NCBI GenBank assembly: GCA_964016885.1
Contig: OZ024747.1
Coordinates: 43,400,001 to 43,464,000, forward strand
Direction of reading: 5' to 3'
Length of the DNA: 64,000 nt
From: Eledone cirrhosa
Lineage: Eukaryota
Position numbers and translations under genes: made by a program. Each line of letters begins with the position of its first letter. Within the stretch, counting starts at the first letter, position 1. Positions 1 to 64,000 of this stretch are shown here, one piece after another. The notes under the pieces are model-generated. The model searched no databases. It was not told where the DNA came from and worked only from the letters and a program-made list of their open reading frames with translations.

Positions 1-290
1 TGGTGGTGTTGTTGTTGTTATTTAGACTTAAGACAGTGTAGTGGCGGTGTTGTTGTTGTTTAGACTTAACACTGTAGTATTGTTGTTGTTGTTGTTTAGA
101 CTTAAGACAGTATAGTGGTGGTGTTGTTGTTGTTTAGACTTAACAGTGTAGTATTGTTGTTGTTGTTGTTTAGACTTAAGACAGTGTAGTGGTGTTGTTG
201 TTGTTGTTTAGACTTAACACTGTAGTATTTGTGTTGTTGTTGTTTAGACTTAAGACAGTATAGTGGTGGTGTTGTTGTTGTTGTTTAGAC
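1..290. repeat. Minisatellite, ~35-40 bp unit (gttgttgttgtttagacttaa[g]acagtgtagt)
   Basis: About 8 tandem copies of tttagacttaa separated by (GTT)n/(GGT)n spacers; runs off the window start. Confidence 0.9.
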
Positions 291-389
291 CTGGTTTAAT
301 CCTGACCCAGCTGAAATATAGCCATGGTATTCTAGTCATGTATGTTACTATCTGTGGGCCCTTGGGTCTAATAAAATAATGTATTATTA

Positions 390-540
390 TGAGTTCAAAT
401 CCCGCTGAGGTTAGCTTTGCCATTCATCCTTACGGGATCGATAAAATAAAACACCAGTAATGCACTGGGGTCAATTTAATCGACTTTCTCCTCCTCCTCT
501 CCCCAAAATTGCTAGCCTTGTGCCTAAATCAGAAACAATT
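390..540 (+). mobile_element. SINE family A, 5'-truncated copy
   Basis: gagttcaaatccc...tttgccattcatccttacgggatcgataaaataaa...aattgctagccttgtgcctaaa...gaaacaatt, shared with many copies in the window. Confidence 0.8.
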
Positions 541-602
541 ATTATTATCATTATTGTTGTTGTATTGGGTTTATTATTATGATTATTAATTATTATTAAT
601 GA

Positions 603-797
603 GGGCGGTGAATGGCAGTATCGGTAGAGGGTCGGACGCCATGCTCTGCAAGCAAAGAGTTACGGCCCTTGCCATGCTGAGCTCAAATCCCACCGAGGTT
701 AACTTTGCTTTCATCCTTACGGGGGTCGATAAAATAAAGTACCAGTAATGCACTGGGATAATTGCTGGCCTTGTGCCAAAAGTAGAAACAATTATTA
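603..797 (+). mobile_element. SINE family A (tRNA-like head plus MetaSINE-like central domain)
   Basis: A-box-like tggcagtatcgg, B-box-like gagctcaaatcc, central aactttgctttcatccttacgggggtcgataaaataaagtacc, (ATT)n tail; the Meta-domain resemblance is from memory. Confidence 0.85.
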
Positions 798-857
798 TGA
801 TTATTAATTATTATGATTATTAATTATTATGATTATTAATTATGATTATTAATTAAT

Positions 858-1242
858 GGAGGCACATGGCTTAGTGGTTAGAGCATTGGCCTTGCAATTG
901 AAAGGTTGTGAGTTCAATTCTCAGACCGGGTGATGTGTTGTTTCCTTGAGCAAGGCACTTATTTCACATTGCTCCAGTTTACTCAGTTGTAGAAATGAGA
1001 TGATAGGGACTGGGGTCCATATCTTTCCACTGCAAAGTGGTCGTGAAGGTGCCATGGAAAAAAAGCACCCAGCCCACACTACAAAGTGGTCGCGGAGGTG
1101 CCAAGGAAAAAAAGCACCCAGCACTCACTGTAAATGAGGTTGGTGTTAGGAAGGGCATCCAGCTGTAGAAATCAAGCCAGTATCAGTTCCCGTCCCACCC
1201 TTGCAAGCAGGGAAAAGTGGATGTAAAATGATGATGATGATG
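858..1242 (+). mobile_element. SINE family B (tRNA head, CORE-like body, RTE-derived (TGA)n tail), full length
   Basis: A-box tggcttagtgg, B-box gagttcaattc, ccttgagcaaggcactt motif, tail cccttgcaagcagggaaaagtggatgtaaaa(tga)n; at least 8 copies in the window. Confidence 0.9.
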
Positions 1243-1619
1243 TTGACATTTCTAGAGAAATAGTTATCACAACACCACCTAGAGAAATCCATAAATAAAA
1301 GTGTTTTTAGATTGTTGATAAATTAATGGCATTTTCTTTACTAATTTCGGTCTATATACGATATTGAGATTAATAAAACAGACAGAATCTAAGTGAGTGC
1401 TGGCAGAAATTATACACGGTGATGGAATGGCAGTGAAACACATTTTCTTTTACTGATAGATGAGAAAACTATTGATAAGTTCGAAGTATCAATAATTGTT
1501 CTACTGTCTTATTTGATGGATAGAAGGCTAATATCTATTTCATGTCCAGGTTTTCTTTTTGTTTGTTTGTTACCTACTTGCTTTCTTGCTTGGTTTGTTG
1601 TATTTATTTTGTATTTTAA

Positions 1620-1744
1620 GCATATATGTATCTGCGTATGTGTAGATATGTATGTGTGTATGTACATGAGTGTGAATGTATGTCTGTATGTGTGAGAATA
1701 TATGTATGTATGTGTGTGTGTGTTTGAATATGTGTGAATGTATG

Positions 1745-1775
<31 letters not shown>

Positions 1776-1945
1776 ATATGTACTCATGTATGTACATGTG
1801 TGTGTGTATGTGCATATGTCTCTGTGTATGTGTATGTATATATGTGTATTTGTCTGTGTGCAAGTGAGTATGTATGTGCATATGAGTTTGTGTGTGTATG
1901 TAAGTGTATGACTGTGTGTCTATCTATGTGTATGTGTGTGTTTAC
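1620..1945. repeat. Compound (TG)n/(TATG)n microsatellite
   Basis: Directly visible. Confidence 0.9.
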
Positions 1946-2454
1946 AGATAATGGAAACCATAATAAACAGAAGTGACAATGGAAGATCTCGAGTTAATAA
2001 AATGATAAATAATGGTTAATTAAATAATAAATTGGATTATCAAAATATAAGACTATAACAGACTAAGTCTATTGAATTCTAAATATATGTGGAATAATTA
2101 TGAATTATCGAAATAAAACTTGATAAAAATCAGTGTTGATGACTAAATGGGGAAAGTGTGGAGTTGTTTTCATTTGGTGCGAGGCTACTATTTCTTTCTG
2201 ATATTGTCAATTGAATTAATAACAGTTGTTGTTGGTATTTAGCTCTGAGCCAGCCTTAATCATAGCTAATCAAGCCATGATCATTTTGCCTTTTTACAGG
2301 CATTTTGAATTCCAGATTTTTATTCACTGCGTCCTTTGTGTGACTTAAAGAGGGAGCAATCACATGAAGGTTCCCAGCAGATAGAAAAACATCAACCATT
2401 TAAATTTAACAGCCATATATTATTACTGGTACTTTTTGAACACAGGTGATAGTA

Positions 2455-2670
2455 AAAGATTAAATTTTGACTTTTGATTTTGACACAAGGCCAAACAAAT
2501 TTTAGGAGAAGAGCAAAGTTGATCAAATCAACCTCAGTTCTTAACTGGTACTTTATTTGATGGACCCTCGAAGCATGAAAAGCAATGTTGACCTCGGTGG
2601 GGTTTAAATTTAGAATGTAAAGATCAAGAACAAATACCACAATGGCATATTATTGGACAGTTTACTAATT
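2455..2670 (-). mobile_element. Diverged SINE family A copy
   Basis: acacaaggcc...ctggtactttattt...gatgaaa-like...gttgacctcggtgggg is the reverse complement of the family A body. Confidence 0.6.
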
Positions 2671-3316
2671 CTGCCAATTCACCAACCTTCAAAAAAGATC
2701 AAATATTCCTATCCAATTTAGCCTGGCAATCTAAATTTTGTGCCAACATACCACACTCTAATAACTAAATATCAAAATACATTATTAGTATAAATTTTCT
2801 GATTGTTCACTGGATATTCTTGGACATTATAATATATTTGTTCATTATTTTCTTGTTCATGTTATATATAGACATGCCTATAGCCATCTACTGCCCTATT
2901 CATTACCCCCTCATTTATCATGCTCTATCCTCTTCACTGTACCATGCCACCATATAATGAGGGTTGGCATTTGATCTGTCCGTATTCAATCTTTCCACTA
3001 TAACCTATTCTCATTATTTTCATTATCCTTATCACTCTATTTCTCTTCCACCATTAACCATCTAGCTCTCTACTCCTCTTCCATTATATTGGTTATATAA
3101 TGAAGAAGGGCATCTGATCTCATTGCATTCAGTACCCCAGGCTCTCAACTTCGACTGCTAATAATTCTTTCTCCACCCGCTTCTACTGTAACCCTTCAAT
3201 ATCTTTCTTCTATGTGATTCTTAGTTGACATCCACCACTCTCACCATTACATATCCATGTTGCTATTTGTTAATTGCTGTCTCTTACCATGAAACATCTG
3301 CGTTGAGTGACCCACT

Positions 3317-3640
3317 GTGTGTTGTGTGGCAAAGTGTGTGTTGTGTGGTTATAGTATGGGTTGTGGGGTCACAATGTGTGTTGTGTGGTTACAGTGTGGG
3401 CTCACAATGTATGTTGTATGGTTACAGTGTGTGCTTTGTGATCACAGCATATACTGTATGGTTACAATATATGTTGTGTGACCACCATGTGTGTTGTGTT
3501 GTCACAGTGTGTGTTGTGTGTCACAGTGTGTGTTGTGTTGTCACAGTGTGTGTTGTGTTGTCACAGTGTGTGTTGTGTTGTCACAGTATGTGTTGTGTGG
3601 TCACAGGATGTGTTGTGTGGTCACAGTATGTGTTGTCAAT
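3317..3640. repeat. Degenerate ~20 bp minisatellite (tgtgttgtgtggtcacagtg)
   Basis: Tandem copies visible; accounts for the Cys/Val-rich ORFs. Confidence 0.85.
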
Positions 3641-4507
3641 GAACTATCAAAAAATTCTCACGTCAAAAATACCATTTAATGCTGGATAGATGACATGGCA
3701 GAGAATGTTATGCAAGGTGTTGCTGTAAGTCATATTCCCTGTTAAACAAGGTTAAGGTTTGCAGGCTCCCATGATAGGCACCATCCAATCATCATTGGGT
3801 CCTTTTTTAGACAAACTTTTACAGCTAGATACCTTTAGTGGTACCAACCCTTTTAATTACCTCTTCCAACATACAAGGGGTGACTAAATCAAATCATTAA
3901 CACCAATTGAAACATTTAGATGGCTCAATTAACTGATGTTTTTAGCTGACCTGTTTTGGCTGCTGCAATATTCAGTTGACAGATGAGTAATTCATCTGCC
4001 ATCCACTTGAAACACCAACCATGGCACAAGACAATGTTTATATGGTAACAACTTATTTAAGCAAATTATGCAATACAACAGAAAAACTAAGAGCAATTTG
4101 TATGGTTAGGGAACCAGGAAATGGTCAGAGTAAAATCCAATTGTATTGCATTGGTAAAGAAGAAAGCTCCTATACTTACTAGCATTCATTCATAGCCAAA
4201 CATCTTTATACAAGTCGTCAATTTTAATAACTCTTTGTTCAAAGTGCTGTGAGAAGAATTTAGTTGTGAATATGTTAACTGTTTTTGTATACTGAGGTGA
4301 GATGGTTGTCTTGTGGCAATGTTTTTGATCAAGTTTCTGAAATGTGATAAAGCTTAAAGTAACATGTTTGATAATATCTTGAGTGACAACTTTGATAGTA
4401 GCTAAAATGACAAGTTTGATAGTGTCTATAGAGTTATTTTGATAGGTGACAACAAATGTCTATTTGCATTCCAAACATACAATTCACTTTACACATATAT
4501 ATATATA

Positions 4508-4547
<40 letters not shown>

Positions 4548-7500
4548 AGGTATTAAATCTGCTGATATGTTTGTCATAATGGTCAGCTAAACATGCATTT
4601 GTAATAGCTAAAGGACTTTGAATTCAACTTAAGCAGATCTCATCAACTTCTGGTGATATTGGAAACACAGCTGTTCTTTCAGTTAACTCTTTTGATACCA
4701 CCCAGCCCAAAACTGGTTTTGGTTCTATGAAACAAAAACACCAAACATAATTTGATATAAGAACCATATGATAAGTTACTATCTTTGTAATGAAATAATT
4801 AATAATTAATATAACTTAATTAATTAATTAAAATACAGTGTATTATAATTAGATATACACTACTGAAGCAGCTTACTTTAAGATAACTTGCATGGATGTG
4901 TTAATATTCAGAATATGGCATCTGAACACAGGGTAACTGAGAGATGATGTGTAGTTCAAACTGTACTGACACTGGTGAGACCCAATTAATCTTTTTGATA
5001 CCAAACCACCCAAAACCACCCTCTATTTCTGATACAAAGCTACTCAGTCTAAAATGTTTATACTTATATTAAATTTTTTCACCATAATTCTATTTTAGAA
5101 ATTTTTGTTAAGTTGGTTTTTAACAACATCTTACTAATAAAAAACTTCGTTATTTTATCAAATTAACCCAGATGTTTGATTATTTTCAAAATTAATTGAA
5201 ACTCAAAGCAGTGTATTTCATTAGAAATATGGTAATGAGAGGGTTAAATAGAAATTGTGATCTGTTAGGCCTATATTTATTTTTTTTATCTTGGAAATAC
5301 CAGACATTATAGTAACACCAACACTGCTTTAAATCTAATTTAGAAATACAATCTTATATAGAATATGTTAATTCAAATGCTCTATCCTAAAGTATGTAGA
5401 TTTTGTAATGTTTGAATTGGTAACATTTCTATTTTGATAATGTCTTCAGTGTCAACTTTGATAATGTCCAAGGTGATAGTTTTTACTTTATGTGAAGACA
5501 TGTAGAACAATGGTATAATTGACCAGATGAAAGAAGTCTAAAGAAAAATAGGTAAAAGTTGAATCCCAGAATAATCAGCAACAAAGAGTCTGTATGGCAA
5601 GGACTTCTGATGTACATTAATACCAAAGAGATAAAAAAATAGGTACAGCATAAACACATTAATGAATTACATCTGTAAAATATTGACTGTATGTTAGATT
5701 AATCCTTTAGCATTTAAGCCAGCCATATTCAGCCAGAATTCTCTCACCTCTTTCTGTTCTAACTGGTTGTAACCACCCGCTCATACTGATGTTAAGGTAT
5801 TGTTCTCCAAATAAATATAAAAATCTCATAGATTCGATATCATGTGAGATATTATGTGAATTAAAGCCTTTACCATGAAAATATAACTGTAAATATAAAG
5901 TAATGTAAATGCTAAAGGATTAAAGCAAGCTGCTTCAACACAGGTTCTCTAACTATGTAAAATAGTGAAATAAGTTTGACAATATTGTCCACTTTTTCTC
6001 TCTCTAGGGGTTCCTATGCCTAATTTGTTTGACTATTTTTCATTGTCCAAATCACCGAGTTGAAGCAGCTTACTTTGAAGTAAGCTAACTTACATTGAAA
6101 ATTCAAAATTTACTCAACACTTCATAAATACAATTGTTTTTTTTTGTTTACATTGCAAAATACTTTATCTAAAGGTTATTACTGATAATACTAAGCTAAG
6201 GATTCTGGCTGACTATTAAAATTTAATAACTTTTAACTTGGACCAGAATATTAGTTTCTAAATCTGCAATACCATATTTCTAACACCTTACACAACTCCT
6301 GAGCATCTTGGAACTAATCTTAGATTTGGCAAATACAATCATCTGTCATCATCATCATCATCATCATCATCATCACTATCATCATCATTACTGTTATCAT
6401 TATCATCATATTCATCATCATCATCACCACCACTACTGTCACCACCACCATCATCATTTGATACAGCTGTAATTACATGCAGCAAAAGAAAAAAAATCAT
6501 TTGATACTCCAATAAAAACAATTAAAAAAAGATAAGTCATATCAATTAATGTTAGAAAACTGAAGCTAAAGTATAAATTCTAGTTTCTACTAACTGACCA
6601 TTAATCTATAATGGTAGAATAGCGTCGCCAATTACTTGCATTTTACAAGCTGTATAACATGGAAGCATTATATATATTTAGAATATAACAACCGTCCATC
6701 ATTTGACTGTCTTCCTAACAGACAAATCAATGGAAATAAAAGAAGAAAAGAAGGAAAGAAGAAGAAAAATAGAGAAAATTAAATTGCAGACAAAGTCTGC
6801 AACTGAAGTAGATTTCTATTCTGACATTTCAGGCAGGCAGGAATCCATTTTCTACATGTCTCATATACTTTGCATAGAGAAATATCTGCTGAATATCTTG
6901 ACAATTCTTTTCCAGATTAAAATAAATTATTAGATGTCTAATGAGAAAGCATTATATTTCCAAGGAGAGACAACATCAGTCTCTTCCTATCAGCCTACAA
7001 CCTAATAAATGTCATTTGTTTTATATATATATGTATTCATTTATATATATATATACATATATATATATGTTTAAAAATATTGTATAAAGCATTTTCAAGA
7101 AAGCAATGGTTAGTTTTTGCCTGCAGAAATATATGTCTGCAAAAATATCTAATATGTTTTATTTATTTTTGTATTTGATTTTCTTTTAAATTTTGAGAGA
7201 AATATAAAAATACCAAATTCTGAAAAATTGATAACTTCTGATGCCTATCACAGCATTTTGTTTTTACATGAGTATTAACCCCTTCATAGATGTTTCTAAG
7301 GAAGCCATTATCACCATCATCATCATCATCATCTTCATTGTCAGGTATTATCTGCTCTCAGCAAGTTGAATACTATGAATCATCATATATATTTACAGTA
7401 TTTTATGCCTGCCTATTTATGGATATTCTGAAGTCTATTTTTGAGGTTGATCAATGAAAAGTACCAGTCCAGTACTGGAGTCAATTCTTCTTCTCTTTTT

Positions 7501-8724
7501 CTTTCTCACTTCCTTTCTATCACTTCCTCCCGTTCTCTGGAAAAAAATCAGCTGTGTTCAGACTTGAAGAATGAATAGGATCCACCAGGTTTAAAGTGCT
7601 CAAGACACACTCTAGGTCGCTACAGCACCCATATGACTTCACCATGAATTATGGGTCCATGCATACATAGTTCTAGATATTATCCAAAATATTTTAGTTT
7701 TCTGTCTTCAATGATGTTGAAAACAATTTCCCCAGGTTTTTGCCAATTTCAATATGTCATCATTGGTTTTGTTTTATCTGTGGCTAAGTTCAACACACCT
7801 GTCAATGTTGAGAAGCTACTCACAACCAAAGTACTACAATTACTACAGTCTACCTCATTCTCATTTGAACTCAGGCCCTTGCGATCATGACTGTATACCT
7901 GAATTGCATGTAACAGCCCATTAATCTTATCATGTATGGGTAGATATCCTCATGCCACATTTATAATACACTGGGTGTCTTAACATGTCTCTAGAGATGA
8001 TTTTGCCAGAAATTGGCTGAATTACCTTATTTTGTAGTTTATTAGATGCATTTTGAACCCTATTATATATCTCTAAAAACCATTCTGGATCCTATAAACC
8101 AAAGGTCAGAAATGGGAGTTATGAGTTTGGAGTGAGGATTTCAAACTAAAATAAAGTATTCAGCAGGTAAGCACTAGATCTATTGTATTTTTTAACTTAT
8201 GCAGAAATCAAACCTAACCTTATTTCTGTATCAAAATTACATATAATTGAGTTAAATTTAGTTCACCATCTTCGTTTATGATGAATTCATCACAATTAGT
8301 GAGGATTTCAAGCTGAAATAAAATTAGGTTCCAGTGAGTAAATATTACTTAGAATTAAGTATCAAGCAAATTTATTTTTATTATTACCTTCTAAATTGGG
8401 GTGGGTCTAAAGCATTGAAACTTAGAAGTCATGAAACATGGTATTAACTAAAAAAAAAAAAGAATTGTATTGAATAAAATTTTTATTCACAAACAAGAAA
8501 AAAAAAAAGAAAAAAGAAAAAAAAACAATACTCTTTGGCATTTTTTTAACCTAGAAGTGTCTCTGTTTCTTTGTACTTTCTGCCAGAATCACAGTTTTAA
8601 TCAAAACGGTCTGCTGCACTCCGATTTATGTATTAAATTACTATTTCTGCCATCATACATAGTAAAAAAGCTTATAACAAACTGCTGCTTTCTACATCAT
8701 ACATACATCATCAAATGTGTGTAT

Positions 8725-9480
8725 TAAACTGCTGCTTCTAAATCCTATATATACAAAAATATATATCAAGATGTTATTTCTACATCCTATATATACAAAT
8801 GTGTATACCAAACTGTTATTTCTACATCCTATATATACAAAAATATATACCAAACTGTTATTTCTACATCCTATATATACAAAAATATATACCAAACTAT
8901 TATTTCTACATCTTATATATACAAATGTGTATACCAAACTGTTATTTCTACATCCTATATATACAAAAATATATACCAAACTGTTAAATCTACATCCTAT
9001 ATATACAAAAATATATACCAAACTGTTATTTCTACATCTTATATATACAAATGTGTATACCAAACTGTTATTTCTACATCCTATATATACAAAAATATAT
9101 ACCAAACTGTTATTTCTACATCCTATATATACAAAAATATATACCAAACTGTTATTTCTACATCCTATATATACAAAAATATATACCAAACTGTTATTTC
9201 TACATCCTATATATACAAAAATATATACCAAACTGTTATTTCTACATCCTATATATACAAATGTGTATACCAAACTGTTATTTCTACATCCTATATATAC
9301 AAATGTGTATACCAAACTGTTATTTCTACATCCTATATATACAAATGTGTATACCAAACTATTATTTCTACATCTTATATATATATATTAAAATGTATGT
9401 ATCAAACTATTATTTCTATAACCTACATACTCAAATATATGCATCAAACAGTTATTTCTATAAACTATATATTCACATGT
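8725..9480. repeat. 42-bp minisatellite (atatatacaaaaatatataccaaactgttatttctacatcct), ~16 copies
   Basis: 14-aa periodicity in the overlapping ORFs; two unit variants (aaaatatat / aatgtgtat); degenerate edges. Confidence 0.95.
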
Positions 9481-9498
9481 GTATCAAGCTGCTATATA

Positions 9499-9778
9499 TC
9501 ATCATCATCATTATCATTGTTTTTACGTCCCCTTTTCCATGCTTGCATGGGCTGGATGAGTCCTTCTCAGCATGGCTTCTCTTCACATGTCACAATTTGT
9601 CATTGTCTCAGTGAGTCTCACTGATTTGAGGTCAACTCTCACAACCCCTGCCCAGGTCTTTCTTGGTTACCTCTACTGTGGCTTCCTTCCACTGACATTT
9701 CGTGGCACTTCTTCACCCAACGATCATTGTCTTTGCACATCACATGCCCAAACCAATGCAGTCGTCTCTCCTGCACAT
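9499..9778 (-). mobile_element. Decayed 3' end of an RTE LINE
   Basis: Minus strand reads VQERRLHWFGHVM...KKC...PRKTW, followed by catgcaagcatggaaaaggggacgtaaaa and a (TGA)n tail. Confidence 0.8.
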
Positions 9779-10231
9779 AAAAATAATAGAAATTTAGAGA
9801 AGTCGACTTTGTTTTGTGATAAAATAGCTTATTTAATCCAGGAAATAAATATCTGAGTTAAAATGACAATAATTCCACCCTTCTGCCGTTAACATCTTTT
9901 AAACATAATATGGCGAGAAGCAGAATTCGAAAATTTAACAAAAAAAAACCGGAAAACAATTTTTTCAGCCTATATTCTGTTGGTTCCTATTATGAGGAAT
10001 ATTTTGGGATGTCCTATGTTTAAAGTAAAACGTGTTTTATGTGACTAATCATTACGGTTGATATTTTTATCTCTCCGAAGAAGGTAACTGTGATCTGAGA
10101 CTCCATTAGTCTTTTGATAAAGAAAAAGATGAAATTTCAAACAACATTTAAATGATTTGAAGTCACAGTTCATCTGAAACATTTGTAAGGGATTAAAAAG
10201 AATTATTTGATGAAAGTATATATACACATTG

Positions 10232-10370
10232 CATTAACAGAAGTCTGATTAGCTTTTGATTCCAGAGTTGGGCCTGATTGATATAGATCAAACCTTCAGC
10301 TGATCAATCGTGAAACATGTGTCACATCCGAATAAATATAATGAAAATTTGACACCATGTTCATGCTTAT
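10232..10370 (+). mobile_element. Small repeat with a decayed hammerhead-like motif (second copy 35040-35165)
   Basis: gaagt-ctgatta...gaaa-catgtg-tc-acatc here; the 35 kb copy has gaagt-ctgatga...acttc. Confidence 0.5.
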
Positions 10371-10382
10371 TATATATATGTA

Positions 10383-10563
10383 GATTGGCAGTATCGGTAG
10401 AGAGTTGGACGCCATGCTTTCCAGCATAGTTACGTCCCTTTACGATCTGAGTTCAAATCCCACCGAGGTTGACTTAGCCTTTCATCCTTACGAGGTCGAT
10501 AAAATAAAGTACCAGTAATGCGCTGGGTAATTGCTGGCCTTGTGCCTAAAGTAGAAACAATTA
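10383..10563 (+). mobile_element. SINE family A
   Basis: Matches 603-797. Confidence 0.9.
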
Positions 10564-10570
10564 TATATAT

Positions 10571-10913
10571 AGGCACATGGCTTAGTGGTTAGAGCATTGG
10601 CCTTGCAATCGAAAGGTTGTGAGTTCAATTCTCAGACCGGGTGATGTGTTGTTTCCTTGAGCAAGACACTTTATTTCACATTGCTCCAGTTTACTCAGCT
10701 GTAGAAATGAGATGATAGGACTGGGGTCTCTATCATTCCACTGTAAAGTAGTCGTGGAGGTGCCACGGCAAAAAAGCACCCAGCACTCACTGTAAATGAG
10801 GTTGGTGTTAGGAAGGGCATCCAGCTGTAGAAATCAAGCCAGAATCAGTTCCCGTCCCACCCTTGCAAGCAGGAAAAGTGGACGTAAAATGAAATGATTA
10901 TGATGATGATGAT
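10571..10913 (+). mobile_element. SINE family B
   Basis: Matches 858-1242 but has one fewer internal ~40-bp repeat. Confidence 0.9.
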
Positions 10914-11102
10914 AGGCGGTGGATTGGCAGTATCGGTAGAGGGTCGGACGCCTATGCTTTCTAGCATAGTTACGTCCCTTTACAGTTGGAGTTCAAATCC
11001 CGTCGAGGTTAACTTTGCCTTTCATCCTTACGGCATCGATAAAACAAAGTACCAGTAATGTACTGGGTAATTGCTGGCCTTGAGCCAAAAGTAGAAACAA
11101 TT
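10914..11102 (+). mobile_element. SINE family A, directly after the tail of a family B copy
   Basis: Matches 603-797. Confidence 0.9.
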
Positions 11103-11227
11103 ATATATATATCAGAATGGAGGCGGTAAAAACCAGTTAGACAATTACTCACCAGAGTACTCAATACTTGGGGTAGTAGAGTGGGAAATATGAAAAAATT
11201 CATTTATTTATATATATAGATATATAA

Positions 11228-11475
11228 TTGTTTCTACTTCTGGCACAAGGCCAGCAATTATCCCAGTACATTACTGGTACTTTATTTTATCGACCCCGTA
11301 AGGATGAAAGGCAAAGTGAAACTTGGCGGGATTTGAACTCAGACCATAAAGGGGCCTAACTAGTCTGAGTTCAAATCCCGCTGAGGTTCACTTTGCCTTT
11401 CATCCTTACGGGGTCGATAAAATAAAGTACCAGTAATGTATAATTGCTGGCCTTGTGTCTAAAGTAGAAACAATT
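11228..11475. mobile_element. Head-to-head inverted pair of 5'-truncated SINE A copies
   Basis: 11228-11362 on minus and 11363-11475 on plus. Confidence 0.8.
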
Positions 11476-11565
11476 TTATATATATATATATATATATATG
11501 GGAAAATGTATGACTCTGACGGCAGAGCTCAAGCCGTTTCGACACATATATATATATATAATAAT

Positions 11566-11902
11566 GGAGGCACATGGCTTAGGGGTTAGAGCATTGGCCT
11601 TGCAATCGAAAGGTGAGTTCAATTCTCAGACCGGGTGATGTGTTGTTTCCTTGAGCAAGACACTTTATTTCACATTGCTCCAGTTTACTCAGCTGTAGAA
11701 ATGAGATGATAGGGACTGGGGTCTCTATCATTCCACTGCAAAGTGGACGTGTAGGTGCAGCAGAAAAAAAGCACCCAGCACTCACTGTAAATGAGGTTGG
11801 TGTTAGGAAGGGCATCCAGCTGTAGAAATCAAGCCAGAATCAGTTCCTGTCCCACCCTTGCAAGCAGGGAAAAGTGGACGTAAAAATGATGATGATGATG
11901 AT
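11566..11902 (+). mobile_element. SINE family B
   Basis: Matches 858-1242. Confidence 0.9.
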
Positions 11903-12019
11903 AAGTGAATTTTTTCATATTACCCACTCTACTACCACAAGTATCAAGTACTCTGGTGAGTAATGATCTAACTGGTTTTTACCACCTCCATTCTGATATA
12001 TATATATATATATATATAT

Positions 12020-12403
12020 ATGGCTTAATAGTTAGAGCATTGGCCTTGCAATCGAAAGGTTGTGAGTTCAATTCTCAGTTTGGGTGATGTGTTGTTTCCT
12101 TGAGCAAGACACTTTATTTCACATTACTCCAGTTTACTCAGCTGTAGAAATGAGATGATAGGGACTGGGGCCCCTATCATTCCACTGCAAAGTGGTCGTG
12201 GTGGTGCCACGCCAAAAAAGCACCCAGCCCACACTGTAAAGTGGTCGTGGAGGTGCCACGGCAAAATAGCACCCAGCACTCAATGTAAATGAGGTTGATG
12301 TTAGGAAGGGCATCCAGCTGTAGAAATCAAGCCAGAATCAGTTCCCGTCCCACCCTTGCAAGCAGGGAAAAGTGGACATAAAAATGATGATGATGATGAT
12401 GAT
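12020..12403 (+). mobile_element. SINE family B
   Basis: Matches 858-1242; starts in (TA)n. Confidence 0.9.
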
Positions 12404-12873
12404 AGATACATTATATATATACAATATCAGGGTATATTTAAAGTACAATAACAATTTTGAGTTACATTTATATATCTTGAACTCTGTTCCCCTATTCCAG
12501 AAATTCATGAATGAAGTTAAAGTTTATTGTTTATCTCATCTGTTAAGTTGAATGAACAGCTGAAAAATATGGATGACATGAAAGAATGGAAGGACGGGAT
12601 TAATGGTCAATATGCATTTTGAAATATGAAATGACATATAGGAATGAGAAATATTGTTTAACAAGTCTTGTCTTAAGAAACGGTATGGAACACTTGAAAT
12701 GTGGACACACTGGACAGCTTTTCTAGTGTTAACATTACATTAGAAATAGAAAATAAAAATCCATAAACTTAGCAGGAGGAAAAAAAAAAATGATTTCAAG
12801 AATATTGCTAAAAATACATTTCAGTCAGGATATTCTTTTTACTGTGACATATCTTAAAGAAGTGCTACTACTC

Positions 12874-14100
<1,227 letters not shown>

Positions 14101-14254
14101 GTAACATTTGACAATGTCAGTAATGTTACAGCAGTATGCTAAGAAATCTAAAAACTCTTTATTTACATCAGTCTTAAAGACCACACTGGACACTTAGGTG
14201 GGGAGAGACACTGCTACTGTTACTGCTGTTGTTGTTGTTACTGTTGGTCATACT

Positions 14255-15655
14255 AGTGGTGGTGGTGGTGGTGATGGTGGTGGTGGTGGTGGTGATGGTG
14301 GTGGTGGTGGTGGTGGTGCCAATAACATAATACAAATACAGACAACAACAAAAGAAAATAAAAGCAATATTTGTTGCCATCATCATCATCAGAATAATCA
14401 GCTGCATTGTCGTTATTCTTACCATTGTCATCATCATTATCACCATAACCATCATCATCATTAATATCATAATCATCATCACCACCATCACCACCACCAC
14501 CACCATCACCATCACCATCACCACCACCATCACCACCACCATCACCACGACCATCACCACCACCATCACCATCATCACCACCACCATCACCATCACCACC
14601 ACCATCACCATCATCACCACCACCACCACCATCACCTCCACCACCATCACCACCACCATCACCACCACCATCACCACCATCACCACCACCACCACCATCA
14701 CCATCACCATCACCACCACCATCACCACCACCACCATCACCACCATCACCACCACCACCACCACCGCCATCACCACCATCACCATCACCACCACCATCAC
14801 CACCACCATCACCACCACCACCACCACACAACCACCATCACCACCATCACCACCACCACTATCACCAACACCATCACCAACACCATCACCACCACCACCA
14901 TCACCAACACCATCAGTACCACCACCACCACCACCACCACCACCATCACCATCACCACCGTCATCATCACCACCATCACCATCACCATCACCACTACCAC
15001 CATCACCATCACCATCACCACCACCATCACCATCACCACCACCACCATCACCACCACCACCACCATCACCACCATCACCACCACCACCATCACCACCACC
15101 ACCACCACCATCACGACCATCACCATCACCACCATCACCACCACCACACAACCACCATCACACCACCACACAACCACCATCACCACCACCACACAACCAC
15201 CATCACCACCACCACCGCCACCACCACCACCACCATCACCATCACCATCACCTCTACCACCATCACCATCACAGTCACCATCACCACTACCACCATCACC
15301 ATCACCATCACCACCACCACCACCACCACCATCACCACCACCATCACCACCACCACCATCACCACCACCACCATCACCATCACCATCACCACTAACACCA
15401 TCACCATCACCACCACCATCACCACCACCACCATCACCATCACCACCACCATCACCACCATCACCATCACCACCATCACCATCACCATCATCACCACCAC
15501 CATCACCACCATCACCATCACCACCATCACCATCACGACCATCACCATCACCATCACCGCCACCATCACCACCACCACCCTCACCACCATCACCACCACC
15601 ACCATCACCATCACCACCACCACCACCATCACCACCAACATCATCACCATCATAT
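14255..15655. repeat. (GGT)n then (CAC/CAT)n trinucleotide low-complexity tract
   Basis: Directly visible. Confidence 0.95.
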
Positions 15656-15669
15656 AACTCATTATTGTT

Positions 15670-15855
15670 GGATTGGCAGTATCGGTAGAGGGTCTGACGC
15701 CATGCTTTGCAGCATAGAGTTACGGCCTTTTATTGTCTGAGTTCAAATCCCGCCGAGGTTAACTTTGCCTTTCATACTTACGGGGTTGATAAAATAAAGT
15801 ACCAGTAATACACTGGCCTAATTGCTAGCCTTGTGCCAAAAGTAGAGACAATTAT
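15670..15855 (+). mobile_element. SINE family A
   Basis: Matches 603-797. Confidence 0.85.
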
Positions 15856-15904
15856 TGTTAGTGTTATATTGTCAATATTTCTTTTCACTTTCATTTTGGC
15901 TTCA

Positions 15905-17430
15905 TGTGTTAGTATGTGTGTGTATTATTGTGTGTGTGTATATTAGTGTGTGTGTGTGTATATTAGTGTGTGTGTGCGTGTGTTAGTATGTGTGTGTATA
16001 TTAGTGTGTGTGTGTGTGTGGTAGTATGTGTGTGTATATTAGTGTGTGTGTAGTAGTATGTGTGTATATTAGTGTGTGTGTGTGTGTTAGTATGTGTGTA
16101 TATATATTGGTGTGTGTGTGTGTGTTAGTATGTGTGTGTAAATTAGTGTGTGTGTGTGTTAGTATGTGTATGTATATTAGTGTGTGTGTACGTATGTTAG
16201 TATGTGTGTGTATATTAGTGTGTGTGTGTGTTTGTATGTGTGTGTATATTAGTGTGTGTGTGTGTGTTAGTATGTGTGTATATTAGTGTGTGTGTGTGTA
16301 TTAGTTTGTATGTGTATATTACTGTGTGTGTGTGTGTGTTAGTATGTGTGTGTGAATATTAGTGTGTGTGTGTGTGTGTTAGTATGTGTGTGTATATTAG
16401 TGTGTGTGTGTTAGTATGTGTGTGTATATTAGTGTGTGTGTGTGAGTGTTAGTATGTGGGTGTAGATTAGTGTGTGTGTTTGTTAGTATGTGTGTGTATA
16501 TTAGTATGTGTGAGTGTTAGTATGTGTGTATATTAGTGTGTGTGAGTGTGTTAGTATGTGTATGTGTGTTAGTGTGTGTGCGTTAGTATGTGTGTGTGTA
16601 TATTAGTGTGTGTGTGTGTTAGTATGTATGTGCATATTAGTGTGTGTGTGTGTGTTAGTATGTGTGTGTGTGTTAGTATGTGTGTGTGTATATTAGTGTG
16701 TGTGTGTGTGAGTGTTAGTATGTGTGTGTATATTAGTGTATGCGTGTGTTAGTGTGTGTGTGTGTATATTAGTGTGTGTGTGTGTGTCTTAGTATGTATG
16801 TGTATATTAGTGTGTGTGTTAGGGTGTGTGTGTATATTAGTGTGGGTGTGTGTGTTAGTATGTGTGTGTGTGTTAGTATGTGTGTGTGTATATTAGTGTG
16901 TGTGTGTGTGAGTGTTAGTATGTGTGTGTATATTAGTGTATGCGTGTGTTAGTGTGTGTGTGTGTATATTAGTGTGTGTGTGTGTGTCTTAGTATGTATG
17001 TGTATATTAGTGTGTGTGTGTTAGTGTGTGTGTGTGTGTATATTAGTGTGTGTGTGTGTGTTAGTGTCTGTGTGTGTGTTAGTATGTATGTGTGTGTTAA
17101 TGTGTGTATATTAGTATGTGTGTGTTAGTATGTGTGTGTATATTAGCGTGTATGTGTGTTAGTATGTGTGTGTGTATATTAGTGCGTGTGTGAGTGTTAG
17201 TATGTGTGTGTATATTAGTGTGTGTGTGTGTGTGTGTGTTAGTATGCGTGTGTATATTAGTGGTGTGTGTGTGTGTGTGTGTTAGTATGTGTGTATATTA
17301 GTGTGTATGTGTGTTCGTATGTCTGTGTATATTAGTGTGTGTGTGTTAATGTGTGTGTATGTGTTAGTATGTGTGTTAGTATGTGTGTGTGTGTGTGTGT
17401 TAGTATGTGTGTGTGTATGTGTGTGTGTGT
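15905..17430. repeat. Higher-order (TG)n satellite punctuated by ttagtat / tatattagt (~30 bp unit)
   Basis: Regular alternation of the two interruptions over 1.5 kb. Confidence 0.9.
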
Positions 17431-17534
17431 AGTTTCCTTGTTGAGATAATCATGTGTTGCTTACTGAGATTCTTCTTCTTCTTCTTCTTCTCACTATTAT
17501 TAATATCATTATCAGAATACATTGTGATTAATAT

Positions 17535-18585
17535 TATCAACATCACCACCACCACCACTACCACCACCTCCACCTCCACCACCACCACCACCACCACCAC
17601 CACCACTACCACCATCACCACCACCACCACCACTACCACCACCTCCACCACCACCACCACCACCACCACCACCACCACCACCACCACCACCACCACCACC
17701 ACCACCACTACCACCATCACCACCACCACCACCACCACCACCATCATCAACACCACCACCATCATCAACACCACCACCATCACCATCACCACCACCATCA
17801 CCAACAGCACCACCACCACCATCACCACCACCACAACCACCATCACCACCATCACCACCACCACCATCATCAACAGCACCACCACCACCATCACCACCCC
17901 CACCACCACCATCACCACCATCACCACCACCACCACCACCACCACCGCCATCATCAACACCACCACCATCACCACTACCACCACCACCACCATCACCACC
18001 ACCACCACCATCACCACCATCACCACCACCACCACCATCACAAACATCACCACCACCACCACCATCATCAACAGCACCACCACCACCATCACCACCACCA
18101 CTACCACCACCATCACCACCACCACCACGGCCCAAATACCATCACCACCATCACCACCACCACCACCACCATCATCAACACCACCACCATTATCAACACC
18201 ACCACCATCACCACCACCACCACCATCACCAACATCACCACCATCGCCATCATCAACACCACCACCATCACCACTACCACCACCACCACCACCATCACCA
18301 CTACCACCACCACCACCACCACCAACATCAACACCACCACCATCAGCACCACCACCACCACCTCCACCACCACTACCACCACCATCACCATCATCACCAC
18401 CACCACCACCACCACCATCACCACCAACATCACCATCACCATCATCACCACCACCACCACCACCACCATCACCACCACCACCACCATCATCATCATCATT
18501 ATCACCACCACCATCACCACCACCATCACCACCACCACCACCGCCATCACCAACATCACCACCATCATCACCACCACCACCACCT
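17535..18585. repeat. (CAC/CAT)n low-complexity tract
   Basis: Directly visible. Confidence 0.95.
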
Positions 18586-18938
18586 ATTGTTATTGGTATT
18601 ATGACATTGTAGCTGTCAGACATTTAGAAGAAGGAAATTGATCGATATTGAAGAGACAGAATTTCTTCGATATATACATGTATATATATACATGTATATA
18701 TATATACATGTATATATATATACAAGTATATTTATATACATGTATATATATATACATGTATATATTTATATGTGTATATTTATATACACATATATATATA
18801 TACATGTTTATATTTATATGTGTATATATATACATGTATATATATATATATATATGTATATTTATATACACATATATATACATGTATATTTATATACATG
18901 TATATATATATATGTGTATATTTATACATGTATATATA

Positions 18939-19503
18939 CAAGGTGTGGACGATATTTGTTCGCAATTTTCAACTGTTAATTTTATGCAAATTTTCTTACC
19001 TCCATTGTCACTCTTGTCTTCATAAAAACAGTGACTATATTTCCATTATTTATTTTCAGAATAATTGATTATGAATAATTTTGAACCTCCAAATTTGTGG
19101 AAAAGACACGGAGTTGTTCTTGGAATCTGCGCCGGGAGGACAAATAAGGACCAGAAGATCAACTCCCAGAACAACAGGTGGCTCGCTGTCTCATCCAAAG
19201 ACGTGCCCAGTGTCATGCAGACAAAGTTACCAGCGACAACATTGGTCTTAGGTGTCGTCAGCAGTCAAGGTGTCGTCAGCAGTCAAGATAACGTTATGCC
19301 ACCTCACTTCTTCCCTGAGGGCCTCAAGCTGAACACCGATGGCTACATCCGCGTTCTGAGTGAGGTAGTAAAGCCCTGGATCGACCAGGTAGCTGCAGGT
19401 AGGCCGTACGTGTGGCAGCAAGACTCAGCGCCCTGCCATACCAGCCGAAAGACCCAAGCCTGGCTGTCAGAGAACTTTGTCGACCACACTTCACCTGACA
19501 TCT
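18939..19503 (+). pseudogene. Internally deleted Tc1/mariner transposon (DD37D/maT-like transposase remnant)
   Basis: TA|caaggtgtggacg TIR-like start; translation has VLGVVSS..PPHFFPEGLKLNTDGYIRVL..VKPWI..WQQDSAPCH; cut by a SINE B/RTE 3' fragment. Confidence 0.8.
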
Positions 19504-19717
19504 GTAAAGTGGACGTGTAGGCGCCACAGAAATAAAGCACCCAGCCCACACTGTAAAGTGGATGTGTAGGTGGCACGACGGAAAAAAAGAACCCAACACT
19601 CACTGTAAATGAGGTTGGTGTTAAGAAGGGCATCCAGCTGTAGAAATCAAGCCAGAATCAGTTCCCGTCCTACCCTTGCAGGCAGGGTAAAGCGGACGTA
19701 AAATGATGATGATGATG

Positions 19718-19718
<1 letters not shown>
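19502..19718 (+). mobile_element. 3' half of SINE family B
   Basis: cactgtaaagtgg repeats, aggttggtgttaagaagggcatcc, (TGA)n tail running into (TA)n. Confidence 0.85.
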
Positions 19719-19748
<30 letters not shown>

Positions 19749-19859
19749 TTAGTTAAGCAAAACAAGGCCACAAACTTCACAAGGAAGACATATATCTCAT
19801 ATCCTCTCATATCTTCTCTACTATCTCCATCTCTCTCTTTAAGATTGGTTACTCTTCAA

Positions 19860-19924
<65 letters not shown>

Positions 19925-20469
19925 CAAAATTAAGTTAAATCAAAGGTTAAATCAGTAGCCATCGGTGTTCAGCTTGAGGCCCTCAGGGAAGGAATCAAGG
20001 GTGTTATGTCAGACAGACATACGCGCCACAGATGGTTAGTCCTCTTCCTTGTGGAAAATCAAGGATCTGGCTACTGTCATTTACCAATCGATTACATGGT
20101 GAAATATATTTCTTTAATGGAATATATACAAGGAAGATTAGTCAATTTATAAGGTATCTGTTTTTGAAGTTCTAGTTGAACTGTATTTGGTTACCCTCAT
20201 AGCTATGTGTGCTTACACACTTTTGCAAATTATCCCCTGTGATTGTTTCATATGTTTATTTTAGATATATTTATATGTCAATCAATTTCTGGTTGATATA
20301 TATATATATTTACACACACACACACATAGACATACACACATACATAGACACTCATACACACACATTAGGCATCTTTTCTGAACACTACAAATAATTCATT
20401 GTTCGACATTTATGGAAATACGTGTGTTGTCTGGACAGAGATTTTGTAGCTACCAGGCATGGAATTATC

Positions 20470-20954
20470 CTCATCACCCATCATCACCACTACCATCATC
20501 ACCACTACCATCATCAGCAGCACAATCATCATTTATCACCACCACCATCATCACCACTACCCCCCCCCCAAATCATCATTTATCACCACTACCACCATCA
20601 TCACCACCACCATCATCACCACTACCCCCCCAAATCATCATTCCTCACCATCACCATCATCATCACCACTACCATCATCAGCAGCACAATCATCATCATC
20701 ACTACCATCACCATCACCATCATCACCATTATCATCCTCATTATCATCATCATCATCATCATCATCATCACCACCTACACCACTATCATCATCACCACCA
20801 TCGCCACTATCATCATCATCATCATCATCATTATCATCAACATCGTCATCACCACCCCAATCATCATCATCATCATCAACACCATCGCCACTATCATCAT
20901 CATCACCATAATCATCATCACTACCACTGTTATCATCATCATTATTATTATTGT

Positions 20955-20989
<35 letters not shown>

Positions 20990-22742
20990 CCACAATCACC
21001 ATCACCATCACCACCACCATCACAATCACCACCAACATCAACATCACAATCACCATCACCACCACCATCACCACCACAATCACCATAACCATCACCATCA
21101 CCATCACCATCACCATCACCACCACCATCACAATCACCACCAACATCAACATCACAATCACCATCACCACCACCATCACCACCACAATCACCATAACCAT
21201 CACCATCACCATCACCATCACCATCACCATCACCATCACCACCACCATCACAATCACCACCACCATCACAATCACCACCACCATCACAATCACCACCACC
21301 ATCACCACCACAATCACCATAACCATCACCATCACCATCACCATCACCATCACCATCACCATCACCATCACCACCACCATCACAATCACCACCACCATCA
21401 CAATCACCACCACCATCACAATCACCACCACCATCACAATCACCATCACCATCACCATCACCATCACAATCACCACCACCACCACCATTACAATCACCAC
21501 CACCATCACCATCACAATCACCATCACCATCACCATCACCATCACAATCACCATCACCACCACCACCACCATCACAATCACCACCACCATCACAATCACC
21601 ATCACAATCACCATCACCATCACCATCACAATCACCACCACAAACACCATCACCATCACCATCACAATCACCACCACCATCACAATCACCACCACCATCA
21701 CAATCACCATCACAATCACCATCACCATCACAATCACCACCACCATCACCATCACAATCACCGTCACAATCACCACCACCATCACAATCACCACCACCAC
21801 CACCATCACAATCACCACCACCATCACAATCACCATCACAATCACCATCACCATCACCATCACAATCACCACCACAAACACCATCACCATCACCATCACC
21901 ATCACCATCACCATCACCATCACCATCACAATCAGCATCACCATCACAATTACCATAACCATCACAATCACCATCATCATCACCATCACAATCACCATCA
22001 CCATCACAATCACCACCACAAACACCATCACCATCACCATCACCATCACCATCACCATCGCAATCACCATCACCATCACAATTACCATAACCATCACAAT
22101 CACCATCACCATCACCATCACCATCACAATCACCATCACCATCACCATCGCAATCACCATCACTATCAACATCACAATCACCATCACAACCACCATCACC
22201 ATCACCATCAACATCAACATCACAATCACCATCACCATCACAATCACCACACCATCACCACCACCACCACAATCACCATCACCATCACCACCACAATCAC
22301 CATCACCATCACCATCACAATCACCACCACAAACACCATCACCATCACCGTCACCATCACCATCACACTCACCACCACCATCACAATCACCACCACCATC
22401 ACCATCACAATCACCATCACAATCACCATCACCATCACAATCACCATCACCACCACCACCACCACCATCACAATCACCACCACCATCACAATCACCATCA
22501 CAATCACCATCACCATCACCATCACAATCACCACCACAAACACCATCACCATCACCATCACCACCACCATCACAATCACCATCACCATCACCATCACAAT
22601 CACCACCACCATCACCACCACAATCACCATCACCATCACCACCACAATCACCATCACCATCACCATCACAATCACCATCACAATCACCATCACCATCACC
22701 ATCACCATCACAATCACCATCACCATCACCATAACCATCAGT
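20470..22742. repeat. 2.3-kb (CAT/CAC/CACAAT)n low-complexity tract
   Basis: Directly visible; source of the poly-His / Thr-Ile / Ser-Pro ORFs. Confidence 0.95.
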
Positions 22743-22860
22743 TCGAATAAATACTGATAATCACGGACTATTAAATTGGGAAGAATGTTGATTAAGTGAT
22801 AAGCTAATTTTAGACAAGGAAAAAACATACACACGCACACATATATATATATATATATAT

Positions 22861-25800
22861 TCGACCACGGACGGCTAACATAACACCATCGCCCCCCGCC
22901 CCTCACCGCCCCCAACCCCCAAACGCAATCCAAAACTTCAGAGTTGGTACCATAAATGTAGGCACCCTAAAGGGTCGCGCTAACGAGGTTGTAGAAATGC
23001 TTGAACGTAAGGAGGTCGATGTTTGTTGTATTCAAGAGACCAGGTGGAGGGGTGGGTCTGCTAGGTTCATTGAGGGTAAAAAACGTTGTTATAAGCTTTT
23101 CTGGGTGGGAAACGACGATGGGCTGGGTGGAGTAGGAATCATGGTAGCAGAAAAGTGGGCAGATAAGATAATAGACGTAAATAGAGTGAACGACAGAATA
23201 ATTAAAATACGACTTGTCCTCAATAGAACTACGGTGACAGTAATATCTGCGTACGCACCCCAATCCGGACTGCCCGGCACTATAAAAGACAGATTCTATG
23301 AGACACTGATGCTAACTACCTCCCAAATATCCGACAGTGACTATATAATTATCGCAGGCGACCTAAATGGTCACGTTGGACAACATTGTGACGGCTACGA
23401 CGAAATCCATGGAGGCTATGGGTTTGGTACTAGAAATGAGGAAGGCTCCAGAATCCTGGAATTCTGTGATGCAAATAACCTAACTATCTGTAACACTAAC
23501 TTCAAAAAACGTGACAATCACCTGATCACCTATAGATCCGGGGAACACACAAGCCAGGTAGATTATATCCTTACCAGAAGACGTGACAGAGTGTCTGTTG
23601 TTAACACTAAATCCCTCCCCCATGAAGAATGCACCTCCCAACATAGACTGATAATTAGCGACCTCATAGTCAGGACGAGACGTACTCGACAACAGAAGAG
23701 GACTATCCTCAGGAGGAAAATATGGAAGTTAAAGGACCCCACAGCCAGGAATAAATTTCAAAGCATATTACTTGATGCTTTCGACAGTAAGGAAGAACAT
23801 TTAGAGTCGGACAATATAGAGGGAGAGTGGGAATTTCTGAAAGCAAACCTGCTGTTGGCGACAGACGAGGTCTGTGGCTGGAGCAGGCCTGTAGGCAGGA
23901 GGAGAGTAACATGGTGGTGGAACAGTAAGGTGGAGGGGTCAATTAAGGCCAAAAAGCAGGCTTGGAAAGTATGGCGGGATGGGGGAAGTAGAGAGGACTA
24001 TCAAGTGGCCAGGAGGGAAGCTAGGAGACAAGTGTACTTAGCAAGAAGGGAAGCTGAGGAAAGAAAGTTCAAGCATGTTCTACAACGCGATGACCAAAAA
24101 CGTGAGGTGTTCAGGATTGCTAGGCAATGCGTCAAGGAAAACCGTGATATTGTCGGGGAGAAGTGTGTACTAAACGACGATGGCACACTTGCCATCACCG
24201 ACGCTGATAAGAAGGTAGCTTGGAAGTGTCACTATGAAAGGCTTCTAAATGAGGAGAATAATTGGGAGAAAGGCAGTCTCCCCCATATCGACCCAATAGA
24301 GGGACCAGCAGTGTTAGTCGAGGGGAGTATAATAAGTAAGGCAATCAAGGATATGAAGACTGGTAAGGCGGCTGGGCCTTCGGAAATAGTTGCTGAGATG
24401 CTGAAGGCATCTGGCACGGTGGGACACACCATGGTCACCCGCATAGTTAACCAAGTCGTACAAAACGGGGTTGTTCCGAAGGACTGGCATAGCAGCATCA
24501 TCGTTAACTGTTATAAGGGTAAAGGAGACGCCCTAGATAGGAGTAACTATAGAGGCATTAAATTAATCGACCAGGTCATGAAGGTCACGGAAAGAGTAAT
24601 AGCGCAGCTAATCAGAGAGAGAATTGACCTAGATGAAATGCAGTTCGGGTTTGTGTCAGGCAAAAGTACCACAGACGCTCTTTTCATAGTACGACAACTA
24701 CAAGAGAAGTACCTAGCTAAAGGTAAACCCCTCTACTTAGCTTTTGTCGACTTGGAGAAAGCCTTCGACAGAGTCCCCCGCTCCATTATCTGGTGGGCTC
24801 TTAGAAAACTAGGCGTTGACGAATGGCTTGTGAGGGCTATACAAGCCATGTATAAAGAAACAGTCAGCAAGGTTAGAATTAACAACGAATATAGTGAAGA
24901 GTTTAGCGTAAAAGTCGGCGTCCATCAGGGCTCTGTTCTCAGTCCACTACTATTTATTATTGCCCTTCAGGCCATAACAGAGGAGTTCAAGACAGGCTGC
25001 CCATGGGAACTCCTATACGCAGACGACCTGACACTCATAGCGGAATCAATGGCCGAGCTAGAGAAGAAATTCCAAACATGGAAGCACGGCCTAGAGTCAA
25101 AAGGACTTAAAATTAACCTGGCTAAGACCAAAGTACTAGTTTGTAGGAAAGAAAACAAGGCGGCGGTCCCTTCTGGGAAATGGTCGTGCTCGGTGTGTAG
25201 GAAAGGCGTAGGTAGAAACTCCATTTTATGTCCTAAATGCAAAGTATGGGTGCATAAAAGATGTAGTGGGATCACAGGTAGGCTAACTAAGAACATAGAT
25301 TTTACATGTGGCCGGTGCTCTGGTGCATTAAGTAGCAGCAAGTGCCCACAAACTACTAGCTCTTTCAATTGCGCAGAGGGTTCTATAGAAATAGTGGACA
25401 GCTTCCGTTACCTGGGCGATAAAATCAGCAGTGGGGGAGGGTGCTCTGAAAGTACTGTAGCTAGAGTCAGAACTGGTTGGAAAAAGTTCAGAGAGCTTAT
25501 ACCACTATTAGCTGCTAAAGGGTTCTCACTAAAAATGAAAGGCAGGTTGTACGATGCCTGCATACGAACAGCAATGCTGCATGGCAGTGAGACCTGGGCA
25601 TTGTGTGCAGAGGATATACGCAGACTAGAGAGGAACGAAGCTTGCATGCTCCGCTGGATGTGTAACAGTAATATACGTGAACGGCAAAGCATAAACGAAC
25701 TAAGGAATAAATTAGAGATAAGAGGGATCAGATGTTGTTTACTCGAGAGAAGGCTACGTTGGTATGGACACGTGATGCGCATGAAAGTCGATAGCTGTAT

Positions 25801-26364
25801 AACAAAGTGCAGGGCAATAAAGATAGACGGTAGTCACGGAATAGGCAGACCTAGAAAAACCTGGGACGAGCTGATAAACTCCGACATCACACACTTACAC
25901 CTCTCCAAGACAATGTCACTGGACCGAGACCTTTGGCGGTACTCAGTAACAGAGAAGACCCGCCTTACCTAAATATATAGTAAAACCTACTCCAGCCAGT
26001 AGGCATCTCTAACAAATACACCCCGTCCCACCACCCCCACCCGATCCACACCACCCCGTTCTATGTAAAGTTATGTTGGTGCCGCGCCATCGAGGCCGAA
26101 ACAAATGAGATCGTGTAGGTGTCACGACAAAAAAACACACAGTCCACGCTGTAATGTGGCCGTGTAGGCAACACGGTAAAAACCTCCCAGACCCACACTG
26201 TAAATGTGGTTGGTGTTAGGAAGGGCATCCAACTGTAGAAAACCTGCCAGACAGTCCTATGCGAGCAAGACAATCACTCTTGCCTCAAGTGGGACTACCC
26301 CCGTCCAAACCCATGCAAGCGTGGAACACGGACGTTAAACGCTGATGATGATGATGATGATGAT
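22861..26364 (+). mobile_element. Near full-length RTE-clade LINE, subfamily 1
   Basis: Starts right after (TA)n; single APE-RT ORF; ~370-nt 3' UTR; (TGA)n tail running into (TA)n. Confidence 0.95.
22862..25972 (+). CDS. RTE ORF: AP endonuclease plus reverse transcriptase with an embedded PHD-type zinc finger (first ATG at 22997)
   Basis: APE motifs FRVGTINVGTL (upstream of the ATG, same frame), IQETRW, GDLNGH, DYIL, SQHR; RT motifs FVDLEKAFD, GVHQGSVLSP, LYADD, FRYLG; C-terminal RRLRWYGHV..GRPRKTW; no in-frame stop. Confidence 0.95.
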   Translation, partial: RPRTANITPSPPAPHRPQPPNAIQNFRVGTINVGTLKGRANEVVEMLERKEVDVCCIQETRWRGGSARFIEGKKRCYKLFWVGNDDGLGGVGIMVAEKWADKIIDVNRVNDRIIKIRLVLNRTTVTVISAYAPQSGLPGTIKDRFYETLMLTTSQISDSDYIIIAGDLNGHVGQHCDGYDEIHGGYGFGTRNEEGSRILEFCDANNLTICNTNFKKRDNHLITYRSGEHTSQVDYILTRRRDRVSVVNTKSLPHEECTSQHRLIISDLIVRTRRTRQQKRTILRRKIWKLKDPTARNKFQSILLDAFDSKEEHLESDNIEGEWEFLKANLLLATDEVCGWSRPVGRRRVTWWWNSKVEGSIKAKKQAWKVWRDGGSREDYQVARREARRQVYLARREAEERKFKHVLQRDDQKREVFRIARQCVKENRDIVGEKCVLNDDGTLAITDADKKVAWKCHYERLLNEENNWEKGSLPHIDPIEGPAVLVEGSIISKAIKDMKTGKAAGPSEIVAEMLKASGTVGHTMVTRIVNQVVQNGVVPKDWHSSIIVNCYKGKGDALDRSNYRGIKLIDQVMKVTERVIAQLIRERIDLDEMQFGFVSGKSTTDALFIVRQLQEKYLAKGKPLYLAFVDLEKAFDRVPRSIIWWALRKLGVDEWLVRAIQAMYKETVSKVRINNEYSEEFSVKVGVHQGSVLSPLLFIIALQAITEEFKTGCPWELLYADDLTLIAESMAELEKKFQTWKHGLESKGLKINLAKTKVLVCRKENKAAVPSGKWSCSVCRKGVGRNSILCPKCKVWVHKRCSGITGRLTKNIDFTCGRCSGALSSSKCPQTTSSFNCAEGSIEIVDSFRYLGDKISSGGGCSESTVARVRTGWKKFRELIPLLAAKGFSLKMKGRLYDACIRTAMLHGSETWALCAEDIRRLERNEACMLRWMCNSNIRERQSINELRNKLEIRGIRCCLLERRLRWYGHVMRMKVDSCITKCRAIKIDGSHGIGRPRKTWDELINSDITHLHLSKTMSLDRDLWRYSVTEKTRLT

Positions 26365-26744
26365 ATATATATACACACACATATACACACATAAACATAC
26401 ATGCATACACACATATATATAATCATATACATACACATATAGTTATTTTGATGCACTCGTACATATATAAATATATACACATATACACACATAAACATAC
26501 ATACATACACGCATATACATGCAAACAGACATACAAACATATGCATACCTACAGACATACAAACATATGCACTTATATATATATATATTTTATATATATA
26601 TATATATATTTATATATGCAAAGTTTTATTTAAATTGTTGGGTTACGAGTAAATATGTATAACTGATATAAAAGCACTCAACAAGTATTTGGAGTATATT
26701 TACGATATTAAATAAATGGAAACTATATTTATAAAACCATATTT

Positions 26745-26810
26745 ATTTCATTATATATATTTCAGGGATATCATATTAAAAATATGGTATGCCTTCATCA
26801 GACAAAATAC
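26745..26810 (-). ncRNA. Minimal type I hammerhead ribozyme motif (family HH-A)
   Basis: Minus strand: attttgt-CTGATGA-aggcataccatatt/aatatgatatccct-GAAA-tatata-TA-atgaaat. Confidence 0.8.
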
Positions 26811-27108
26811 AATATAAACAGTCTTATAAATAGATAGATTTGACATACCTTACACTTCAACTTCCATTTAAAAAGTTGATTTGGTAGTGAAAAATGTTAG
26901 GGACAGTTATAGAGAAAAAAAGAAAGAAAGAAAGAAAGCGAAGAAAAAAGAAGAAATGCATGCAACGAAAAACAGAGAGAGATAGATATAGAGAGATAGA
27001 GAGAAGAAATTCATGTAAAGAAAAAACAGAGAGAGATAGATAGAGAGAAAAAAATGGAGATAGATAGAGAGAGAGAGAGAGAGAAAAAAAGAGAGAGAGA
27101 GAGAAAAA

Positions 27109-27244
27109 ATAGAGAGAGATAGATATAGATAGAGATAGAGAGAGAAAAATAGATAGTTGGGCACCAGTTGAATGACGTATCAATGATATATTTATTTATT
27201 TATTTATTTAGTTCTAGTATTAAGGTAGAGAGAGATATATGTGG

Positions 27245-27318
<74 letters not shown>

Positions 27319-27443
27319 CCACATATATCTCTCTCTACCTTAATACTAGAACTAAATAAATAAATAAATAAATATATCATTGATACGTCATTCAACTGGT
27401 GCCCAACTATCTATTTTTCTCTCTCTATCTCTATCTATATCTA

Positions 27444-27454
<11 letters not shown>
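27109..27454. repeat. Perfect palindrome (~145-bp arms) centred on (TA)n
   Basis: Arms are exact reverse complements; identical ORFs 27168+ and 27395- confirm the symmetry. Confidence 0.95.
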
Positions 27455-27514
<60 letters not shown>

Positions 27515-27517
27515 TTA

Positions 27518-29913
27518 TCATCATCATCATCATCATCAACGTTTAACGTCCGTGTTCCACGCTTGCATGGGTTTGGACGGGGGTAGTCCCACTTGAGGCA
27601 AGAGTGATTGTCTTGCTCGCATAGGACTGTCTGGCAGGTTTTCTACAGTTGGATGCCCTTCCTAACACCAACCACATTTACAGTGTGGGTCTGGGAGGTT
27701 TTTACCGTGTTGCCTACACGGCCACATTACAGCGTGGACTGTGTGTTTTTTTGTCGTGACACCTACACGATCTCATTTGTTTCGGCCTCGATGGCGCGGC
27801 ACCAACATAACTTTACATAGAACGGGGTGGTGTGGATCGGGTGGGGGTGGTGGTGGTGGGACGGGGTGTATTTTGTTAGAGATGCCTACTGGCTGGAGTA
27901 GGTTTTACTATATATTTAGGTAAGGCGGGTCTTCTTTGTTACTGAGTACCGCCAAAGGTCTCGGTCCAGTGACATTGTCTTGGAGAGGTGTAAGTGTGTG
28001 ATGTCGGAGTTTATCAGCTCGTCCCAGGTTTTTCTAGGTCTGCCTATTCCGTGACTACCGTCTATCTTTATTGCCCTGCACTTTGTTATACAGCTATCGA
28101 CTTTCATGCGCATCACGTGTCCATACCAACGTAGCCTTCTCTCGAGTAAACAACATCTGATCCCTCTTATCTCTAATTTTTTTCCTTAGTTCGTTTATGC
28201 TTTGCCGTTCACGTATATTACTGTTACACATCCAGCGGAGCATGCAAGCTTCGTTCTTCTCTAGTCTGCGTATATCCTCTGCACACAATGCCCAGGTCTC
28301 ACTGCCATGCAGCATTGCTGTTCGTATGCAGGCATCGTACAACCTGCCTTTCATTTTTAGTGAGAACCCTTTAGCAGCTAATAGTGGTATAAGCTCTCTG
28401 AACTTTTTCCAACCAGTTCTGACTCTAGCTACAGTACTTTCAGAGCACCCTCCCCCACTGCTGATTTTATCGCCCAGGTAACGGAAGCTGTCCACTATTT
28501 CTATAGAACCCTCTGCGCAATTGAAAGAGCTAGTATTTTGTGGGCACTTGCTGCTACTTATTGCACCAGAACACCGGCCACATGTAAAATCTATGTTCTT
28601 AGTTAGCTTACCTGTGATCCCACTACATCTTTTATGCACCCATACTTTGCATTTAGGACATAAAATGGAGTTTCTACCTACGCCTTTCCTACACACCGAG
28701 CACGACCATTTCCCAGAAGGGACCGCCGCCTTGTTTTCTTTCCTACAAACTAGTACTTTGGTCTTAGCCAGGTTAATTTTAAGTCCTTTTGACTCTAGGC
28801 CGTGCTTCCATGTTTGGAATTTCTTCTCTAGCTCGGCCATTGATTCCGCTATGAGTGTCAGGTCGTCTGCGTATAGGAGTTCCCATGGGCAGCCTGTCTT
28901 GAACTCCTCTGTTATAGCCTGAAGGGCAATAATAAATAGTAGTGGGCTGAGAACAGAGCCCTGATGGACGCCAACTTTTACGCTAAACTCTTCACTATAT
29001 TCGTTGTTAATTCTAACCTTGCTGACTGTTTCTTTATACATGGCTTGTATAGCCCTCACAAGCCATTCGTCAATGCCTAGTTTTCTAAGAGCCCACCAGA
29101 TAATGGAGCGGGGGACTCTGTCGAAGGCTTTCTCCAAGTCGACAAAAGCTAAGTAGAGGGGTTTACCTTTAGCTAGGTACTTCTCCTGTAGTTGTCGTAC
29201 TATGGAAAGAGCGTCTGTGGTACTTTTGCCTGACACAAACCCGAACTGCATTTCATCTAGGTCAATTCTCTCTCTGATTAGTTGCGCTATTACTTTTTCC
29301 GTGACCTTCATGACCTGGTCGATTAATTTAATGCCTCTATAGTTACTCCTATCTAGGGCGTCTCCTTTACCCTTATAACAGTTAACGATGATGCTGCTAT
29401 GCCAGTCCTTCGGAACAACCCCATTCTGTACGACTTGGTTAACTATGCGGGTGACCATGGTGTGTCCCACCGTGCCAGATGCCTTCAGCATCTCAGCAAC
29501 TATTTCCGAAGGCCCAGCCGCCTTACCAGTCTTCATATCCTTGATTGCCTTACTTATTATACTCCCCTCGACTAACACTGCTGGTCCCTCTATTGGGTCG
29601 ATATGGGGGAGACTGCCTTTCTCCCAATTATTCTCCTCATTTAGTAGCCTTTCATAGTAACACTTCCAAGCTACCTTCTTATCAGCGTCGGTGATGGCAA
29701 GTGTGCCATCGTCGTTTAGTACACACTTCTCCCCGACAATATCACGGTTTTCCTTGACGCATTGCCTAGCAATCCTGAACACCTCACGTTTTTGGTCATC
29801 GCGTTGTAGAACATGCTTGAACTTTCTTTCCTCAGCTTCCCTTCTTGCTAAGTACACTTGTCTCCTAGCTTCCCTCCTGGCCACTTGATAGTCCTCTCTA
29901 CTTCCCCCATCCC

Positions 29914-29918
<5 letters not shown>
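27518..29918 (-). pseudogene. 5'-truncated RTE LINE, subfamily 1 (frameshift near 28180)
   Basis: Near-identical to 23971-26364; an extra T in the T-run splits the ORF; both ends in (TA)n. Confidence 0.95.
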
Positions 29919-29951
<33 letters not shown>

Positions 29952-30481
29952 CATACACACACATTCATGCACATATACGTACACATATGTGTATGTAGAC
30001 ACATACATATATACATACATATATACTGACACATGCACATGCACACACAGACACAATTTACATGTTTTTTTTTTTAATTCTTATTTTCATAAAATTAACT
30101 TTTTCTTTTACTGTTTCTTGATTTTCAGTTTTTTCCAAATCTTTTTAACATTTTAAAATAATTTTTTAAATTTTCATGGATAATTTTTCTCTATCTATCT
30201 CACTCTCTCACTCATTCACACACACTCTCTCTCTCTCCTTTTATCTATCTATGTTTTTTCCTTATTTTCTCCCTCTTCTCTTTCTTTAAGTCTTTCCACT
30301 TTATTTTCTCTCCCTGAATCACTTTCCTCACACGTGATTCTAAGATGATTTTGAACCAAATAAACTGTTTCATTGATAGTTTGTCCAAATAACTGCAGCC
30401 CCCGCCACAATATATGCAGGTGCATAAGTATATATAAACAGACACACAAGCACACAGGCACACAGACATTAATATATATAA

Positions 30482-30630
30482 TAGGTGGTGAGAGCAGACC
30501 TCAGATTGCTGAAACTCACCGAGGAGATGATGAAGGACCGTGACAAGTGGAGAGATGCTGTGCTGAATAGGACCTGTCCAACCCTTGCAAGCAGGGAAAA
30601 GCGGACATAAAATGATGATGATGATGATGA
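30482..30630 (+). mobile_element. 3' end of a third RTE family whose tail matches SINE B
   Basis: Reads VVRADLRLLKLTEEMMKDRDKWRDAV then acccttgcaagcagggaaaagcggacataaaa(tga)n. Confidence 0.8.
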
Positions 30631-30637
30631 ATACATA

Positions 30638-31374
30638 CAGTGTGACACAGATAAATCTAGAAAAAAATTAATGGATGACAAAAGCAATGGTTTTTTTATA
30701 TAATAAATTAATATATTTCAATGAAACTTTATACACAGTTAGGCACATATAAAAGGTAAAAAAATCCCTTGATGTGGACACCGCTTTCTCCAGGTGAGAC
30801 TGGAAGCTGGAGCAGGCCTTGGCAATGGCGTCCCTGTCCATGCTGGCCATGGCATCCCTGTGGTATGGCCGGTTGGTGAACAGCCAGGCCTGGGTGGTCA
30901 TGGCATCTCGAGCACATAGGATTTATAATTCAAGTCTTCCTTGACAATATGCCTAATTGTTCACCTGTTGGTGCCCATTTCCTTGGTGATTTTCTTCATG
31001 CTTTTGTTGGGTTCTCCTTGACAACCTCTGCAATGTCGGCGATAAACTTCGGCATCCTGGTGGTGCCAGAGTGCATCTTATGAGTCTTGTATTCTAGCCT
31101 GAAATTGTCCTTGTCGTCTGAGGCCCCATATACCTTTGCAAGGTCGTAGACCATGGATTTAGCGTATTTAAACCATTCAATGATTTCCTTGGATTTGTGA
31201 CCTGTGCGAAGGCTCTCCACAACAGCGCTTGACAATTGTATTCTGAAGACATGTCAATTACCAAGCACCTCATGTGTTAATAGCCAGGTAGATGGCGCTC
31301 TCAAAACATTGCTAAGCTGTGAAGTCACAGTGCTGTTGCCACATAAAAATTCTGGATTTATCTGCAGCAAACTG
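30638..31374 (-). mobile_element. Internally deleted Tc1/mariner element with imperfect TIRs and TA target duplication
   Basis: TA|cagtgtgacacagataaatctagaa ... ttctggatttatctgcagcaaactg|TA; transposase N-terminus (EIIEWFKYAKSMVYDL..ENPTK..IVKEDL) and C-terminus (KACSSFQSHLEKAV) with no catalytic core. Confidence 0.8.
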
Positions 31375-31399
31375 TATATATATATATATATATATGTAC

Positions 31400-31715
31400 A
31401 ATGATATTAAATAAATGGAAACTATATTTATAAAACCATATTTATTCTATTATATATATTTCAAGGGTACCAAAACACATTGGTACGCTTTCCTCAGATA
31501 AAATACAAAGTTTGTTTTATAAATAGAGACATACCTAGGAAAATCATACCTTATCAGTTGAATATTCTCTGGATATCCAGAGAATATCCAACTGATAAGG
31601 TATGATTTATTTAATATCATTGAATATTTACTCCAGGAACTTGTTGAGTGCTCTAAATCAGTTATAAACATTTATATTTGTCGGACTTCCAACAAATTAA
31701 ATACCCCTTTTACTT
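31400..31715. mobile_element. HH-A fold-back element (hammerhead, central 67-bp hairpin 31542-31608, inverted end, tail)
   Basis: Homologous to 26640-26850; tail actccaggaacttgttgagtgctc; flanked by (TA)n. Confidence 0.7.
31443..31505 (-). ncRNA. Minimal type I hammerhead motif (family HH-A)
   Basis: Minus strand: tattttat-CTGAGGA-aagcgtaccaa/ttggtaccctt-GAAA-tatata-TA-atagaata. Confidence 0.8.
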
Positions 31716-32538
31716 ATATATATACCTACTGATATATATATCGTTTTGTGATATTTTGCATTTTTGCAATAATATTATAATACTGAATTTCATCCGCCAA
31801 AAATAAGGGTTGCCTCCCTTGTCGAGCCCCACGTAGGTATCGGTAACGGTCATTCCTTCGCCTGGCACTTGAACTAAAACCTGTTGAGAAAGTGACTTCC
31901 TTGTTCAATCATCTTACCAGAAGCCTAACATTATTTGTCTAAGCAGACAGTACTTGATTTAGGAGTCGCAGAAACACAAATGCTGGATTTTACCAACCAT
32001 CCAGGGGTCCGGGTAAATTTTTCAATCACATATTTTTTTATTTGTTTGACCCGAATTACTTGGTCGTTTCTATGGCTGTGCGGATGACGGTTTAACGATC
32101 GTCTCAGTGTGTTTGGCCTTTAACGTATGTTGTAGCTCTGGTTCGTCAGAATTATTGAGCGCTTGCCACACATCTCGGAAGCTGTTTGTCGCTAATTCCA
32201 AAACCGAAATACGATTCTCGCTAATTTATATTTATATATATATATATATATATAAATGGAATAGATTGAAACGAAATTTCATTTCTCACTCTTAGTACGG
32301 CACTTACTTAAATGTAAGTATGTATGTATGTATACGTACATACATATATATATATACAGGCGTACAGTAGTATGTATATATATACACACATGCACACATA
32401 TATATATGCACGTATCGGTTTACCGAACATTTATTATAATGCTCGGTTTGTTTGTTTGTAAACAAACAAACAGCCCGAATTACGCCGTAGAGTGTTTAGG
32501 CAACCAGATCACCTTTTTGTTCAACACTGACACAGGAA

Positions 32539-32579
32539 CGATGTACTAGTTTCAAGCTTATTAGCTATCGTCAGCATCG
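32539..32579 (-). ncRNA. Minimal type I hammerhead ribozyme (family HH-B)
   Basis: Minus strand: cgatg-CTGACGA-tagct aata agctt-GAAA-ctag-TA-catcg. Confidence 0.85.
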
Positions 32580-32904
32580 TATTGCTTCCTGCCAGATAGT
32601 TGAACGTCTGAAAGTATATACTTTCCTTATGCATATTAACGGCTGAGCAGCCTAATTTGCATATCGAGTGAGTTCAGTCTGTATACATATATGTATGTAC
32701 GTATACATACATACATACTTACATTTAAGTAAGTGCCGTACTAAGAGTGAGAAATGAAATTTCGTTTCATTCTATTCCATTTATCGTTTTCGGTGTGCCC
32801 GGCCGACTGAACTCACTCGATATGCAAATTAGGCTGCTCAGCCGTTAATATGCATGAGGAAAGTATATACTTTCAGACATTCAACCATCTGGCAGGAAGG
32901 TATA

Positions 32905-32945
32905 CGATGCTGATGATAGCTAATAAGCTTGAAACTAGTACATTG
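32905..32945 (+). ncRNA. Minimal type I hammerhead ribozyme (family HH-B)
   Basis: cgatg-CTGATGA-tagctaataagctt-GAAA-ctag-TA-cattg. Confidence 0.85.
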
Positions 32946-33185
32946 TTCCTGTGTCAGTGTTGAACAAAAAGGTGACGTGGTTGACTAAACACTCTACAGC
33001 GTAATTCGGGCTGTTTGTTTGTTTACAAACAAACAAACTGAGCATTATAATAAATGTTCGGTAAACCGATACGTGCATATATATATGTGTGTATATACAT
33101 ATATGTATTCAGACGTACAGTAGTATGTATATATATATATATATACGTCTGTATACATATATGTATGTACGTATACATACATACT

Positions 33186-33227
<42 letters not shown>

Positions 33228-33531
33228 AGTATGTATGTATGTATACGGTATGTACACGTTTCTTCTAAGTTTAAATTTACACCTAATTGTGTATGGTTGA
33301 TGGTATATTTAGTCAGTTTCTACATGCTGTTGAAATGTTGGGTAAATACTCTATTGGGGTCACCGCGAAGAGGCCGCTTTCGGTTATTTATCAAATATTT
33401 CTTCATAGGAGCCTTTATTCTTATAGCCTGGTCTAATTGATTTTTTATATGGTTAATTATGCTAATTGGGAGAGGAAATGGTATATATTTTATCTAATAA
33501 TTCTAAGGACATGATTTATGATATATATATA

Positions 33532-33865
33532 TAGTTATGTAATAAACAACAAGATAATTATTTCATTTATCAGTGGTTTCTTGAAGGCAGATATTTATAT
33601 CTGTCTTCAGTTGTCAGAATGAATAAATAACATGGTGTTTCTATTAAATATGGATTTTCCATATTAAATAAAATCCATATTTAATAGAAACACCATGTTA
33701 TTTATTCATTCTGACAACTGAAGACAGATATAAATATCTGCCTTCAAGAAACCACTGATAAAGGAAATAATTATCTTATGTTGTTTATTACATAACTAAT
33801 AAGCTCTGTAACCTACATAGAGCACTCTTTTTTCCTGTGCCTTTCCGATGGAAATACTTCATGAA
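33532..33865. mobile_element. Fold-back element (~127-bp arms, 33532-33798) with a variant hammerhead-like motif on each arm, plus tail
   Basis: ttattcatt-CTGACAA-ctgaagacagata/tatctgccttcaa-GAAA-ccactga-TA-aa(t/g)gaaataa; the core has G8->A. Confidence 0.7.
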
Positions 33866-33916
33866 TATATATATATATGTATGTATATCTACATCTACTC
33901 CAGCTTCCTTCTTATC

Positions 33917-34047
33917 ATTATAGAAATGTCTTCTACAGAACTAGAACTGTTTCATCTAAGAAATCATCAAGAAAGTCCAATCAGGACTTTCTTAATGATT
34001 ACTTATGAATGAAACATTTGTAGTCCTGTAGAAGTCATTTCTATAAT
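33917..34047. repeat. Imperfect palindrome of the hammerhead-like family HH-C
   Basis: ttatagaaatgtcttctacagaactagaactgtttcat...atgaaacatttgtagtcctgtagaagtcatttctataa; related to 36608-36658 and 40342-40393. Confidence 0.6.
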
Positions 34048-34149
34048 AAATTAAGTATGCCTCTACTTTATCAATGTTTTGCGTAACTTTTATAACTATG
34101 GTCACCTCCTGATATCCTTATATACAATGTCACCCTCCCCTCCATATAC

Positions 34150-34352
34150 TTCCAGAGTTGACACTGCACTCAGTGCTCCTGTGGGAGCCCTTGCATGGAC
34201 ACACTGGAAGAGGAAGACTGAGGTTAACATATGTTGATGCCCTAAGGACAGACACTGGTTTTTGGAGACGCAGGACATGGCAGCGATAATGAGGGACAGA
34301 GACCGCTGGAGAGAACTCGTCCATGGATCTCGGGAATTTTACCTGCCCTAGA
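34150..34352 (+). mobile_element. 3' end of another RTE-clade LINE
   Basis: Reads SVLLWEPLHGHTGRGRLRLTYVDALRTDTG..MRDRDRWRELV; ends at (TA)n. Confidence 0.7.
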
Positions 34353-34653
34353 TATATATATACTGTTGTACTTCAAGAGGGTCATGCTGCCAATAAACAT
34401 TACAACAATTTATCATTTTATGGTTGTTTAGTTTTTGATTGCCATCATAATGACAAGAAACAATTAAGCAACCATTTGGTTATTAAACTAACTGACTGGG
34501 AAATTATAATAATGAATTGAAATGAAACCCAACATGTGCATGCATTCTTATTGGCAGCATGACTCTCCCAAAGTATAACAATATCTATTTCAACACACAT
34601 TTTCAGATTAAAAAAACCTTGCAAAACAAATACAAAAACAAAGTATGTATATA

Positions 34654-34697
<44 letters not shown>

Positions 34698-34700
<3 letters not shown>

Positions 34701-35016
34701 TCATCACCATTTTCCGTCCATTCTTCCATTCTCCTGTTGTGGGCAATGCCAGGTTGGGTGACCTTGTCTTGCTCATACGGGGACTGATTTTGGCTTGATT
34801 TCTACAGCTGAAAGCCCTTCCAACCTCATTTATAGTGAGTACTGGGTGCTTTTTTCCGTGGCACCTACACGACCACTTTACAGTGTGGACTGGGTGCTTT
34901 TTTTGTTGTGACACATCCACGATCACTTTGCAGTGGGAGGGGTTGGACGTATATTGTCTTTAGCTTTAGCTTGTACCCATGGGAAGTCGAGTCTTCTGTA
35001 TTGCTGCATGATGCCA
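34698..35016 (-). mobile_element. 3' end of RTE subfamily 2
   Basis: Homologous to 43645-43993; (TA)n on both sides. Confidence 0.8.
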
Positions 35017-35177
35017 TATATATATATTCTGTCATTATGATAACAGAAGTCTGATGAGCTTTTGTTTCCAGAGTCAGGCCCAATCAACACAGATCAAACC
35101 TTAAGCTGATCAATTGCAAAACACTTCAATAAATGTAATGAAAATTTGACACCTCGTCCATATTGACGAGCACTTAC

Positions 35178-35604
35178 CTCTTCGGTGATGCCCTGATTAA
35201 CTTTTTCAAATTTCATTTGAAAAGGAAAATCCGGGTAGAGAGGGAAGTGCTCTCTTCCCAGCATTTTGTTGAAAGATGGGTGAGAGAGGCAAGAATGGCC
35301 CGAGTGAATACTCTGAGTATGTGGCTGTAAATTGAAGGTGGAAAACTGGGAGAGGGCACTTGCCCTGGTGGTCAGGGTCACCGTGGCTTTTTTAATGGGC
35401 TTTCTCCACAATGGCCCTCGGAAGTCTCCCCCCCCCCCCCCCCATTGGGGAATTTTTCATTGTTCTTTTTTTGTTACATCCTCTGTTTTAGTTTTTTTAC
35501 ACGCAGAAATGCCCATTTGTACCGTCCTGTATTGACCTGTACTGTCCTTAATGTCTACTTTGTGTAAACCCTTGTGGTTAATAAAGAAAGCATTATTATT
35601 ATTA
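35178..35604 (+). mobile_element. 3' end of an L1/Tx1-like LINE; its 3' UTR is duplicated at 35709-35920 with a SINE A head in between
   Basis: Reads LINFFKFHLKRKIRVEREVLSSQHFVERW...stop, then 3' UTR, aataaa and (ATT)n; clade assigned by resemblance only. Confidence 0.55.
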
Positions 35605-36143
35605 TTGGCAGTATCGGTAGAGGGTCAGGTGCCATGCTTTCCAGCATAGTTATATCCCTTTATGGTCTGGGTTCAAATCCTGTTGAGCTTAACTTTGCCT
35701 TTCATCCTGGCTTTTTTAATGGGCTTTCTCCACAATGGCCCTCGGAAGTCTCCCCCCTCCCCCTATTGGGGAATTTTTCATTGTTATTTTTTGTTACATC
35801 CTCTGTTTTTGTTTTTTACACACAGAAATGCCCATTTGTACCGTCCTGCATTGTCCTGCACTGTCCTTAATGTCTACTTTATGTAAACCCTTGTGGTTAA
35901 TAAAGAAATCATTATTATTATACACTCTGCTTAGTATAACCCCAAAATACCTACTCGAGACTATGCATTGAGTGCTCACTTTGGTGAACCTATAGTAACT
36001 TGACGTTACAATCCCTAAACTAAATATATATATATATTTAGATAATATTGAAAACCAAAACAATGCATCATTTTGGTTTTCAAAATTATTTAAATTTGTG
36101 TTTCCTATTCAACAATGCATCAAACAAGTTACAAAACTCTGCT

Positions 36144-36184
<41 letters not shown>

Positions 36185-36451
36185 TTTACGTCCGCTTTTC
36201 CCTGCTTGCCAGGGTGGGACGGGAACTGATTCTGGCTTGATTTCTACAGCTTGATGTGCTTCCTAACACCAACCTCATTTACAGTGAGTGCTGGGTGCTT
36301 TTTTTTGCTGTGGCACCTCCACGTCCACTTTACAGTGTGGGCTGGGTGCTTTTTTTGCCGTGGCACCTCCACGACCACTTTGCAGTGGAATGATAGCGAC
36401 CCCAGTCCTATCATCTCATTTCTACAGCTGTGTAAACTGGAGCAATGTGAA
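36144..36451 (-). mobile_element. SINE family B, 5'-truncated
   Basis: Reverse complement of the family B body and tail. Confidence 0.9.
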
Positions 36452-36607
36452 TATATATATAGATATATATGTATTTATTATTAGTACAGATTAAAATTTA
36501 AGCAAAGAATCACTACTTTCACCCTTTTATGGGATCTTCTGAAACATATATATACATAGGTCCCGGGTTGAGTCGGGGATAACCACAGTAAGTAAGGTAC
36601 TCAATAC

Positions 36608-36658
36608 AGCTTCCTGAAGATTTCATCTGAATGAAACAGTACTAGTCCTGTAGAAGCT
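36608..36658 (+). ncRNA. Hammerhead-like motif (family HH-C)
   Basis: agcttc-CTGAAGA-tttcatctgaat-GAAA-cagtactag-TC-ctgta-gaagct; stem I is offset by 5 nt. Confidence 0.45.
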
Positions 36659-37082
36659 CCTTCTATACAATAAAGAAACATATATATATATATATAAAAA
36701 GAACTTTGTTTCTATATAAGTACCCTTTGCTATACATATTGAAGGAGTTGAACATAAACTTACTGAAAACTCAATAAACATTCCAATTGTATGTTTTACA
36801 GTAGCTGTTTACATCAGTTTGTTTTATTTATTCTTTTGGGTAATTTAAAGTTAGTTGGCCTGGGAGATAATTTGAGAATTACATGTCATAACTATAAAAA
36901 CACCATGGTGCTGGTGAGAAGATTTGAACAAGAAATCCTTCAAGCTGGTAACAAAAGCAATCGATTAACTTGACTATTAAGATAAACACACTCACACACA
37001 CATACCCACACATTCACATTCATATATATGTATATGTCTGTATATATATATATGTATATATATATGTATACATATATATATG

Positions 37083-37114
<32 letters not shown>

Positions 37115-37122
37115 TATATATT

Positions 37123-37166
<44 letters not shown>

Positions 37167-38884
37167 CATACATATATATATACATATACACTCACATACA
37201 TATATTTGCATATATATATATATATATGCTAAAACATCTTCTGTTTTAAAGTAGGAAAAAGTAGGAGAATATCTATTATTGGAACAAAGAATGTAAAAAA
37301 TAAAAGATAAAGTAAAAGAAGAAAAAAAGTTTTGATTTTTCACTGGAACTGCCAGTATTTTGATCTCATTCTTTAGGGAGACATTTATTTTTGAGACATT
37401 ACAATTCTTTTCTCTCTTTCAAAGATTTCTGCTCAAGCAAAGATGTTTATTCTAATTTTCTTTTTTTGTTCATTCTTTCTTTCTCCCTTTCTTTCTTTCT
37501 TTCTTTCTTACTCTCTTTTTTTTTAGATTGGAATCGAAACTTTGACAGTAAATGTTCAATTCCCTGGTGAACCATTCCATGTATGAAAACAACAACAACA
37601 ACAATAACAACACTCACAAGAACAACAGTAAGAAAAAGCGACAAAAAAAAAAATAATAAAAACAAAATAAAATAAAAATTAGTCATATTGCTTTCTTGAT
37701 CTCTTTGAATGAAAGCAATGTCTGGAGACAATTTGCATAGCTCACTGTCTGCTGGTTTGGAAATGAACTAGAACAATTGTGACAAAATGTTGGGTAAATA
37801 TCTTGGAGCACTAATATATAATGCAATCGAATGCTCTATGGGAAGTTTTTATCTTTGCACATTTGCTCAAAGTATAGCTTCAAAAGGATTTTGGCCAGAG
37901 ATAGAAATCCGATGGTAAACATAGACATATCTCTTGCGTAAGCAAGTTTAGGCTGTAAATGTGGTTGATAATATTACTTGCAACCTTTACTCACAAATAT
38001 CGCAAATAATGAGAAAAATATGAAAAAAGAAATCTAATAATAAAATAAATAAAGCAAAATATAAAAGTAAAAATCTTGATGATATTTATTCAGGAATAGT
38101 TTTGCAAACAATATTTTGATATGTTTACGCTATGAAGAGTTTGATGTTTCTTACTACCTAAGAAAAAGTTACTATGGATATACAAGTCGTTTTACTATTC
38201 AAAATGGTGCCTTTCCATATTTACTCATATACTAAACTAATGTTTCTATATATAACTTGAGAATTTGATGACCATCATGTTGTTGTTTGTCTTGATTTGG
38301 GTATTTAAGATATGTAATTAATTTAGATTTCTTTTGATTAGGCAAAGGGCCAAATTTTTATATGATAGGTAAGTAGTGGATATAGTCGGTGAATTGGCTG
38401 AGTCATTAGAACATTGGATAGAATGCTTTATGGTATTCATTCCAGCTCTCTGAGTTCAAATCCTGCTGGGGTTTACTTTGCCATTCTTCCATTCGAGGTC
38501 GATAAAAGAAACACCAGTCTAGTACTGGGGTTGATTCTTCCTCTATATCTCTTCCTCATTTCCTCTCTCCCTTTCTATCTTTCTCTGGAGGAAATCTGCT
38601 GTACTCAGGCCTGGAGAGGGATAGGCTCCACCAGGCTTTAAAATACCCAAGAAACACCATATTGATATACAGTGCCCCTACAACTCTATCAGGAGTTACA
38701 GGACCATACATACATACAAGTAATGGATATAATAGCAAAATAAATTAATCTTAATATATATCATCATCATCATTGTTTAACGTCCATCTTCCACGCTAGC
38801 ATGGGTTAGACGATATAGCATATCATTATCATTATTGTTGATATAATCAGAGTGATGAATGGACAGAGTCATTAGTGAATCAGA

Positions 38885-39145
38885 TAAATAAATCCTCAAA
38901 TACCGGTCGCTCTCCGACAGGTTTGCGGTCGTACCCCTGGCAGTGGAGACTTCTGGTGTCCTCGGGGCCCAGAGCTACCTCTTTACTCACCACCATAGGC
39001 GCTGAGCTGGCCAGCCGCAGGTGTGAGCCCCGCGAGTTGGAGTGGCTTTTCCAGCGTGTCCCCCTTGCCGTCCTCCGGGGAGACGCCTTCTCCATTCTGT
39101 CCACCGGGGCTGTGGGTGGGCCCCATCGCGTACCATTGAGATAAT
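38885..39145 (+). pseudogene. 3' fragment of a restriction-like-endonuclease LINE (CRE-like)
   Basis: GC-rich island reading DRFAVVPLAVETSGVLG / PRATSLLTTIG..CEPRELEWLFQRVPLAVLRGDAFSIL with one frameshift. Confidence 0.7.
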
Positions 39146-39566
39146 TAAGAAAATCTTTTGAATAACATTTTAAAAGTATTTTTTAACATAGTCTAAGTAT
39201 ATATCAGATAAATGTTTACTAGTATTTGTTTCGGATCTTTACTTTCTGAGTTCAAATCCTACTGAGGTCATCTTTGAATTTCATCCTTCCAGTACTGGGC
39301 TCAATTATAATAGACTTCCCCTAACAAATCTACTTACTTTCGGCTTAGATTGGAAGCAATTGTTGTTATGATTACATTTATTAAGAGTATGAATATTATT
39401 GTTATAGTTGTTATTGTTGTTATTACCTAATGATACCAAACTGTCTGAAATTGCACCGGTTCTATCGTATAAAACTGTTTATTGTAAAGTATTTGTATTT
39501 ATCTAAACCTCTCTTATAATTCTATGTAAGAAACATTTATGTGTTATGCTCCAAACAACAACTTAA

Positions 39567-39955
39567 CAATTGAGTCTACTTTTTGGCACAAGGCCAGCAA
39601 TTACCCAGTGCATTACTGGTACTGTATTTTATCAACCCCGTAAGGATGTAAGGCAAAGTTAACCTTGGCGGGATTTGAACTCAGAATGGCAAGGGCCGTA
39701 ACTTTATGCGTCCAAGCATGGCGTCCGACCCTTCCACCAATGGTTTCTGATATAGGCCCAAGTCCAGCAATTTTGGGGAGAGGAAAATTGATTAAATCAA
39801 TCCCAGTGCGTGACTGGTATTTTATTTTATCGACCCTGTAAGGATGAAAGGCAAAGCTAACCATGGCAGGATTTGAACTCAGAATGTGAAGGGACATAAC
39901 TCACTGCCACAAAGCATGGTGTCTGATGCTTTACCCATACTGCCAATCCACTACC
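39567..39955 (-). mobile_element. Two tandem SINE family A copies
   Basis: Two reverse-complement A bodies, 39567-39740 and 39741-39955. Confidence 0.85.
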
Positions 39956-40744
39956 CTCACCAGCTGAATAATGGAATTGTTATATTACTAAATCCTTCAA
40001 AATTCTTGATTTTATTTTTTTTTTTTCAAAATGATTTGAAAATCATTGGTGGTGATTTTCATGGGATATATGTTAGTGAAAAAGTTAATAAATACACTAT
40101 ATATGTTGATATCTGGGATAATAAATATCTGAAAGATTTTAAAATATAAAGGATTACAAATAAAACAAAACCCTTTTCTTTACAACCTTATGTCCAAGCT
40201 TAGATAAATCTCAAAATTAAAAAATATACCTCAAAGATAAACATACATATATGCATATATATATATATATATGTATATCAAAAGAGATTGATAAATAATA
40301 TATAATGATCATATATGTATATATATATTTAATATAGAAATGGCTTCTAAAAGGACTAGAACTGTTTCATTTGGGAGAAATCATCAGGGCTTCCCCATCC
40401 ACATGCACACACACACACACAGACCTATACCCCACCCCACACACACACCTTTTTCCTGAACATGGAACCTCGTTCTCCCCCCCACCCCAATTCTCACATT
40501 CACATGCACACACACACGTACACCTACACACATACACAAACACCACCTTCAGCCCTCCCGGCTCGGACACCCTGCCTCCCTCTCCCTACTCCACCCACCA
40601 CCACCCCTACACGCCCCACACCCTTCCACCACTTGTTTATCTTTATGTTTATATTTTTATTTGTACCCCTTTCACCCCCCTCTTTTTTCAAAATGTCTCT
40701 CCATCACTCCCCCACACACCGTCGGAACTCTCTTCCCACCCACT

Positions 40745-40820
40745 TCTCTCCTGAAGAAGGGCTTATGCCCGAAACGTCGTTCCCCTCCCCCCACTCTCAT
40801 TGAGCATGAAACTAATAAAC
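40745..40820 (+). ncRNA. Penelope-type hammerhead-like motif followed by aataaa
   Basis: CTGAAGA-a-gggc ttat gccc-GAAA-cg-TC; stem I not evident. Confidence 0.55.
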
Positions 40821-40860
40821 CTTTGTTTGTACTGCCTCTCTGTTTTCGTTCCCATTCCAA

Positions 40861-43993
<3,133 letters not shown>

Positions 43994-44233
43994 ATTATTA
44001 TTATTATTATTTTTAATGTACCCTATCTTATATTTTACTTTTTTACATCTGTAACTTCTCTATCTATTTACCATACATGTTTTACTATTGATGTTATTGT
44101 TTTAATTATACGCTATTTTATTATTGATGTTTTTGTTTTAATTATACGCTATTTTATTATTGATGTTATTGTTTTGGTGTTACGCTACTTTTCTATATAA
44201 GTCTTGCCTCGAGTGAATTATTTTCATATCTAC

Positions 44234-44344
44234 GTGCTCTGATGTGTTGACCGGTGGTAAACAATGTATTGGAGATCGATTGACGCACCCTCAAGCGATT
44301 AGTGAATTCTAGACACACCTGATCAACGAAACAATTGTCAGTAC
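44234..44344 (+). ncRNA. Hammerhead-like motif with long stem II
   Basis: gtgct-CTGATGT-gttga...tcaac-GAAA-caattg-TC-agtac, then aataaa; A9->U variant. Confidence 0.55.
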
Positions 44345-44420
44345 TTTAAATAAAGCCCTTATTGTACAGCCAATCATGTTAATCTTCTTTCTTTAACTAT
44401 ATATATATATATAATAATAA

Positions 44421-44599
44421 TAATTGTTTCTACTTTAGGCACAAGGCCAGCAATTACCCAGTGCATTACTCGTACTTTATTTTATCGACCCCGTAAGGAT
44501 GAAAGGCAAAGTCAACCTCGGCGGGATTTGAACTCAGATCGTAAAGGGACGTAACTATGCTGGAAAGCATGGCGTCCGACCCTCTACTGATACTGCCAA
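44421..44599 (-). mobile_element. SINE family A
   Basis: Reverse complement of 10383-10563. Confidence 0.9.
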
Positions 44600-44770
44600 A
44601 TAATAATAATGATACTATTTATAGTAGTTATGTATATACTATAAACAACTATAAACAGGAAAGGTCAGTAATTTCTTACTACCTTATTACCAGTAAGAGA
44701 AATAGCTCAATGTAAGAACATCAGGTGTTTTACAGAGCAGGAATATAAATCTTGGATCTCATACTCACTT

Positions 44771-45120
44771 CATTTCATTTCATTTCATTTCATTTTACGT
44801 CCACTTTTCCCTGCTTGCAAGGGTGGGACAGGAACTGATTCTGGCTTGATTTCTACAGCTGGATGCCCTTCCTAACACCAACCTCATTTACAGTGAGTGC
44901 TGGGTGCTTTTTTTTTTTTGCCGTGGCACCACCACGACCACTTTGCAGTGGAATGATATGGACCCCAGTCCCTATCATCTCATTTCTACAGCTGAGTAAA
45001 CTGGAGCAATGTGAAATAAAGTGTCTTGCTCAAGGAAACAACACATCACCCGGTCTGAGAATTGAACTCACAACCTTTCGATTGCAAGGCCAATGCTCTA
45101 ACCACTAAGCCATGTGCCTC
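44771..45120 (-). mobile_element. SINE family B with a (TGAAA)n tail and 8-bp target duplication
   Basis: ctcacttc at 44764-44771 and at 45121-45128. Confidence 0.9.
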
Positions 45121-45735
45121 CTCACTTCCGGAAATTAAACCGTTAGAAAAACTACCTGTTGAACAACTCTAATCCATGAATACAATAAGACCAATTTACA
45201 ATCCATTGCTGTAACTAACTAAAAACATTCAATATAAACATTAACTAAAATATAGTTTAACATATGTAATGGAAAAGACAACAATAACTTTGATTTTCTC
45301 AACACACACAAATTTGAACACTATCATCACATTACATCCGCCATAAATTTTTAATACGCTTGGTACTTTATGTGATACCTTTGCCATACACTATTTATTT
45401 ATTTATTTATATATGCCTAATACCTTTGCTTGTTTCCTTCTCATATATATGACTAACGCATGTGCACTTTCTACACGCTTGCATATGTACTGCTAATGTC
45501 CTCATTCTTTCTCAATGCCTCTTTAATTATTAGACTATTCTCTTGTATTATGAGCCGCATGTATTCCACTCTGTGCTTTTAATTTGAATTTGAATTAGTG
45601 TACAATTCTCGTATAATATATATCGCATCCATTACACCCTGTAAATACGAAACTGTTGCTCACAACACCAATATATATGTATCTATATGATTGTTCAGTT
45701 GAATAGGAGGTTAATTATATGTACAAACATTGATA

Positions 45736-45787
45736 ATGCTCCGATGACTCCAAACGAAAGTTTCGAAGAAACGATTGTCAGCTATTA
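45736..45787 (+). ncRNA. Decayed hammerhead-like motif
   Basis: gct-CCGATGA-ctccaaac gaaa gtttcgaa-GAAA-cgattg-TC-agc. Confidence 0.45.
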
Positions 45788-45818
45788 AATGATTTGAACA
45801 TAACTTGATAATTGTGTA

Positions 45819-45877
<59 letters not shown>

Positions 45878-46023
45878 TGCTTTGGGAGGGTCATGTTGCC
45901 AATAAGAAACACACGCACCAGTGCTTTCACTCCAATTTATTATAAATTAAATTTATAAATTTAAGAATTTATAAATTTCCAGTTTGTTGGTTGGTTCCAT
46001 AACCGGACGGTTGTTCATATATT

Positions 46024-46066
46024 GTCAAAGTTCTTTTGTCACACATTCTGTGACCTCTTCAGTGAC
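46024..46066 (-). ncRNA. Decayed hammerhead-like motif in a (TA)n-flanked element (45872-46140; ends related to 34362-34585)
   Basis: Minus strand: gtca-CTGAAGA-ggtcaca gaatg tgtgac-aaaa-gaact-ttgac. Confidence 0.4.
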
Positions 46067-46155
46067 TAGGGATTCTTTTCTTTGTTTTTGTGCCTCTCCT
46101 TTGTTCTGTCCTGCGCCATCTTGTTCTTGTGTGTGACACACACAAAAACAAGATG

Positions 46156-46189
<34 letters not shown>

Positions 46190-46191
<2 letters not shown>

Positions 46192-46568
46192 AGGCACATG
46201 GCTTAGTGATTAGAGCATTGGCCTTTTCTCAGACCAGGTTATGTGTTGTGTCCTTGAGCAAGACACTTTATTTCACATTGCTCCAGTTCACTCAGCTGTA
46301 GAAATGAGATGATAGGGACTTGGGTCCATATCATTCCACTGCGAAGTGGTCGTGGAGGTGCCACGGCAACAAAACACCCAGCCCACACTGCAAAGTGGAC
46401 GTGGAGGTGCCATGGAAAAAAAAAGCACCCGTCACTCACTGTAAATGAGGTTGGTGTTAGGAAGGGCATCCAGCTGTAGAAATCAAGCCAGAATCAGTTG
46501 CCGTCCCACCCTTGAAAGCAGGGAGAAGCCGACGTAAAATGATGATGATGATGATGATGATGATGATA
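46190..46568 (+). mobile_element. SINE family B (B-box deleted)
   Basis: Matches 858-1242 except for a short deletion in the head. Confidence 0.9.
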
Positions 46569-46751
46569 CATGTCCTTGAGCAAGACACTTTATTTAACGT
46601 TGCTCCTATCTGGAGTTGCGACCGATAGATAGTATTAGCAATTGGAAAAACCCATGGAAACATTGTTTCCTCGGTCCGATTTGACAAAAGTCCATTGACT
46701 GACAATATATATAAACATGCATGCCTGCATACATACATACATACATAATAC

Positions 46752-47142
46752 ATGATGGCCATTGGATGAGTATGGCCATTGGACGATATACCATTATTAA
46801 TAATTATTAATTAATTCTATCATGCAATGCCTGTGCGTGAAGATATTTTTTGAAAGTGCTCCTAGAAAATGCTCTGATGAAGGCTAGGGGTCCTTCACTC
46901 CCAGTGGTTTAACCGCGCGGTACATGTGTATATACATATTTACACACTTTTGGATGGTCGTTGACTCTTATGAGTTCTTCCGCCCTTTGTCAGGCTTTGT
47001 TTTTTGTCCTGCAGGGTGTCCAAAATCAACCTCCTCACCAAGTAAACTTGGTGGGTTTGTCGGTTTAGCCGCCGACGACCCAACCATGCGACAGGTTGTA
47101 CTGGGTTACATGTTACCAGTAGCACTCAAGAGTGACCTGACA
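46752..47142 (-). mobile_element. Family T element, internally deleted
   Basis: Homologous to 63051-63580. Confidence 0.8.
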
Positions 47143-49249
47143 TAATACATACATATAAACATACATATGTTCATACGTATGTACATACATACAAACATAC
47201 ATATGTACATACATATGTATATATACATACATATACAAAACTTTTGTTATTATGGCCAAGTAATGGAACATTTTAGATAGTCTTGACAATAATCAATTGT
47301 TATTTTAAATGTCCTGAACACAACCTAGATCAATATAGAATATCTATTTCTTTTATTTTTTTTTGTTTATCAATATTGAAATTTTTTGGGTGTTGTTGTT
47401 GTTGGTTTGGGGGGAAGTAGAGAGGCACAATTGGTAGTTGTGGTGATAACAATAGTGTTGTTGTTGTTGTTGGTAGTGAAGAGAAGAAAAAATTTGTGTA
47501 GATATTAGGTGTTGGATATAGTCTATTACATTGAAGTTAATATATTACTGGTACAACTTTGTAAATATTACTGGTACAACTTTGTAAATATTACTGGTAC
47601 AACTTTGTAAATCCCTATCTGAAAACCTCTAAAATCTGAAAGTTTTTCAAGTGAGAGAAGCACAACAAATTGAAAATTCCATAAAAATCTTGAAAGACTC
47701 CATGTGTACAGCTGTTGTAGGCCTCACATTGAGCCATTTTCATCCACCCTGTGCTGGGTTTGCTCACTCCAGTTAAATTGCCATCAGTTTATTGTTGATA
47801 GCTACAATGGCAACACCTTCATATATGCATTACTTACCATGTGAGAGCTATGGATAGGCAGAATCGTTAGAGCATCAGACAAAATGGTGTGTGGTATACG
47901 TCTTGTTTCTTTACATTCTAAGTTCAAATCTCACTCATTACCTTTAATCTTTCCAGGGTTGATAAAATAAAAAGCAAATCAAAGACTGGGGTTGATATAA
48001 ACTGCTGACCTTGTGTCTGAATTGGAAACTATTACTTATCATGTGTTTTATACTGTAGTTCATGTTGAAATAGTCAAGGCAGGTGTCCTTATGAGGTAAT
48101 AGTGAAAAGAAAAAGAACATTTATGTTTATCAAAACCACAGAAAGTCAAGTTGAATGGGAAAAACTTACAGAAATGAGAAGCGTCTGACTGAGATCTTGA
48201 AGTTAGAACAACCTCTATATATGGCTTTAACCCTTTCATTACTATATTTCTAATGAGTAACACTGACTATGGTTTTCAAATATTTTTTTAAATACCCAAG
48301 AATTTAATGAGATTTAGGAAAATAACTAGGATTTTCACTATTAAGCTGGTGTTTAGAATATAACTTAACAAAAATTAGAACAGAATGTTTTTAGATAAAG
48401 AAAAATACTTTAAAATAAACAGGGGTGATTTCATGCTGTTTAATGTTAAAGGGGTTAAGAAACAGAGTGGCAATCTGTTGAAGATCTATGCTGAAAAAGG
48501 GTCTGAAACCAGAAACATTTCTGACTCCAAGCATTTTGAATAAAAGATTATCAGCTTGTACTTGTATTTTAGTACTGCTACATTTTATAACTGGTATTTC
48601 TTTTATCCAGGATATATTTGCTCATATCCTGAATATAGTTCTATTCTATATTAGATTGACTTTATTTTACTGTAGCTGCTAACATTTATGATTATGTTAT
48701 TTGAACATTCAAATCTTAGTCTTCCATTCTGCTTTATCGTATCTTCCAAAGATATTTTTGATAATAAATTCATAGAAAATCATTCACCTTTTTTTATATA
48801 TATATTTTCATTCAACCATAACAACCACATTTATCTATACCACCTTTAATCTTTCATTTAAATATACCAGCTATAATCTTTCATGTGACTCCACTATGTC
48901 TTGTCTTCCCATTCAACCATAACATAACATTGCTAGCCCATCTCTACTTTTTCAGTCAAGCATGCTATCTCTAATCTTCCATTTCATTTGACCAGACCAT
49001 TTATAAATCTTTAGTTTTCACAGATGCAGACGACCACTAGTTTCCTCAGATTCTGGTTTATATTTATGCCTCTAAATCTTGTATTTAACCATACTGGTTC
49101 TGATCTTTCATATCACAACAATACCTTCAAATCTTTCATCATTCTACTATACCAGTTCAGACCTAGTTAATTAATATTTTCTGTTACCTACAACTGTAGT
49201 GTTTGTTGATTACTATATCCTTTTTGCTTTTAATATTTATACTAAATAA

Positions 49250-49672
49250 TAATTGTTTCTACTTTTGGCACAAGGCCAGCAATTATCCCAGTGTATTACT
49301 GTTACTTTATTTTATCGACCCTGTAAGGATGAAAAGGCAAAGTTAACCTCCCGGCATTTGAACTCAGACCATAAAGGGCCATAACTATGCTTGCAAAGCA
49401 TAGCATCTGACCCTCTACAGATACTGCCAATCCACCACCCTTATTTATACTAAACAATAAGGAGGGTTTCTGCTTTAGGCACAATGCCAATAATTTGATG
49501 GGGAGGGGAAAGTCGATTAAATCAACCCAAGTGTGTTATTGGTACTTAACCTTATTGACCCTGTAAGGATGAAAGGCAAAGCTAACCTTGGCCGGATGTG
49601 AACTCAGAACATAAAGGGCCGTAACTAAATGCTGTAAAGCATGTTGTCTGATGCTCTACCAATACTGCCACC
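49250..49672 (-). mobile_element. Two SINE family A copies
   Basis: Reverse-complement A bodies at 49250-49440 and 49465-49672. Confidence 0.8.
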
Positions 49673-50418
49673 ATCTTATTAGACTCTGTTTCTAACAAAT
49701 AAAACAGTCTGGTCACTATATCTACCCACTGCATGATATTGTTGTTAGTTAATGCCTTTTACATGCTTTTTCATGGTAAAGGCTTTAACTCACATAATTA
49801 TCCCACACAATATCTAATCTATGATATTTTGATATTATTTATTTTGAGAACAATACTTTAACATCAGTATGAGTGGCCAGTTACAGCTGGTTTGAACAGA
49901 AAGAGGTGAGAGAATTCTGACTGGATATGGCCAGTTTAAATGCTAAAGGGTTTAAGATAACAACCAGTTAAGATGATTTAACTATAACTTCCACCATGTC
50001 CACCATGTCACCCACCACATGGGGTCATTCTTTTCATATAAGGTGCTCTCTTATGTTTGACATTGTGAAATATATTTATTACAATACACATTTATTTAAC
50101 TGGATTTAAGAATATTTCAGTAAGATTGTTGATATACCTATATAACAATTGCTGATACTAATAGTACCAAAACATCCTCTAAATCCATTTTCTCATTGAA
50201 GTTTATTTCTCTGTCTGTCTGTCTGTCTGTCAGTTTGTTAGTTTGTTTGTTTGTTTGTTTGTTTTTCATTCTATTTCATACATATAACTCATAGCTTTTA
50301 AACTTCTTTTGTCTGCATTGAACTACAATTTCCACAAATATTTTACAGCACTTTATGTTCTCTTATACATACATACATACATGCATACATATATACATAC
50401 ATACATATATACATATAT

Positions 50419-50457
<39 letters not shown>

Positions 50458-50462
50458 AATAT

Positions 50463-50520
<58 letters not shown>

Positions 50521-50897
50521 ATATATACAAATATATATATATATATACATTTATATATGTGTGTGTGAGTGTGTGTGTATATATATATATATGTGAGTGT
50601 GTGTGTATATATATATATATGTGTGTGTAATACATGTATATATACACACACACACATACACATACATATATTATATATATATATATTGTTTATAGTATTT
50701 TCTTGCAAAACCAAACAACAACCACAAAAATAAAACAAAACAAAAGCACAAAAAAAAACAAAAACAAAACAAAAAGAAACTTGTTTTGATCTACAATCTC
50801 CATTAATAATCTCTGTTTACATATTGCTATATTTGTTGAAAATCGAAGATAAACCATAAAGATATAACATACAATTGATGAATTAGACTTTTTGTTG

Positions 50898-50929
<32 letters not shown>

Positions 50930-51049
50930 GGTGTTGTTGCTAACCATAATCAATATAATGCCATTGTGGGGTTTCATAAAGAGAAATGTGGCAAATATTT
51001 CCCGCCATTGTTTTATTGCTTTCGTTGTACACGAGTATAACTTTTCTCT

Positions 51050-51646
51050 ACTCCACCACCACCACCACCACCATCATCACCACCGCCATCATCTTCATCA
51101 TTACGACCACCATCTCCACCACAAAATCCAACATTACCATGATCCAACTCCACCACCACCACCTCCACCTCCACCACCACCATCACCATCATCATCATCA
51201 CCACCACCACCACCAACCACCTCCACCACCACCACCACAAACTACCACAACCATCACCATCATCATCACCACCACCACCACCAATACCACAATCCAACCC
51301 CTCACACCCACCAGAATCCATCACCAACACCACCACCATCACCACAACCCCATCATCATCAACCCCACCACTACCACCGTCACTGTCACCGCCACCACAA
51401 CCACCACCACCACTACCACCAACAGCACCAAAACTACCACCACCACCACCACCACTAACACCACCACTGCCATAACCACTACCATCACCACCACCATAAC
51501 CATTACCACCACCATCATCATCACCACTACACCACCACCACCACTAACACCACCACCACCACTAACACCACTACCACCACCACCACCACCATCATTATCA
51601 CCACTACACCAACACCAACACCACCACCACCACTACCACCACCACT
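51050..51646. repeat. (CAC/CAT)n low-complexity tract
   Basis: Directly visible. Confidence 0.9.
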
Positions 51647-51984
51647 TCTCTTCATATCTTGAATCCTTTTTTCCTTATTTCAAACATATGTTGCCTGTTT
51701 ATTTTCCTGTATGAACAGAGCCAAACAGTTTGTTAAGGGTTTTTTCCACTGTTATTATGATCAAGAAAGTTTATTTACAAATAATAGGTAGTATTATTTC
51801 TCTAGTTTGTTTATTACCTGCATTCTTAATTCTCATTCAGGAAATATGTGATATCTGTGTTGTAAAATTAATGACACAAAGCTATATAATCTCTCATTAA
51901 TATTTGAAAATATTTTCTCTTGCTATGTTTCTTGTGTGTTTATAATATATATGTATGTATGTCTGTGTGTCAGTGTGTGTATAT

Positions 51985-52019
<35 letters not shown>

Positions 52020-52290
52020 AACGGAAAAAATGAAACAAAATTTCATTTCTCACTCTTAGTACGGCTGTTACTTAAATATAAGTATGTATACGTACATGCA
52101 TATATGTATACAGACGTACAGTAGTATGTATATATATATATATACATACATGCATACATATATATATGTACGTATGCACACATATATATGTACGTATATA
52201 TATATATATAATTAAATATATTCATATATACATATATATATATATGATATATATATATCATATATGTATTTATATATATCATATATATAT

Positions 52291-54726
52291 ATCATCATCA
52301 TCATCATCACCGTTTTACGTCCGTTCTTCCACGCTAGCATGGGTTAGATGGGTTGTCCTGTTGTGGGCAGTGTCTGGTCGGCTGACCATGCCTTGCTCAT
52401 ACAGGAACTGATCTGGCTTGATTTCTACAGCTGGATGCCCTTCCTAACACCAACCTCATTTACAGTGAGTGCTGGGTGCTTTTTCGTGGCGCCTACACGT
52501 CCACTTTACAGTGTGGGCTGGGTGCTTTTTTGCCGTGGCACCTCCACGACCACCTTGCGGTGGGGGGGGGGGGGCATATTGTTTATATGCTTCAGCATGT
52601 ACCCATGGGAGGTCGGGTACCCTGTATTACTGCGTGACGCCAGAAGTCACGGTCGTGTGTCATTGACTTTGAGAGGTGTAGTTGGGTAAGGTCGGCTTTT
52701 ATCACCTCATCCCAAGTCATCTTGGGTCTCCCCACTCCGCGGTTTCCATCAACTTCTAGTGCTCTGCACCTTTTTATGCAGCTGTCATCCTTCATACGCA
52801 TCACATGTCCATACCAGCGTAACTGCCTCCCCTGCACGCAGCATTTGATTCCTCTTATGCTCAGTCTCTCTCTCAATTCATTTATGCTTTGTCGTTCACG
52901 TATATTACTGTTACACATCCATCGGAGCATGCAGGCTTCGTTTCTCTCTAATCTACGTAAGTCTTCCACCTTCAGCGCCCAGGTCTCACTACCATGCAAC
53001 ATCGCTGTTCGGATACACGCATCATACAGTCTGCCTTTCATTCTGAGGGAGAAGCCTTTTGCAGCTAGCAGTGGTAGTAGTTCCCTAAACTTCTTCCATC
53101 CCGTTCTTACCCTAGTTATTGTACTTTCTGAGCACCCACCTCCGTTGCTAATTCGGTCACCTAGGTAGCAGAAGCTGTCTACTGTTTCTACAGGGCCCTC
53201 CCAGAGATTGGTGGTACTTGTTTCCTGTGGCTGTTTGCTTGCTGTTTCAGCACAGCTGCTGCATGTGAATCCTACATTCTTAATTAAGCTTCCTGAGATC
53301 CCGCTACATCTCTTGTGTACCCATTGTTTGCATTTGGGGCAAAGAATGGAGTTCCTACCTACACCTTTCCTACATACTGAGCAAGGCCATTTCCCTGAGG
53401 GGATCTGGGTTCTGTTTTCTCGTCTACTTATAAGGACCTTAGTCTTTGTCATGTTGACTTTGAGGCCCTTTCTCTCTAGTCCCTGCTTCCAGGTTTGGAA
53501 TTTATTCTCTAGTTCTACCATAGATTCAGCTATGAGTGCGAGGTCATCAGCATACAGGAGTTCCCATGGGCATCCGGTCTTAAACTCCTCCGTTATTGCC
53601 TGCAGGACTATGATGAACAGGAGAGGGCTAAGAACAGAGCCCTGGTGGACCCCAACCTGTACGCTAAATTCCTCGCTATACTCATTGCCAATCCTAACTT
53701 TGCTGACTGCTCCCCTATACATGGCTTGTACCGCTTTCACAAGCCATTCATCTACTCCTAGTTTTCTAAGAGCCCACCAGATTACTGCACGTGGAACTCT
53801 GTCAAAGGCTTTCTCAAGGTCGACAAATGCCAAGTAGAGTGGCTTACTTTTAGCTAGGTACTTTTCCTGTAATTGCCTCACAAGGAAGAGCGCATCAGTG
53901 GTGCCTTTCCCTGGAACAAACCCAAATTGCATCTCGTCTATATTCACCCGGTCCCTAATCAGCTGTGCTATAACTCTTTCTGTTACTTTCATGACCTGGT
54001 CCATCAACTTTATACCTCTATAGTTTCCTCTATCTAGTGCATCGCCTTTACCTTTGTAGCAGTTGACAATGATGCTACTGCACCAATCTTTTGGTATGGC
54101 CCCCTCTAGTATTACCTGGTTAACGATACGTGTGGTTATAGTGTGACCTACAGACCCAGATGCCTTCAGCATCTCGGCAGCTATACCCGATGGACCGGTT
54201 GCCTTCCCTATCTTCATATCTCTGATTGCCTTACTTACTACGCTGCCGCTGACTTGTACTGCTGGTCCCTCTATAGGGTCTACGTGGGGTAGGGTCTCTT
54301 CTTCCCATGCATTCTCCTCATTTAGTAATCTATCATAATGACTCTTCCATGCATCTTTCTTCTCAGCACTTGTGAGGGCAAGCTCACCTTTATCATTCCG
54401 GATACACTTCTCTCCAATGACATCACAACTATCTCTGACACACTGCCTCGCAATCTTGAATACCTCCTGTTTCTGGTCCTCACGTTGTAAAACATGCTTG
54501 AATTTTCTATCCTCTGCTTCCCTCCTAGCTAAGTATACTTGTCGCCTAGCTTCCCTCTTGGTCTCTATGTAATGTACCCTGCTCCCCCCGTTCTTCCATT
54601 CTTTCCATGCCTGTCTCTTGGCCTTGACTGCTTCATCTACCTTATTGTTCCACCACCAAGTCACTCTCCTCCTGCTTGAGGTCTTACTCCAGCCACAAAC
54701 CTCATCCGTCGCCTCTAGTAAGTTAA
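52291..54726 (-). mobile_element. 5'-truncated RTE LINE, subfamily 2, with uninterrupted RT ORF (stop at 52592)
   Basis: ORF 52592-54726 has all RT motifs and the PHD finger; TA-rich flanks on both sides. Confidence 0.95.
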
Positions 54727-54854
54727 TATATGATATATAAATGTTATATATATATATGTATGTATATATATATATCATATATATATGTTATATATATATA
54801 TATATCATATATATATGTTATATATATGTTATATATATATATCATATATATATG

Positions 54855-54896
<42 letters not shown>

Positions 54897-54926
54897 AGAT
54901 CAAAAGATGGTTAAAAGAGTTCCATG

Positions 54927-54997
54927 TATTTTATTATGCGCATTTCAAAAACAAATATCATCATGCAATAACATTTGTGTTTTCATCAGATAAAATA
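54927..54997 (-). ncRNA. Type I hammerhead ribozyme (left arm)
   Basis: Mirror image of 55116-55186. Confidence 0.85.
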
Positions 54998-55115
54998 GGA
55001 AGACATGATATGAAGGTTAAAAAACACTTGTGGATAGTGCAGTTTTAAATCAACATATGTTGATTTAAAACTGCACTATTCACAAGTGTTTTTTAACCTT
55101 CATATCATGTCTTCC

Positions 55116-55186
55116 TATTTTATCTGATGAAAACACAAATGTTATTGCATGATGATATTTGTTTTTGAAATGCGCATAATAAAATA
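55116..55186 (+). ncRNA. Type I hammerhead ribozyme (right arm)
   Basis: tattttat-CTGATGA-aaacacaaat...atttgttttt-GAAA-tgcgca-TA-ataaaata. Confidence 0.85.
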
Positions 55187-55309
55187 CATGGAACTCTTTT
55201 AACCATCTTTTGATCTTATATATTATGTATACTCCAGTCCTACAAACTGTAGAGTGCTTCTTATCTGATATCTGCATTGCTTTATTGTACTACACTAAAA
55301 CTCACCTCC

Positions 55310-55362
<53 letters not shown>

Positions 55363-55367
55363 ATATA

Positions 55368-56032
55368 TAACCAAAGATTAATGCGGTTCATTGATTACTC
55401 AATGAATATAGTTTTACAATAGATTAAAAGCACTCTACAAGAAAGTTTACTGGAGTTATTATTATTCAGAATAATAATAAATGAAGACATTCAAAAATGA
55501 AGACATTCACATTGACTGCCAATACTGAAATTGAACCATCAAGACCGTTGAGGTATGTCATACATCAATTCATGTATTTTATCTGATGAGGACGTACTGA
55601 AAAAACAGCACAGTACCTTCGAAATATCATCATCATCATCATCATCATTGTTTAACGTCCATCTTCCACGCTTGCATGGGTTTGGATGGGAGTTTTCCCA
55701 CTTGAGGCAAGATTGGTTGTCTTGCTCATATAGGACTGTCTGGCGGGTTTTCTCCGGCTGGACGCCCTTCCTGACACCAACCACATTTACAGTGTGGACT
55801 AGGAGGTTTTTACCGTGTTACCTACATGGCCACATTACAGCGTGGACTGTGTGTTTTTTTTTTGTGACAGCTACACGAGACGGGGGTGTATTTTTGTTAG
55901 AGGTGCCTACTGACTGTAGGTTTCGCTTTGTACTTAGGCAAGGCAGGTCTTCTGTATTACTGTGTAGCGCCAAATATATAATAAAACATATATTTTGATT
56001 ATGTGAATGTCTTCATTTATTATTATTATGAA

Positions 56033-56035
<3 letters not shown>
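55368..56035. mobile_element. HH-A element whose hammerhead is interrupted by an RTE 3' fragment
   Basis: Tail aaagcactctacaag..actggagt; inverted ends aataataaatgaagacattca / tgaatgtcttcatttattatt; core CTGATGA at 55583. Confidence 0.7.
55626..55972 (-). mobile_element. 3' end of RTE subfamily 1 (diverged)
   Basis: WRYTVIQKTCLA-stop, 3' UTR homologous to 25973-26364, (TGA)n tail. Confidence 0.85.
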
Positions 56036-56074
<39 letters not shown>

Positions 56075-56075
<1 letters not shown>

Positions 56076-56262
56076 CAAACGAATTGTGGTAAGGAACCAG
56101 ATGGACCATAACGCACCAGAGAACTCAATACTTAAGGTAGTAGAGTAGGAAATAGGAAAAAGTATGACCCCGACGGCAGAGCTCAAGCCGTTTCGACGGC
56201 TATTTCTGGACTAGCCGTCGAAACGGCTTGAGCTCTGCCGTCGGAGTCATACTTTTTCCTAT
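56075..56262. mobile_element. Short fold-back element (51-bp arms, 56152-56262); fragments also at 11111-11200, 11500-11543 and 11904-11996
   Basis: ggaaaaagtatgaccccgacggcagagctcaagccgtttcgacggcta and its reverse complement; (TA)n flanks. Confidence 0.75.
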
Positions 56263-56282
56263 ATATATATATATGTATATAT

Positions 56283-56893
56283 ATGGTGGCTGCCAACTCG
56301 TTTTCGAGTACGGCCACTACTTTATATCCATGTAGGAGAACCCCTACCGATGCGCTGAACGAGTGTGACTTTTTAGTCCAGCCAGCGACTTGAAAACTCT
56401 GGTACAAACACTACACTTGTGACAATTACTGACACATAGTGCTGGGCCCATGGTACCATGTGACGACAAGTGCAGAGAGATCTCCAGATATAAAGCAATG
56501 CCTGTGCCGTGAAGCTTTTATAGTGAGCAAAGGCACTGCACAAAGCCAGTCCCACTCTCTTAACCAAGATGATATTTACCAAAAAGAAGAACAAGTCAAC
56601 ATCATTGGATACCATCAGGGTTGCAGGTGTTATATCAGAGTTTTCCTTCTCCTAGAATTCTGCCTTGACAAAGGCTAAGGGGTCATCCCTCCCGGTGATT
56701 TTGGATGGCCATTGACTCTTAAGAGCTCCTTTGCCCTTTGACAGGTTTTGTTTTTAGTCCTGCAGGATGTCCAAAGTCACCCTCCTCACCAAGAAACCTT
56801 GGTGGGGTTGCCAGTTTAGTCGCCAACGACCCGACCATGGGACAGGTTGTACTGGGATACATGTTACCAGTAGCACCAACTGGTGACCTGACA
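56283..56893 (-). mobile_element. Family T element, full length
   Basis: Near-identical reverse complement of 58104-58711. Confidence 0.9.
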
Positions 56894-56898
56894 TAATG

Positions 56899-56930
<32 letters not shown>

Positions 56931-56942
56931 TATATGTGTGTG

Positions 56943-57384
56943 TGTCAGGCCGCTCATCAGCATGAGTGTTAGCATGAAAACCAGTACAACCTGTGTATGG
57001 CAGATGTGGTTGCCGACTAAACCAACAACCTCACCAAGCTTGCTTTTGCTTGGTGAGGAGGGTGATTTTGGACACCCTGCGGAATGAAAAACAAAACCTG
57101 TCAAAAGATGGATGAACTCAGAAGAGTCAATGGTCATCCAAGAAAGATTTTTAGTCGTCATTAAGACATTTCTCTGGGAGAAGATTACTCTGATATAAAA
57201 CCTGTGACTTCCTTTGTATCCAATGATGAAGACCAATTCTACTTATTGGATAAATGCATTCAGTGTTCAGAGTGCGATGCAAGGCATGGCTGGCCATTGG
57301 AAACTCCCTAGTAGGACTAAAAAGACATATCATGCTTGAGTATCAAGCTGTGGCATTACTTGAAATCGAGTTGCATATATATAT
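56943..57384 (+). mobile_element. Family T element, diverged variant
   Basis: tgtcaggcc...ccagtacaacctgt...cttggtgaggagggtgattttggacaccctg...cgagttgca. Confidence 0.75.
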
Positions 57385-57385
57385 A

Positions 57386-57764
57386 TGATGGTTGCCCCCT
57401 CATTATTGAGTATGGCCATTGCACGATATAACATTATTAATAATGATCAATTCTATCGTGCAATGCCTGTGTGTGAACATATTTTTTAAAGTGAGGAAAG
57501 ATGTGCACTGAGCCAATCCCACTCTCTGAGAGACAGTAGCTATAACCCGAAAAGACGAAAACATCAACATCATCGGTAACTACTGAGCCACAGGTTTTAT
57601 ATCGGAGTTATCCCAGTTTCCTGAGTTGCCTTCTTCTAGAAGAATGCCCTGACAAAGGCTAGGGGTCCTTCACTCCCAGTGGTTTAAGCGCGCGGTACAT
57701 GTCTATATACATATTTACACACTTTTGGATGGCCATTGACTCTTATGAGTTTTTCACCCTTTGT
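57386..57764 (-). mobile_element. Family T element (subfamily 2), partial
   Basis: Reverse complement of 63197-63580. Confidence 0.8.
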
Positions 57765-57804
57765 ATACATACATACCATACATATATGTATGTATATATA
57801 TATG

Positions 57805-57854
<50 letters not shown>

Positions 57855-58103
57855 AACGGAAAAAATGAAACGAAATTTCATTTCTCACTCTTAGTACGGT
57901 TGTTACTTAAATATAAGTATGTATACGTACATACATATATGTATACAGATGTACAGTAGTATGTATATATATACATACATGCACACATATATATATGTAC
58001 GTATGGATTCACCGAACATTTATTATAATGCTCGGTGTGTTTGGAAACAAACATCCCGAATTATGTGTACATGTATGTATATATATATATATATATATAT
58101 GTA

Positions 58104-58711
58104 TGTCAGGTCACCAGTTGGTGCTACTGGTAACATGTATGCCAGTACAACCTGTCTCATGGTCGGGTCGTTGGCAACTAAACTGGCAACCCCACCAAGG
58201 TTTCTTGGTGAGGAGGGTGACTTTGGACATCCTGCAGGACTAAAAACAAAACCTGTCAAAGGGCAAAGGAGCTCTTAAGAGTCAATGGCCATCCAAAATC
58301 ACCAGGAGAGATGACCCCTTAGCCTTTGTCAAGGCAGAATTCTAGGAGAAGGAAAACTCTGATATAACATCTGCAACCCTGATGGTATCCAATGATGTTG
58401 ACTTGTTCTTCTTTTTGGTAAATATCATCTTGGTTAAGAGAGTGGGACTGGCTTTGTGCAGTGCCTTTGCTCACTATAAAAGCTTCACGGCACAGGCATT
58501 GCTTTATATCTGGAGATCTCTCTGCACTTGTTGTCACATGGTACCATGGGCCCAGCACTATGTGTCAATAATTGTCACAAGTGTAGTGTTTGTACCAGAG
58601 TTTTCAAGTTGCTGGCTGGACTAAAATGTCACTCGTTCAGCGCATCGGTAGGGGTTCTCCTACATGGATATAAAGTAGTGGCCGTACTCGAAAACGAGTT
58701 GGCAGCCACCA
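58104..58711 (+). mobile_element. Family T element, full length
   Basis: tgtcaggtcac...ggcagccacca, flanked by (TA)n. Confidence 0.9.
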
Positions 58712-58953
58712 TATATATATATACATACTACTGTACGTCTGTATACATATATGTATGTACGTATACATACTTATATTTAAGTAACAGCCGTACTAAGAGT
58801 GGGAAATGAAATTTTGTTTCATTTTTTCCGTTTATTGTTTTCGGTACTCTGGTCGATTAACTCACTCGATATGCAAATTAGGCTGCTCAGCCGTTAATAT
58901 GCATAAGGAAAGTATATACTTTCAGACGTTCAACCATCTGGCAGGAAGGTATA

Positions 58954-58994
58954 CGGTGCTGATGATAGCTAATAAGCTTGAAACTAGTACAGCG
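58954..58994 (+). ncRNA. Minimal type I hammerhead (family HH-B) within unit 58725-59150
   Basis: cggtg-CTGATGA-tagctaataagctt-GAAA-ctag-TA-cagcg. Confidence 0.8.
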
Positions 58995-59158
58995 TTCCTT
59001 TGTCAGTGTTGAACAAATGAGCAACGATGGTTGCTAGACACTACGGCTTAATTCGGGATGTTTGTTTACAAACACACCGAGCATTGTAATAAATGTTCGG
59101 TGAATCCATACGTACATATATATATGTGTGCATGTATGTATATATATATATATATATA

Positions 59159-59767
59159 TGTCAGGTCACCAGTTGGTGCTACTGGTAACATGTATCCCAG
59201 TACAACCTGTCTCATGGTCGGGTCGTTGGCGACTAAACTGGCAACCCCACCAAGGTTTCTTGGTGAGGAGGGTGGCTTTGGACATCCTGCAGGACTAAAA
59301 ACAAAACCTGTCAAAAGGCAAAGGGGCTCTTAAGAGTCAATAGCCATCCAAAATCACCGGGAGAGATGACCCCTTAGCCTTTGTCAAGGCAGAATTCTAG
59401 GAGAAGGAAAACTCTGATATAACACCTGCAACCCTGATGGTATCCAATGATGTTGAATTGTTCTTCTTTTTGGTAAATATCATCTTGGTTAAGAGAGTGG
59501 GACTGGCTTTGTGCAGTGCCTTTGCTCACTATAAAAGCTTCACAGCACAGGCATTGCTTTATATCTGGAGATCTCTCTGCACTTGTCGTCACATGGTACC
59601 ATTGGCCCAGCACTATGTGTCAATAATTGTCACAAGTGTAGTGTTTGTACCAGAGTTTTCAAGTCGCTGGCTGGACTAAAAAGTCACATTCGTTCAGCGC
59701 ATTGGTAGGGGTTCTCCTACATGGATATAAAGTAGTGGCCGTACTCGAAAACGAGTTGGCAGCCACC

Positions 59768-59768
<1 letters not shown>
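59159..59768 (+). mobile_element. Family T element, full length
   Basis: Near-identical to 58104-58711. Confidence 0.9.
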
Positions 59769-59798
<30 letters not shown>

Positions 59799-59842
59799 CT
59801 ACTGTACGTCTGTATACATATATGTATGTACGTATACATACT

Positions 59843-59880
<38 letters not shown>

Positions 59881-59926
59881 ATAATAAAATGTGACACACA
59901 AGTTAGGATATATATATATATATATA

Positions 59927-61032
<1,106 letters not shown>

Positions 61033-61042
61033 ATATATATAC

Positions 61043-61098
<56 letters not shown>

Positions 61099-61121
61099 TC
61101 ATATATATATATATATATACA

Positions 61122-61210
<89 letters not shown>

Positions 61211-61962
61211 GTGTGTATGTGTGTGTATGTTTGTGTTTGTATGTATTGTTATCATTTTCAGTCTATTTCAAAAGGAAACGGTTTGCTGTTTCAGATTTCT
61301 TTTTTGTTTTATTATATGTTTGTAGAATAATATTGGAATATAATGTTCTTATGTTGTTTTGGAAGCTGTGTTATTTATGAGAGGAAGTGTAGTCTTAGAA
61401 TTGGACAGTAAAATTGTTAGACCTAAATGCATTATTCTGAATGAAAATGTCAATGGAAACGAGATTTGATGTAGATTAAAGCATAATATATGAAGTTAAC
61501 CCATTAACTTCTGTTAACTTATGGAGAATGTGCTGAAGTTGGTTTTATATATTATTTGTGATATATATTTTTTCTATATAATATGCAATATTTATTGACT
61601 ATTATGTATGCCTAACTAAATTTGTGAGACAAATTATTGCTACTTATGGAAAACGTTTTTCCGGACTGTTAACCTCAAATTTCAAACTGAGAATAAGGGA
61701 AGGGGGAGTTATATTTTTGGAACAAAATACAATAGTTTTAAATGAATTAGTCTCTGTTTTCTCATGAGGCATTATATATGTGTACATGTACTGGAGATAA
61801 GATTGAACTCACAAACATCTAATGAGATCAATAGCAGAATAGAAAATATTTAAAAAGTTTCCATAAAATAAATGTCTGTATATGCATTCGTAAGTGAATA
61901 ATAATATTATAATAATATTATTCATATTCGATTCATTTGCAAGCAAAGAGCTTCAAAATTTG

Positions 61963-62060
61963 TTCCAGTGGTAGCAGAGAGAAAAACAATCTACAATTGT
62001 TTCGGGGTTATTGCTCTTATCAAGATTGTGTATTTCTCTCTTTTCTGCTACATGCTGGAA
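61963..62060 (-). ncRNA. Decayed hammerhead with a long (~30 bp) stem I
   Basis: Minus strand: ttccagcatgtagcag..agagaaatacacaatc-TTGATAA-gagcaataacccc-GAAA-caattg-TA-gattgtttttctctctgctaccactggaa. Confidence 0.55.
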
Positions 62061-62192
62061 CTCTGGAAAATATATAGTATTCTCTAAAATATACATTGGC
62101 AGATTAGCCTAATTTACATACTGAGTGATTTTACTGCTGGCTTTGATGTAAATTAAAAACACATACACATACATACGTATGTATATATGTAT

Positions 62193-63020
62193 GTTCTTCT
62201 GGTTATAATAATTTCACAAATTTTTTCCCAATAGAGAGAGAGAGTCGGTGTCTAACATAGACACAAGACTCTCTCATTGGAATTTACACATCAACTAGGT
62301 AGATTATGTATGCATACCTGCATGTGTAGATATGGATGTTATTGTATGTGTGGATGTGGATGTTTTGAGTTGTATGTGTGCATGTGTATATGCTTTGTAT
62401 CTGTACTTGTGTATATGCAGTTATTAGATGCAAAATGTTTGGAATGTTTTACGTATTTTTACTGTTCCAGTAAAAATACTTGTAATTTCGTAACTACTTG
62501 TAATTGTACTTGTAATTTCCTAACTAGTTGCGTTCTTTCTGTTTCTGTTAAGCCTAGCTTCTCAAGATTTGTATTGAGGAAGTTACTAATATACCCCAGT
62601 GTCCCAATAATCACAGGCATAAATCTGAAGGTGCAATCAGGGTGGAGTATCTGCAGATTTCTCATCAGTTCTGCATAAATATTCTCCTTTTTGCTAATCT
62701 TTGAGATTATATTGGCATCTGCTGGGCAGCTAATTTCCACTACTGTGCATGTTTTCTTCACCCTGCCCCATATCATAAAATCTGGTCTGTTATGCCTGCA
62801 TTTTATTGGGGTTTTTACTGGAACATTCCACCAGTACTCTTTCATATTATGTACGTGAATGTCTTCCACATTGCTGTAGCTTTTAATGTGTTTATTATCG
62901 GGGCTATCCTTTTTATGGACTGCATTGTACAGTGTTTTGGCCACTACATCATGCCTCATAGGTAGATAGTACCGCGATGACTTCTTTGGACAGCTGCTTA
63001 TGACATGGCTGATATCCTCG
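62193..63020 (-). pseudogene. 3' fragment of a Dong/R4-clade LINE (end of CCHC knuckle, REL endonuclease, 3' UTR)
   Basis: EDISHVISSC..RHDVVAKTLY..HNRPDFMIW..VVEISCP..KKENIYAEL..PVIIGTLG; flanked by (TATG/TACA)n. Confidence 0.85.
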
Positions 63021-63050
63021 TATGTATGTATGTATGCATGTATGTGTGTA

Positions 63051-63580
63051 TGTTGGGTCACTCTTAAGTGCTACTGGTAACATGTAACCCAGTACAACCT
63101 GTCACATGGTCGGGTCGTCGGCGACTAAACCGGCAACCCACCAAGTTTACTTGGTGAGGAGGGTGATTTTGGACACCCTGTGGGACAAAAAAAACCTGAC
63201 AAAGGGTGAAAGAACTCATAAGAGTCAACGGTCATCCAAAAATATGTAAATATGTATATACACATGTACCGCGCAGTTAAACCACTGGGAGTGATGGACC
63301 CCTAGCCTTTGTCAGGGCATTCTTCTAGGAGAAGGCAACTCAGGAAACTGGGATAACTCCGATATAAAACCTGTGGCTCAGTTGTTACCAATGATGTTGA
63401 TCTTTTCTTCTTTTCGGGTTATAGCTACTGTCGCTCAGAGAGTGGGATTGGCTCAGTGCACAGTCTTTCCTCACTTTAAAAAATATGTTCACGCACAGGC
63501 ATTGCATGATAGCATTAATTAATAATTATTAATAATGGTATATCGTGCATTGGCCATACTCGATAACGAGGGGGCAGCCA
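63051..63580 (+). mobile_element. Family T element (subfamily 2), full length
   Basis: tgttgggtcactc...ctcgataacgagggggcagcca. Confidence 0.85.
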
Positions 63581-64000
63581 TTATGTATGAATGTATGTAA
63601 ATATATATAAACAAATTTTTTAAGGCCATTTTCCCTGCTAAACCAAAGATTTGTATCGAAGGCCTTGCAATAGGTTTCATACTTTTAAATGGTGTCCTAG
63701 AAGAAAGAGAAGATTATGGAGGATAGTAAAAGTTGCCATTAAGCAGTGTACATGTATAGTATGTAGAAAAATAGAGCTGATGATAAGGAAGTCAATATAA
63801 AAAGGTTATGGCTGAAAGAGTATTGTGAATAAACTGTTTTATGATATAGTCAAGAGGTTTGATTCAGTCAGATAGTTTATTATGAATGAAAACACTAATT
63901 CAAACAACACTCATTGATTCCGAGATGCTTTTTAATTGATTTATTTTCTTCATCTGCCAGACAGATTTTAACATGGTCATTTCATGTTTGTATTGTGTCA

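Follow-up and report, generated by a model that had tools for sequence, protein, structure and literature searches.

A non-coding tandem unit with a predicted hammerhead in Eledone cirrhosa, a likely non-LTR retrozyme with a Penelope-type insertion signature

Non-LTR retrozymes are an established class of animal elements, described for coral, mussel and axolotl (Cervera and de la Peña, 2020, PMC7229834), and the class itself is already known; in the accessible text of a later account the retrozymes are mostly from vertebrates (Li et al., 2026, 10.64898/2026.07.22.740005). The accessible sections of PMC7229834 make no mention of octopus or cephalopod retrozymes, and further literature on the known background is found in PMC6765202 and PMC8967140. 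Two questions are open for animal retrozymes, namely the identity of the mobilising agent and of the transcribing polymerase. For the Penelope protein, a predicted dimer, it was described that it cuts and extends both strands in vitro, that reverse transcription starts at two internal RNA sites bounding the so-called tail, that the strands showed no difference in start site and that cleavage is unnecessary for insertion (Frangieh et al., 2024, PMC11167929, accessible text). Hammerheads next to promoters are known from two further systems: for newt satellite 2 an snRNA-type Pol II promoter inside the repeat was described (Coats et al., 1994, cited in PMC2220036), a hammerhead being present in newt satellite repeats (PMC7229834), and the SINE-like repeats of schistosomes each carry a promoter, reported to be of Pol III type, followed by a hammerhead (cited in PMC2220036 and PMC6765202). 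Moreover, Schistosoma was found to have hammerheads in closely spaced, inverted pairs (PMC4209133).

Here we describe a unit from a window of Eledone cirrhosa DNA, i.e., the whole analysed stretch of 64,000 nucleotides, which is likely a non-LTR retrozyme and was likely pasted into (TA)n by a Penelope-like protein with reverse transcriptase (RT) and GIY-YIG domains. As far as the accessible texts allow comparison, it resembles the metazoan non-LTR retrozymes in its short non-coding tandem units, in its type I hammerhead, of which the palindromic stem III is very short, in its thousands of copies and in the co-occurrence of Penelope-like elements. It differs from them by a unit slightly longer than their 170–400 nt, by a U·U closing pair, by an snRNA-type promoter-like block, by the lack of detectable homology to pseudo-LTRs (pLTRs) in 50 loci or regions, and by inverted two-armed loci with a fixed long/short pair of ends, which make up half of the sample and are undescribed in those accessible texts. 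With the insertions of the Penelope elements Neptune and Naiad (Craig et al., 2021, PMC8557442; PMC11167929; accessible parts) it shares partial tandems, an inverted 5′-truncated copy, a tail at one end, a (TA)n target and a hammerhead near the 3′ region, whereas it has no open reading frame and its tail is about 56 nt long compared with 30–40 nt in that literature; in the autonomous Penelope-like families of the same genome the tail measures about 35–66 nt. Beyond a weak pyrimidine-rich likeness no sequence is shared with the Penelope families sampled. Like newt satellite 2, as described in the parts cited above, it is a tandem repeat with a probable internal snRNA-type promoter and a predicted hammerhead, but it belongs to another phylum, has another sequence, and its promoter is a computational assignment from host genes that combines a U6-type box with U1/U2 spacing. 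The order of promoter and hammerhead in each repeat is also that of the schistosome repeats, whose promoter is reported as Pol III, whereas the elements found here are of the upstream type and lie outside the predicted primary start. No description of the family, its promoter or the counted long/short pairing was found in the main texts of the literature, and the family may be catalogued in Repbase or Dfam under another name.

At 32253–~33189, a non-coding unit of 444 nt that carries a type I hammerhead is inserted as two arms in head-to-head orientation (Table 1). The block order A-B followed by inverted A, linker and inverted B, which the original prediction had read from the letters, is borne out, and the arms, inverted relative to each other, agree at 277 of 290 and at 100 of 103 positions (95–97%). 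The left limit of the predicted extent (32253..33085) stands, but the right one does not, as the right arm reaches ~33189. The long 3′ end of the left arm is joined to (TA)n at 32225–32253. The right arm begins within the final third of one unit and continues through most of the next, with the head-to-tail unit junction at 32784/32785 and a small local inversion at ~33090–33132. The hammerhead cores lie at 32550–32574 (minus) and 32910–32934 (plus); the 41-nt spans given for the two hammerheads (32539–32579 minus, 32905–32945 plus) were correct, and an extra stem I A-U pair at the ends extends them to 43 nt. Likewise, the octamer that had been noticed, ATGCAAAT, is present at 32822 (+) and 32662 (−). 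Just downstream of the locus, at 33560–33770, there is a near-perfect inverted repeat with arms of about 100 bp and a CTGAAGA…GAAA match on each strand.

Table 1. Features of the unit family in the window (positions within the window).
Feature	Position	Strand	Remarks
Left arm	32253..32679	-	5′-truncated (begins at unit position 21); long 3′ end
Tail between short and long 3′ ends, ~56 nt	32254..32308	-	left arm only
Head-to-head junction	32677..32679	.	3-nt overlap compatible with either arm
Right arm	32677..33189	+	longer than one unit; short 3′ end into (TA)n
Hammerhead type I	32538..32580	-	predicted cut after GUA, between 32544 and 32543
Hammerhead type I	32904..32946	+	predicted cut after 32940
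Promoter-like block, left arm	32590..32663	-	13-nt box 32663-32651, TCAG box, TATA 32620-32614, predicted +1 32590
13-nt box including octamer, right arm	32821..32833	+	matches the -77 box of host U6/U6atac/MRP genes
TCAG box, right arm	32838..32842	+	-56 from predicted +1, as in host U1/U2
TATA-like element, right arm	32864..32870	+	at -30, within a 16-bp palindrome; predicted +1 32894
Short 5′-truncated copy	52018..52175	-	long end in (TA)n
Second two-armed insertion	57852..59850	.	long and short ends

For the three loci at 32253, 52018 and 57852 a common end before (TA)n had been predicted. They do share an end point, the long one, but it is not the only one: two exist, and the short one is used by the right arm of the 32253 locus and by the arm ending at ~59850. 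The second two-armed locus (57852–59850) also fits a rule of one long and one short end, with a minus arm at 57852–58063 (long end) and a plus arm up to ~59850 (short end) that has a hammerhead core at 58959–58983. A 608-nt passenger repeat of another family lies at 58106–58711 and 59161–59768, inside the unit's internal (TA) tract in both tandem units of this locus and 97% alike, as if it had travelled with the unit, enlarged to about 1,050 nt; a further copy is located at 56284–56891 (minus).

Outside the window, the 33-nt hammerhead core has 9,994 exact matches in the 3.0-Gb genome (reversed control: 0) and the head-to-tail unit junction has 2,519 (control: 0). The genome contains at least ten thousand copies of this 420–540-base non-coding repeat. 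The predicted tandem unit of ~450 nt agrees with the hammerhead-to-hammerhead spacing, which is 420–538 nt in all 36 pairs less than 1,200 nt apart, and tandem arrays comprise 4–6 units, some more than 15. The mapped sample comprises 135 loci, 23 further ones having been removed beforehand by eye because they overlapped; it consists of the 30 best matches to the window copy and the first matches listed along contig C1 and is not random. In 124 of these loci the arms belong to the 444-nt unit family, and the remaining 11 carry a second hammerhead family. The first family falls into three subfamilies, 83–91% alike, with units of 430–483 nt, and 62 of its 124 loci are two-armed and head-to-head. 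In line with the prediction of no credible reading frame, the longest ATG-initiated frame in the circularised unit has 73 aa; no RT or GIY-YIG frame was found in the unit and no LTR pair in the arm maps. The reading as a retrozyme family, i.e., a non-coding tandem unit with a type I hammerhead occurring genome-wide, is thus supported. The predicted fold energy of the unit lies well below that of shuffled sequences (z = −7.6). The first 276 nt of the unit were found in contigs of samples organism A, B and C (four runs, kind unrecorded), matches that speak for the presence of the element and carry no information on starts, strand or level; in one small run the depth was higher over the ribozyme half of the unit, a difference to which we give no weight. 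Long satellite-like arrays of the unit are present on C1 at ~51.785–51.795 Mb (L267) and ~70.058–70.076 Mb (L265, L266). The L267 array has a higher-order period of three units, and such periodicity in some arrays points to amplification at the DNA level as well.

In each arm the hammerhead has a 6-bp stem I, the core CUGAYGA…GAAA, a stem II of 4 bp capped by an AAUA loop, and a palindromic 2-bp stem III, whose pairing with a second copy is predicted at −6.8 kcal/mol. This architecture matches that of the canonical metazoan hammerheads working as dimers (Cervera and de la Peña, PMC4209133, accessible text), and the unit is predicted to carry a self-cutting type I hammerhead. The core positions, except the free position 7, are 97–100% conserved in ~200 aligned segments, a figure that is partly selected since most loci were chosen by their core sequence. 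The stem I pair at position 123/159 varies between A-U, G·U and U·G; in 14 distinct rows 94.7% of the cells pair and the covariation score exceeds that of 499 of 500 shuffles, most conserved pairs being invariant. No ribozyme match at gathering level was obtained with Rfam in the window; the best relevant match was Hammerhead_HH9 with 16.9 bits (gathering threshold 52, E 0.52), and the Rfam matches to miRNAs were discarded as simple-repeat noise. Stem II is closed by U·U in nearly all copies, not by G–C, and since G10.1-C11.1 is described as highly conserved in hammerheads (Cervera, 2014, PMC4209133, accessible text) the activity of the ribozyme may be low; the second family has A·A at this site. 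For Xenopus retrozymes, the accessible text reports cleavage in one of nine dimers (Li et al., 2026, 10.64898/2026.07.22.740005).

The arms enter (TA)n at two 3′ ends about 56 nt apart, a long one at unit positions 427–444 and a short one at 370–395. The 124 loci contain 201 arms, of which 87 end long, 83 short and 26 elsewhere, 5 being cut by the locus edge, and (TA)n follows 148 of the 170 classed ends. Among 65 distinct head-to-head pairs, 48 combine a long with a short end, one is short with short and none long with long; in 15 one end is unclassed and one pair is cut by the edge. This corresponds to long with short in 48 of the 49 classifiable pairs (binomial p 8.7e-14 against independent choice). 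The two arms of an insertion may stem from one RNA or from two. In all 37 pairs compared, an arm was nearer to its partner than to the median of the other arms, and at two young loci (L167, L244) both arms are identical; private variants shared by the arms of one locus numbered 14, no more than in controls (13). Any target-site duplications would be hidden since the insertions sit in (TA)n. The comparison of junction microhomology in 40 loci was crude and ill-suited to subfamily variants; the window locus has a 3-nt overlap.

These regularities also bear on a DNA-level origin, in which the repeat would be a satellite, a MITE- or Helitron-like element or a fold-back rearrangement with an incidental hammerhead motif. 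The three-unit period of the L267 array and the many palindromes of the unit would fit such an origin, which is nevertheless highly improbable: the variable 5′ truncation, the two fixed 3′ ends and the pairing of long with short are found with identical anatomy in RT-encoding elements, the unit has no intrinsic terminal inverted repeat, and the end-pairing rule largely refutes it.

The arms are informative about the template as well. Within the classed set 83 of 170 arms exceed 460 nt, and no pile-up of 5′ breakpoints was seen at the cut site, the breakpoints being spread over the unit (those at two mapping boundaries were excluded from this count). The template was therefore longer than a cut linear monomer; it is a circle or an uncut multimer, and either fits equally. 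It is conceivable, although we consider it rather unlikely, that neither an RNA circle nor a working ribozyme is involved and that uncleaved read-through transcripts of master arrays serve as templates while the hammerhead is slow or vestigial. The U·U pair closing stem II, the 5′ breakpoints without accumulation at the cut site, the long satellite-like arrays and the finding that uncleaved RNA was the main in vitro substrate of a Penelope element (PMC11167929, accessible text) agree with this, but the core is invariant in three subfamilies and is kept with other stems in the second family. Moreover, the identical units of young arrays (L149, with four shared private variants) fit rolling around one circle, as they would fit a homogenised array.

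Elements encoding an RT with a C-terminal GIY-YIG domain are abundant in the genome, with 10,596 candidates. The cysteine linker of the autonomous elements resembles that of Neptune and Nematis, for which such a linker was described (PMC8557442, accessible text), and on the basis of this linker they appear Neptune-like. Five autonomous Penelope-like families each have two 3′ ends before (TA)n, and by eye all ten head-to-head autonomous loci (L015, L072, L080, L103, L108, L114, L115, L118, L120, L184) combine a long with a short end; L061 was excluded from this set, its arms facing each other and both being long, i.e., two insertions. What was described as a tail often present on one end thereby becomes a near-strict rule of one of each, common to five autonomous families, and from this rule follows a prediction for the use of the two start sites by a Penelope dimer. 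The link to Penelope that had been proposed is supported by the pair of 3′ ends, with a long and a short one in each inverted insertion, and by the (TA)n target, both as in autonomous elements. The one-tailed inverted insertions correspond to the Penelope tail signature and the unit was therefore likely moved by double target-primed reverse transcription of the Penelope type, i.e., it was likely inserted by the same chemistry as that of Penelope proteins. In the accessible parts of prior papers, the link between retrozymes and Penelope rests on co-occurrence and on pLTR similarity, whereas here the tail signature is found on the retrozyme insertions themselves. The inverted arrangement had originally been derived from a tandem or circular template; instead, priming of the Penelope type, which uses both strands of the target, accounts for it. 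As separate observations, Penelope-like elements and retrozymes pile up in one another's (TA)n flanks, and the Neptune-like Penelope elements at L103–L121 form several families whose frames are intact and long, up to 1,096 aa from stop to stop. Only some of these families have a recognisable hammerhead, several tails sharing an ACYCGTGT-like motif.

In sequence, no clear homology of the unit to Penelope 3′ ends was detected in 50 GIY-YIG loci or regions (30 loci and 20 ten-kb regions), in which BLAST with the unit returned neighbouring insertions only. When its 3′ region was aligned locally with the 3′ ends of six Penelope elements, P < 0.05 was reached in 5 of 24 comparisons, three of them to the L104 family (the long end of the unit on the L104 short end) and two to L106, away from the ends; this likeness is a weak lead because the alignment queries are not independent. 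The unit might also be a solo pLTR of an unsampled autonomous Penelope family, which we regard as quite unlikely. Such an origin draws on the tracing of Xenopus retrozymes to pLTRs (Li et al., 2026, 10.64898/2026.07.22.740005), on the promoters and hammerheads that pLTRs carry (PMC6765202; accessible text of both) and on a comparison that covered just these 50 loci or regions. Against it, arrays of the unit alone are frequent, with the 2,519 head-to-tail junctions, the unit copies in the (TA)n flanks of the 50 Penelope-like loci are separate insertions and not untranslated regions, and the arm maps, which cover the arms themselves, show unit-to-unit joins.

The snRNA-type promoter-like block was compared with host genes. 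There, three U6 loci, the best U6atac locus and the single MRP gene have the 13-nt box with the octamer at −76 to −78 and TATA at −30, and the RNase P gene lacks the box. It thus occurs in 5 of 6 Pol III-type host candidates and in none of 8 U1/U2 genes, a count from which L094 (a second unit from a U6 array already represented), L097, L098 and L102 (insertion between box and gene), six U6 and seven U6atac box-less matches (judged retrocopies by their flanks) and four U6 loci outside the search pattern were excluded. The element's box scores 20.7 bits compared with 12.8–17.7 bits for five host genes in leave-one-out scoring; none of 121,006 background positions reaches 20.7 bits, and the eight U1/U2 upstream regions score at most 5.6. 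In all eight U1/U2 genes TCA(G/A)T is found between −56 and −58, followed by a TATA-like element near −30. If +1 of the element is placed at the A following TGGC, a position that we fitted to the TATA, then TCAGC/T lies at −56/−55, TATA at −30/−28 and the box at −72. The TCAG match is weak, with 6.2 bits in a host range of 6.0–12.6, and the spacing from box to TATA is 42–43 in the element versus 46–48 in U6. Judged by sequence, the putative promoter is a hybrid, a Pol III-type box with U1/U2 geometry. Box, TCAG and TATA are all kept in 67 of 92 units, and the box followed by the hammerhead core has 21,445 matches genome-wide compared with 22 in the control. Box and TATA overlap predicted RNA hairpins; in one subfamily two hairpin pairs are broken and the box is kept. 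Taken as a pattern of letters, the block is probably a real promoter; its predicted start lies 46 nt upstream of the cut site. A distal pyrimidine-rich motif is found near −260 in most host snRNA genes, and no such element was seen by eye in the unit. The host snRNA loci L091, L092, L093, L157 and L165 are of Pol III type, and L123–L126, L137, L138, L257, L258, L261, L262 and L264 of Pol II type; the RNase P RNA gene (L256) has a TCAGT-type promoter, which hints at transcription by Pol II. The block pinpoints the bases to mutate, and the outlined U6-type and U1/U2-type promoter boxes of the host are useful for guide-RNA expression.

With respect to the polymerase, Pol II appears favoured. Transcription by Pol III from a U6-type promoter, with a stop at the T-run near the long end, would give a SINE-like RNA of about 300–340 nt with occasional read-through. 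This is unlikely, even though those of the examined host genes that have the 13-nt box are all of Pol III type and, in three subfamilies as well as in the second family, the first run of at least four T after the predicted start lies no more than ~20 nt from the long end. The spacing from box to TATA is 42 instead of 46–48, TCAG at −56 is a Pol II pattern, and the absence of T4 from the unit body is not significant (P 0.04–0.77). Furthermore, the ends of autonomous Penelope elements are pyrimidine-rich too, subfamily B has a T6 inside its tail, and the passenger, which contains a T5 run, occurs twice in one tandem copy.

An upstream-type promoter is normally not copied through RNA. Pol II would read through T-runs and the promoter itself would therefore be copied from tandem units. 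In the proposed mechanism, the upstream-type snRNA promoter 5′ of the ribozyme in each unit would be read most likely by Pol II, as its spacing suggests, and read-through in tandem arrays would yield RNA longer than one unit, with the following promoter included; two hammerheads acting as a pair may trim this RNA to unit length for circularisation. A dimer of the Penelope protein would then cut both (TA)n strands, and each strand would prime reverse transcription at one of two internal RNA sites separated by about 56 nt. Joining of the two cDNAs at their far, truncated ends would produce an inverted insertion whose outer ends are one long and one short. As a distinctly tentative extension, the unit may represent a clan of retrozymes with a captured upstream-type snRNA promoter, hybrid between the host's U6 box and U1/U2 geometry, that survives through the circular or multimeric template. 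One Penelope dimer would prime twice on a single RNA, at two fixed sites and once for each target strand, so that every inverted insertion would have exactly one end with a tail and one without.

The second hammerhead family (L170, L181, L182, L236–L243, L111, L115, L122) occurs in tandem and inverted in (TA)n. Its unit of ~440–470 nt is ~50% alike to the first family and its hammerhead has different stems, with A·A closing stem II and a 3-bp stem III, the core being retained. It has three 33-nt subrepeats of the octamer box, a tail of ~35 nt and its own two ends. The box, TCAG, the TATA zone and TGGCAG are kept, and a nine-base motif at the short end is common to both families. At ~1300–1620 of L161, an arm of this family adjoins a U6atac retrocopy in head-to-head orientation, possibly through a two-template priming event.

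At least eight additional hammerhead-like families were seen, also in many of the fetched loci; several are U·U-closed at stem II, they often form inverted pairs, and no promoter box was found upstream of them. Hammerhead-like motifs of further families lie in the window at 36614–36636 (+), 40365–40387 (−), 40751–40774 (+) and 55583–55602 (+). The window also contains four LINE copies with endonuclease and RT frames, which we take to be RTE-like, at 22814–25972 (+, with an open frame of 1,052 aa), 28094–30073 (−), 40755–43693 (+) and 52592–54787 (−). Finally, a tRNA-like Rfam match of 34 bits at 12014–12086 (+), beside (AT)n, is probably the head of a tRNA-derived SINE.
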